The position numbers and the translations under genes are program-made. From Scyliorhinus canicula (lineage: Eukaryota): DNA of 64,000 bases. Below the pieces are notes generated by a model. It saw nothing but the letters and a program-made list of their open reading frames with translations. It did no database searches and had not been told where the DNA came from. The DNA lies in assembly GCF_902713615.1 (NCBI RefSeq), contig NC_052147.1:140991885-141055884 (forward strand), written 5' to 3'. How positions within the stretch are numbered: position 1 is the first letter of the stretch; each line of letters opens with the position of its first letter. This document shows, in pieces, positions 1-64,000 of this stretch.

Positions 1-283
1 CTGTGGCTTCACGGTGCCAGGGTCCCAGGTTCGATTCCCCACTGAGTCACTGTCTGTGCGGAGTCTGCACGTTCTCCCCATGTCTGCGTGGGTTCCTCCG
101 GGTGCTCCGGTTTCCTCCCACAGTCCAAAGACGTGCTGGTTAGGTGGATTGGTCATGATAAATTGCCCTTAGTGACCAAAAAGGTCAGAAGGTGTTATGG
201 GATTAGGGTGGAAGTGAGGGCTTAAGTGGGTCGGTGTAGACCCGATGGGCCAAATGGCCTCCTTCTGCACTGTATGTTCTATG
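1..283 (+). mobile_element. tRNA-derived V-SINE (HE1-like), cut by the window start
   Basis: B box GGTTCGATTCCC, V-domain GTTCTCCCC.TGTCTGCGTGGGTT.CCTCCGGGTGCTCCGGTTTCCTCCCAC and a CR1-like tail. Confidence 0.85.
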
Positions 284-827
284 TCCATCATTAGCTATTT
301 CCGCTGTGACTCCGGGTCAAGCAGGACTGGAATCAACCATGCACTAGCCTTGGATGTCATAAAAATTTCCTCTAACAGGAGATAGACATTTGGCAACAAT
401 TTGTTGGCTTGACACGAGATACTAACCAGGTAGAACCACCATGTTCAACCTTCCTTGATCTACGTAGAGGTGATGCACTCAGTTCCTCACTGCAGTTTAT
501 CAATCAGACTAGGAACTGAGCCTGGAGGGAGGGAGGAAAGTGAATCTTCAACTGACAACTCCAAACAGGGGCATTATCTTAACAGCATATCTGATAATGT
601 GGCACTCCCTCAGTGCTGCATTGGACGGTCAGCTTAGATTAGCACTGGCTTGAATCTGCGAACCTCCAACTCAGAAGCGGGTATGCAAGCAGCAATCCAG
701 GCTACAATGAATGGGGCCTGTATTGTGCTGGATTAAAAAAAATTTTTTTTTTTTTTTTACACATAATAACAGAGAGAAACCTGACCTTGAATACAAAGCT
801 ATTGCCACACCCGCCCACAGTCCTCAC

Positions 828-933
828 CTGATCCAGACAAGTGTACAACTCCTTACAGCAACCACAATAGCCTCTCCTGCTCTGCCTCGTGAGTGTCTCT
901 GGTATAGGCTGTTCCGGGTACGGTCCGTCACCA
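828..933 (-). CDS. ZDBF2: ZDBF2-like internal coding exon carrying the first half of a DBF4-type zinc finger
   Basis: Acceptor ttttgacctttgcag and donor CAG|gtgagg flank a 106-nt open exon: GDGPYPEQPIPETLTRQSRRGYCGCCKELYTCLDQ. This matches the zf-DBF motif (GYCxxCxxxYxxLxQ|H) and ends at the Q|H position recalled for vertebrate ZDBF2. Strand and side relative to EEF1B2 match other vertebrates. Confidence 0.8.
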
Positions 934-979
934 CTGCAAAGGTCAAAAGCAAAATACTAATGGCATTAAACACACATCA

Positions 980-1268
980 GCGGCAGTGGTTAGCGCTGCT
1001 GCCTCACTGCGCCAGGGACCCAGGGTCAATTCCGGCCTTGGGTGACTGTGTGGAATTTGCACGTTCGCCCCATGTCCACAAGGGTTTCCTCCAGGTAATC
1101 CGGTTTCCTCCCACATTCCAAAGATGTGCAGGTTGGGTGGATTGGCCATGATCAATGCACCGGATTACGACGATAGGGCTGGGGAGTGCCTACATAGAGA
1201 GCTCGTTCAGAGGGTTGGTGCAGACCCGATGGGCCGAATGGCCGCCTTCTGTAATGTGGGGATTCTAC
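980..1268 (+). mobile_element. V-SINE (HE1-like)
   Basis: A/B boxes, V-domain and tail; approximate bounds. Confidence 0.8.
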
Positions 1269-1815
1269 AAAAACCACATGTCAAGCTGACTTGTGCCAAG
1301 CTGGGCAGGGTTTTAAGCAGAACCACTAAACAAAGGAATGTAGCCAAGTAACAAAGCTGGAAGCTACCAGTAAGGTCACACCTCTGCTCAGTAGTAATTA
1401 TGCAGGTACAATGATGGAGCGGTTATCTTACTCGTGGACTAGTGATCGAGAGAATGGAGCCATTTCAGAATTTCTGCTCAGTTTAGTCTGAAAATTAAAA
1501 TCTAACAGTAAAAGTGACCATGCAGCTATTGGATTGCCATGAGAACCCAATCAGTCCACTGATGTCCTTTAGGGAAGGAAGGCTGCCATTTTTACCTGGT
1601 CTAGTCAGTCCCACACCATGACTGAAGCTTAAATTGCCTCTGAAATAGCTTAAGCAAGTCATTCAGTTGCCTCATTTCCTCAGGTGATGAGTAATAAATC
1701 CCAGCGTTGCAAGTGATGCTGAGATGGAATAAATTGGAACATGAGAAAACAGGTTTCCAGTCTTTAGAACAGTTCTATCACACAGACACCAAGTGATTAG
1801 TTAAGCTCAGTGACA

Positions 1816-1847
<32 letters not shown>

Positions 1848-2568
1848 AGAGAGAGAGAGAAGAGAGAGTATTGTGCTACGAGGTAATCTTCCAAGAGCTG
1901 GTTTAGGACTGCTCAGTGCCATTTACTACAGAACCCAAGCATGCAGAAGGGTCCAGGCTGGATTAAAAGGGTCCAACATCATGCAGTCCCTTCAAACACC
2001 AGATCCCACATATTAAAGTTTTCACTCAGTCTAACCTTTTTGAGAAGCCCGTTGATATTTTGTACAATGTGAACACACTCCCTTCCAAAAATAATTAGCC
2101 AGTCACTCCCTGAAGGCAGTTAAAACTTATCCTGGACACCATTTCTAATTTCCCTAATTAACCATCGAGCCGGACATTGTGGTATTGCACTTCCAACTCT
2201 GCCTGATGTCTATGCAACCCACTGCTTTCCCAATAGATCCCAATCCCTTTTTATTTATCACTTGTTCTTGTAGAACTCTCCAACTTACCTGGCACTGTCA
2301 TTCATCTCTGTGGCACACTCACTCACTCCCCTTTGCGCACCTGTCACAGATCAAAGGGAAATTAATTTTTACTCAATTCCGAGCCTTGTAATATTTTAGA
2401 TACAAATGCAGGTGCTGCCTTACATATTCTCCCATGTACAGTGGTCCCAAAAATTTCTGCTAACAGTTGGAGCATGGGTTTGTACGTGCACTGCCAACTC
2501 AACAAAACACTTCTATTAAATAATCACCCTTCATAACCTCAATGTCCCACAGTACAGATAATAAAGTA

Positions 2569-4479
2569 CCGTACTTTCCGGACTATAAGCCGCGACTTAT
2601 TTCACACGTTTCGAACCTCGCGGCTTATACAACGACGCGGCTTATTTATGGATTTTTCCCGCTTTCTTTTCACTAAACCAATGAAATTGCGTAACGGGTC
2701 AAGGTAAAACAATGTAACTTTTTAGTTTACTGTTTAGATTAAATCGAGCGCGCTCAAACATCCCATCATTCTGATTACGGTAGTCATTTTGTCACCCTCA
2801 TCATGGCAAAGACACGGAGAAATGCATATGATGCAGCTTTCAAGTTGAGGGCGATCGATCTGGCTGTTGGGAAAGGAAATAGAGCTGCTGCACTAGAGCT
2901 TGGTCTTAATGAGTCGATGATAAGACATTGGAAACAGCAGCGTGAGGAATTGACTCAGTGCAAAAAGACAACTAAAGCTTTCAGAGGGAAGAAAAGCAGA
3001 TGGCCCGAACTAGAAAATGAGCTCGAAGACTGGGTCAACATGCAGAGAGCAGACGGCCGAGGTGTTTCAACTGTACAGATCCGACTGAAAGCCAAAACAA
3101 TCGCCACCGCAATGAAGTTTGAGAATTTTAGAGGTGGACCATCGTGGTGTCTCAGATTTATGAGACGTAAAGGCCTGTCCATCAGGGTACGGACGAGTTT
3201 GTGTCAGCAGCTCCCTCCCGACTACGAGGAAAAAATTTCAAACTTCCGCAAATTCACTGATGCAATGATAGCAGAGCATTCCATTGGCCCACACAATATC
3301 ATAAATATGGATGAGGTTCCTCTGACATTTGACCTGCCTCTCACTCGGACTGTCAACAGGAAAGGTGAATCATCCGTCATGCTGAAAACAACTGGGCATG
3401 AAAAAACGCACTTCACCTGTGTTCTGAGTTGCACGGCATCGGGAGAAAAGCTTCCACCGATGGTGATTTTTAAACGCACGACGATACCAAAAGAAAAATT
3501 CCCTACAGGAATTGTTGTGAAAGTCAACAAGAAAGGATGGATGACGGAAAGCCTAATGCATGAATGGCATACGGAGTGCTACGGCAAGCGACCGGGAGGA
3601 TTCTTTCACAGGAACAAGGCATTGCTCGTTTTGGACAGCATGAGGGCCCACATAACAGATTCTGTGAAAGAAGCCATCAAGAGGACAAACTCAATTCCAG
3701 CTGTGATTCCTGGGGGCACAACAAAGTATTTACAGCCACTCGACATCAGTTTAAATCGTGCATTTAAGGTGGCGCTTCGTGTTCAGTGGGAGGCTTGGAT
3801 GACAAGTGGGGAGAAATCCTTCACTAAAACGGGCCGCATGCGAAGAGCAACTTATGGTCAAGTCTGCCAGTGGGTCCTGACAGCGTGGAGCATTGTTAAA
3901 AAATCCACTATCATCAACGGGTTTCGAAAAGCTGGATTGCTGCGTGTTGAAGAGGGCAGCATGAGCTCAGCGGGAAATTTGCCTCCGGATGAAAGTGATG
4001 AGAGCGACAATGAAAACAATCCAACATCGGATGAAGCAATTCTGAGGCTATTCAACTCTGACACTGAAGGAGATGACTTCAGTGGTTTCAGTGCACAAGA
4101 GGAGGATAGTGACTCTGATCACCTGGGTTGGTGATATCTTGATTACGATCAGTAATAAAATACTTCTTTTTACACGATTTATTTATTTTTAATGTTTCAA
4201 ACTGATGATTCTATGTTAATCTTAAGAGCTTAATCGGATTGATTTCGCTCCACAGTGACCAATGACTTTCTTGGTAGGCTATTCTTTACCGCTAATTTTT
4301 TATTTTTGTTACAAGCCGTATTTCGTTAAAGCCTGTGTAAAGCTCATTTGTTTCAATGTACCGGTAAGCACCTGTGGCTTATATACGTGTGCGGCTTATT
4401 TATGTTCAAAATAAAAAAAAATTCAAAATCAGTGGGTGCGGCTTATAGTCAGGTGCGCTTTATAGTCCGGAAAGTACGG
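2569..4479 (+). mobile_element. Full-length pogo-superfamily (Passer/POGK-like) DNA transposon, 1911 bp
   Basis: Perfect 20-bp TIRs CCGTACTTTCCGGACTATAA (2569-2588 and 4460-4479). TA duplication at 2567-68 and 4480-81. Subterminal GCGGCTTAT repeats at both ends and one transposase ORF. Confidence 0.95.
2803..4134 (+). CDS. pogo transposase, 443 aa: Brinker-like DBD, CENP-B/Tc5 HTH and DDE_1 domain with DD35D triad
   Basis: Uninterrupted ORF with motifs NMDEVP, LVLDSMRAH and YLQPLD. There are 35 residues between the second and third Asp, and an acidic C-terminal tail. Confidence 0.95.
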   Translation: MAKTRRNAYDAAFKLRAIDLAVGKGNRAAALELGLNESMIRHWKQQREELTQCKKTTKAFRGKKSRWPELENELEDWVNMQRADGRGVSTVQIRLKAKTIATAMKFENFRGGPSWCLRFMRRKGLSIRVRTSLCQQLPPDYEEKISNFRKFTDAMIAEHSIGPHNIINMDEVPLTFDLPLTRTVNRKGESSVMLKTTGHEKTHFTCVLSCTASGEKLPPMVIFKRTTIPKEKFPTGIVVKVNKKGWMTESLMHEWHTECYGKRPGGFFHRNKALLVLDSMRAHITDSVKEAIKRTNSIPAVIPGGTTKYLQPLDISLNRAFKVALRVQWEAWMTSGEKSFTKTGRMRRATYGQVCQWVLTAWSIVKKSTIINGFRKAGLLRVEEGSMSSAGNLPPDESDESDNENNPTSDEAILRLFNSDTEGDDFSGFSAQEEDSDSDHLGW

Positions 4480-5051
4480 TACTTGTTGAAGCAGTCGTTG
4501 TTGCAATGCAAGAGAAACAGCAGCTAATAATGTTCTCATAATAAGCAATGAGATCATTAACATTTTTTAAAAACGTGATGTTGGCTGAGGGATTAATAGT
4601 GTCCAGGGCACCCAAGTAGCAGGCTTCTGCTCTTCAGGCTTCTATCTATCTGAAGTGGATAACTGTCTTTCGCACATGTATCAATAGTTTTGCTGCTTGT
4701 ACACCTTGCCATGCACCAATTATCTAGGTTTCCTTTATTGCAACAATAATTACATTTGAAAAGGTTGTAAAGAACTTTGGGATGTCTAGTTCATGAAAAG
4801 CACAATATAACTGCAAGTTTTTAATGGTTTTAAACTGAATTCCTCATAAGCATAGATTAAATTTTATACTTGAACTCAATGCAAACTTCTGCTCACTGCC
4901 GGTTTAACAACTCTTCCAACTTACCACCCTCCTGAATCCCACACAATGCAGCAGTCAGTGCTGCGTGAGCCTGAGGGAAGTCTGTGTTGCCAGGTGGTGT
5001 GGACTTCCCTTTGGTTTATACACAGGGCATTCTTTTTTTTAATCTGACTGC

Positions 5052-5372
5052 ATGGCAGTACAGTGGTTAGCACTGTTGCTTCACAGCTCCAGGGTCCCAG
5101 GTTCGATTCCTGGCTTGGGTCACTCGAGTGGAGTTTGCAATGTCTCCCCATGTCTGCGTGGGTTTACTCCGGGTGCTCCGGTTTCCTCCCACAATCCAAA
5201 GATGTGCAGGTTAGGTGAATTGGCCATGCTAAATTGCCCCTCAGTGTATAAAAATGTTAGATGGGATTACTAGGATACGGTGAAGGCTTGGGCCTAAGTA
5301 GGGTGCTCTTTCCAAGGTTCGGTGCAAATTCGATGGGCCGAATGGCCTCCTTCGGCGCTGTAAATTCTATGA
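5052..5372 (+). mobile_element. V-SINE (HE1-like)
   Basis: A/B boxes, V-domain and tail; approximate bounds. Confidence 0.85.
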
Positions 5373-5563
5373 TTTCTGATTAAGGCCTTCACCTTCATTA
5401 CCAACTGATAATAACTGGGAGAGTTGATGTTTCCACTTGCGACGGAGTCCAAAACAAAGGACCACAGTACAGAATAGCCAGATCAGGAGGAACTAATTTA
5501 CCCAGAGACACGAGAAGGCCAAGCTTGCTAGTACATGGAACAGCTTGTTAGATGTAAAGCTGC

Positions 5564-5760
5564 TGTTGTATAGAGTCAACGGTTCTTCTCCTTTTCACAA
5601 ACTCCTTTATTTCACTTTAACAGACGCTGCACAAAACTCGATCTTCACATCACCTGACCCTAAGGCCACCTGAAGCCTCTTTACATATCAGTGTCAATTA
5701 TTGGATACTTAACATAAATCAGACAACTAATTGGAATGTCTCTTAACCCATTACTTAACA
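5564..5760 (-). mobile_element. Probable solo LTR (197 bp)
   Basis: TGTT...AACA termini, AATAAA near the 3' end on the minus strand, and a near-matching 4-bp flank (ctgc/cagc). Confidence 0.55.
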
Positions 5761-6049
5761 CAGCTCAGGCGAATAACATGGATGCATTTAAGTAGAAGCT
5801 AACAAGTACATGATGAAGAAAGGAATAGGACTATCTGCTGACAGGGTAAGAGGAAGTAAGCAAGGAGGTTCATGTGGAATATAAACACCAGTGTGAGCCA
5901 GTTGTGTTGAATAGCTTGTTCCTGTGGTATACCTTCTGTGGAATGTTACCACTAAATCAAAATATACGAGTGGTTAAAAATACAAGCCGACAATTTCAGA
6001 GTGGCAGTACTTGGAGAATAAGCCTATTTCTGACACAGGCAAGCACTCC

Positions 6050-6930
6050 AATTTCAGAATATTTTTACAGTGAAGTAGGCCATTCAACCCATCACATCTG
6101 CACCAACTCTCCAAATGTCAATCTGCTTAGTGGCATTCTCCTTCTGCCTGCTCCTTGCAAACGCTGCACATTTTTTCTTTTGAATGCCTCGATTGAACTC
6201 ATCTCCGCCACACTCAGGAAGTGGTATTCAGAATCTTAATCACTCCTCGAAAAAGTTACTTTCTCATATATTTCTTGTTTCTTTAAATCTTTGCCCTCTC
6301 TTGTTCAATCCGTGGGAAATGTTTCTCCCCATCTACTCTGTCCAAAACGCGCCTCATGATTTTGAATATCTCAGATCTCTTTGACCTTTTTTCTCCAAGG
6401 AAAACAGTTACAACTTCTTCAATCCACCTTCATAATTGAAGTTCCTCATCCCTGGAATCGTTAATTTGAATATTTCCTGGGCTCTATCCTACACCTTCAC
6501 ACCCATCCTGAAGTGCGGCACCCAAAACTGGGAAAAATGCTGCAGTTGAGGCAGAACTTGTGTCTTGCACAAGTTAAACAAGTTATCTGCTTTTGTTTAC
6601 AATCCCCCCCCCCCCACTATTAATAACGCCTAGGATACTGTATGTTTATGAACTGCTCTCTCAACAGTCTTAGCACCTTCAATTACTTATACACCTAGTT
6701 CGCTCTGCTCTTGCATCCCCTATACACAGTTGTAGCCTTTTATTTTAAATAGTCTCATCAGGATTGTCCTACCAAAATGAATAACTTCACATTTGTCTAT
6801 GTCCCTTTGGAGCATCACACTATCTCCCTCTAGGTTCACAACGATTCCAAGCTTTGTATCATACACAAACATTTGAAATGGTGCCCTGTAAACCAAGGTT
6901 CTAGTTCACGGATATCAGGGAAAGCAAGCA
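6050..6930 (-). mobile_element. Degenerate CR1-type LINE 3' fragment
   Basis: Similar to the CR1 RT C-terminal and 3' region seen at 25370 and 45380; boundaries approximate. Confidence 0.55.
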
Positions 6931-7016
6931 AGGCTTAACCTTAGAAGAGCAAAGATCTGCTAGGCCTTGGCAATTTGCATCCCGTTCCATCCTTGCTCAT
7001 CAACTCTGCAATTGAG

Positions 7017-7237
7017 GGGCAGCACGGTAACGCGGTGGTTATCACTGCAGCCTCATGCCGCCGAGGTCCCAGGTTCGAACCCGGCCCTGGGTCACTGTCT
7101 GTGGAGTTTGCACATTCTCCCCGTGTTTGCGTGGGTCTCACCCCACAACCCAAATGTGCAGGGTAGGTGGATTTGCCACGCTAAATTGCCCCTTAATTGG
7201 AAAAAATGAATTGGGTACTCTAAATTTATTTTTTTTA
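7017..7237 (+). mobile_element. V-SINE short subfamily (tail AATTGGGTACTCTAAATTT)
   Basis: A/B boxes and a shortened V-domain. The same subfamily occurs at about 12300-12510 (+), 32665-32965 (+), 33328-33532 (-), 47488-47705 (+), 47719-47945 (+), 48715-48905 (-), 59976-60190 (+) and 61995-62212 (-). Confidence 0.85.
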
Positions 7238-9707
7238 AACTCTGCAACTGATCAATTACTGAATGAAAATATATTATGCTACACTTTTGAAAATACTTAG
7301 TTAGCTGTACACGCACACAGCTCTACACACACTGAAGTTCATGAGATCTACCATCATATCACACAACAGAGCTACCAGATTATGCTGTCGGATTGAAAGC
7401 ATTGAGGATACAAAGATCTTGGTGTAAATATCAGCAGCAATAGAATGTCCTTGTGAGCATATCAGCAAAGCATTTTTATGACTTTCCAGCATCAGTTTTA
7501 AGGGAATTTGAATATACCTCAAAACTCTGGATTAATTCTTTGCTGAATGGAGCCGAGTTTGGATAAAACCGAGTTTGTTCAAAAAGGAGATTGCTGGGTT
7601 GGCAACTTTCAAAGAAAATCTTCTTCACCAGGCTGTTTAAGAGATTAAAGATAAGACAGCTGCAAGTCCTTGAAAGTCTGCAAGGAGCTATTATAAACAT
7701 CAGGTGCACTACCACCACTGGGAGGGAGGCAGAGAGAATACAAAAGGTACTGGAAAATGTGTTTGCCTTATTAAAAACCAGCCTTTTTATTAAGATCGGA
7801 TCAACAAGTGCACAAAATTGACTGGAGCAAGCCCATAGGTCAGAAGAAGGTGATACAGGATACCCAGTGGATTAACCAGCATTGCCTGAAGCAGAAGAAT
7901 TGGCCGTTCCCAGTCAAATAGTTGTACTGATTAAGAAGTTGAGTCTCTGTAAAGTTGTGGGTGTTTTAATGTTAATAAAACCATTACTTTGGAAAAATTT
8001 TAAAAAGCAATGATTAATCTGACTTCTGAGTACTTTAAAGAATGTTAAAACAAGAACCCAATGCATGTTTTTAAGCAGGAGCTTCCTGCTGCAGGAAGCT
8101 TCCGGGTGCTTTGGGTCTGATGACATACAGCAGAGCGCCGATGTTAAAACAGCCGGACCACTGCCACTCTATAAGGAATTAGCCGACTTGCTTGGAGGAC
8201 AGCGTTTATTGAAACTGTTACATCCTTGGGCAAAGAATAAAGTTGGCCTGTCATACATGCAACACTAAGTCCAGGATCAGAATTCATGTTGTCATCCTTT
8301 TGTGTATCCAATTAATAACAATCACAGTACATTCCGGCATACTGAACACAAGCATTTTTGCTGATGTGATGCTTTCTATCTCGGGGGAATTAATTAAGTG
8401 CATTGGTTAAATAAACCTCACAGAAAAGGAAAACCCCACCCATTCTTGCTATTGAATGCTTGATATTTGATACCTTGAAAATAGGTACATGTAATATTAG
8501 GAAGGGCACTGCAGGGAATCGGAGCTTTTAGAAGTTGGGGAGAAACAAATGCTATTGTCACACACAAGGTAGTGTTGCACATCAGCAGCTGTTTACACAA
8601 GGTGCCCAAATGAGCTCCCTGGTGGAGCTCACTTAGTGGCTTCCCTCAGTAATTACAAAATACTCCACTTAGCCATGTGGTTCGTAAAAGCACTTTCAGA
8701 GAGCAGGGCGCTGTGCTGTAGTGCGAAAGGAAAAGCATTTCTGCACCGCCTTTCACAACCTCAGGCCATCCCAAAGTGCTTCATCTATTGAAACACAGTC
8801 ACTGCTTTAACTTAGCAAACAGGGCAGCCAATTTGACAGGATACTCAGTTTAATGCATCAGCCAAAAGATGACACTTCTGACCTTGCTACTCATCACTGC
8901 CCTGTAAGCGATGGCCTGGATTCAGTCTTGAGAGCAGGGGTTGAACTCACGACCTTCTGAATGGTAGACAAGTGTGTTACTGACAGAGCCACAGCTGACA
9001 CAGGACAAGCAGTAACCAAAACCCAATGTGCTGAGTCAGGAGCAACGGCCTTGTCAACTCAAATTAGGAATGGCTGAATAGCTTAATTAAAATAGCAGAT
9101 AGCATGTCCTTACAACACATCTCTATAATGTCCATGCAGAATAATTCTGCAATTTTAGAAACCGACTGTAAAAATGACTGATACAAGCAAAAAATAGAAA
9201 GCAAAGGATGATTGATGGGGAACCGTATTTTGTCAGCAAAATGCCAGAAATTTGAGAGATCAGCCAAATTGTTAAATTTTGTTTCTTCCATCCCATCCTC
9301 CACTTGCTCAGTATCAATTAGGTAGGCCTCCTTCAACCCCTCTTCAATTTTGTCACCTTACCTATTCTCTCTGGAACCAAAATAATTCATGGATTTGGCT
9401 TTGTTGGTACCTCACCCCAAGCTGTCGTTCTTCAAGTAGTCTACTGGACAAAAAATATCAACCGGTTATTCAATAGTGGAAGGTCATCACAGAAGAGCCC
9501 AACATCCCCTCACCTGATACACTCAACACCAGGGACAGATAGTGCTCAGGAATTGGGCACATTCCTCCCCCAACACCCCCTCCCCCCCCGCATGATTTTA
9601 AAAACAAGGATGAGATTATGTTTACTCCCCCTAAATTGAGTTGTTGCAAGACTGGAAGCCAATGTGGGTCAGTGAGTACAGGAACAATGGGCGACGGCGA
9701 CACTTAC

Positions 9708-9748
9708 CTTAGTTCAATTGGGAGTGAGTGGCGCCTCGCTCTGTACAT
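9708..9748 (-). CDS. Candidate ATG-bearing exon of ZDBF2 (MYRARRHSLPIEL-S); exon about 9708-9778
   Basis: Perfect donor AAG|gtaagt. Its phase 2 joins the 933 acceptor in frame (AG|T = Ser). The acceptor and Kozak context are weak, and I have no homology support. Confidence 0.35.
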
Positions 9749-10274
9749 TGATCAGGGCTGGAATAGCATGTCAGTGCCCTGATACAATCAGTTTCTTATT
9801 TCATAATTCATGGAAATTACAGTACAACCTAAATTGCAGCTACCTTATTTTGTGAAAGTTCTTTCTGCCTTGACAATCCAAACCCACGTTACACAACAAT
9901 AGACCGAGAGAATGTTCAGAGCAGAAACTTCTAAACCACACAATAGACAAAGTGAACGTTCACAATGTGAACAACCTAACCAGGAACCGCACAATTTAGT
10001 CACCCAAGCCCATCATGTCTCATTGAAATAATGCTCTAATTTGTCTTACTCCCCCTGCTTTTTCCCTGGAAGATTTTTTTCTCATTCCCCAATATAAATC
10101 CAATTCCTTGCTGAAAATTACAATTGAATCATCTTTCACCCTTTCCAACAATGCATTCCAGATAACTCTTGTTCCTTGGCCAATTTGTGTAACCTTCTAG
10201 TTACCAACTCTGCTGCCAGTGTAAACAGTTCATCTTTAAAAACCTTTGCAATTTTTCATGTCGTCCCTGTTAAT

Positions 10275-10557
10275 GGGCAGCACAGTGGCTGGCACTGCTG
10301 CCCCACAGCGCCAGGAAGCCGGGTTCAATACTGGCCTGGGGTGACTGTGTGGAGTTTGTACGATCTTCTAGAACCTGCGTGGTTTTCCTCCAGGTACTCT
10401 GGTTTCCTCCCACAGCTCAAAGCTGTGCAGGTTAGGTGGATTTGCCAGGATAAATTGCCCCCAAGTGTCCAGGGATCTGCAGGTTACAGGTATTGCACGG
10501 AGTGGATCGGTGCAGACTCGATGGGCTGAAGGGCCTTCAGTATGTAGGAATTCTGTG
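10275..10557 (+). mobile_element. V-SINE (HE1-like)
   Basis: A/B boxes, V-domain and tail; approximate bounds. Confidence 0.8.
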
Positions 10558-11609
10558 ACTGTGAGCCACAGTTTGAAGGAGAATAATCCTAATTCCTTGA
10601 GTCTCTCCGCATAGCTACAGTACCATTGTAATAAACCCTGTATGTGACCTTGCCACGGCCTTGGCATCCCTCCTGAAATACAGTGCCCAGAATTGAACAC
10701 TGTACTCCAGTTGAGGCCCAGCCATTGATTTAAGAAGTAGGTTCAGAGAATGATTGTGTGAAGTAATCAAAGCTGAACTAGTTTTAAAATTTACTGCAGC
10801 TAGACTTCATAGTTTTTTTTAAATTCCAAGATGGCCAGTTGGCTCCAGCAGGTCCTTTTGTCCAAAAACCTAACCGGGTTAATGGATTGAAGTGCAACCT
10901 TTCATAGAGACTGACACACAATAGTGTACATGGTTAACCGGGTTAATGAACATGGTAATTTGTGGTCAGCTGTGACAACAAACATGGCGTCTGGAACAAC
11001 TGCCTATATCATTGGCGGGGCACAGTGAAACTTGTGCATCTAAACTAAACTGTCTGCATCTAAACAGAGCAGCACTTAACACCAGCAGAAAATGCTTCAA
11101 CTGGAAAGTGTACTATTCCCCCAAGTTTGCACCGTCTCCTCATGCCTGTGTGGGTTTCCTCCAGGTGCTCCAGTTTCCTCCCACAATGCAAGATCTGCAG
11201 GTCAGGTGGATTGGCCTGTATTGTAATTGAATGCAAGTCACACTACATTACTTTCAGTGCATCTTCCATTGAAATAATAGTTCATTCAGCATCCCAAGGC
11301 AATCATATCTTAGCAGTGGCACACAGACCCAAGTCATAAGTTTATGCCCTATTCCAGAGACTTGAGAATAAAATCCAGACCAACACTCCAGCGCATTGGC
11401 CAAGGGAGTACTGCTCTATCAGAGATGGCTTCCTTTGGTTGAGTCATTAAACAGAGGTCCAATCGTCAGAAGGGCATTGAAAATCCATTAAACTACTCAA
11501 AGATAAGAAGCACTCGTCCTGGTGCCCAGGGACATTGCTTTTCCCCTAGCAATCACCCAAGAATAGATGGCCTGGTCTTTTTGGTCGTCTCGTTTTGAAA
11601 AATGATATA

Positions 11610-12080
11610 ATTGAATTAGCAGCTGAGAAAAGGTTCACTCGACTGATTCATGGGATGAAGGAATTACCTATGAAGAAAAGTTGAACAGTTTGGACCTATA
11701 GTCATTGGGAATTAAGAATGAGAGGTGATCTTATTGAAGCACAAGATCTTGAGAGGTCTTAACAGGGTAGATACCAGGAGGATGTTTCCACCTTTTGAGG
11801 AAACAAGAACTAGGAGACAGTTTAAAAGGGGTCTCTGTTTTAAGACCGAGATGAGGAGAAATTCTCGGAGGGTCGCTCGGCTTTAGAACTCTCTCCTCCA
11901 GAAAGCAGTGGAGTCTGGGCCACAATTTACCGAAGGCAGAGTTGGACAGAGTTTTGATAAACAAAAAGGTAGCTATGGGTTATTGGTGGACTGACAGGAA
12001 AGTGGGACCACAAACAGTTCAGCCATGATCATATTGAATGTGGAGCATGCTTGAAAGGCAGAATGGCCCACTCCTGCTCT
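11610..12080 (+). mobile_element. Degenerate CR1-type LINE 3' fragment
   Basis: Remnants of RRFTRLI-GM--L-YEE-L and RMRGDLIE. Confidence 0.7.
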
Positions 12081-13189
12081 ATGTCCCTCTGGTCATGCTC
12101 ACATTGCTCTCGGCAAACTATTTCCAATATGAAAATAACTACACCTAAATTGGCTGCAAAGCACCTTGGGACACCTTCAAAGGCACTATGCAAGTCAAAG
12201 TGTTGCTTTTAAATCCCCCCCCCCCCATCCAAATGTAGGAAGTGGGATTCATTTCCCCAAAACTCGGAGCTTTACTATTTTGTTAAAATTATCTATTAAG
12301 GGCAGCATGGTGGCGCAGTGGTTAGCACTGCTGCCTATGGCACCGAGGACCCGGGTTCAATCCTGGCCCCAGGTCACTGCCCTTGTAGAGTTTGCACATT
12401 CTCCCAGTGTCTGCGTGGGTTTCACCCCCACAACCCAAAGATGTGCAGAGTAGGTGGATTGGCCAGATGGAATTTCCGCTTAATATGAAAATATAATTGG
12501 GTACTCTAAACAATGACCTATTAAGAAGAAGAAGAAAATACCACGTACACATGAAAGAAGATCCTCCGAGACAGGCACTCAATTGACTGTACTGGAGAAG
12601 CCAAAGAGGTGAAAATCTCCTTCACATGCCAGAATACTCACTACTAAAGCACTAAGTACAGACAAAGTGAACTTTGTTTGCTCTTTTAATCAAGAGACCA
12701 CAGCACCTGCATCAAATTACTTCAAATCAACATTATGGATCTGATAGCTGACTTGACAGCAGCAAGGATGTAATTCTAATCACAAACTGACACTGCTAAA
12801 CCCCCTAAGCTGCCACTGGATCCTTGCCACCTAGGAGACAAAATGAATAGGGTGATGCAGTTTAACACAAGGATGTACACATCTTGATTGCAGCCCTCAA
12901 TCCAGTTAATTCAGGAGGAAACTGGAGATGCTTGGTTTGAAGAGAAGCTCTGAACAGAAAAGTAGAAAATAGGAGTGGCTGCAGGTCATCAGAGCTTGCT
13001 CTGTCAGTCAGTGTGATCATGGCTGATCCTCTCTTGCCACCCCCTTGAGTCGAGAAATCTGTTTACACTAATTCATCCAGAAAAAATATTTTCCAAACAA
13101 TAGGTAAATGGGATCAATTTAAGAAACTTTATAGCTGGAATTTAAAACAAGCCAAGCTGTCACAATATTTGTGCACAATATTTAGGTGC

Positions 13190-13553
13190 ATGTGGTTAGC
13201 ACAGCTGCCTCAGCACCAGGGATCTGGGTTCAATTCCAACCTTGGGTGACTGTGTGGAGTTTGCATGTTCTCCCAGTGTCTGTGCGGGTTTCCTCCCGAG
13301 TGCAATGATGTGCAGGTGGATTGGCTATGCTAAATTGTCCCTTAGTTCCCAGGTAGAACTGGAGGAGAGAGTTCTAAAGCCGAGCGACCCTCCGAGAATT
13401 TCTCCTCATCTCGGTCTGAAAACAGAGACCCCTTTTAAACTGTCTCCTAGTTCTTGCTTAGTTCCTAGTCGGCCTAGGTAGGGTGCTCTTTTGGATGGTC
13501 CGTGCAGGTTCGATGGGTGGAATGGCCTCCTGCTGCACTGTCTGGATTCTATG
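13190..13553 (+). mobile_element. V-SINE interrupted by a 98-bp foreign insert
   Basis: SINE head and tail flank 13359-13456. Confidence 0.8.
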
Positions 13554-14139
13554 AATATTGGTTGATCTTCAGTGAGATATATTTGATGTGTCTGCACTTT
13601 AAAGTACTCACTTCGAGGTGAAAAACGTATTGAAGAACAAGTACATTCAGTTACAGGTTATGAACACAGGAAGCAGAGTTTACAATTGACTGCGAGACTT
13701 GTACCATCAGCTTAGCCAGACTTCTTTTGCAAATAATTGCTTATTTTGTCATGGGAAATAGCTCGTTTTGACGCTCTTCAGAAACACAGGCATTTAAAAT
13801 GGATATGTCATGACTCCCTCGGGCACCACCAGTGTCGCTCGTAACATACTATTCCTCCATGCCTCATCCCATTTGACAGCTCAGCAGTAGATCGGTGATC
13901 AGGGAGGGGGATTAAGATTCCAGTGTGTAGGTCAAGCAGATCAAAACAAATCCAATTCATTTCTGCGCAGATGTGTCCGGCAGCGAAGCAAAGTGGGCTC
14001 TTGTTTTCACTGCACTTCAACCCACCCTACCGAAGAAAGACAACCAACTCTGAGCGAACTGATCCCCCAGGGGTTCTGAAAATATTGAGACATGGTGCAA
14101 GTTGCAACATTAAAGTTGCTACATTAAAGTAACAAGTAA

Positions 14140-14520
14140 TCGCGTGGCCACCGTTTCGAGACCACGGGCTCCCCTCCCACATCTTTCAATGGAGCAGTCC
14201 CTTCCCATATTCACCCCCCCTTCCCGGGTTTATATCGTTTGCCCCCTCCCCCTTACCGTATCTTTCGAGCGCGCTGAATGTGCTTCCACTCTCACGGTCA
14301 GAGTTCAGCTCCTTCCTTCTCTACTTCCTGGCCACTTTTAAAGGGGCAGCGGGCTCCTTTACAAGCCTCCGACGACGAAGCGAGGCCGCGCCCACCATTA
14401 AAGGGATCCTCCACTCTCATGTTTTTGACAAGCAGAGAACGCCCACCCTGCTGGATGCTTACTTCAAAAGGCCAGCAGCAATACACTGGCCGCCAGGCAG
14501 AAACACGCGGCATGCCCAAT
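14140..14520 (-). promoter_or_regulatory. CpG-enriched candidate promoter and non-coding first exon (about 14310-14257) of the ZDBF2-like gene
   Basis: Local CpG enrichment. On the minus strand: TTTAAAA (14342-14336), ETS-like CAGGAAGT (14330-14323) and donor ACG|gtaagg after 14257. Confidence 0.45.
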
Positions 14521-16329
14521 GGAATATTTTTTTTAAATAATCTGAAAATTCTGAATCCGCTCGTCAGGATACAACTGTGCAGAGCTGAGACAAGCGCTTC
14601 CACACCCTAAAAGGTCTGGGATCGTATCTCAGACCAGCACCTGCCAACAAGCATTGCAAGGTGCATTGACAAATGTTTCCTTTAGCTCAATGTCCCAGAG
14701 GGCAGGAGACAAATTCAAACTGGCCAGCTTCTTCTGAAATCATGCAAGGCTCGACAGATCAGAGGCGAGTACGTTCTCAGCGACTCTCCCACATCAGAGG
14801 TTCTCACACTGCTGGGATAAATAATTTGAGGCTGGGATAAACAAGCCAAGCACCAAAGCTCACTTAATATCCTCTCGCCCGTAATTTCGAAGAGATCATG
14901 TATTTTGACCCGCCGGTTCTGAAATCTGGTGCACTATAGTAGACCATCACAGATTGTTCTCAGCTTCTTCACCACACCCAGCCATCTCTCTCTCTCACAC
15001 ACACACAATGACACAAACAGCAGTTGCATTTACATCAGTTGTTAAAAACTCTCTTTATAAAGGCATATGGAATAAAGGCAGGTATATAGAGTTCGGTCAC
15101 ATTTCAGTCACAACCTCAAAACAGGGTCGAGGTGTTAAATGTTCCAATGACATTTTGGTGGATAATTATCAATGGAAATTGAAGATGGATCCTTTAGGAA
15201 GGCAAGGAACCGGTTGGAGGTGGACAAGGAAGCATTGATTTTGGGAGTTCGCAATTTGCATTTACTTCTGGTAACCATCCTCACCAAACTTCTAAATTGT
15301 GTCTCAGCCACCTCCTCCCCAAAAAATACCTCAATGCCTGCCAATGTAATGAATCAAAGTCCTCTTAACTACACCGACATGACAATTGAGGGGCCCAACG
15401 CCACTCGATATGCCAGCTCAAATTATATCAGGGTGTTTTCCCCCTTAATAATAATCTTCATTGTCACAAGTAGGTTTACATTAACACTGCAATGAAGTTA
15501 CTGTGAAAAGCCCCAAGAATTACTTCTCAGGAGTAACACTGCGGTGTCAAGATTTGGGGGGGGGGGGGGGGGGGGGCGAGAGAGAAACATGTTCAGATGA
15601 CTGATATTTTGGACTTGCGAGTGCTACACCATCATGTGCAATGCGATACCGAGTCACACTGGCTATAAAAAGAGCCCAAAAAAGCTGTGGCCTCCTTCTG
15701 CACTGCAAATTCTAGGATTCTCTGATACTGCTGCCATAACAAGATTATTATAAAGCTTATAATATAGACCACAGAACTCACCTTTTTGAGATGCTGAACT
15801 GTAGCACCAACAATTGTGTATTATACTGAATGCTTGATCACCAAGTTGACAACTATTTGCACGGGAGGAGATTTTGATCAATTTAATTATCACCTCAGCA
15901 CTCAGCACAGTTTTACCGGACTAATTCAGTCAGTACGTTCAATGATAACCTCCTTTTTCTTTACTATACAAAAGTAAATTCTTTGCTGTAGAATAGCTTC
16001 TTGGTAGATGACAATTTGACGGTTCCAGAAATCCATTATAGGCTGCAAAATGTCAGTGCTAGATGCTGGAGATTTCAGGCAGCACCTCCCTATGAGCAGA
16101 AGGGTGGCACTAGACTCATGTATGGCAGAACACATTCCAAATTCAGCATCAGGTTTTGCACAAAATGAATTACTGCAGAAGACAAACCTGCATTTGTATC
16201 GCAGAGCACTTAACAATTCCAAGTAGAGTTATAGTTACCATACAGGAAACTAAACAGCCATTTAAACCAGAAAGTTACACAATATTTAATCATGCAGGAA
16301 GATAATTACAGGCCTTCAATGTCACGAAG

Positions 16330-16539
16330 AATCATAGATTTTACAGTGCAGGAGGTCATTCAGCCCTCCAGGTCTGCCTCGGCCCTTGGCAAGAGCACCT
16401 ACCCAAGCCCACACCTCTACCCTATCCCCAACTAACTTATTTTTGGGACACCAAGGGCAATTTAACATAGCCAATCCACCTAGCTGCAAATCTTTGGACA
16501 GTGGGAGGAAACCGGAGCACCTGGAGGAAACCCACGCAA

Positions 16540-16580
<41 letters not shown>

Positions 16581-16670
16581 AGAGAGACCGTGCAGACTCC
16601 AGAGAGTGACCCAAGCCGGGAAGCTAACCTGGGATCCTGGAGCTGTGAAGCAACTGTGCTACCGTGCTTC
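16330..16670 (-). mobile_element. V-SINE (HE1-like) with an expanded poly-G run
   Basis: Reverse-complement V-domain. Similar copies at about 31597-31920 (-), 34050-34365 (+) and 58295-58636 (-). Confidence 0.85.
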
Positions 16671-17130
16671 CCCAAGAACTCTCTTCACCTAAACTGTCGA
16701 AACAATGTACAGCTCACAACCACAGGGAGTATAAAAAGCCAATAGTGTAGATACATTTATGGGGAAACCAGACAGGCATGAAGCGGAGGTGTAGATGGTT
16801 ACAACAGTATATTTAGAGGAACGATGAACTAGGTTTAAGTGGAGTACAAACACTCTCATGGGCTGACCTGGTTCCTTTGTGCTGTTCATCCTATGTAACA
16901 CTTTGTAGCAAATAGTCAATATTGCCATAAGTCTAAGAATGTGCAGTACATGCAAGCGTTTTGAAATTTGCACCTATAGACAGTTTCAGACTCTCAACTC
17001 CAGGAACACGACACAAATGGTCAATCAAGTCGCTAATACCTGTTCACTGCCTCAGTGCAAGTTTGGTCAAATGTGGCGACTTGCACCAAAATCAAGTATG
17101 GAAGCCAATGAATCCAATGGCTGATTATGG

Positions 17131-17982
17131 TGTTCGGCTGACGGTCACAACAGAACCACCCAAAGCTGCAGACTGGCTGTCCAACCTCTCGGAATCTCTC
17201 CAAATGGAAAAAATCTAATTCGCTATCCGAGGGTCAGACGACGGCTTCCACAGAACGTGGGAGGCATTCACCCAATTGTTCCGGGACCGGTTTGTGGTCA
17301 ATGAACAAGAATAGTCAGGTAGCCAAGAATCAGGGGAAAGTAGCCAATGCATGAGAGGGGGGGGGGGGGGTGAACAGTTAAACCCAAGAGGAAAGATAGG
17401 CAAACAACAGGAGTGGGGGGGGGGGGGGGGGGGGGGGGGAGGAGGGGGGGAAAGAGAAGAGACAGGGAACAATCGAGGAGAACCAGGGAGGTGGGGTGGG
17501 GAGGCAGGTAAATGATAGCCGGAAGGAGGGCACGGGAAATGATAAAATGATAACAAACTTGGCATTTACAGGAACAGAGAGCAAGGAGAATCCAGACGAA
17601 AGACGGGACTAACGCTGAAGGGGAGGTGAGCACGAGACAACAATGAAAACCATCCGGGAGAAACAAGTGACACCAGACCCATTCCAGTATTGCCCTCTAA
17701 TTGTTTTTCCTCCGCCCAAATGTACATCTACCTCCCCAGTCTCCTCCCCTCCCCCCCCCCCCCCCACACACAAACAGATGCCTACTTATGTGTTGTAAAT
17801 ATTGCCAATTGTAGAGTTGCTGCTGTTGAACTGGTGCATGATACCGTACCAGTTAGTTTATTTTTATTACTACTTTTGGGGTTTTTTTTTTGTATGTTTA
17901 TGTGCCCTTTTCTATAATATATATCTTATTCGGTGTACATAATGGTAAATATACTTTGTTCAAAAACATTTATAAAAAAAAA
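17131..17982 (+). mobile_element. 5'-truncated L1-clade LINE: ORF2 C-terminus, 3'UTR and A-tail
   Basis: Reads PPKAADWLSNLSESLQMEKI*FAIRGSDDGFHRTWEAF, resembling the C-terminus of the 42433-43761 ORF (EKVKFALRGS). A-run at about 17973-17982. Confidence 0.75.
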
Positions 17983-18350
17983 CAATCTCAATCCAAAGGA
18001 CATCACTGCATGAATCACTCAGGTCCCAAACATCTTCAGCTGTTTCATCAATGACCTTCCCTCCATCATAAAATCCAAGGTGAAGAAGGTCACATGATCA
18101 AGACCAGTCAAATACTCCAGTCTGACATGTCAAAGACGAAAGTAAACTGCTGCCATTAAATGCCCACAAGCTACACAAAGTTTGAAACGTTCACAATCTT
18201 ATAAAATTTTAAACCATGCAGCAGATTGAAAGCAAATAAAACCTGCCAAAGACAATAGGAATTGATGAATCAGCGTAGTCTGTAGTAACAAGCAGGTATA
18301 ATTTACATTAAGAGTTACTAATCATAGAAAGCTCTGCCATTCATAACCAG

Positions 18351-18818
18351 TAAGAAATCTTACAACACCAGATTAAAGTCCAACAGGTTTATTTGCAATC
18401 ACTGGATTTTGGAGCGCAACCCGTTCATCAGGTAACACAAGTGGATAGTACTGGGGCTTCAGTGCCAGGGACCGAGGTTCAATTCCCTGCTGGGTCACTG
18501 TGCGAAGTCTGTACGTTCTCCCAGTGTCTGCGTGGGTTTCCTCCGGGTGCTCTGGTTTCCTCCCACAGTCCAAAAACGTGCAGGTTAGGTGGATTGGCCA
18601 TGATAAATTGCCCTTAGTGGCCAAAAAAGGTTAGATGGGGTTATTGGGTTACAGAGATAGGGTGGAAAGTGAGGGCTTATGTGGGTCGGTGCAGACTCGA
18701 TGGGCCGAATGGCTTCCTTCTGCACTGTATGGTCTATGTAAACCTGTTGGACTTTAACCTGGTGTTCTAAGACTTGTTACTGTGCCCACCACCCAGTCCA
18801 ACGCTGGCATCTCCATAT
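18351..18818. mobile_element. Penelope-like remnant with inverted termini and a nested SINE (about 18445-18740, +)
   Basis: Inverted copies of GTTGGACTTTAACCTGGTGTT at both ends. A 13-bp direct repeat CATTCATAACCAG lies at 18338-18350 and 18819-18831. Degenerate hammerhead core at 18399-18434 (-). Confidence 0.6.
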
Positions 18819-19243
18819 CATTCATAACCAGAGAAGTGAAAGCCTGTTGGTTTTCTTTTACTGGCAGATATTGAATTTTAAATATAGTATGAAAAAATAC
18901 TGACCAATTAAAGACAGTTGCCAGATCTGCACGTCCAAACTTCCATTTGGAGCAACTACTAATAGTTCAAACAAATGTACACCGCAGGAATTGCGTGCAA
19001 GTGAGATTCCAAACACGAAGTCCAATCTCTGAACGAGTCAATTCAAATCTTGTACAAGAATGTCATGCTTGATGCAATTTGTGCAATGAGTGGAGGCCTG
19101 CCTATAACTGTCAATTTCAGGAAGACCGATGCAAAGAAATTCCAGAGTAGACTAATCCTCCAATCAGCCTCCTTGGGCTTCTGAATTTCAGTCCCACAAA
19201 GCAATAAGACAAAGGACCAGATCACGTTTTGGACAAGCCAATT

Positions 19244-19249
19244 TTTATT
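19244..19249 (-). terminator. EEF1B2: EEF1B2 polyadenylation signal AATAAA, giving a very short 3'UTR
   Basis: AATAAA on the minus strand 21 nt after the stop codon. Confidence 0.7.
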
Positions 19250-19270
19250 AAGGGTTCATTAGTTGCTGTT

Positions 19271-19357
19271 TTACACTTTGTTGAAGGCTGCCACATCAAC
19301 AGACTGCACGTAATCTTCAAATGCAGTGATTGTTTCTTCCAGCATATCTGTTCCCAC
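19271..19357 (-). CDS. EEF1B2: EEF1B2 coding exon 7 (last): [28 protein letters not shown]
   Basis: Acceptor ttttcag, typical EF1-beta C-terminus, TAA stop. Confidence 0.97.
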
Positions 19358-20281
19358 CTGAAAAGAAATACTCAATTAGAATATTCTAGATTTAAATTTC
19401 AAATGTATGCACTGGGACCACCAAAACCAGTGCTTTATTTGTATTATTCCACTTGCCTCAGCAAATGATCAAATTATTGACATAGCTGCATTTGCAACAA
19501 CACTGTTGCACAGCAGTGTGACCATTAGATGGAGCCAATACAAGCCAAACACCAATTTCAACATTCAAGTCTGAAACAGTTCAGTTCCTTATTGAACACA
19601 GTGCAAGACTGAAGCGGCTTTGATTATAAAGGAAACAATGCATATAAAATACTAAGACATGTGCCTCGTGAAGTACTGAAGTTGCCCGTGTTAGTTTATC
19701 CGAAGTCAAAATCAAATACTGTGCCGGCCATCTCAAATTTCACACCACAAAATATTTTTGAAAAGGAAAAATAGCTCATGCTTCATCAATTCCTCTCCAT
19801 TGTTGAGGCTGCCAATGGCCTGTCCAGAACTGAATTTGTACAAACTACTTCTTACCCTTCACCCACCTTCCCTCCTGCATGATTCAGGATCCAATATTCC
19901 ACAAGAGTGGTCAATACAAAACTCAGTTCTTCTTGAAATAAGAAACGTGTTTGAAATATGAGAAAGATTGCAGTGTCAAGGGTTGCTAAAAAAAAGTTTT
20001 AAAGAATGGACATCAAGAATCAGGTTTGGGAAAAAAAAGAATCAGGTTTGGCTTATAACATGCTGGCCAAGCAATATTCGGGGTATAGTGATCTTCTGCA
20101 GAATCAGTTTAGCAGCCCAAAATGTTTTCTTACTTGCCAACAATTCACAACAGATTAAAATGGTGAAAAGCAAGCACACCATAATTTGTTTCGTACAAGC
20201 TTTAAATAGCTACTTTAGTAATGAACTTGCAATTTGGGTTGAGATTTGTTTGCTAATCAATAACTGAAACCACATTCTTAC

Positions 20282-20349
20282 CTTGTCATCTTCAACGACG
20301 CATTGAATCTGTAGCTTTTTGATGCCATAGCCCACTGGAACCAGTTTGG
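20282..20349 (-). CDS. EEF1B2: EEF1B2 coding exon 6: (S)[22 protein letters not shown]
   Basis: AG/GT bounded, 68 nt, phases fit; EF1-beta GEF-domain motif. Confidence 0.97.
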
Positions 20350-20764
20350 CTGTAATGGAATAGACCAGTTTAAGAGAATGCACGAAAGCAATGACACGAC
20401 CAGCCCATGTCAAATATAATCAAACTGACAGCAGAAAAGCCAACTTTTACAGGCAATGCCTATACCACAATTCAATTCAGATTAGCATTTTCCTGTCAAT
20501 TAATCCTGCAAAGTCAAATCAATTCCACCTCCAGGAAAAGGTGGTAACGTGAGGTGTGGAAATTTAAAGTTAACAGCAAACAAAATTGCCCGTACTTAAT
20601 CGTTATGAATTATATTTTCTCGACTACATTTCTAATTCAACTATTTCTTGTCAATCTGCAATCCAGGAAATCTAATTACACAAAATTGTCACAAAAGATG
20701 TAAATAGGGCTCGAAGAATTCAGTTGCGCTTGCGCCAGGATTCAGAAATGTTGACAATGCAACA

Positions 20765-21063
20765 TAGGAGCACAGTGGTTAGCGCTGTTGTGTCACAGTG
20801 CCAGGGTGTCAGGTTCCATCCCCGGCTTGGGTCACTGTCTGTGCGGATTCTGCACGTTCTACCCGTCTGCATGGGTTTCCTCCGGGTACTCCAGTTCCCT
20901 CCCACAAGTCCCGAAAGATGTGCTTGTTAGGCGAGTTGGACATTCTGAATTCTCCCTCAGTGTACCCGAACAGGCGATGTAGTGAGACGATTAGGGGATT
21001 TTCATATTAACTTCATTACAGTGTTAAAGTAAGCCTACTTGCGACACTAATAATTATTATTAT
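20765..21063 (+). mobile_element. V-SINE subfamily with (ATT)n tail, in EEF1B2 intron 5
   Basis: A/B boxes, V-domain and tail TAACTTCATT.CAGTGTTAA.GTAAGCCTACTTG. The same tail type occurs at about 34400-34520 (+), 58020-58290 (-) and 62675-62940 (-). Confidence 0.8.
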
Positions 21064-21411
21064 TGGAAATGAACTGAGCACTGCCTGGATAATAGCCGTG
21101 CCCATGCCTTAACCTGTAACAATCAAGATGACATGACGGCAAAAGTCTCCAAACCAGTATGGTAATTACTACAGCTGATAGCTGCAACTTGCAAACAGAA
21201 GGAAATTGGCTTACTGTGCCGTCCAACACTCGAATTTGCCAAGACTGATAATCTAAAAGACATACTGAAAATGGATTCTCTCAAAAGCTGGCCGTAGCAA
21301 GAGTTGAGCATTGAAAATCTGTCAACAATGGGCTCTCATAACACAAGCTCAACCAAGGAGACCATCTTAATTTGCAATATTACTGTTAAACACAAATCAA
21401 ATAATACTCAC

Positions 21412-21537
21412 AGGAACCCCAAACTAAGCCATCCATTATCACTGAACGTACACACTCCTCCAATTTGCCCATGTCAGTTTCATCGTCCCATGGTTTCACA
21501 TCCAGCAAGATCGATGATTTAGCAATGAGTGCTGGCT
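21412..21537 (-). CDS. EEF1B2: EEF1B2 coding exon 5: (K)[41 protein letters not shown]
   Basis: AG/GT bounded, 126 nt; KPWDDETD signature. Confidence 0.97.
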
Positions 21538-22002
21538 CTAAAAGCATACATCATAAATTAAGCGTCGTCAGTCATTTTAAGGATCAGATTCCAATCACAT
21601 GTACCACAGTTCTGGCCCCAACTGGTAGATGTCAGTGTCTGTGCTCTAAACAAGCTTATTTTCCCCCCTACTTTAACTTCAGCTACATATCATTCTATTC
21701 CTTTCTTCTTCATGTATTTACCTGGTTTCTTTTTAAAAGGAACTTTTCAGCTCAAAAACCCCATGCCATTATTTCAAAATCTCAAACTCAAATGTATTAA
21801 CAATTTTGATCCAAACACCAATGAAAAGCTTTATGCTAATAACAATGCAAGTTGAATTTGAACAGTATACAAATGCTCAAGCATAAGCAAATATGGTGCA
21901 TTTAAAATAATCGATAGCCACTGAAATACACTTAAATACATTTATTAACATTAACAATATCTACAAACACTAACATATTCACCCTCAGTTTATCAGAAAC
22001 AT

Positions 22003-22078
22003 TGGTTTTGTCAGATTAGATTAACTCACATCATTGACTCAGTCGAAAGATGGTGAATCTGAATCATCATTAAAACCA
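22003..22078 (-). ncRNA. SNORD51: C/D box snoRNA SNORD51 (U51), copy in EEF1B2 intron 4
   Basis: Box C ATGATGA, guide TTCACCATCTTTCG-A before D' CTGA (antisense to 28S CGAAAGAUGGUGAA), C'-like ATGATG, box D CTGA and terminal stem TGGTTTT/AAAACCA. EEF1B2 is the known SNORD51 host gene. Confidence 0.9.
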
Positions 22079-22381
22079 TTTCATTTCAGTTCTACCAGCA
22101 TAAATCAACTTAAAATAGGCTGCAGCGTATCTTCAGTACAGAATGTGATACATTAAAAATTAAGCAAGTTTTTTCTTGTCACCCAGCATCAAAGAGACTT
22201 GGATCTGTGTTCTTTAAAAGAACCTCAAGAAACAGTCAAGTTACGCGAATCATAACCATTTATACACATCTGCCAGTATTTGCAAAACACTGAATCTACA
22301 CCACAGATCCATATTGGGAGACACCATAATTAAGCATCGTCTTCAGACCATTGTACTAAATTGTAACTTGACAGTACATAC

Positions 22382-22448
22382 TTTTGGATTTTTTAGCTTC
22401 ATATTGAGCGAGACGCTCTTCCTTGACCCTCTTAGCCTCTGCACTTTC
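22382..22448 (-). CDS. EEF1B2: EEF1B2 coding exon 4: ESAEAKRVKEERLAQYEAKKSK
   Basis: AG/GT bounded, 67 nt, phases fit. Confidence 0.97.
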
Positions 22449-22513
22449 CTGCAAGAAACAGATATAAACAGTCAATTACGCTCAATGGAACTTCAGCATA
22501 AAATAATGTACTG

Positions 22514-22597
22514 GACTGGTTTTGTCAGATTGTTAAAAGCATAATCATTAATTCAGCCGAAAGATGGAGAATTGCAGAATCATCATGAAAACCAGTC
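22514..22597 (-). ncRNA. SNORD51: C/D box snoRNA SNORD51 (U51), copy in EEF1B2 intron 3
   Basis: Box C ATGATGA (22586-22580), guide CCATCTTTCGG before D' CTGA, box D CTGA (22528-22525) and a 10-bp terminal stem GACTGGTTTT/AAAACCAGTC. Box D is about 76 nt from the 3' splice site. Confidence 0.9.
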
Positions 22598-22743
22598 TCC
22601 AACACCAAGAAATCACCAACAAACCAAACTGATACTCAACTGGCAGGATTAACTGTTATGGCTCTTCAACCAACATTCGTGATAATCAAGCCAGGAGGAA
22701 TTCAGTCACATACAGCACAGGTCAAACTCTGTACAGAACCCAC

Positions 22744-22867
22744 CTCCTCATCATCAGATCCAAAGAGATCAATGTCATCGTCATCATCTTCCACAGCTTT
22801 TGCTGGTGTTGTATCTGCTACGTTTTGTGGGCCATATTTACCAAGAGGCTGCTTAACACCCGGAAGG
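22744..22867 (-). CDS. EEF1B2: EEF1B2 coding exon 3: (C)[40 protein letters not shown]
   Basis: AG/GT bounded, 124 nt; DLFGSDDEE acidic CK2-site motif. Confidence 0.97.
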
Positions 22868-25369
22868 CTGTCAGTGGTGAATGTTCAAAAATACAATAAA
22901 GAATTAGGCAAATATCCAAACTGACTAAATCATAGTGGTTTAGATTTAACCATAATATAAACAGCCAGTGTCAGCATTCGCAATCCCCCGCAGTTATCAC
23001 AAAGGCAATCAGAATCTGCCTCCAAATAACTTGATACAAAATCACTTCCACCTGGCCCCCAACAATCCTAAACTGTAAGAATTCAGAAAATGTGTTGGTT
23101 TGTAGCTAAAACATGTTCCTCAGCTCAATCAATCTTTCCAAAATTACAAATCAAAAGATAATTCATGATCTGTAAAACTCTTGGGAAACAAGCTACAAAA
23201 TACATTCATACCCTTTTTGATTATTTGATTTCTAGTAGGAAACCAAGTTAGATGAGAGACTTTTAGAAAGCAATTTGTCAGAACTGTTGAAAGAATTTTT
23301 TCGGGAATATATAAATCCCAGGTCAGAAAATTGTTGTCACTCAAATACAATTGTGGCATCTCTGGCATTGAAATTTAAATAGTTAATGCAGCGAGTCTTT
23401 GGATTAACCCAACGACTGCTCATAGCTAGAAAAATTAAATACAACTCCATAGTTTTTGCAATGTGTAATTCAAACACATTGCTGGGTACATTTTTTGATC
23501 ACTGGGGCCATCGATTTGCAGTGTTAAGTTAGTTATGTTGTTAAAAGATTGTTGTAATCACGTTTCCCGAGCTGTAACAAATACAAGATTTTAAAAGATT
23601 TTGTTGAAACTGTCCGACAGCAAGATTCAAGATAAACCTGGTCAGGTTCTGAGGAGTGTCTCAGAGGAGAGGGGTAGAGGTGGAAGCATGGAAAGATGAC
23701 AGCATAGGCTGCTGAAGGCACAGCTGTTAATGATGCAGCGATATTTATAAATTAATATATATTACGATGTGCAAGAAGCCAAGTTTGGAGAAGTAGAGAC
23801 TTAAGCATAGTAGGGCTGAAGGGGATTAGCGATATCTGGGGTAAGGCCATGGAGGAATTTTGAAAACAATGTTTTTTTATATTGCGGGGTCATTAATTTA
23901 GATGAGCAAGCATTGGGACGGTTGATGGATGAAATGGAATTTGGTGAGTTAGGATACAAGCACAGCATAGCTCTGTTACCGGAAAGACTAGCCAGGAGGG
24001 CATTAAGATATTCAAGCCAAAAGTTAACGGTTAACTTTTTATATAGACGGGGGTTGCAGTAGTAGACAACATGCAAGATTAGAGATGAAAACAGGTGGGA
24101 TTTGCTAACAGAATGAAAAGGAGGTCAGGAGCTCAATTTCAATGATAAATATAGGGTTGCAGCTGGACCATTAAATTCAAAAGCTGGAAGTTTTAAAGTG
24201 AGGGGGAAAAAGTCTATTCTGTTCAGAAACTAGTGGGATTTGAGACTAAGAACGGTTCATTACAATTCTTTCTTCAAAACTCGCAAAGTGTTCAGCACGC
24301 AGTCGTCATTTTATTTCAAAAAGCTTTCCTTATTGCAATATGAAATTCTGTTTTGATCACACCCATTGCTTTTTTAAAAAAAACTGTTTACCTTCAACGT
24401 TTTAAAAAACACAAGAAAAGGCCACTTGGGGCTCCTCGAAACATCTGCCATTCACTTTCACAGATCACGTTCAACCCATTTTTAATTCTTTCACAGGATG
24501 TGAAAGTTTGACTCAGTAGCAACATTCTCCTGAATCAATGATGTGGGTTCAAGTCACAGTCTAGAGAATTGAAGGCATAATCTAGTGACACTTCAGTGGT
24601 TGTAAAAAGAAATTAGAACGTTAGGGTCGAGAATGCCCTGCCGGATAGGATATTGGGTGCAGATTCCAGTAGCAGCCTTCAAAAGGGAACTAAATATTTT
24701 GAGTGGGGGTGGAAAAGAAGCAGAGTGAGACTCTCTACATGACTGCTTTTCGAAAGATCTGATGCAGGCTCAAATGGCCTGCTGTGCGAAATTATTCTAT
24801 GGTGCAGACGTAATTTTTAGTTGGGCATATCTACTGACAAATGAAGTAATAAATAATTTAAGCAGATCAACATCAGCCAGAGAGAGATAACAAACAGTAC
24901 CAAAAGTCTATTAGACTTTTCCGAATTATAAATTAAATCACATTACATCTACAGAAATATTATGGAACAGAAGTAGGAGCCAATTCAGCCCTTCAAGCCA
25001 GCTCTGCCATTCCCAACTCTGCCTCATCTCCACCTTCCTGTCCACTCCCCATTCTCCTCCCACTACCACTACTAAATAAAAACCTATCTATCTCCTCAAA
25101 TTTGTTTAGTGTTCTGGCGTCCACTGCATTCAGATAGATTTCCACAGATTCAGCATCCTTTGAGTGAAGTAATTCCTCCCCATTTGATTTAGATCTGTCA
25201 GCCCTTAGCCCTAGAATGCCCAACAAGGAAAAATAGCCACTCTACCTTTACCGTGTCAATACCCTTTAGCGTCTTATATAGCTCAATTAACTCAATACAG
25301 CAGTGAGATTCTGCCTCCTTTAAGTCAACTGAAGTGACATACTCAACAATAAACCTGAACGTATAAAAG

Positions 25370-25960
25370 TTGACAAGATTGTGAAGGAATATAAAAGTAC
25401 GGATATGTTAGAATTGTATACTGGTGAGGCCAAAACTGGAATATTGTGCACAGTTCTAGTCACAATAAAGGAAGGACATTATTGCTCTGGAAAGAGTGCA
25501 GGAGGTGCACAAGCATGTTGTCAGGGTTAGAAAAGTGTGCATACGAGGAGATTGGATAGGTTGGGGTTATTTTCCTTGGAACAAAGGCTGAGGGGTGACT
25601 TAATTGAGGTTTACAAAATTAGGAAGGGGAAGAGATAGGGTGGACAGGATAAAATGGTTTCCATTGGTGGAGAATTCTAGAACTAGGGGACATAGATTAA
25701 AGTTAAGTGGCAGAAGGTGTAGCAGGGACATGAGGAAAAACTTTTTTTTATGCAGAAGATAATGGGACTCTGGAATTCACTGCCTAAGTTGGTGGTGGAG
25801 GCAAAGACCCTAAAGTCCTTTAAAGGTACCTGGATCTGCACTTCTAGTGCTCTAACCTAGAGATATGGACCGGGTGCAGAAAGGTGGGATTAGAAAGGGC
25901 TGGCATCAACAAGATGGGCTGAATGGCAGCCTCCTGTGCTGTAACGTTTCAATGATTCTA
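25370..25960 (+). mobile_element. CR1-type LINE 3' fragment in EEF1B2 intron 2
   Basis: Remnants of LVRPKLEYCAQF, LERVQ and RLRGDLIEVYKI. Confidence 0.8.
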
Positions 25961-26164
25961 TATCTAATTGCATTATTTAACAGCACCCTCAGTCATACAG
26001 CTAGCTACACCATGAAAACAAATCAACATGTCAATTTAATTTCATCAGTTTATAATCATATCAATGATATTACTACCTAACTTGCACTATTCCACAGTTG
26101 CACTTATCATGTGAAGTACTTGAGTCATGATAAAGTGTCAGAAACAGATGAGAGCATAACATAC

Positions 26165-26287
26165 CAAGCCTTTGTGCTTTCATAGGACAGGATGTGATTA
26201 TACCACCGGAGAGCATGGTAGAAATCAGCTGAAGGTGGAGCATCAAGAGCTTCAAATACAGCTATGTCAGCTTGAGATGGAACATAC
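26165..26287 (-). CDS. EEF1B2: EEF1B2 coding exon 2: (G)[40 protein letters not shown]
   Basis: AG/GT bounded, 123 nt; HALRWYNHI motif. Confidence 0.97.
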
Positions 26288-26444
26288 CTTGAAAAATAAT
26301 TAAATATTTCAAAAAACTACAAACTCACAACAGGAGTTACATACACAAAAATTATTGCACTTTAAACTAGATACAAAGCTAGATCGTTCATTTTAATGAA
26401 AAACCGAAGATGACTTCATAAATCTAGGGCCCCATTATGTGTTT

Positions 26445-26817
26445 GGCGGGGTGGGGGGGGGGGGGGGGGGGGGGAGGTCGGGCAGGAGATGCGGAGGCCA
26501 GGGAGATCCTGTGTGGAAGGGAGGGGAGCGGGGTGTATGTGAAGTCCAGGCGGCGGGGGTGTGTGAAGGCCTGGGTGTTAAGGCGGGGGCGTGGAGAGGG
26601 TCGGGGGGGGGGGGGGGGGGCGTGGAGAGGGACCGGGGGGGGGGGGGGGGGGGGGGGGGATGGAGAGGGACGGGGGGGGTGTGGAGAGACGGGGGGGGGG
26701 GAGTGGAGAGACGGGGAGAGGGGGAAGAGGAGAGAGGGACGGAGGGGGGAGAGGAACGGGGGGGGGGGGAGGGGAGAGAGGGACGGGGGGGGGGGGGGGG
26801 AGAGAGGAGGAGGGGGG

Positions 26818-26854
<37 letters not shown>

Positions 26855-29800
26855 GAGGAGAGAGAGACGAGAGAGGGACGGGGGAAACACGGAGAGAGGG
26901 GGAGGGGGGGGGGGGGGGGAGAGAGGGGGCGGCGGGGGGGGGAGAGGGGGACGGGGGGGGGGGGAGGAAGAGGGGGACGGGGGGGGGAGAAGAGGGGGAC
27001 GGGGGGGGAGAAGAGGGGGAGGGGGGGGAGAAGAGGGGGACGGGGGGGGGGGAGAAGAGGGGGACGGGGGGGGGGGGGAGAGAGGGGGGACGGGGGGGGG
27101 GGAGAAGAGGGGGACGGGGGGGGGGGGAGAGGAGGGGGAGGGGGGGGAGAGAGGGGGAGGGGGGGGAGAGAGGGGGAGGGGGGGGAGGAGAGGGGGACGG
27201 GGGGGGAGAGAGGGGGACGGGGGGGGGGGGAGAGAGGGGACGGGGGGGGGAGAGAGAGAGGGGGGGGGGGGAGAGAGGGGGACGGGGGGGGAGAGAGGGG
27301 GACGGGGGGGAGAGAGGGGGACGGGGGGGAGAGAGGGGGACGGGGGGGAGAGAGGGGGACGGGGGGGAGAGAGGGGGGGAGAGAGGGGGAGGGGGGGGGG
27401 GGAGAGAGGGGGAGGGGGGGAGAGAGGGGGACGGGGGGGAGAGAGGGGGACGGGGGGGGAGAGGAGGGGGACGGGGGGGGAGGGGAGAGAGGGGGACGGG
27501 GGGGGGGGGGGGGGGGGGAGAGGGGGAGGGGGGGGAGAGGGGGACGGGGGGGGAGAGAGGGGGACGGGGGGGGAGAGAGGGGGACGGGGGGGGAGAGAGG
27601 GGGAGGGGGGGAGAGAGGGGGACGGGGGGGGAGAGGGGGGGGGGGGGAGAGAGGGGGACGGGGGGGGGAGAGAGAGGGGGACGGGGGGGGGAGATAGAAG
27701 TAGAGGGGACGGGGGGGGAGAGGTAGAGAGGGGACGGGGGGGGGGAGGAGAGAGGGGAAGGGGGGGGTGGAGAGAGGGGGACGGGGGGGGATGAGAGGGG
27801 GCGGGGGGGGGAGAGAGGGGGACGGGGGGGGGGACTTTTGATAGAGGGGGGGGACGGGGGGGGAGAGAGGGGGACGGGGGGTGGAGAGGGGACTGGGGAG
27901 GAGAGAGGGGGACGGGGGGGGAGAGAGGGGGACGGGGGGGGGAGAGAGGGGGACGGGGGGGGAGAGAGGGGGACGGGGGGGTAGAGAGGGGGACGGGGGG
28001 GAGAGAGGGGGACGGGGGGGGAGAGAGGGGGACGGGGGGGAGAGAGGGGGACGGGGGGGAGAGCGGGGGACGGGGGGGGGAGAGAGAGGGACGGGGGGGG
28101 AGAGAGGAGGGGACGGGGTGGGAGAGAGGGGTCGGGGGGAGAGCGGGGGACGGGGGGGGAGAGAGGGGGACGGGGGGGGAGAGAGGGGACGGGGGGGGAG
28201 AGAGGGGGACGGGGGGGGGAGAGAGGGGGACGGGGGGGGGAGAGAGGGGGACGGGGGGGGAGAGAGGGGGACGGGGGGGGAGAGAGGGGGACGGGGGGGG
28301 GAGAGAGGGGGACGGGGGGGGGAGAGATGGGGGGAGAGAGGGGGCGGGGGGGAGAGAGAGGGGGGACGGGGGGGGGGAGAGAGGGGGACGGGGGGGGGAG
28401 AGAGGGGGACGGGGGGGGAGAGGAGGGGGACGGGGGGGGAGGAGAGGGGGACGGGGGGGGAGAGAGGGGGGACGGGGGGGAGAGAGGGGGGAGAGAGGGG
28501 GACGGGGGGGAGAGAGGGGGACGGGGGGGGAAGAGGGGGACGGGGGGGGGAGAGAGGGGGACGGGGGGGGAGAGAGGGGGACGGGGGGGGGAGAGAGGGG
28601 GACGGGGGGGGAGAGAGGGGGACGGGGGGGAGAGAGGGGGACGGGGGGGGGAGAGAGGGGGACGGGGGGAGGGAGGGGGACGGGGGGGGGAGGGAGGGGG
28701 ACGGGGGGGAGGGAGGGGGACGGGGGGAGGGAGGGGGACGGGGGGGGAGGGAGGGGGACGGGGGGGGAGGGAGGGGGACGGGGGGGGAGGGAGGGGGACG
28801 GGGGGGGGAGGGAGGGGGACGGGGGGGAGGGAGGGGGACGGGGGGGGAGGGAGGGGGACGGGGGGGACGGGGGGGGAGGGAGGGAGGGGGACGGGGGGGG
28901 GGAGGGAGGGGGACGGGGGGAGGGAGGGGGGAGGGAGGGGGAAGGGGGGGGGGAGGGAGGGGGACGGGGGGGGGGAGGGAGGGGGACGGGGGGGGGAGGG
29001 AGGGAGATGGGGGGGAGGGAGGGAGATGGGGGGGGAGGGAGATGGGGGGGGGGGAGGGAGATGGGGGGGGGGGAGGGAGATGGGGGGGGGAGGGAGATGG
29101 GGGGGGGGAGATGGGGGGGGGGAGGGAGATTGGGGGGGGAGGGAGATTGGGGGGGAGGGAGATTGGGGGGGGAGGGAGATTGGGGGGGGAGGGAGAGGAA
29201 GAGGCCCGTGGGGGGGGGGGGGGGGGGGGAGGCCGTGGGGGGGGGGGGTGGGGAGGCCCGTGGGGGGGGGGGGGGGGGGGAGGCCCGTGGGGGGGGGGGG
29301 GGGGGGGGGGAGGCCGTGGGGGGGGGGGGGGGGGGGGAGGCCGTGTGGGGGGGGGGTGGGGAGGCCGTGGGGGGGGGGGGGGTGGGGAGGCCGTGGGGGG
29401 GGGGGGTGGGCCGTGGGGGGGGGGGTGGGGGGGGCGTGGGGGGGGGGGGGGGGAGGCCCGTGTGGGGGGGGGGGGGAGGCCGTGTGGGGGGGGGGGGGGG
29501 GGGGGAGGTGGGGGGGGGGGGGGGGAGGCCCGTGGGGGGGGGGGGGGGGGGGAGGCCGTGTGGGGGGGGGGGGGGGGGGAGGCCCGTGTGGGGGGGGGGG
29601 GGGGGAGGCCGGTGGTGGGGGGGGGGGGGAGGCCCGTGGGGGGGGGGGGGGGGGGGGGGAGGCCCGTGTGGTGGGGGGGGGGGGGGAGGCCCGTGTGGTG
29701 GGGGGGGGGGGGGGGAGGCCCGTGTGGTGGGGGGGGGGGGAGGCCCGTGTTTGGGGGGGGGGGGGAGGCCCGTGTTGAGGGGGGGGGGGGGGGGGAGGCC

Positions 29801-29950
29801 CGTGTTGGGGGGGGGGGGGGGGTGGGGTGGGGTGGGGAGGCCCGTGGGGGGGGGGGGGGGGGAGGCCCGTTGGGGGGGGGGGGGGGGGGGGGAGGCCCGT
29901 TGGTGGGGGGGGGGGGAGGCCCGTTGGTGGGGGGGGGGGGGGGGAGGCAG
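26445..29950 (+). repeat. ~3.5 kb compound G-rich minisatellite in EEF1B2 intron 1
   Basis: Successive unit types: GAGAGAGGGGGAC(G)n, GAGGGAGGGGGAC(G)n, GAGGGAGAT(G)n and GAGGCCCGT(G)n. Confidence 0.95.
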
Positions 29951-30096
29951 GGGAGTCGAGCAGTGCCAAATAGAGTCTGGGCTAGGCCGCAGGCGGCCGG
30001 ACGATGTCCAACACTTTCGCAGTAGCACCAATCGGCGCTTCGCCGTCTCCCCTCCCACTCCGTCCCCTCGGGTAGTCTCGGCCCCGCCTTACCCAC

Positions 30097-30176
30097 CCCT
30101 CGATGTAGCTCCGATCCGCCAGGTAGTCGTTAAGCACCTTCAAGCCGGAGGCGGATTTGAGGTCTCCAAATCCCAT
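30097..30176 (-). CDS. EEF1B2: EEF1B2 coding exon 1: [27 protein letters not shown]
   Basis: Typical EF1-beta N-terminus; 80 nt to donor GG|gtgggt. The seven exons sum to 675 nt, which is 224 aa plus stop. Confidence 0.97.
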
Positions 30177-30236
30177 GTTTTATTCGCGGTGAGGGGGCTC
30201 CTCTTCCCTGTACCCTGAACTCGCGCGGCGGCCGTT

Positions 30237-30304
30237 AGAAGAGGCCGGGCCGCCCGCGCGCCGCCTTTATATCCTCACCGGAAACCCGGCCAAGGGGGCG
30301 GGGC
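30237..30304 (-). promoter_or_regulatory. EEF1B2: EEF1B2 core promoter: TATAAA box, TCT/5'TOP initiator, ETS site and GC box
   Basis: Minus-strand TATAAA (30271-30266) lies about 30 nt upstream of the pyrimidine tract CCTCTTCT (30244-30237). CCGGAA at 30278-30283 and GGGGCGGGGC at 30295-30304. EEF1B2 is an established TOP mRNA. Confidence 0.8.
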
Positions 30305-30619
30305 ATCGGCCCGAGAAATAAAACAAGCACAAAACTTCAAATAACCATCAATACCTTATCTCTTCATCGCACGGATTGATTCTCAAACATAGAAATTTGA
30401 AATTAAAATAAATCCGAGAGGCTCGGTTCGGAGGGGTCGCGGCCGGGGGTGGTGGAGACTCACGGAAATAGCCGACGTTGCAAACGGTTTGACCGGAGCA
30501 GGTTTTATTTTATTTTGAATGTGCATTACTGTGTTGTTGAATTTAAAGGGAGTGCTGGCGGGAGGAAAGAGTAATTCTTGATTGGTTTTGTTTCCAATTT
30601 TGCCGTCGTTCTTCGTTGT

Positions 30620-30716
30620 GGAGGAAGTCGGAAATTGCCGAGTGCGCAGTCAGAGCCGCCATCGCGCCGCCGCTGTTGTGGTTGAGAAGGCCAAACAGCG
30701 GAGCGGAGCGAGCTGG
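30620..30716 (+). promoter_or_regulatory. NDUFS1: NDUFS1 promoter and non-coding exon 1 (other half of the bidirectional promoter)
   Basis: CpG-rich, with GGAAGT/CGGAAA ETS-like sites, TGCGCA (NRF1 half-site-like), GCCGCCAT (YY1-like) and donor TGG|gtgagt at 30716/30717. The TSS is not precisely defined. Confidence 0.6.
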
Positions 30717-31196
30717 GTGAGTGAGAGGAGTGCCGGGTGGTGATTGACTTGGGTAACTGGCGTCCCCTGGTCGGCGATTTTGAGAGACAACGGCCCTTGC
30801 ACACCCTTGCCTTCGAAGGGAGGCTGTAGCCCGGCTTTCTGGGCTTTGCCCTTGACCCTGAGAGGCTCAATCCACAACTCCTCTTCAGCGGTGTCCTGCC
30901 CAAGCCCTTTACCATGGAACTGGTCATAAAACTGAGCTGTGGCTGGACAGCTGAAACTGTTCTTCTGCAACTCAAGTTTGTAAACACAGTCCCCCGGACC
31001 AGGATGTACAGACTAAATAGATGCTGCCCTACCCTATAGTCACACCGAAAATAAACCTTTCTCAGGAGCCCCCTTCGCACTTGGAAGGCTGTGGGTACTG
31101 CAGATTTGAGCCCGAAATCTTGAAACGCCATAGCAATCAAAGCTACGAGCCAAGTCCTGGCAAATGGGGTTAGAAGAGAATCCTTACAGTGCAGAA

Positions 31197-31268
31197 GGAG
31201 GGCATTCGGTACATTGAGTCCGTACCAGCTCTGGAGGGCATTCGGTACATTGAGTCCGTACCAGCTCT
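31197..31268. repeat. Perfect 36-bp tandem duplication inside a SINE tail
   Basis: GGAGGGCATTCGGTACATTGAGTCCGTACCAGCTCT x2. Confidence 0.9.
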
Positions 31269-31510
31269 GAAGCAGCGCCCGACTGAGGCCCATTCCTCTG
31301 TCCTATCCCCATAACCCCACCTAACCAGTGGATCTTGAGACACTAAGGGGAAATTAGCATAGCCAATCCTGGGAGTTAACATTGATTCGGAACTGAACTG
31401 GACTAGCCATAGTACAGTAATACTGTGGCTACCAGGGCAGGCCAAAGGCTAAGAATCCTACAGCGAGTAACTCACCTGATCCCCAGCACCACCCCCCCCC
31501 CCCCCCCCCC

Positions 31511-31585
31511 CCCCAAAGCTGGTCCACCATCCCCAAGCTGGTCCACCATCCCCAAGCCGGTCCACCATCCCCAAGCCGGTCCACC
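31511..31585. repeat. 19-bp minisatellite, about 4 copies
   Basis: CCCCAAGCYGGTCCACCAT repeated. Confidence 0.85.
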
Positions 31586-33164
31586 CACGAGGCACATGTC
31601 ATAGAATTTACAGTGTAGAAGGAGGCCGTTTGGCCCATCGAGTCTACCCCGCTCTTGGAAAGAGCACCCTACCCAAGCCCACACCTCCACCCGATCCCCA
31701 CAACCCAGTAACCCCACCCAACACGAAGGGCAAATTTGGACACTAAAGGCAATTTAGCATAGCCAATCCACCTAACCTGCACATCTTTGGACTTTGGGAG
31801 GAAACCCACGCACACACGGGGAGAACGTGCAGACTCCGCAGAGACAATGACCCAAGTGGGAATCGAACCTGCGACTCTGGCACTGTGAAGCACGTGTGCT
31901 AACCACTATGCTACCGTGCTACACCATAAGTCAGGAGTAATGGAATGCTCTCCACCTGCCTGGATGAGTGCAACTCCAACAGCATTCAAGAAGCTCCACA
32001 CCATCCGGGACAAAGCAGCATGCATGATTTCTCATTGTTCCACAAATATTCAAACTCTCCAACCGTGTGTACCTTCTACAAGATGCACTGCAGTAACTCC
32101 CCAAGGTTCCTTAGACAGCACCTTCCAAACCCATGGCCACTACCACCTAGCAGGACAAAACCAACAGATACTTGGGAACCCCACCACTTGGAAGTTCCCT
32201 CCAAGTCACTCACCACCCTGACTTGGAAATATATCGCCGTTCCTTCACTGTCGCTGGGAAAAATTCTTGGAACTCCCTCCCTAACAGCACTTTCTGAACG
32301 GCAACTAGGGATGGGCAATAAATACTCGCCGAACTAGTGGTGCCGACATCCCGTAAATAAATTTTTGTTATACTATTAGCATCTTGATCTTGATGGACTG
32401 GAATATTTGAATCATTATTTCATTACATAACCTGGTGGTTCCTCAATAATCAGTTTCCACAGGCTCATGCGATCAGGCTCACTAATTTTCAGTGCTGCGT
32501 TGAATTTTGCAGCCAGATGACATAGATTCAGAGCTTCTGGATGTTAGGGGGGCATTAAATTAATTTCTCTCAGTACTGTAGTGCAGCCTTGACTCTAACC
32601 ACTGCTACAGAACTGGCAAGACCACAGATGCATTTGAACAGTAGAACGAGAATTTAGCATTCCTGCCCCACGGCGCCGAGGACCCGGGTTTGATCCCAAC
32701 CCTGGGTCACTGTCCGTGTGGAGTTTGCATATTCTCCCTGTGTCTGCATGGGTCTCACCCCCACAACCCAAAGATGTGCAGGGTGGGTGGATTGGCCACG
32801 CTAAATTGCCCCTTAATTCCTGTACCAGCCGCCCCGGACAGGCGCCGGAATGTGCCGACTATGGGCTTTTCACAGTAACTTAATTGAAGCCTACTCGTGA
32901 CAAGCGATTTTCATTTCATTTCAATTGGGGAAAAAATAATTGGATACTCTAAATTTTTTTTTTTTAAAGTTTCTTCGAGGATGGAAGGTAAAAGGCTTGT
33001 CTGGAGAGCATCCGAATAGTCAAGTGCGGAGATAACAAAATCATGGATGAGTGTTTCGGCAGTAAGCAAGCTGAGGCAGGGCTGGAGATGGGTCATGTTA
33101 CATTGGTGGAAATTTGTGTAAGTTGATTCTAACTGAATGCTTCCTCTGTATACAGGTCGCCATA

Positions 33165-33246
33165 ATGTTGCGATTACCTGTGATTCGCAGGACGTTAACC
33201 GGCGTTTCCCAGTCTGCCAAAGATGTCCTGGGAGCAAAGAGCCATG
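33165..33246 (+). CDS. NDUFS1: NDUFS1 exon 2, mitochondrial presequence: MLRLPVIRRTLTGVSQSAKDVLGAKSH
   Basis: Acceptor at 33154-55, ATG at 33165, donor G|gtatga; phase 1 fits exon 3. Confidence 0.9.
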
Positions 33247-36200
33247 GTATGAAAATAATAGGGATGAGAAGTGTCCCCCTGTCAGCCATTTCAATGTTGT
33301 GAGAGCTTACTAGGTTTCTCTGAACAGAGTTTTTTAAATTTTGCAATTTTAATTGGCAATTTAGCATCGCCAATCCATCTACCCTGCATATCTTTTGCAT
33401 TATGGGGCGAGACCCACACAGACACTGGGAGAATGTGCAAACTCCACATGGCCAGTGACCTGGCGCATGGATAGAACCCATATCCACAGTGCCATAAGGA
33501 AGCAGAGTTAACCACTGTGCCACCGTGCTGCCATACCACTGCACAGATTTACAGGGACACAATTTGTGGGGCGCTTGAGCTAATTGTTTTATTAATTTGC
33601 GGGATGTGGGCATCGCTGGCTTGGCCAGCATTTATTGCCCATCCCAAATTGCTCTTGAACTGAGGGTCTTGCAATGCATTTCAGAGGGAAGTTAAGAGTC
33701 AACCAAATTGCTGTGGGTCTGGAGTCGCACATCGGCCAGACCAAGTAAGGAAGACCGATTTCCTTCCCTAAAGGATATTAGTGAACCAGATAGGTTTTTA
33801 ACACAATCAACAATGGTTTCAAGGAAATCCTTAGATTTTTAATTCCATATTTTTAATGAATTCAAGTTGCACCATCTGCCGTGTTGGGATTTGAACCCAC
33901 GTCCTGAGAGCACTACCCTGGGTTACTGGGTTGCTAGTCGAGTGACAATACCACTATGCCGCTACCTCCTCATAAATTTCTGATCGACGTCTCTGGATTT
34001 TGGCAGCACTGAGCAGGTCAGGGTTATTGACTGTCCCTCATTTCCCTGCGGCATGGTGGTTTGCATTGCTGCCTCACAGTGCCAAGGATCCAGATTTGAT
34101 TCCGGCCTTGGGCAATTGTCTGTGTGGACTTTGCACGTTCTCCCCGTGTCTGCATGGGTTTCCTCCGGGTGCTCCCTTTTCCTCCCAGATTCCAAAGATA
34201 CGCAGGTTAGGTGAATTGACCATGCTAAATTGCTCATTTGTGACCAAAGATGTGTAGGTTTGAGAGCGGGAATAGGGAGTGAGCCCATGTAGGGTGCTCC
34301 CAAGAGGGTCGGTGCAGACTTGATGGGCCAAATGGCCTTCTCCTGGACAGTAGGGATTCTATGATTGTAAGATGCAGTCAGCAGTTAGAACTGATGGGCT
34401 TGCTAAGTCCCATCAAGCCCGAACAGGTGCCAGAATGTGGCGACTAGGGGATTTTCACAGTAACTTCATTGCAGTGTTAATGTAAGCCTGCTTGTGACAA
34501 TAAAGATTATTATTATTATAAGAGCTTTAAGAATCAACTGCATTGTGTGGAGTTGGAGTCGTCTCTAGTCCAGACCAGCTGGCAAGGTCACTTCCCTGAA
34601 GGGCAATAGTGAAACATTTGGGTTTCAAAAACAATCCTTGCATGGATGTTTCGATTTATTTTCCTCAGTCCACAAATGACTGAATTTATTGGTTCACTTT
34701 CCCAACTTGTTATGGGGGGATTTGAACTTGCCACCACTGGGCTGAAGGTACTAAATCCACTACCCTCTGTCGTAGCATTACTGCCATTCATCTTTGCTCT
34801 AAATTGTCCCTTCAACGTGGAAGGAACTTCACCTTGTACCTGATATGTGACCTTGGGCTTATTTCCAAAGCAGTGTAATACTGTATCATTCCTGAAAGTT
34901 CTTGGTGTTGAAACTCGTCCACTCTTGCTGTGCTGCCAACCCATGCTTTGTGAGCACAACATTTTAAAATGTTATCTATAGGCTACTTTATGAGGGTATG
35001 TGGCTTCCTGGGACTTTGACTATGAGTTTTTTTTAATTGTTTGTCTCTTGGTGGGGGTGGTGTGTTATTAAATTAACAATTTTTGCAATTAATACTGTAA
35101 TACAAGCCAAAACGCAGAGGTTGTTCTTCTCTTAAACAATGAATTCTAAAGTTGAATCGAATTTTTAAAAATAAATAATTTGATGTTCAACAGTAAGTGT
35201 CATAACTGCACTTCAATTAACTTTCTTGGTTGCGTGTAGGGTTTTTAAGTCATGTACTTCTGCCGTCCTTTTGTCCAGGCAATTTTGTTTTATCTGCCAT
35301 GTCTGCTCTGCTTCTATAGAGAGCTGTATGCTTTCGAGCAGCGCTTCACCAATTGTTTGGGTGTCAGCCTCAAAAAAGCCATCTAAAAATTTCACATCCT
35401 TACTTTGTACCCACATTTGTTAAAAGTGCATGCGTCAAACTAGTTCATATAATGAGGGAGGTTGGAGCTGGGAGTACAGCCTAAGATTTGCTTGCTAACA
35501 TTACTTTTAAGTGCCAATATCAAACTAGTCTGAGTTGTAAATATTTTATTCATGTGGAACTGATTCCATTGTTCTCTCTGCAGGTGATGCCATTCCTTAA
35601 ATAGGAAGTAGGAAAAATATTGTCCACTTATTTTTAAGTCTTTCGATCTCCATTCAGTTGCTTTTTTATTTCTGAATCTCTCTCATTGCTCACTGCTGTG
35701 CCCCACCTAATGCTCTAAATTTATGATCTCTCTTGCCATGCATGCTTCTCCAGCTGGACCTCCGACCTGCCCCCCCCCCCCCCCCCCCCAAATCACCTGT
35801 TTCCAACCAATCTTTTCAAATTGCAATGTTTGAATTTGAAAGCATATCCAATTATCCACTCTGTTGCACAGATTTATAAAATCCATTGCAGTGGTGAGGG
35901 TCAGCCCGAGCTCGGTGGGTAGCACTCCATTCCTTGAATCTGAAAGTTCAAGTTCCACTTTCTGACTTGAATAAATAATCTCAGATAACACCTCAGTATT
36001 GCATTATCCCTCAGATGAGACATTTAACTGAGGGCCCATCTATCGCTTTTCTTTGAAAGATCCTTTGGTATTTTTTTGAAGAATAGCATGGTTCCGCCAG
36101 TGTCCAGGCCCATATTCCTCCCTTATCCCCCAAAAATGGTCATTCATCTCAGTGAGGTTGAATGTGAGGTCTTGATATGTAAAATAACTGCTGTGTACAA

Positions 36201-37223
36201 CAGTGACTTTGTGTCATGAAAATAGTGAATTGTATGAAATGTTGAGAGGGATGTGATAAAGCATTATATGCCTACAAATTTGTTTTAGCTTTCCCTAAAT
36301 CAAAATAATATCAGACCATTATTTATCAGCTGTACCTTTTCCATTCACTGCAAGAATCCCATACCAACAGAAACAGATCTCTGCCCAGAGGTTTCAACAT
36401 GTCTCTATTGGGCCTTAAGGTGGTCCACCATTTTCAGTTGCAGCAGGAATGTTGCTCTGTGGAGTTTTACTGGCAAAAGTTTCTTTACTGCGTCAGTCAA
36501 AGTAGTACCAGGATTTTTGCCTCGAAGTCACAAAGCAAAGAGGTTCAAATTTCACCAGAGATTGAGAACATAATCTAGGCTTGCAGTCCAATGCAATATT
36601 GAGGGAATGCCACATTGTTGAAGGTATTATATTTCAAATCTAACATTAATCCAAGGCCCCTTTTGCCTTCTAGGGGCATGTAAAGGACCCAAGGGCACTA
36701 TCTCAAAGAAAAACAATGCAATTTTCTAAGTTACCCTGTCTCATATTTATCTCTCAAAGTCAATAAAACAATATCTGAACATGAATGCATTGCTGTTTGT
36801 GGGAGCTTGCTGTGATTCCTACATTACAACAGTGACCACACTGCAAAAGTATCTCCATTGGCCGTAAAGTATTTTGGGATATCCTGAGGTCATGGATGGC
36901 ACTCTACTATAGAATTGTACAGGATAAAAAAGGAGGCCTTTTGGCCCATTATGTCTGGACTGGGTCTTTGACAGAGCTATACAATTAGTCTCACACTCCT
37001 GCGCTTGCCCCATAACTCTGCAAACTTATTATATTTCTTTACATTTTGAACAACCTACTATCTCACCACAAAATGTCTGGTGTGCCCTAAATTGGAAATC
37101 AACTGTTAAGTAAATCAAATGTATTATTTATGTACTGCAATCCTAAAATTGTAATTCATGTATTTGTGATAATTTCATGCTGGTACAACAATCTGCTGTT
37201 TGCTCTTGTCTTGTATTTTTCAG

Positions 37224-37315
37224 TTCGCACCACTGCAACAGCAGCTAGCAACCTGGTTGAGGTATTCATTGATGGCAAGCAAGTGATGGTGGAGCCTGGA
37301 ACCACTGTCCTACAG
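37224..37315 (+). CDS. NDUFS1: NDUFS1 exon 3: (V)[30 protein letters not shown]
   Basis: AG/GT bounded, 92 nt. Confidence 0.97.
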
Positions 37316-37815
37316 GTAAAGCAGCTGACTATATCAGTAAACCATTGTAAATTTAGACTTGGGTCAGCTGGAAAGGGCTAAGAAGAGATTTCTGCAGGAG
37401 TTATTTTGGCAGGCAAGGAAGCTGAGAGACAAATAAAACTATAGCAGTGAATGACAAAAGCACAATACTAATGTTTGTTGTCATTTAGTCCTGTGTCCCT
37501 GGAGTGTCCAAGCCACAGAACCTTGCAAGCCGCAGATAGGACCCAGTTTCCTAGGCTCTGTGAATTGGATTGATGGAGGAAAGTGTACTGCCTGAGGCCC
37601 ACAAACTTAAAATTGTGTTCCCTTGCTGCTCACTGAACTATCGGCCCAACTATTTACTGTTTTGCTAAATAGGAGAGATAGCCACATGTCCAGGATGAGC
37701 TATAAGACTTCAATTGAAAATGTTTTTGAACTCTCAGCTGCATTGCATGAAGCCTTGTAGATGTTGATAGTTTCAGTCAAGTTCTCATTAATCTGTGGAT
37801 AGCTTCAGTTACATG

Positions 37816-38223
37816 GGGCGGAATTCTCCGACCCCCTGCAGGGTCGGGGAATCGCCCGGGGCCGGCGTAAATTCCGCTCCTGCCATGGCCGGAATTCTCC
37901 GCCACCCGGGAATCGGCGGGAGCGGGAATCACGCCATGCCGATCAGCGTGCTCCCCCCCCCCCCCCCCCCCCCCCCGCAGCGATTCTCTGGCCCGCGATG
38001 GGCCAAAGACCCGCCACTGACAGGCCTCTCCCGCCAGCGGGAATTGGAGCACCTCTGGTGCCGGCAGGATTGGCGGCGCGAGCGGGGTCCTGTGGGGGGG
38101 GGGGGAAGGGGCAATCGGACCCCGGGGGGTGCCCCCATGGTGGCCTGGCCCGCGATCGGGGCCCACCGATCGGCGGGTGGGCCAGTGCCATGGGGGCACT
38201 CTTTTTCCGCCGCCGCCGCCACG
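37816..38223. mobile_element. GC-rich non-autonomous DNA transposon (Harbinger-like MITE), right end lost
   Basis: Starts GGGCGGAATTCTCC, the same TIR type as 46633-47072. Its left end is closely similar to 63929-64000. Confidence 0.6.
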
Positions 38224-38394
38224 GGTTTGTTTCAAATCACGAGCCTTCGGGGCACAGCTCCTTCGTCAGGTGAATAAAGAGGTGGGTGCCAGAAACTTAT
38301 CTAGACAAGATGTGGAGATGCCGCCGTTGGACTGGGGTGAGCACCTTACGATGTCTTACAACACCAGGTTAAAGTCCAACAGATTTGTTTCAAA

Positions 38395-38431
38395 TCACTA
38401 GCTTTCGGAGCACTGCTCCTTCCTCAGGTGA
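38395..38431 (-). ncRNA. Minimal type I hammerhead ribozyme motif
   Basis: TCAC-CTGAGGA-a-GGAGC-agt-GCTCC-GAAA-GCTA-GTGA: stem I TCAC/GTGA, intact core, 5-bp stem II and palindromic AGCT in place of stem III. Confidence 0.7.
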
Positions 38432-38679
38432 ATGAAGAGGTAGGTTCCAGAAACCCACATATAGACAAAGTCAAAGGTGCAAGACAGTTGAAACAAAACT
38501 GTTGGACTTTAACCTGGTGTTCTAAGACTTCTGACTGTGATATATAGACAAAGTCAATGATGCAAGACGGCACTTGAATCCGAGTCTTTGCAGGTAGTTA
38601 CGTCTTTACAGGTCCAGACGGAGGAACTGGAGAGAGGTCTATATATATATATGTGTGTTTCTGGAACCCACCTCTTCAT

Positions 38680-38716
38680 TCATCTGAGGAAGGAGCTGTG
38701 CTCCGAAAGCTAGTGA
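38680..38716 (+). ncRNA. Minimal type I hammerhead ribozyme motif
   Basis: TCAT-CTGAGGA-a-GGAGC-tgt-GCTCC-GAAA-GCTA-GTGA. Confidence 0.65.
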
Positions 38717-39122
38717 TTCGAAACAAATCTGTTGGACTTTAACCTGGTGTTGTAAGACTTCTTATTGTGCTCACCCCAGTCCAACACCGGCATTTCCACA
38801 TCATTAACCCAAGTATATCTGGTTGCAAATTTTCTAACTCCTCTTGAAACTTACTTTCCTACCCATCTTGGTGCTGTAGGCAAATTTAGCTATTGTACAT
38901 TCAGTCCATTGATCCAAATGTAGATGATGTAGATTGTAAATAGATATGGCCCACAGGACTTCCGGTGGCGGCGATGACGTAGGAAGCCACACATTTGGGA
39001 GCTCCCGTTTTAAACTGACTTTTCGGCTCTATTTAGAGCCCAAAACGGAAATTTTTCGACGTCTCCCGGTGGGAGAAGGTGTGCTGATCGACTTTCCCCG
39101 CAGTCCATGACTCGAACTCGGA

Positions 39123-39951
39123 GTGGAAAGGGGGAAAAAAACGGCAGCAGCTCCCCAGAAAAAACAGGGGAAGGAATCCAAGATGGCGGCCGGTGGAGCT
39201 CCAGAGGAGTGGAAGCAGTGGGCCCTGGAGCAACAAGCTGCCCTCCTGCGCTGTTTTGCAGATTTCAAGGCTGAGGTACTGAGCTCTCTGCAGGAAACAA
39301 ACAAAAGGCTCTCAGAGATTCAGACCAGCCAGGGTGCTGCCATCAAGGAGTTGCAGACACAGGCCACTGAACGAGAGGAGGAGGCCGGGATCCTCGTGAG
39401 TAAGGTGGAGGGACACGAGGCACTCCACAAGAAGTGGCAGGAACGCTTCGAGGAGCTTGATCACCGCATGAGGCGGAAAAATCTGCGGATCTTGGGACTT
39501 GCGGAGGGGCTGGAGGGGTCGGACCTGACAACCTACGTGGCTACGATGCTGAACTCGCTAGTGGGGGCCGGATCTTTCCATCTGCCCTTGGAGCTGGAGG
39601 GAGCACACAGAGTACTGGCCAGGAGGCCTAAGGAGAATGAACCCCCGCGTGCGGTGCTGGTGAGGTTCCACCGGTTCAGTGATCGGGAGTGTGTGCTGCA
39701 CTGGGCCAAGAAGGTAAAGAGCAGCAATTGGGAGAATGGGGTCGTACGGATCTACCAGGATTGGAGTGCGGAGGTGGCTAAGCGGCGGTCCGGATTTAAT
39801 CGGACGAAAGAGGTGCTTTACAGGAAAAAGATAAAGTTCGGAATGTTGCAGCCCGCGCGCCTGTGAGTAACTTATTCGGACCGGCATTATTATTTGAATC
39901 CCCGGAGGAGGCGTGGGCCTTTTTGCGGACGGAGAAACTGGACTTGAACTA
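39123..39951 (+). pseudogene. L1 ORF1p (coiled coil plus RRM), premature stop near the C-terminus
   Basis: RRKNLRILGLAEG, AHR and IYQD motifs; TGA at 39864-39866 in LQPARL*VTY. Confidence 0.9.
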
Positions 39952-40649
39952 GGGGTTGGGGGTTGCGGGGTCGGTTATAATGCTTTATTGCTGGTTTCTG
40001 CTGTTGCTGTGTTCTCTTTTTTTTTGTACTTTTGCAATTTTGATGCGGTTATTTATGGGGGTGTTGTTCTGTTATGTTTTTTTGCTGTGGGGCATTGCTT
40101 GAGTTTTGTATCTTGCGGGGAGGGTTGGGGGGGTTTGTTGTATTCTATGTTGGGTTGGGGGTATGGAGTGGGGCTGGTATTTGGGAGCTGCGTCAGAAGG
40201 GTGTGGTGGGGCAGTGCGAAAGCGCGGGCTTTCCTCTGGTTTCCCGCGCTGCGGGGCTGGGGGGTGGAGACGATGACGGGGGGAGGCGGGGCCTTAACTG
40301 GTTCTTCCCCGCGCTGGAGCGGTGCCTGGAGGAGGGATAGATTGGGGGTTGATCCCACTTTGGGAGGGGTCGGGTTATTGGCGGGAGTTTCTGGGGTCAG
40401 CAGAAGTTAGCTGACCCACAGAAGTACAATGGAGGACGGTTCGCGGCTAGGAGGGTTCCTAGCCTGGGGGGGAAGGGAGGGGGGGAAAGGGGAATACCGG
40501 GTTGCTGCTGGCAGGGTCAGGAAGGAGCTGGTGGGGGCTGGGGGGACAGAGGAGAGGTGTTGTTGCTGTGGGGACTGGGTCGGGCAGGGGGTGCTGGCCT
40601 GGGGCGGGCAGTCGACAGGCTATGGCTAGTCGACGGGGGAGGGGGGGCG

Positions 40650-43600
40650 GGACGCCCTCTGATTCGGTTGGTCACCTGGAATGCGAGAGGATTGAATGGG
40701 CCGGTGAAGCGGTCGAGGGTACTTGCTCATCTGAAGGGGCTAAAGGCAGATGTGGCAATGCTTCAGGAGACCCACCTGAAGGTGGCGGACCAGGTCCGTC
40801 TGAGGAAGGGATGGGTGGGGCAGGTTTTCCACTCTGGGTTGGATGTGAAGAACTGGAGAGTGGCGATTCTGGTGGGGGAAAATGTGTTGTTTGAGGCATC
40901 GGAGGTCTTGGCGGATAAGGGGGGTAGGTATGTTATGGTTAGGGGCAGGCTACAAGGCGCGACGGTGGTACTTGCTAGTGTGTATGCACCAAACTGGGAC
41001 GATGCGGGCTTTATGAGGCGTATGTTGGGACGGGTCCCGGATCTGGAGGCGGGAGGTCTGATCATGGAGGGGGACTTCATTACGGTGTTGGATCCTTCAC
41101 TGGATCGGTCCAGCTCTAGGACGGGTAGGAGGCCGGCGGCGGCCAAGGTACTGAGAGGGTTTATGGACCAGATGGGTGGGGTGGATCCATGGAGGTTTGT
41201 GAGGCCGAGGGCACGCGAGTACTCTTTCTTCTCCCACGTACATAGGGTCTACTCTCGGATAGACTTCTTCGTGGTGAGTAGGGGACTGATTCCGAGAGTG
41301 GAGGAGGCCGAGTATTCGGCCATTGCAATCTCCGACCACACTCCGCATTGGATAGAGTTGGAGATGGGGGAGGTGCGGGACCAGCGCCCGTTGTGGCGGT
41401 TGGATGTGGTGTTGTTGGCGGAGGAGGAGGTGTGTAGGAGGTTCCGGGCAAGTATTGAGGGGTACCTCGAGGTGAATGATACGGGGGAGGTTCAGGTGGG
41501 GGTGGTCTGGGAAGCCCTGAAGGCAGTGATTCGTGGGGAACTGATATCCATCCAGGCACACAGGGAGAGGAGTGAGAGGGATAGACTGGTGGGAAAGATG
41601 CTGGAGGTAGACAGGAGGTATGCAGAGGCACCAGAGGAGGGACTGTTGGGGGAGAGGCGCAACCTGTAGGCTAAATTTGATTTGCTGACCACTAGAAAGG
41701 CGGAGGCACAGTGGAGGAAGACACAAGGGGCAGTGTACGAACATGGTGAAAAGGCGAGTAGGATGCTGGCTCATCAGCTCCGCAAGCGGGATGCGGCTAA
41801 GGAAATTGCTGGAGTGGGAATGTGGTGCGGAAGGGGGTAGAGGTGAATGAGGTCTTCAAGGACTTTTACGGGGAACTGTACCGGTTGGAGCCAACGGGGG
41901 AGAGGAGGGGAATGGAGAGGTTCCTCGACGGGCTTTCTTTCCCGAAGGTGCAGGAGGAGCAGGTGGAGGGGTTGGGTGCGCCGATTGAGCTGGAGGAGCT
42001 AGTTAAGGGGATCGGGCAGATGCAGTCAGGGAAGGCACCGGGGCCGGATGGGTTCCCGGTGGAATTTTATAAAAAGTTTGTGGACCTAGTAGGCCCCTTG
42101 CTGGTGCGGACACTTAATGAAGGGTGGGAAGGGGGGACTTTGCCCCCGACGATGTCGCGGGCGCTGATCTCGTTAATTTTAAAGAGGGACAAGGACCCCC
42201 AGCAGTGTGGTTCATACAGGCCCATATCTCTCCTCAACGTAGATGCCAAGGTGCTGGCAAAAATCCTGGCCACCAGGATAGAGGACTGTGTGCCAGGGGT
42301 TGTGCACGAGGACGAGACAGGTTTTGTGAAGGGAAGGCAGCTGAACACGAATGTGCGGAGGTTGTTGAATGTCATCATGATGCCGGCGATTGAGGGGGAG
42401 GCAGAGATAGTGGTGGCGCTGTTGCTGATAGAGTGGAGTGGGGGTACTTATGGGAGGTGTTGGAGAGGTTTGGATTTGGTGAAGGGTTCATTAGATGGGT
42501 AAGGCTGCTATATGAGGCCCCGATGGCGTGTGTGGCCACGAATGGGAGGAGGTCAGAGTACTTCCGGCTTTACCGAGGGACCAGGCAGGGTTGTCCCCTG
42601 TCCCCCTTGTTGTTTGCACTGGCAATCGAGCCGCTGGCAATGGCGTTGAGGGATTCAGAGAGGTGGAGCGGTTTGGTGCGAGGTGGGGAGGAACATAGGG
42701 TGTCGTTGTATGCCGATGAACTGTTACTGTATGTGGCGGACCCGGTGGGAGGGATGACGGGGGTGATGGAGCTGCTAGCTGAGTTTGGGACCTTTTCAGG
42801 TTATAAACTAAATTTAGGCAAGAGTGAGGTGTTTGTGGCACACCCTGGAGACCAGGAGGAAGGAATTGGTAGGCTCCCGCTTAGGCAGGCAGGGGAGAGC
42901 TTTAGGTACCTTGGAGTGCAGGTGGCCAGGGACTGGGGGACTCTTCACAAACATAATTTCACCAGACTTGTAGATCAGATGGAGGAGGAGTTCAAGAGGT
43001 GGGAACTGGAAGATAAATTTGGGCTTCCCCAAGGGAACATGTTCAGATACTTGCAGGTAAAGGCGTTTGCTAGGCGACAGGTAGAGGGATTCCCTTTGCT
43101 GCCCTCACGGGGGACGATGGACAGAGTGCTTTCGGGGGTGTGGGTCGGAGAGGGGAAGGTGTCTGACATCTATAAGGTAATGCAGGAGGTGGAGGAGCTG
43201 AAGGCCAAATGGGAGGAGGAACTCGGGGAGCAGATAGAGGACGGAACTTGGGCGGATGCCTTGGAGAGAGTCAACTCTTCCTCCTCATGTGCGAGGCTTA
43301 GTCTCATCCAATTTAAGGTGCTGCACCGGGCCCACATGTCCAGGACTAGGATGAGTAGGTTCTTTGGGGGTGAGGACAGGTGCACCAGATGTTCGGGGAG
43401 TCCAGCGAACCACGCCCATATGTTCTGGGCATGCCCAGCACTGGAAGAATTCTGGAAGGGGATGGCGGGGACGGTGTCGAGGGTGGTTGGATCCAGGGTC
43501 AAACCAGGGTGGGGACTCGCGATTTTTGGAGTTGCGGTAGAGCCGGGAGTGCAGGAGGCGAAAGAGGCCTTTGCGTCCCTAGTAGCCCGACGAAGGATCT

Positions 43601-43761
43601 TGCTACAGTGGAAGGATGCGAGGCCCCCAAGTGTGGAGCCCTGGATCAGTGACGTGGCAGGATTTATAAAATTGGAAAGGGTCAAATTTGCCCTGAGAGG
43701 ATCAATACAAGGGTTCTATAAACGATGGCAGCCCTTTCTGGACTTCCTGGCTCAAAGATAG
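40650..43761 (+). pseudogene. L1 ORF2p (APE endonuclease, RT, Cys-rich C-terminus), disrupted
   Basis: TWNARGLN, LQETH, SRIDFF, SDH, KAPGPDG, YRPISLLN, GTRQGCPLSP, YADE (for YADD) and CxxC..H..C. Several stops, frameshifts and an internal deletion. Confidence 0.92.
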
Positions 43762-44393
43762 GTATCTTGGTTAATAGCAGCAGCAACGTGGCGGGGGTTC
43801 CTTATTGTAGTTTCTATTATGTAACTTAATATTGTGTTAATTTGCGTTGTTAAAATGCTGTGTTGTTCATGGAGGTGGGGCGAATGTTTATGATTGCTAA
43901 TATTATTGTTATTTTTGGTATTTTATTATGGTTCGTTGTTGTTGTATAAATTCAAAATCTTTCAATAAAAATTATTTAAAAAAAAAAGATATGGCCCACA
44001 GTACCGATCCCTGTAGCACTCAATAAGTTTGATCTTTCCAATTCAAAAAAGACCCATTGATCCCTATTCTCTGCTCCCTGTAAACTAGCCAATCCTTTGT
44101 CCATTTTTGTTTACCTTAATCAACGGCCATGTGCACACTTTTCTCCCCTGCAGGGATCATCTGAATTTTGGTCAATTGATCAATCCCAGAGCCAATTGTG
44201 GAGCCAAGATGCCCCATTGAGATCAACGGAGATCAACTGACACAGTGCATCAGTGCTATGTCACGTCATCCATCTATCCACCAGCTTATTAGCTGAACAC
44301 CTCTCCCCATTCTAAACAAGAAAACATTGCCAATGAGAGGTAAAATGGATCTTAACTCAGGAAGTAATGTGACAAACCCAGTCTCTCTTCTGA

Positions 44394-44573
<180 letters not shown>

Positions 44574-45198
44574 TGATGGTACTGGGAAATAAATTCCATT
44601 TGGCATGAAATGGGTCAATTTAAGGAGAGGGCCAGGGAAGCAATAGTGTTCCCGCAGGAAGAGAACTGAGGAAGGATTTCTCTATCACAGGCATAGTGTG
44701 AATTTAGGGTGGAAGTAAAAATTAGAACGTATTTATTCAGCATTTTGTACAAGTGAGATCTACTGAAGTTAGAGCATTTCTTGTCCCTTTTCCCATCCTT
44801 CCCTCCTTTATCCCTCTCCCTCTCTGCCTTGCCCGCTGTTCTTTGTCCTGTTCCAACAGTTTGTCGTACTGGATTGCCACCTTTACATCAATACTGTGAT
44901 GTTGGTGGCAGTGGAGCACTGTACACCAGTGACCAGAGGAAGATTATCATCATAGAACACCTTTGTATACCGCAAATTGTAATATTTGAAGTAGATTAAC
45001 TTTTTTTAAAGACCAAAACGAGCCATCCCTTTTTTAAAATGAATTGAAACAGAAGTATTATAAATATTGAATTTTCCTCCCATAATATTGAAACGGTAAT
45101 GATTTATTTATATTTGTTATTCTCTGACTCAATATTTATTATTCTGTTGTTAATGTTCGTTGACTACAAATTGCGTGGTCCTTTTTCTTTTTTTTAAG

Positions 45199-45275
45199 CC
45201 CGTGGCTGCATGTGCGATGCCTGTGATGAAAGGATGGAACATCCTTACTAACTCAGAGAAGAGCAAGAAAGCCAG
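45199..45275 (+). CDS. NDUFS1: NDUFS1 exon 5: [25 protein letters not shown](R)
   Basis: AG/GT bounded, 77 nt. Confidence 0.97.
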
Positions 45276-45374
45276 GTATCGTCTATATGAAACCTCTTCA
45301 AAGATCGCTCTGTGAACATGCAGTTACAAAGAACAGAAAACACCCATCTGTCTGTCGGGCTCAATTGAAATCTG

Positions 45375-46460
45375 ACATAAGAACTAGGAGCAGGAATAGG
45401 CAATTCAGCCCTTCGAGCCTGCTCTGCATTCACTACGATCATGACTGATGTCATCTCCACCTTCCAGCCTGTTCACGATAACCCTTCATCCTGCTACTAA
45501 TTGAAAACCTACCTATCTCCTTAATTTGTTCACTGTTCCGGAGTCCACTGCACTCTGGGGTAGAAAATTCCACAGGTTCACAACTTTTTGAGTGAAGTAA
45601 TTCCTTCTCATTTTTGTTTAAATCTGCCACCCCTTTGCCTAAAACTATGGCCTCTTGTTCTAGAATGTCCATAGAACATACAGTGCAGAAGGAGGCCATT
45701 CGGCCCATCGAGTCTGCACCAACCCACTTAAACCCTCACTTCCACCCTATCCCTGTAACCCAATAACCCCTCCTAGCCTTTTTAGTCACTTACGGGCAAT
45801 TTATCATGGCCAGACTACCTAACCTGCACATCTTTGGGCTGTGGCAAGAAACCGGAGCACCTGGAGGAAACTCACGCAGGCACTGGGAGAACATGCAGAC
45901 TCTGCACAGACCGTGACCCAGCGGGGAATCAAACCTGGGACCCCGGCACTGTGAAGCCACAGTGCTATCTATCCACTTGTGCTACTGAGCTGTCCAACAA
46001 CGGGATACATCCGCTCTGTGTCCACCCTGTCAATCTCCTTTCGCATCTTATATGCCTCAATTAGATATCCTCTCGCTCTTCTAAACTCCAGCGAGTTGCA
46101 ATTTCTCAATCTCTCTTCATAAGACAAGTCCTTCGTCCCTGGAATCAATCTAGTAAGTTTTCTTTGAACCACCTTTACTTTGCTCTTGAAGTATGGGAAC
46201 CAAAACTGTCTGCGGTACTCCAGATATGATCTCACCAATACATTTGCCCTATACAGTTGGAACAACACTTCCCTATTTTTATACTCTCTTTGCAATGAAT
46301 GCCAAAATCCTATTTGCCTTCCATATTATTGGCTGCAAGTCATGCACGAGGTCACCCAAATCTCTCTGCACCAAAGCATTTTGAAGTTTCTCTCCATCAG
46401 ATAATGAGTTGCCTTTTTATTCCTCCGACCAAAATGAATAACTTCACACTTATCCATGTG
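45375..46460 (-). mobile_element. CR1-type LINE 3' fragment with a nested SINE (about 45671-45990, -)
   Basis: ORF 45969-46295 reads EYKNREVLFQLY..LVRSYLEY..QFW..VQRKLTRLIPG..LSYEERL. Confidence 0.8.
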
Positions 46461-46632
46461 AAGTTCCTTTTATTACTGAAGGAAATTGCAACTGATGTGA
46501 TTAATGTAGCCTGATGAATTTTGTGAAAAGTTTAGGTGCACAACAGAAATTCCTGGAAATAGGACAGGGAAAATAACTTGCATAGGAATGGGAGAAACAT
46601 CCCCACTGTATTACAGGATAATGAAATATAAG

Positions 46633-47072
46633 AGGCTGGATTCTCCATTCCTGAGGCTAAGTGCCGACCCAAACGGAGAATCCCCAGGCCGCGCATGTGC
46701 AGGGCTGACTAGCTACAGCCACGCACGCCTAGACCACCTCCACCCATGCACCGGTCACGTCGGAAAACATGGCTCCGCCATGCTAGACCGCCTACCCCCG
46801 CCACCCTGACCCCACAGCCCACCTCCTGGCTGCACCCACCATTCCCCCCAGCCCTAGCAGAAGCCCCCCTCCCCAGCCAGCGGCACGGATCTCAGCCGAG
46901 TGTGATGGTGTGGGCTGCCTAATGGCAGCGCGCAGCCCAATGACGCCAGTTTTGAGGGGTGGAGCATCGCAAACCGGTGTCAAACCAATGCCTTTCCGAT
47001 TCTGGAGTTGGGAGCCATTCTCCGCCCGATCGCGTACTCGATTTTGGCGTTGGGCTAGAGAGAATCCCGCCC
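46633..47072. mobile_element. Harbinger/PIF-like MITE
   Basis: Imperfect 14-bp TIRs AGGCTGGATTCTCC and AGAGAATCCCGCCC, with a 3-bp TSD AAG. Confidence 0.7.
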
Positions 47073-47147
47073 AAGGCCTTTGATGCAGATTGAAAAGTAT
47101 TGTTGAAATACACATAGCCCTTCAGTTAGAATACCTGAAGAAACTGA

Positions 47148-47384
<237 letters not shown>

Positions 47385-48287
47385 TAGTTGCAGTGGTGGC
47401 ATTTTGCCTTCAGAAGCCACATAGTTGAATACCGTGGCATTTCAGGGGTCACAAATGTATATAATTATTAAAATCCTCCCATCTCGGGTGGCACGGTGAC
47501 TCAGTGGTTAGCACTGCTGCCTACGGCGCCGAGGACCCAGATTCGATCCCAGACCTGGATCACTGCCCGTGTGGAGTTTGGACATTCTCCCTGTGTCTGC
47601 GTGGGTTTCACCCCCACACCTCAACGATGTGCAGGGTAGGTTGATTGGCCATGCTAAATTTCCCCTTAATTGGAAAAATTTAATTGGGTACTCTAAATTT
47701 GTTTTAAAACTTTTCATTTGGGCAGCACGGTGGTGCAGTGGTTAGCACTTCTATTTCACGACACCGAGGACCCGGATTCGATCCCAACCCCGGGTCACTG
47801 TCTGTGTGGAGCTTGCACATTCTCCCTGTGTCTGCGTGGTTCTCATCCCCACAACCTAAAGATGTGCAGGGTAGTTGGATTGTCTACACTAAATTGCCCT
47901 TTAATTGGAAAAAATCAATTGGGTACTGTAAATTTATTCTTTTTTAAATAAAAGAGAAAAAAAAGAAAAAGCCTTTCCATCTGCATACATTTCCTGTCAA
48001 CTCAGTGTTTCAATTTATAATGGAAACTGCTTACGTAAATGTGTTGTGCTGTAATTATACTCACCACCAATGGAGGTGCTGTAATAGTATTACAAATTTA
48101 CCTCAGCAGAAAAGGCATGAAATGGGAAATTAAACCATGCAGGCAGGAAGAAGATGCAGTTATTGTATTTTAAATTGCCAGACTCAGTCTAATAGTTCCA
48201 GCCATTCGATTTGTGTTCCCTACATTACTTGTTGACTGTTGCCATTTCTATTTCATATTTCATGTGCAATAATTGCAATTGGTGTAG

Positions 48288-48419
<132 letters not shown>

Positions 48420-49604
48420 TAACTGCACCCAGACACTTTATGAACACACTGCCTACTGTTGTACACATCCTTATAGACCAGGAGGTCTGTGAAAATGTAG
48501 TTGATGTCAAATGGGGCAAGAAATGGGCCCTAACTGTAAGGTGTTGACTGTGGATCAGTGTTGGCATTTATTCCTCTGAAATCCCCCTGCAGTCTGGAAT
48601 ACAACATGTACGCTGATACTCCGGTGCAGTACTGAGGGAGTGCTACTTTGTTAGAAGTGCCATCTTTCGGCTGCGATACTAAAACAATGGCCCATCTGCC
48701 TTTTTTTTTTAAAAATTCCAATTAAGGAGCAATTTAGCGTGGCTAACCCACCTACCCTCACATCTTTGGGTTGTGGGGATGAGACCCACACAGACACAGG
48801 GAGAACGCGTAAACTCCACACGGACAGTGACCCGAGGCCGGGATTGAACCCGGGTTCTCGGTGCCGTGATGCAGCAGTGCTAACCACTGCCCCACTGTGC
48901 CGCCCCCATCTGCCTGTTCAGATGGATATGAAAGATCCCAGGGCACTATTTTGAAGAGCAGGTGGCCTAAAAATATTAATCCCTTAATTTAGCGAATGCC
49001 ATTAAAATAAATTGATCACTTTCCCTTCTGGGAGCACAAATTGGCTGCCATATTTTCCACATTATAACAGAGACTCCAATACTTCATTGGCTGTGAACTG
49101 TTTTGGAATATCATGTGATCATGAAAAGCGATCCATAAATATTGTTCTTCCTTTTACAATAGTTTCTGCATCTCAGTATTAGGGATGTATCAAAAATCAT
49201 GAATGAACTCGAGCTATTTTTCTTGACCATTAGACTTTGTAGCCTTAGGACACAAACCTGCACACAAGCAGAAAAAAATACACTGCAATTTCTGTGGAGT
49301 AATTTTGCATTGTCAGGAAACATCTAATTTTCAATTTTCTGTCTGAATAAGAAATTTGTCATCCATGGCCCAATCATAACAAAACATGCACCTCACAATT
49401 GTTGCAGCTCAGACACTGTACTTAGTGTGATCATGGGCGGCAGAGTTGGAAGGAGGAGGTACGTGGTTCCTGCATTTGCAACCTGTGCAATACCTGAAGG
49501 GGAATCCTTGTTAGTTACGGGCATTGTGAAAAATGGGGAACTGTCCAATTTCCCTTCACTTTTCTGAACACAAACAATCATACAGATGAAAAATGTAACT
49601 CTAA

Positions 49605-49880
<276 letters not shown>

Positions 49881-50030
49881 TAAATTTGGAGTACCCACTT
49901 ATTTTTTTTCCAATTAAGGGGCCATTTAGCTCGGCCAATCCACCTAACCTGCACATTTTTAGGTTGGGAAGGTGAAACCCACGCAGACACCGGAGAATGT
50001 GCAAACCCCATGCAGTAAGTGATCCGGGGC

Positions 50031-50790
50031 CCTGTCCAAACCCAAACCGCCCCAGTACCTTCCACAAATACTCCCACTCCAGCCGGTCGAATAGCGACCA
50101 TTACCTCTGCCTCCCTCCCCTCGGAGGGCATCATGATTACATTCAAAAGCCTCCGGACGTTGGCCGTTAACTGCCTGCCTTTGACCAATCCCGTCTGGTC
50201 CTTCCCTATCACCACTGGTACACAATCCGCTATTCGCGAAGCCAAAATCTTGGCCAGCATTTTGGCTTTAAAATTTAGTAGGAAGATTGGTCTGTATGAC
50301 CCGCATTGTTCTTGGTCCTTCTCCCTCTTCAGGATCAATGAGATCGAAGCCTGTGACATTGTCGGGGGAACAACACTCAGCTTCCCTGCCTCGTTAAATG
50401 CCCTCACCAGCAGTGGACCCAGCACCCTAGAAAACATCTTATGAAATTCCACTGGGTAACCGTCCGGTCCCAGGGCCTTGCCCGACTGCATAGCCTCCAA
50501 TCCCTCTACTACACAATCCCGATCGGGGCACCCAGCCCCTCCACCAACCCTTCCTCCAACTTCGGAAACTCCAAACCCTCCAAAAATTGCCTCATCCCCC
50601 TCCACCCCAGCAGGAGGCTCCAACTCATACAACCGACTGTAAAATTCTTTGAACACCCCATTCACCCCGCTGGGTCCAAGACCTGTGTTTCCCCCCTCCA
50701 TCCTTCACTCTTCCTCTCTCCCTGGCCGCCTCCCTCTAACTGAGCTGGTGTGCGAGCATCCTACTGGCCTTCTCCCCATACTCATATACC

Positions 50791-50823
<33 letters not shown>

Positions 50824-53338
50824 GCCTTCCTCAGCTGCCCCACCGCCGTCCCTGTTGATGTCAGCTCAAACTCCATCTGCAGCTTCAGCCGCTCCTTCAA
50901 CAGTCCCGCCTCCGGGCTTCCGAGTATCTTCTATCGACCTGGAGGATCTCGCTAACCAGCCTATCGATCTCTGCCCATTCCACCATCTCCCTATGAGCCC
51001 ATATCGAAATCAGCTCCCCGCTAACTACTGCCTTCAGCGCCTCCCATACCATTGCCGTTGAAACCTCCCCTGTGTCATTCATCTCCAAATAATTTTGGAT
51101 GGCCTCCCTCACCCGCCTGCATACTTCCTCATCCACTAACTGTCCTACATCCAATCTCCATTGCGGGCACTGGCTCCCCTCCTTGCTCACCCGTAAATCC
51201 ACCCAGTGTGGGGCATGGTCCCACACAACAATCGCCGAATACACAGCATCCACCAACCCTGCCAGGAAGGCCCTATTCAAAACGACAAAATCAATCCGGG
51301 TTGTGTACGGGAGAAAAAAGAAAATTCCTTCGCCCTTGGTCATCCGAACCTCCACGGATCTACCCCTCCCATCTGTTCCATAACCCCTTTAGCTCCTTCG
51401 CCATGGCTGACACCCTCCCTATCCTCGAACTCGACCGATCCAGCCTCGGATCTATAACCGTATTAAAGTACCCCCGCCATGATCAGCCTATGTGAATCCA
51501 GGTCTGGGATCTTGACCAGCACCCGCCTCATAAACTCCACGTCGTCCCAGTTTGGTGCATAAATGTTCACTAATACCAATGGCATCCACTCCAGCTTCCC
51601 ACTCACCATAACGTGCCTGCCACCCGAATCTGCCACTATGCTCCCTACTTCGAATGACACCAGCTTATTGATCACGATCGCTACCCCCCCCCCCAATTTT
51701 TAGAATCCAGCCCGAATGAAATACCTGCCCGACTCACCCCTTCCTCGGCCTAGTCTGATCCACTACCCTCGGGTGTGTCTCCTGTAGCATTGCCACGTCC
51801 GCCTTCAAACTCTTCAAATGCACGAACACGCGAGCCCTCTTGACCGGCCCATTCAGCCCTCTCGCTTACAAGTGATCAGCCTTGTTGGGGGACACAGCCC
51901 CCACCCTGCCAATCAACCATCTCCATTCTTAGGCCAGCCCTCATCCCACGCCTCCTCAGGCCAGCCCTCGGACGCCTACCGTCATCGACCTCCAATTTGT
52001 CTCCACGGTGCCAGTCCCTCCCCTGACAGCAGAATAATCCGCCCCCCCCCTCCCCGGCCAAATAACAAAATAACCATCCCAACCCCCCTCAACAAACCTG
52101 CTCGCCCCCCACTGCGCTTCTGTGAGCTAGCCCACCTTGTAGCCCCCCCCCCCCCCCCCTCCACTCAAACATACATATGTAAACATTACAAACCCCGACA
52201 AACACAAAGAAGAAAATTCCATCCCCCATTAAGAACAAAGATAACTCGCATACAAAACCGAGCTATGGCCCAAACCTTAGTGCAAAACAACACATACAAA
52301 ACCCAAAAAGAAATTTAGCAGCATAATATGGACACAATTACTTGCCCCCAAGTTCCATGTCCCCCATCACCTGCCAGTCCCCTGTCCTTAACAAAGTTCA
52401 CCGCCTCATCTGGCGATCCAAAATTAAGTTCTTGGCCCTCAAAAGTGACCCACAAACTAGCTGGGTACAGCATTTAAAGAGGGGCGATTTCACTTTATCG
52501 AAACTCGCCTTTCTTTTGGCCACATCCGCACCCAAGTCCTGGTAAATATGCAGCTCGCTCGCTTGCCATTTGCAGCTCCTCGTCTGTCTGGCCCACCTCA
52601 AGATCTGTTCCTTGTCCAGACACCGGTGTATTCGTACCACCGTCGCCCTCGGTGACTCATTCCTCAGCGGCTTCCTCATCAGCACTCAGTGCACCCTGTC
52701 CATTTCCAAAGGTCGAGTAAACGCACCTTCCCCCAGCAGCTTCTCTAACATACGCGCCACATATGCCCCAATATCCAATCCCTCGCTGCCCTCCGGGATG
52801 CCAACGATCCTCAAGTTCTGCCCTCGTGACCTGTTTTCCAGATCCTCCACTTTCTCTTGCAGCCTTTTCTGGTGGTCTTTCAACAGTCCCATCTCCACCG
52901 CCATTGCGGCTAGCTGGTCATCATACTCAGCAACCACCTCTTCCACCTTCTTAATTCCCTGGCCCTGGGCTTCCAATCTCCGCTCCACACGGTCAATCCC
53001 CATCATAATTGGATTCAGATACTCTTTTCTTTGCTGAGCAAAGCTCTCCTGGAGAAAGTCCACCAGCTGCTCCGTTGACCACTGGGCCGGCAATTGCGGT
53101 CCCTGACCCTCCGCCATATTTTTCGGTGCTGCAGACTCCCCTCCCTTTTTTGACCAACGATCTCTCCTTTTCAGACCACTCCTGGTCCACAAATTCAAAC
53201 ACTGATGGGGAATTCTTCTCCTCTACCTCGCCAATCTCCTGTTTTGACGATCAAATCCCCCATGCACCAGGGGAAAAGGTCCCAAAGGTCCACCACAAGC
53301 GGGAACCACCAAATACCATGGCCGCCACCGGAAGTCCC
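50031..53338 (-). mobile_element. L1-clade LINE, 5' intact, 3' half missing, decayed (NDUFS1 intron 8)
   Basis: 5' end GGGACTTCCGGTGGCGGC; ORF1 (ENRSRGQNLRIVGIPEG, IYQD); APE (IYAPNWDD); RT N-terminal part (KALGPDG, YRPIFLLN). Confidence 0.92.
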
Positions 53339-53665
53339 TCCATATATCATTCTTGAGAGTTGAAATTTCACCTTCACACGTGAACATGTCAGTGAGTTGT
53401 ATACCACCTACAGTGGCATGGGAAACCTCAAGATTGGGAATTAACGTAAAGAATCCAACCGTAGTGAAAGCATCAAAATGATATGGTGGTCTATCTGACT
53501 GTGGTGTTGTGTATAGTTTCACTACGATACGTTGTGTTTGCAGGACCTGTTTAAGAATAAGGTGTGTTTGGTGAGCTTAGTGCTCCAGTCTTGTCACGGT
53601 TCCTCAACCCAAAATGCCCACAGATAAGGATGCAGACTGCCAGTCTGTATTTACCTTTGTCATAA

Positions 53666-53815
<150 letters not shown>

Positions 53816-54359
53816 TGATGGATTTTAACTGGATGGGGTGTTTTATACAAAGTATTGCTCTTAAAATCCCCCACTTCTGAATTGACACGGATTAGGAAAC
53901 CTCATGTGAAAAAGTGAGGTGGAAGAACAATCTCACCCCTTCCAGGTGACAGGATGACTCAAGTGTAACACCCTCGACTCTGAGCCAGAAGGTGGTGGGT
54001 TCAGGTCTCACTATAGAGACTTGAGCACAAAATCTGACTAACATGTCATCACGGTACTGAGAATACGTGCACTGTGGGAGGTGCCACCTTTCAGGTGGAA
54101 CATTAAACCAAATCCCCTCCCTCTCAGGTGGATGTAAAATATTTAATGGCATATTCCAAAGAAAGGAGTTCTCCCTCATATTCTGGCCAACATTGCACTC
54201 TCAACTACAACTGAAAACAGAGTATCTGGTCATTGTATTGTTCTTTGTCTGAGCTTGATGTGCACAAATTGGCTGCACAATGACTACACTTCAAAAGAAC
54301 TTAATTGTCTGTAAAGCTCTTTCTGGCCCATGCAGAGGAACCTGACATTTGTTAGACTA

Positions 54360-54770
54360 TTGAATCATACATAGTAGCATAGAACCAAGCGATACAGCCC
54401 ATTGAGACAATGGTGACTCTTTCAAAGAGCATTCCAATCAGTCCCACTTACTTCCACCTTCCCCATATCCCTGCAATTCTTTTCTCCCTCATGTTTTTAC
54501 CAAATTCCCTTTTGGAAATTACAACCGAATCTGTGACCAGTGCATTCCAAATCCTGACCACTCGCTGGGCAATAGAATTTCCTCATGTCGTCTCTAGTTC
54601 TTTTGTCAATTATTTTAAATCTCTGCCCTCTAGTTATTGACTCTTCAGCCATTGTAAACAGTTTGTCTTGGTTGGCTCTATCTAAATTCTTCATGATTTT
54701 GAACACCTCTGTTAAATCCTCTCAAGAACAACTCCACTACTCCAGCGTGTCCACATGACACCAATCCCTC
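54360..54770 (-). mobile_element. CR1-type LINE 3' fragment
   Basis: FKIMKNLDR...TRGQRFK remnant. Confidence 0.65.
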
Positions 54771-55036
54771 TGCTCTCGAACCATGCGGCTGAATGGGTAG
54801 TATACAATTATTGGTAATTTTGCATGGTATTGGGTTAACGTGATGCAGTGGTTAACATAAATCTTATTCAATACAGGTAATGCATAACAGTAAAGGAATG
54901 AAGAAACATGAAATGAGCAGCAAACTTCTCTGCTCTCAGTTCTTTGATACACTGATCTGATTTTTGTCAGGATCTTATTGATTTATTTAATTTGAAAATG
55001 GATGTCATTTTTAACTTTACCTGTCCTGCTCTGCAG

Positions 55037-55151
55037 GTTTGCATACGATGGCCTTAAGCGTCAGCGCTTAATTGTTCCCATGGTCAGGGGTTCTAAAGGG
55101 CAGCTGGTATCTGCATCCTGGGAAGAGGCATTAACACAAATTGCTGAAGCG
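55037..55151 (+). CDS. NDUFS1: NDUFS1 exon 10: FAYDGLKRQRLIVPMVRGSKGQLVSASWEEALTQIAEA
   Basis: AG/GT bounded, 115 nt. Confidence 0.97.
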
Positions 55152-56811
55152 GTAAGAAACTGCTGCGTGTTACATTGATCTGAACCTGTTCATCAAACAT
55201 TGTGGTGTGGTAGATTGAAGATGATGTTCTGGAATGGAGAACACTGCAATTGATCCGACAGAAACTCTACATATTATTCTTGTATCAAATGCCTCTCTTG
55301 CCTCATCCTTTCCTATCTTGTAGCCTACCCAACCCCACAGTTCGTCGAGACCCAACATGACAATAGTTCTCATATTGATGTATCCACAGATCCTTGCAGG
55401 TCAATGGACACTTTTCAGGGCTGGCTGCTGAGGGGTGCCGTGGTCAGGAGTAACCCAAGGACTGGCAGCCAGAGGCATGTTTTGCTTCCATTGGGCTACT
55501 GCTGTACCCTGACATTCTCTCTGGGTCCCTGCTCTCTTACAACTTCTCCAGGGTTCTCTAGTCTCTTATGTCTGTATCCCTGCCATGGATAGGCAGTCTC
55601 TGTAGTGAAAGCTGGTAAACGCATCTTCCTGGTGTCTGTTTCATAAAAGCGTTATGAAGAAACTTTATGTTCAACACTCCCAATATTATGATTCTTAAAT
55701 ACTGTTAGAATTTAAATGGGGATTCATGATTGCTAATCCATTTCAAATGAGGTCCTTCAAGCCAAAACATTTGATAAGCGCTTCTCCACGTTATCCAATT
55801 CTGGCCTCTTGAGCATTCCCGATTTCTGTCACTTCAGCTCTGGAGGCTATGCCTTCAAATCGTCCAATCTCTGGAAGTATGTGCAGAGGAGAAGTCCTCT
55901 TCCAAGATCAAACATGGTACAGTAAACGGCTTAATTTCCCCCATCTTTCTGGCCTACCCTCAGGTATTCAAATATCCCAGTGGATACACCTGTCACCACC
56001 AGTTGCTAGTTATTGCCCAGTCCTGAACCAGAGAAGGGTGAAGAGGGCTTGGGTGGTGAGTGATTGGGGAAGTATGTAATGGTACTACTGTGTGAATGTA
56101 TGAAACAAGCCTGCTGACATGTCTGAGTACACCACTTTTATTCAGATACAATCAGCAAACTCTTTCGTTAAAACCAATTTGCATTGATCTGAATGAGCAG
56201 AGCGCTGTCACACGGTCAGCTGCATGCTTTCGGCAAAGGCAGAAGAGTTTTCCATCTGGATGGACAGAACCACGGCTATTCTTGCTGAACACAAGATTTT
56301 AAAAGAAAAATAAAGTGAAGATTTAATAGATCTAAAATTGCGACACCTTTTTTGGTATTTGGTAGGATAGATTGGGAGAAGCTGTTTCCACAGGTCTGAA
56401 GGTTGTTTATCAGAGAACATAATTTTTTTTAAAGTCTATTTATTGGTTTTGCATTTATAATAACATTTCACACCGACAATAATTTTAAGATAATTGGCAG
56501 GGAGAAACAGCGGTGTTTATTTTTATTCAGCCAGCGAGTTGTTCTGATTTGGAATGCGCTGCCTGACAGGGTAGTGGAAACAGATTCAAAAGTAACATTC
56601 AAACAGAATCACAAATGTACTCGGAAAGGAGAAGCTGCAATGTTATGGGGAAAGAGCAAGGGATGGGATTAATTGGATAGCTCTTTCAAAGCTGTCGCCC
56701 AAGTGTGCTGGGCTGAATGGCCTCCTGTGCTGTATGATTCTATGAAATCCAGAATGCTTTTCCTTCCCACACCCAGCCCTGACTATTTAAATATTAATAT
56801 TGTGGCTGCAG

Positions 56812-56957
56812 TTGCAGGGAGTGGATGCTAAAGGTGTGGCCGCTATTGCTGGAGGAATGGCTGACGCCGAGGCTCTTGTGGCCCTGAAGGACTTCGTCAA
56901 CGGGTTAAACAGTGACGCACTGTGCACAGAGGAGATCTTCCCGATGGCCGGAGCTGG
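56812..56957 (+). CDS. NDUFS1: NDUFS1 exon 11: [48 protein letters not shown](G)
   Basis: AG/GT bounded, 146 nt. Confidence 0.95.
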
Positions 56958-59635
56958 GTAAGATTGCAGTTGCACTGCATTGGAGCATACAGCACTGACC
57001 TGATAACAAATCCAAAATGGTTTGGCACAAGTGCATTGTTCGTCTTTCTGATGTTTCATAGTTACCGAGTGTTCTTAAGTTTTAAGTTTATCAAAAAGAA
57101 AAGGCCTTTCAAAGTGTCTTTTCAAAATCACTGGATTTCCCGAAGTGTTCTCCAACCAATGAAGTGTGCTCACTGCAGTGATGTTGGAAATGGAACAGTG
57201 GAAAGTTACCTCCCTCCAATGACAAGAATTGGTTACTACCTTGTCAGTTTATGGTCGCTCCCTATTCACGGGACCAGCTGTTCCCTGATATATTTTGTGT
57301 GAATGTATCTGGGACGGTGGGGTGAGGAGATGTGAAGCTGAACTTCAGCTCACAAGTTAAAGGAGAATGTGTATCAGTTATGCTGTAACAATGCAGGGGT
57401 TCTGCTGCTGGTTGCCTGCCAAGAAAGGAGCAGATCATGACTGAAGTCACCTGACTGTGCAATTGTCAGCTCAGATCCAATGCCATTTCAGCCCCCTCTC
57501 TCCTGACTGATGTAGATCTACTGACCTGTTCCAAATGGGAGGCAAGTGATTTACAAGGTCGGCTTTGTGAATCTCTAAAGTTATCCACAGAACTTTCTGT
57601 CTGGGGGAAGCAGGCATGTAGACTTGTGCTGCTGTGCAGCATGACCCAGAATTACAAGAGTTACTCTGAGGCTTCATTTTTCATGCTGTTATTTTCCACC
57701 CCCTTCCTGCCCTGCTGGGAGTAGCAATTTGACAAGTGAAGAACTCCAGGATCCGACCTGCATCCAACAACCATCCCATCCATGCACTGGCACATTGATG
57801 GACTGCTTCTCCTTACCGTCAGATGCTGTTGAGTCGAAGTGTCAGTTGATGACACTCTTGCATCTGAGTCAGAAGGTTAAGAAGAACATAAGAACAAGCA
57901 GCAGGAGTAGGCCATCTGGCCCCTCAATCCTGCTCCGCCATTTAATAAGACCATGGCTGATCTTTTTGTGGGCTCAGCTCCACTTACCCGCCCGCTCATC
58001 ATAACACTCAATTTTTTAAAATAATAATCTTCATTATTATCACAAGTAGGCTTACATTAACACTGCAATGAAGTTACTGTGAAAATCCCTAGTCACCACG
58101 TACCGGTGCCTGTTTGGCTACGCTCATGGAGAATTCGGAATGTCCAATTCATCTAACTAGCGCGTCTTTTGGGACTTGTGAGAGGAAATCAGAGCACCTG
58201 GAAGAACATGCAGATTGCGCACAGACAGTAACTCAAACCGGGAATCAAACCCGGGTTCTGTGAAGCAACAGTGCTAGCCATTGTGCTACCTTTAGAATAA
58301 TAGAATTTACAGTGCAGAAGGAGACCATTCGGCCCATCGAGTCTGCACTGGCCCTGACAAAGAGCACCCTACTGAAGCCCATGTATCTACCCTATCCCCG
58401 CAACCCTATAACCCCCACTTAACATTTTTTGGACACTACGGGCAATTTTGCATGGACCATCCACCTAACCCGCACATCTTTGGGCTGTGGGAGGAAACCG
58501 GAGCACCCAGAGGAAACCCACGCAGACACTGGGAGAACGTGCAGACTCTGCACAGACAGTGACCCAGCCAGGAATCAAACCTGGGACCCTGGCGCTGTGA
58601 AGCAACTGTGCTAACCACTATGCTACCATGCTGCCCAAAATCTATATCTTTGCCTTAAAAACATTCAATGAGGTAGCCTCAACTGCATCACTGGGCAGGG
58701 AATTCCACAGATTTACAACCCTTGGATGAAGATCCTCAGGATGTTGGCGTCACTAGTTCGGCCAGCATTTATTGCCCATCCCTAATTGCCCTACAGAAGG
58801 CGATAGTTAGTTGCCTTCCTGAACTGTTGCAGTTCTTGAGTGTAGCACTACTGTACTATTAGGGAGGGGAGTTCCAGGGTGGTGCCCAGCGACAGTGAAG
58901 GAAAGTGATATATTTCCAGGTCAGGATAGTGAGTGACTTGGAGGGAACTTCCAGGTGGGGTGTTCCCAGGTATCTGCTGCTCTTGTCCTTCTAGATGGTA
59001 TGGGTTGTGGATTTGGAAGGTGCTTCTAAGGACCTTGTTGAATTACTGGCAGTGCATCGTGTAGATGGTACGCATGGCTGGCCACTGTTCGTCGGCGGTG
59101 AAGATTTGAAGGTTTGTGGAAGGGATAGTAATTAGCGGGCTGCTTTGTCCTGGATGGTGTCGAGCTTCTTGAGTGTTGTTGGTAATAATTGCTAGCATTG
59201 CCTGCATCCCAAGAATGAATAAATTGCAAACAAAATAACCAACCCGCCAGCAGGGTGCCAACCAGAGACTAAGGGAGGGTGAGTCACCTGGGGATGGTTG
59301 AGTGAGAGTTAAAGACAGTGTGGTGGAAACAGGCTTCTTTTTCCCTCGATTCCGAGGAGGGAGATAGACATAAGCTAATAGCTGTATAGAAAGGCTGTTT
59401 TATAAAAAGCTGATGGGGACATTTGACACAGGGACTGTTGGTAAGAAAAAGATGACCACTTAAAAGTGATCCTTTCTTTATAATGGAAAGGATAATCCTT
59501 TAGAACAATCTGCAGTGCCCAGTCATCTAAAGAGTGAGCACAATCAACATAATCTATGGGATGTTTATACAAGTAGAAAGTGAGGTGAAACCAAGTGTTT
59601 TCTTTCGTGTTTGATTTCCTTCTGTTTCCAAACAG

Positions 59636-59764
59636 CACCGATTTGCGCTCCAACTACTTGCTGAACACCAAAATCTCTGGAGTGGAGGAGGCTGATATCC
59701 TGCTGCTGGTCGGCACCAACCCACGCTATGAAGCCCCACTTTTCAATGTTCGAGTCAGAAAGAG
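59636..59764 (+). CDS. NDUFS1: NDUFS1 exon 12: [42 protein letters not shown](S)
   Basis: AG/GT bounded, 129 nt. Confidence 0.97.
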
Positions 59765-60730
59765 GTGAGATGTGAATGATCACTTAATTGGCAGAGGGCA
59801 GTGTGCATATACTGGGTGTAAATGGCTTCTGTTCTTGGTTTGTTAATGCTTCTCTGATTTTGTGCTTTATTTGTAGTTGGACCATGCTGAGATTTGCATA
59901 TGTAATTGCACTGAAATCAATTTTTGTCCAAGACACTGGAGCTATTTTGACATGATAATACAGTATTAGCTGTTGGACAGCATGGTGGCGCAGTGGTCAG
60001 CATTGCTGCTTCACAGAACCGAGGTTCCAGGTTCGACCCCGGCTCTAGGTCACTGTCCATGTGGAGTTTGCACATTCTCTCTGTGTTTGCGTGCTTTTCA
60101 CCCCACAACCCGAAGATGTGCAGGGCCACGCTAAATTGCCCCTTAATTGGAAAAAATGAATTGGGCACTCTAAATTTTTTAATTTTTTTTTAAGTGTTTT
60201 TAAAATAATATTAGCTGTGCATGTATACTCCAGCATTTACTTGAGGTTGGACCTAAGGATAGCAGCCCACAAAATAGTGTAGCTTTATCTCTGATATGAG
60301 CTGCGCTGTTTGATGCTCTGGGTGTAAGACTTTGCAAAAAATGGCGTTTGATCTGTACAGAATTAGCAGCTTTCAGTGGGGGTGCATTGATTCACCTTCC
60401 GTGTTCCCGAATGCCTGATTCCTATTGCTGTTCTCTGGGAACAGGATCAGAATCCATTTTGACTTCTCTTCCTTTATTCCTCTACAACACCCAGCATTTG
60501 AATATTTTGCAGACACTCGTTGTCAAGGCTAGCATGTGAATAGTAGCTTCTGGAATCTGAGGAAGCATGTTCTCACTTCAAAATATAATCACCTTCAAGT
60601 GAGATTGGAAGGAAAGTGGGAGAGAGTATCTTTGTTATCAGGTTGAGCAACTGCATATTTTCTAAATGTAAATGCAAGGTCAGCATTTTATCGCCTATCC
60701 CCAATTGCCTTTAAACTGAGTGGCCATTTC

Positions 60731-61792
60731 TTTTTTTTTTATATTTTAATTCTCCTTTTTCACATTTTCATCCAAATTTACACCCACCAACAAACAATCA
60801 ACGGTAACAAATACAATGTCAATCCCTTGTCCAACAATTCATTCCTCCCACCAACCCCCAAACAACCCTCAACATTTTAAATACAAACATCAAAGAAAAG
60901 GAATCAGGAATTCACCATCCACCCATACATAGTCACCAACACGTACACAGTCCAACCCCCATCCCCCCGCCGCCTTAATGTTCAACATCATCCAATTCTT
61001 GAAAGTGCAATAATAACAAAGCCCATGAATTGTAGAATCCTTCCCCTCAACTCAAACTTCACCTTCTCGAGTGTTAAAAACTCCAACAGATCCCCCCGCC
61101 ACGCCATGGTACAGGGTGGAGAAACTGACCTCCATCCAAACAGGATCCGCCTTCGAGTGATCAGCAAGGCAAAGGCTAAAACATCTGCCTCCGCACCTGC
61201 TTCCAATCCCGGTCGATCCGATACCCTGAATATGGCCTCCAGAGGGCTCAAGCCTCACATGTAGCACCTTGGAAATTACCCTGAACACCTCCCCCCAGTA
61301 CCCCTCCAACTTTGGACAGGACCAAAAGGTTCACAAATATCCACTACCCTCTCAAAGAGTCGGCTCATCCTCGCCTTTGTGAGTTGCACCCAGTACACCA
61401 CTTTCAGCTGTATCAGCCCCAACCTCACACACGAAGTTGAGGCATTCACCCTCCCTCACATTACAACCTCTCCTCAATGCCCCCTCCCAACTCTTCCTCG
61501 CACTTTGCTTAATCCCTTCCAGCGGCGCCTTCTCTTCCAGAATCGCTCCGTAAATCGCCGACACCACCGCATTCTCCATTCCCCCGTCGTCAGCACCTCC
61601 TCCAACAGTGTGGAGGACGGTGCTACTGGAAAGCTCTGTATCTCCTTCTTAGCGAAATCTCGGACCTGCATATATCTAAACATTTCCCCCTGCCCCAATC
61701 CATATTTCGCACTCAGCTCCATCTTTCCCACAAACCGGCTCCTGAGAAACAAATCCTTTAATGCCCTCACTCACTTCTCCTCCCATCTGCTG
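60731..61792 (-). mobile_element. 5'-truncated L1 3' fragment nested in an older repeat
   Basis: T-run at 60731-60740, ORF2 C-terminus (EKVKFELRG) and flanking direct repeat GGCCATTT (60722-60729 and 61793-61800). Confidence 0.85.
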
Positions 61793-62544
61793 GGCCATTT
61801 GTGAGGGCAGTTGAGAGTCAATCACATTGCTGTGGATCTGGAGTCGCACGTAGGCAAGATCAGCTAAGAGAGTCAGATTTATTTCCTTAAAGGACATAAG
61901 TGAACAGATAGGTTTTAACGAAAATCGACAATGGTTTCATGATCACCATTATTGAGACTAACTTTTATATTCCAGGTTTATTTAATTTTTAAAAATAAAT
62001 TTAGAGTATCCAATTATTTTTTTTCCCAATTAAGGGCAATTTAGCGTGGCCAATCCACCTACCCAGCACATCTTTGGGTTGTGGGGGTGAAACCCACGCA
62101 GATACAGGGAGAATGTGCAAACTCCACACGGACAGTGACCCAGGGCCGGGATTCGCACCCGGGTCCTCAGCACCACAGTCCCAGTGCTACCCACTGCACC
62201 TTCATGCTGCCCCCAGGTTTATTTAATTGAATTTAAATTCAGCCAGCTGCCCAAACAGGATCCGCCTTCGAGCGATCAGCGAGGCAAAGGCTAAAACATC
62301 TGCGGGATTTGAACCCATGTCCCCAGAGCATTAGTCTGGGTCTTTAGGTTATTAGTCCAGTGACATTACCGCTTTAAGACTGTCATCCTATATTTGTTGT
62401 CTCCTCCTCCTTGTTTGAGATTCCTAATGATGGAATACAATACTTTCTCCAGGCGCTCTGTCTGGACCTGTAAAGACTTAATTAAAGTATCGTCTTACAT
62501 CATTGGCTTTGTCTATATATGTGTTTCTGGGCCCACCTCTTCAT

Positions 62545-62581
62545 TCACCTGAGGAAGGAGCTGTGCTCCGAAAGTTAGTGA
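62545..62581 (+). ncRNA. Minimal type I hammerhead ribozyme motif in a Penelope-like remnant (about 62460-62668)
   Basis: TCAC-CTGAGGA-a-GGAGC-tgt-GCTCC-GAAA-GTTA-GTGA. The stem III palindrome is mutated. Confidence 0.6.
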
Positions 62582-63331
62582 TTCGAAACAAATCTGTTGG
62601 ACTTTAACCTGGTGTTGTAAAACTGCTTACTGTGTCCACCCCAGTCCAACGCCGGCATCTCCACATCATGGCTACATTAACACTGCAATGAAGTTACTGT
62701 GAAAATCCCCTAGGCACTATGGCGCCTGTTCGGGTACACTGAGGGAGAATTCAGAATGTCCAATTCACCTAACAGTACGTCTTTTGGGACTTGTGGGAGG
62801 AAACCGGAGCACCCGGAAGAAAATCCATGCAGACGGGGAGAAAGTGAAGACTCTGCACAGACAGTGACCTAAGCCGGGAATCGAACCTGGGACCCTGGTG
62901 CTGTGAGGCAACAGTGCTGACCACTGTGCTACCGTGCTGTCCTGCACCCTGTATTGTTTTCACCCCTTTTCCTTCACTCACCTGTCCAATCTAATATTTA
63001 GTCATGTACCACAGCAAACCTTTGCATTCTCCACACAGCAAACTTCCAATTGCCCTGATTGCTGGAGGGACAAGGAGAGAATAAGCACAGGGAATAATGT
63101 CCAACAGCCAGCTGCAGATAAGATTCTGAGAAAAATTAAATGCTAACTGTGGAGAAATTCTGAACGATCTGCACCCACCTTGTTATTCTTTCAATTGCTA
63201 TTTTACCAACATTTCTAGTGTTTTCGTTTGCAGTTTCTTCTTTGAAACAGTTTGGGACCCAGCAATCGGATGATGTGCAGCAGTATACCATAAAGTGCTT
63301 ACTTTCATTCCAAATGTATATCCTTTTACAG

Positions 63332-63461
63332 CTGGATGCACAATGATCTCCAGGTGGCTTTAGTTGGGGCAAATGTGGATTTGAGCTACACCTACGATCA
63401 CCTTGGGGACTCTCCACAGGTGTTACAGGAGATCGCTTCAGGAAAGCACCCTTTCAACCAG
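63332..63461 (+). CDS. NDUFS1: NDUFS1 exon 13: [43 protein letters not shown]; the gene continues beyond the window
   Basis: AG/GT bounded, 130 nt. Confidence 0.97.
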
Positions 63462-63928
63462 GTATAGCTTATCCTGACTATGTTACGTTCATACTTTTTG
63501 TTTTATTTTAATCTATTTGTATTGACATTTCAATTTATTATGGTTCCAGATCAGACCCCACGGTGGCTAGGCTATTGGACAGAAACCCTATTATTTTATT
63601 TTTATTTTGTATTCCTGTAAGGAAAGGATACTTTGTTCCGGGACTGATTGCATGAAAAAAATAACAATATGGTACATTAAAACAAAGTTTATTATTAACA
63701 CAGTATTAAATCTTTAATATCACAATAGAAAATAGCTTACATAATTATCCCTTAAACAATACTACTCAACACAGTGAATACAATACCCTTACTTGCTATC
63801 TTTATTCTCACTTAAACAATAAGAAAAAAACCCATCTCCGCTCTAAATCTACCATAAATACCAGAAAAATACTTGCCTTACAGATATACTATTTGAGAAA
63901 GATCTCTTGACACTGCTTTAAAGACAAG

Positions 63929-64000
63929 GGGCGAAATACTCCGACCCCCGCAGGGTCGGAGAATCGCCCAGGACCGGTGAAAATCCTGCCCCCGCCGTGG
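63929..64000. mobile_element. Left end of a GC-rich MITE (same family as 37816)
   Basis: GGGCGAAATACTCCGACCCCCGCAGGGTCGGAGAATCGCCC. Confidence 0.6.

Follow-up and report, generated by a model that had tools for sequence, protein, structure and literature searches.

Introduction

Passer is the DD35D family of pogo transposons, from which the host genes POGK and POGZ were derived (PMC7386202), as was stated in an earlier note on the DNA studied here. The triad is DD35D in almost all Passer members, and an HTH_Tnp_Tc5 motif alone is accepted as their DNA-binding region (PMC7386202). The published table of the family gives CCGTA/CCGTA ends and TA/TA duplications (PMC9976928). Native fish Passer elements (PS; of Gasterosteus aculeatus as well as Danio rerio) show activity in human cells, again in agreement with the earlier note, and integrate at a TA that forms the middle of AAGTACTT (Wang et al. 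2023, PMC9976928). A type termed PasserC is represented by Pimephales promelas (Pipr) and Salvelinus namaycush (Sana), listed with 1,819 bp and with terminal inverted repeats (TIRs) of 18 bp (Supplementary Table S1, PMC9976928). Six Chondrichthyes are included in the same table, i.e. Leucoraja, two Chiloscyllium, Hydrolagus, Amblyraja and Pristis, with Scyliorhinus being absent, and a single species of this host class was reported to have an intact Passer copy (PMC9976928). For another group of transposons, the Tc1 elements, movement between teleost and lamprey genomes by horizontal transfer has been described (Kuraku et al. 2012, PMC3516227).

Here we describe a Passer-type element in the catshark Scyliorhinus canicula, found in a stretch of 64,000 nucleotides that was analysed as a whole ('the window'). 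With a probability of about 0.8, we take it to be an autonomous cut-and-paste Passer transposon that was acquired horizontally, was under selection until recently, is young and is plausibly still mobile.

Structure of the element and its target site

The element is 1,911 bp long (2569-4479 of the window), has a TA duplication at each side and consists of the following parts:

2564-2568, no strand: left half-site AAG (2564-2566) and TA target-site duplication (TSD; 2567-2568), read directly from the sequence
2569-2593, plus strand: left TIR, starting with CCGTA as in Passer, outer 20 nt (2569-2588) perfect versus the right end
2620-2629 and 2637-2646, plus strand: two left subterminal GCGGCTTATA-type motifs, candidate transposase-binding sites
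2803-4134, plus strand: transposase ORF, 443 aa (Pfam, AlphaFold2, Foldseek)
3310-3744, plus strand: codons of the DD35D catalytic triad, D170 (3310-3312), D278 (3634-3636) and D314 (3742-3744)
4114-4253, plus strand: shark-lineage insertion of ~140 bp at the 3' end of the ORF (alignment with the teleost-type copies L001, L004 and L003; BLASTN gap)
4374-4383, 4391-4400 and 4438-4447, plus strand: three right subterminal GCGGCTTATA-type motifs, in direct orientation with the right TIR
4455-4479, minus strand: right TIR, outer 20 nt (4460-4479) perfect
4480-4484, no strand: TA duplication (4480-4481) and right half-site CTT (4482-4484), read directly

Direct reading of the sequence gives the boundaries as ...AAG TA / CCGTACTTTCCGGACTATAA ... 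TTATAGTCCGGAAAGTACGG / TA CTT.... The TIRs are 25 nt long and complementary at 23 of 25 positions, with a perfect outer 20 nt; the 30-nt arms reported by the repeat finder (2564-2593 and 4455-4484, 93% complementary) comprise 5 nt of the palindromic target plus the 25-nt TIR. The outer 20-mer has two exact matches in the window, one per strand, versus a chance expectation of 0.01, and the TA/CCGTA boundaries are the same in four teleost-type copies. Thus, perfect 20-bp TIRs, a TA duplication, an uninterrupted 443-aa ORF and the DD35D triad, on which the earlier note had based its claim of an intact structure, are all present. Its further statement that every other coding transposable element of the window is decayed was checked for LINE-like ORFs in two places, 39-43 kb and 49.8-50.7 kb, and these ORFs are indeed fragmented.

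Positions 2564-2568 and 4480-4484 together rebuild the empty site AAG-TA-CTT, in which the TA is central in AAGTACTT, a context shared by only one of the 3,005 other TA sites of the window (background frequency 3e-4). This natural insertion, albeit a single one, represents an independent match to the AAGTACTT preference measured in human cells, and the target consensus given in the earlier note agrees with the published one (PMC9976928). The flanks have no second copy in the window and hence offer no paralogous empty site for comparison.

The GCGGCTTATA motif occurs seven times in the window (1.26 expected), with six of these matches residing in the ends of the element, where the left subterminal pair is inverted relative to the copy in the internal part of the left TIR (2584-2593). 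The positions 16(-) and 52(+) of the shark element recur in L001 and L005, of which only L005 also has the motif at 69(+), and the first two motifs of L003 are found at 18(-) and 54(+); at the right end, the motif distances are identical in L001, L004 and the shark element.

As to the surroundings, the earlier note had presumed an antisense position in an intron of ZDBF2, which is neither supported nor contradicted here; among the ORFs of at least 110 aa between 711 and 21,800, the element excluded, no Pfam domain was found. Long 'ORFs' at 26.4-30.2 kb were considered as an exon and rejected, as they represent a G-rich low-complexity tract.

Assignment to PasserC

DD35D in a DDE_1 domain, a TA duplication and short (<30 bp) TIRs with CCGTA ends are features of Passer, and all are found here. 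The TIR published for Pipr-PasserC occurs without any difference in the nearest copies; the shark TIR departs from it, as well as from that of L001 and L005, solely by having C instead of A at position 6, at both ends. This identity of TIR and subterminal motifs to published PasserC supports an assignment of the element to the 'PasserC, ray-finned fishes' type, i.e. to what appears to be a short-TIR branch of Passer within the pogo superfamily. Shark element and PasserC copies (Pipr, Sana and those of Salmo, Oncorhynchus and Lates) are 88-95% identical in protein and 93-95.6% in core nucleotide sequence and share the GCGGCTTATA layout, the start of the ORF and blocks of the 5' UTR, of which ~75 bp found in L001 and L005 are missing in the shark. 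What sets the shark element apart is its cartilaginous host and the ~140-bp insertion, which alters the last residues and adds a poly(A) signal.

The tested PS elements (PMC9976928) have in common with the shark element a single ORF, a two-motif DNA-binding region with a DD35D core, the TA duplication, short CCGTA TIRs and insertion at AAGTACTT, and 22 of the first 25 TIR positions are identical (counted by hand from the primer table). In contrast to PS, however, the shark element, with its 1,911 bp, has a perfect TIR of 20 rather than 28 bp and a Brinker motif below the Pfam threshold. Relatives of 425 aa, which is the length of the tested transposases and may mark them as being of this type, are only ~52-56% identical to the shark transposase; for others, at 55-57% identity, both species and length agree with published PS entries (Leptobrachium, 446 aa; Fundulus, 427 aa). 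POGK and POGZ have the architecture of the ancestral transposase in common with it (Brinker-like and/or HTH_Tnp_Tc5 motifs plus DDE_1), but are fixed host genes without TIRs that are fused to KRAB or zinc-finger domains and are inactive in transposition assays (PMC9976928), whereas the shark element has TIRs and a TSD and no added host domain.

The transposase

The transposase ORF (2803-4134, plus strand) has zero interruptions and matches the Pfam families DDE_1 (3.4e-30) and HTH_Tnp_Tc5 (2.4e-13). Its product consists of a Brinker-like/HTH_Tnp_1 helix-turn-helix (aa 5-52), the HTH_Tnp_Tc5 motif (aa 67-128), an RNase-H-like DDE core and an acidic, disordered C-terminal tail (aa 384-443); a basic stretch, KKTTKAFRGKKSR (aa 54-66), is by eye a possible NLS. 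The BrkDBD profile aligned over positions 3-53 of its 58 with 20.3 bits, i.e. below the Pfam threshold of 23.4, with HTH_Tnp_1 scoring above threshold on the same stretch. As a Passer DNA-binding region is either BrkDBD plus HTH_Tnp_Tc5 or HTH_Tnp_Tc5 alone, the shark protein qualifies in any case. D170, D278 and D314 occupy columns without variation in an alignment of 52 sequences, D278 and D314 being separated by 35 residues, and in the shark transposase none of the family's 37 invariant alignment columns has changed. An AlphaFold2 model (mean pLDDT 76.5) was matched by Foldseek to the full-length Mos1 transposase (E 7e-10), to the catalytic domains of Mos1, SETMAR and Sleeping Beauty (TM ~0.7) and to the DNA-binding domain of CENP-B.

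The two N-terminal helix-turn-helix motifs of the transposase would recognize both the 20-25-bp TIRs and the subterminal GCGGCTTATA motifs, and its RNase-H-like site (D170/D278/D314) would cut and join DNA. Insertion takes place at a TA within AAGTACTT, with the TA being duplicated, which is exactly what this copy displays.

Recent selection or a dead copy?

On the private branch of the shark copy, 22 synonymous and 15 nonsynonymous changes have occurred, which corresponds to a pN/pS of 0.19 (p = 1e-6 versus neutrality) or, when four tail changes caused by the insertion are left aside, of ~0.16 (95% interval 0.07-0.34). This ratio sets a ceiling on neutral decay of the copy, which would amount to at most roughly 2%, and it indicates that the lineage was selected until shortly before the copy originated. 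Selection for a working transposase until then would in turn make the copy young and plausibly still competent for transposition. Its TSDs are identical, its outer TIRs perfect, and its CpG observed/expected ratio is 0.88, as opposed to 0.45 on average and 0.70 at the 95th percentile in the window. The claim of youth in the earlier note is thus supported by the purifying selection seen among shark-private changes, by the high CpG content and by a dS of 0.12-0.18 to teleost-type copies.

The most serious alternative, which we consider a real possibility at somewhat below even odds, is that the intact structure is that of a dead element, i.e. a low-copy fossil of a brief invasion, with a transposase disabled by private substitutions or by the 3' insertion. 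Two of these substitutions, R31L and R42H, lie in the N-terminal HTH, i.e. the first DNA-binding motif, at positions that are fairly well conserved, and of the other two, K155M and V317L, the latter adjoins D314, being located three residues past this third catalytic Asp. Activity could be lowered by any of these four changes, by the low Brinker score or by the altered C-terminal tail. The insertion is flanked on both sides by AGTGAC, shows up as a BLASTN gap at element positions 1547-1688, replaces the teleost-type tail ...EEEDSDQ-stop by ...EEDSDSDHLGW-stop and supplies an AATAAA (4154-4159). Also in line with a fossil, no further copy, MITE or solo TIR was found across the 64-kb window, and the protein collections searched hold no shark-derived copy or fragment: an exact look-up of the 443-aa protein gave none, no member of the three nearest 90% clusters, all of which were read, was closer than 95.7%, and a search for shark fragments with the C-terminal 194 aa yielded nothing above 97%. 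Furthermore, the ORF has 49 CpGs, in comparison to 56-63 in the intact teleost-type copies L001, L002, L004 and L005, and therefore seems to have spent some time in a methylating genome.

In contrast, besides all invariant residues, the shark copy has kept all columns that are at least 85% conserved except for two mild changes, and the pN/pS of 0.19 implies that the majority of private changes accumulated while selection was acting, so that they probably characterize the lineage instead of reflecting damage to the copy. The altered tail is disordered, falls within the low-confidence part of the AlphaFold2 model and is variable throughout the family, and both TIRs and every subterminal motif are intact.

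Kinship with teleost elements

The closest named proteins all come from teleosts, i.e. Salmo trutta (94.7% identity), O. kisutch (92.3%), Pimephales (89.6%) and Lates (88%). At the nucleotide level, identity to teleost-type copies is 93-95.6% over ~1.45 kb that include part of the 5' UTR, and even the non-coding ends are 80-92% identical. For the Pimephales protein, no DNA source was found. dS between the shark and the teleost-type copies is 0.12-0.18, with a dN/dS of ~0.2. In a tree of 111 relatives (without outgroup families), the shark protein belongs to a clade supported at 100%, in which every named member is from a teleost, and Salmo trutta is the sister of the shark copy (support 84) within a 14-row group that lacks Lates (support 93). 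In contrast, the best match of an old LINE ORF elsewhere in the window is a Scyliorhinus torazame protein with 70% identity, with the other listed matches at no more than 61% and the named non-shark ones at no more than 51%.

Sharks and teleosts diverged ~450 Myr ago, and dS of their host genes is assumed to be saturated. With a dS of 0.12-0.18 and non-coding ends that are 80-92% identical, vertical descent over this time is untenable. Low dS between distant hosts and a tree at odds with the host tree, i.e. two of the three standard marks of horizontal transfer (the third being a patchy distribution), are both found, and the nearest relatives, ~95% identical and residing in salmon, minnow and perch-like fishes, point to a fairly recent transfer from bony fishes. 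The earlier note's claim of horizontal acquisition is thereby strengthened, and it is well supported that the lineage reached the catshark genome horizontally, be it from teleosts or via the same pool that serves these. Teleost hosts of ancient divergence also share copies at dS ~0.1. Relatives with ~70% identity exist in a snail and an octopus, which suggests that a wide pool of these elements is common to aquatic animals. An exact search of viral contigs for the shark-type 20-mer TIR found none, and two matches in metagenome contigs were dismissed as chance, since they lie in GC-rich bacterial coding sequence that is otherwise dissimilar.

Inheritance from the jawed-vertebrate ancestor, or a domesticated host gene under selection, would also come with a dN/dS of ~0.2, and Passer has given rise to POGK and POGZ (PMC7386202). 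Yet we consider this highly improbable: not only are dS and the identity of non-coding sequence incompatible with such a long separation, but the shark copy is nested among teleost copies, long-diverged teleost hosts share copies that are just as similar, and TIRs, TSD and candidate binding-site motifs, which domesticated genes lose, are all intact.

Equally little weight can be given to an assembly artefact, i.e. teleost DNA from prey or contamination joined into a shark contig, since, even though stray contigs with teleost-type copies do occur in metagenomes and viromes associated with fish, the element sits in a clean TA duplication within its palindromic preferred target, differs by at least 5% from all sequences found outside the host, carries a TIR variant of its own at either end as well as a private 3' insertion, and is represented in 14 sequencing runs of the host species (8 samples, 5 studies), each of which holds 62-80% of the sampled element and flank words, which exceeds the maximum attainable from the element or the flanks alone.

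Implications

Overall, our data argue for a scenario in which a Passer lineage would have passed from teleost fishes, or from a pool shared with these, into the catshark genome by horizontal transfer, with selection for a working transposase presumably continuing until shortly before the present, young copy arose. A more far-reaching version, i.e. a recent arrival from bony fishes of a lineage that is still mobile, with several near-identical polymorphic copies and with transposase and ends functional in vertebrate cells, seems to us somewhat less likely than not. The case resembles that of Tc1 in teleosts and lampreys (PMC3516227) in that teleosts share a near-identical transposon of the IS630-Tc1-mariner group with a vertebrate lineage whose separation dates back more than 400 Myr; it differs in concerning the pogo/Passer superfamily and a shark as the recipient, and in having no evident ecological route such as parasitism. 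As Tc1/pogo-type elements are thus already known to be transferred horizontally among vertebrates living in water, what is new is this example, which will be of interest to the specialist without coming as a surprise.

Passer is counted among the few vertebrate DNA transposons with demonstrated natural activity, with the development of gene-delivery vectors being under way (PMC9976928; PMC11840574). The catshark copy adds a well-preserved short-TIR PasserC member from a poorly represented host class and provides clear sequence evidence that PasserC has moved between ray-finned fishes and a shark. If still mobile, it would represent a naturally active vector of the short-TIR PasserC type with AAGTACTT targeting and, at the same time, a dated transfer of a transposon from bony to cartilaginous fishes.

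A complete PasserC-type transposon in a catshark

Positions 2564-4484 of the window consist of AAG-TA, a 1,911-bp element (2569-4479) and TA-CTT. A repeat finder returned two 30-nt inverted arms (2564-2593 and 4455-4484; 93% complementarity), each composed of 5 nt of palindromic target (AAGTA or TACTT) and a 25-nt terminal inverted repeat (TIR) proper, of which the outer 20 nt match perfectly between the two ends. This 20-mer occurs twice in the 64 kb, once per strand and both times at an element end, with 0.01 occurrences expected. What the earlier note had observed, i.e. 20-bp TIRs, a TA duplication, a 443-aa open reading frame (ORF), a DD35D triad and AAG-TA-CTT flanks, is real in every case as judged from sequence, repeat finder, ORF and alignment.

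Features of the element
2803-4134 (window), +: transposase ORF, 443 aa, uninterrupted
16(-), 52(+), 69(+), 1806(+), 1823(+), 1870(+) (element): copies of the motif GCGGCTTATA

The 10-nt motif GCGGCTTATA has six copies in the element ends and about one elsewhere in the window (seven matches versus 1.26 expected), and three teleost-type copies (L001, L004 and L005) carry motifs at the same offsets. The motifs are conserved cis elements and candidate transposase-binding sites. The two ends differ in internal layout, since the motifs are inverted at the left end and in direct orientation at the right. Within the left end (2584-2629), a perfect inverted repeat of 12 nt, with 22 nt between its arms, is made up of the inner TIR portion and the first subterminal motif.

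The pogo elements comprise six families including Passer, nearly all Passer elements are DD35D, and POGK and POGZ derive from Passer (PMC7386202), in agreement with the earlier note, which has Passer as a DD35D pogo family tied to POGK. Native Passer elements from stickleback and zebrafish are 1.6-4 kb long, with transposases of 400-500 aa, TIRs of less than 30 bp and TA duplications (PMC9976928). The supplementary table of the same survey lists, as 'PasserC, ray-finned fishes', elements of Pimephales promelas and Salvelinus, each of 1,819 bp with 18-bp TIRs, the Salvelinus transposase having 439 aa. The window TIR differs from the published Pimephales TIR (CCGTAATTTCCGGACTATAAGCCGCA) at position 6 only, where the window has C at both ends, whereas contig L005 is identical to the published CCGTAATTTCCGGACTATAAGCCGCA. 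The primer table of PMC9976928 gives the TIR of the PS element used in the experiments, and 22 of the first 25 positions are the same in the window TIR. The element reads as a real and complete Passer transposon of PasserC type in the catshark.

In human cells, the stickleback and zebrafish elements show high activity and integrate at the TA in the centre of AAGTACTT (PMC9976928), in line with what the earlier note says of a fish Passer in mammalian cells. The full AAGTACTT context surrounds one of the 3,005 other TA dinucleotides in the window, so that a random insertion would find such a context in about 3 of 10,000 cases. The site used here by a natural insertion is therefore in accord with the human-cell preference. 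This agreement concerns a Passer branch other than the experimentally tested one.

The transposase

Pfam recognizes DDE_1 (3.4e-30) and HTH_Tnp_Tc5 (2.4e-13) in the 443-aa protein; residues 1-70 exceed the threshold for HTH_Tnp_1 and fall slightly short of that for the Brinker DNA-binding domain (20.3 versus 23.4 bits), which the corresponding stretch of relatives does reach. The DNA-binding region of Passer transposases consists of BrkDBD plus HTH_Tnp_Tc5 or of HTH_Tnp_Tc5 alone (PMC7386202). When the window protein is aligned with 51 relatives, none of the 37 invariant residues is lost from it, among them D170, D278 and D314; the triad is DD35D, because 35 residues separate D278 and D314.

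Solved structures were not detectable with the transposase sequence alone. An AlphaFold2 model (mean pLDDT 76.5, with a disordered acidic tail at 384-443) matches Mos1 transposase in DNA complexes over its full length (E 7e-10), the catalytic domains of Mos1, SETMAR and Sleeping Beauty with its core (TM about 0.65-0.7) and the CENP-B DNA-binding domain with its N-terminus.

Probable horizontal acquisition from the teleost pool

A word search found 634 relatives of the window protein, and the named members of the closest group are all teleosts, with fragments from Scophthalmus and Perca added by a further search. Contigs of fish-associated assemblies reach up to 95% protein identity.

Protein identity of the closest named relatives to the window protein
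Salmo trutta: 94.7%
Oncorhynchus kisutch: 92.3%
Oncorhynchus mykiss: 92%
Pimephales promelas: 89.6%
Lates japonicus: 88%

At the DNA level, five such loci are 93-95.6% identical to the element over ~1.45 kb, a stretch that takes in some of the 5' UTR, and 80-92% identical to its ends; pairwise dS between their ORFs and that of the window is 0.12-0.18, with dN/dS at ~0.2. Cartilaginous and bony fishes split ~450 Myr ago, and vertical descent over that time would leave synonymous and non-coding sites saturated. In a maximum-likelihood tree of 111 proteins, built from relatives only, the window protein falls within a 15-row clade (support 100%). Its sister there is the protein of Salmo trutta (support 84), and a 14-row group holding both leaves out Lates (support 93). 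Horizontal transfer is typically recognized by a low dS, by non-coding ends that still align and by a tree running against host phylogeny. All three argue for the horizontal acquisition that the earlier note had proposed, with the teleost pool as source. The position of the shark copy inside a set of teleost copies would make transfer into the shark lineage the economical reading of direction.

Farther members of the same Passer branch occur in the snail Littorina (71%) and in Octopus, which suggests that the branch draws on a broad aquatic pool. Identity to the shark transposase is 60-71% for four such proteins, P0014 and P0023 of Littorina saxatilis and P0183 and P0197 of Octopus vulgaris; the tree groups P0014 (71%) with the fish clade containing the window protein and places P0023 (60%) just outside it, hinting at a spread of the branch across phyla. 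Several such proteins bear database names ('POGK', 'Tigger-derived 7') that look like those of host genes given to transposon copies. Complete or near-complete teleost-type PasserC elements also turn up as ~2-kb contigs of metagenome and virome assemblies, namely L001 (ENA ERZ922548, labelled viral metagenome) and L004 (ERZ1749594), most likely carried-over host fish DNA.

Age and state of the copy

Against five ORFs of teleost type, 37 nucleotide changes are private to the shark copy, of which 22 are synonymous and 15 nonsynonymous. The resulting pN/pS is 0.19, whereas under neutrality each synonymous change would be accompanied by ~3.5 nonsynonymous ones (p = 1e-6). Without the four nonsynonymous changes that are alignment effects of a 3' insertion, the ratio is ~0.16 (95% interval 0.07-0.34); pairs of teleost-type copies give 0.14-0.28. 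Almost the whole private branch (pS = 0.076) therefore accrued under selection for a working transposase, and from the 95% interval we estimate that neutral decay since insertion accounts for at most about a quarter of it, roughly 2% divergence. The CpG observed/expected ratio of the element is 0.88 (window mean 0.45, 95th percentile 0.70 in equal-sized tiles), and target-site duplications, outer TIRs and all motifs are intact.

Several features, which may be lineage traits or damage, count against youth or intactness: four private substitutions, namely R31L and R42H (both within the first helix-turn-helix), K155M, and V317L next to D314; 49 CpGs in the ORF versus 56-63 in intact teleost-type copies; and a ~140-bp insertion flanked by AGTGAC, through which the C-terminal residues are changed and an AATAAA is gained. 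On balance, the low pN/pS, the high CpG ratio and the intact termini uphold the earlier view of a young element. Every sequence feature needed for activity is present, and the element is a candidate for being active. The Lates copy (L003:2743-4532; GCA_041154345.1, BAABXA010000177.1) is of the same PasserC type with an open 441-aa ORF but, unlike the shark copy, has lost its left CCGT terminus; with its extra TIR changes, it is probably immobile by itself.

Element and flanks are both represented in reads of the species. Of the words sampled from window 1800-5300, a stretch that is 55% element and 45% flanks, 62-80% occur in each of fourteen runs of the host organism (8 samples, 5 studies), more than either portion could supply by itself. 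In six metatranscriptome runs from fish or fish gut the share is 10-17%, as expected from relatives ~95% identical.

The surrounding window

Neither flank of the element recurs elsewhere in the window. The earlier note places the element antisense in a presumed ZDBF2 intron; ORFs of at least 110 aa between 711 and 21,800, the element excluded, have no Pfam match. Upstream, the stretches 3-172 and about 1040-1151 (+) share the peptide pattern ...GFL.V.RFPPT.QR.AGW..., which suggests two copies of a SINE-like repeat. At 26603-29944 lies a 3.3-kb G-rich low-complexity tract of roughly 150 ~20-nt GGGGGAGGG-type units, which could be a real G-quadruplex-prone tract or a sequencing or assembly artefact; the very long reading frames spanning 26.4-30.2 kb, which reach 1,207 aa and occur on either strand, are spurious products of this tract.

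LINE-like features of the window
39123-43761, +: fragmented LINE-like ORFs
40557-41669, +: Exo_endo_phos endonuclease, LINE-like
42433-43761, +: RVT_1, LINE-like
49829-50701, -: fragmented LINE-like ORF with RVT_1

The old LINE reverse transcriptase ORF at 42433-43758 (442 aa) has its highest identity, 70%, with a Scyliorhinus torazame protein; the other matches listed reach at most 61%, and the named non-shark ones at most 51%. This kinship speaks for a catshark as host.

Relation to known Passer elements

Six species of Chondrichthyes figure in the published Passer survey, and an intact copy is counted for one of them; Leucoraja, Chiloscyllium, Hydrolagus, Amblyraja and Pristis appear in its table and Scyliorhinus does not, and horizontal transfer is not discussed (PMC9976928). 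Elements of Tc1 type are already known to have crossed between teleosts and lampreys (PMC3516227).
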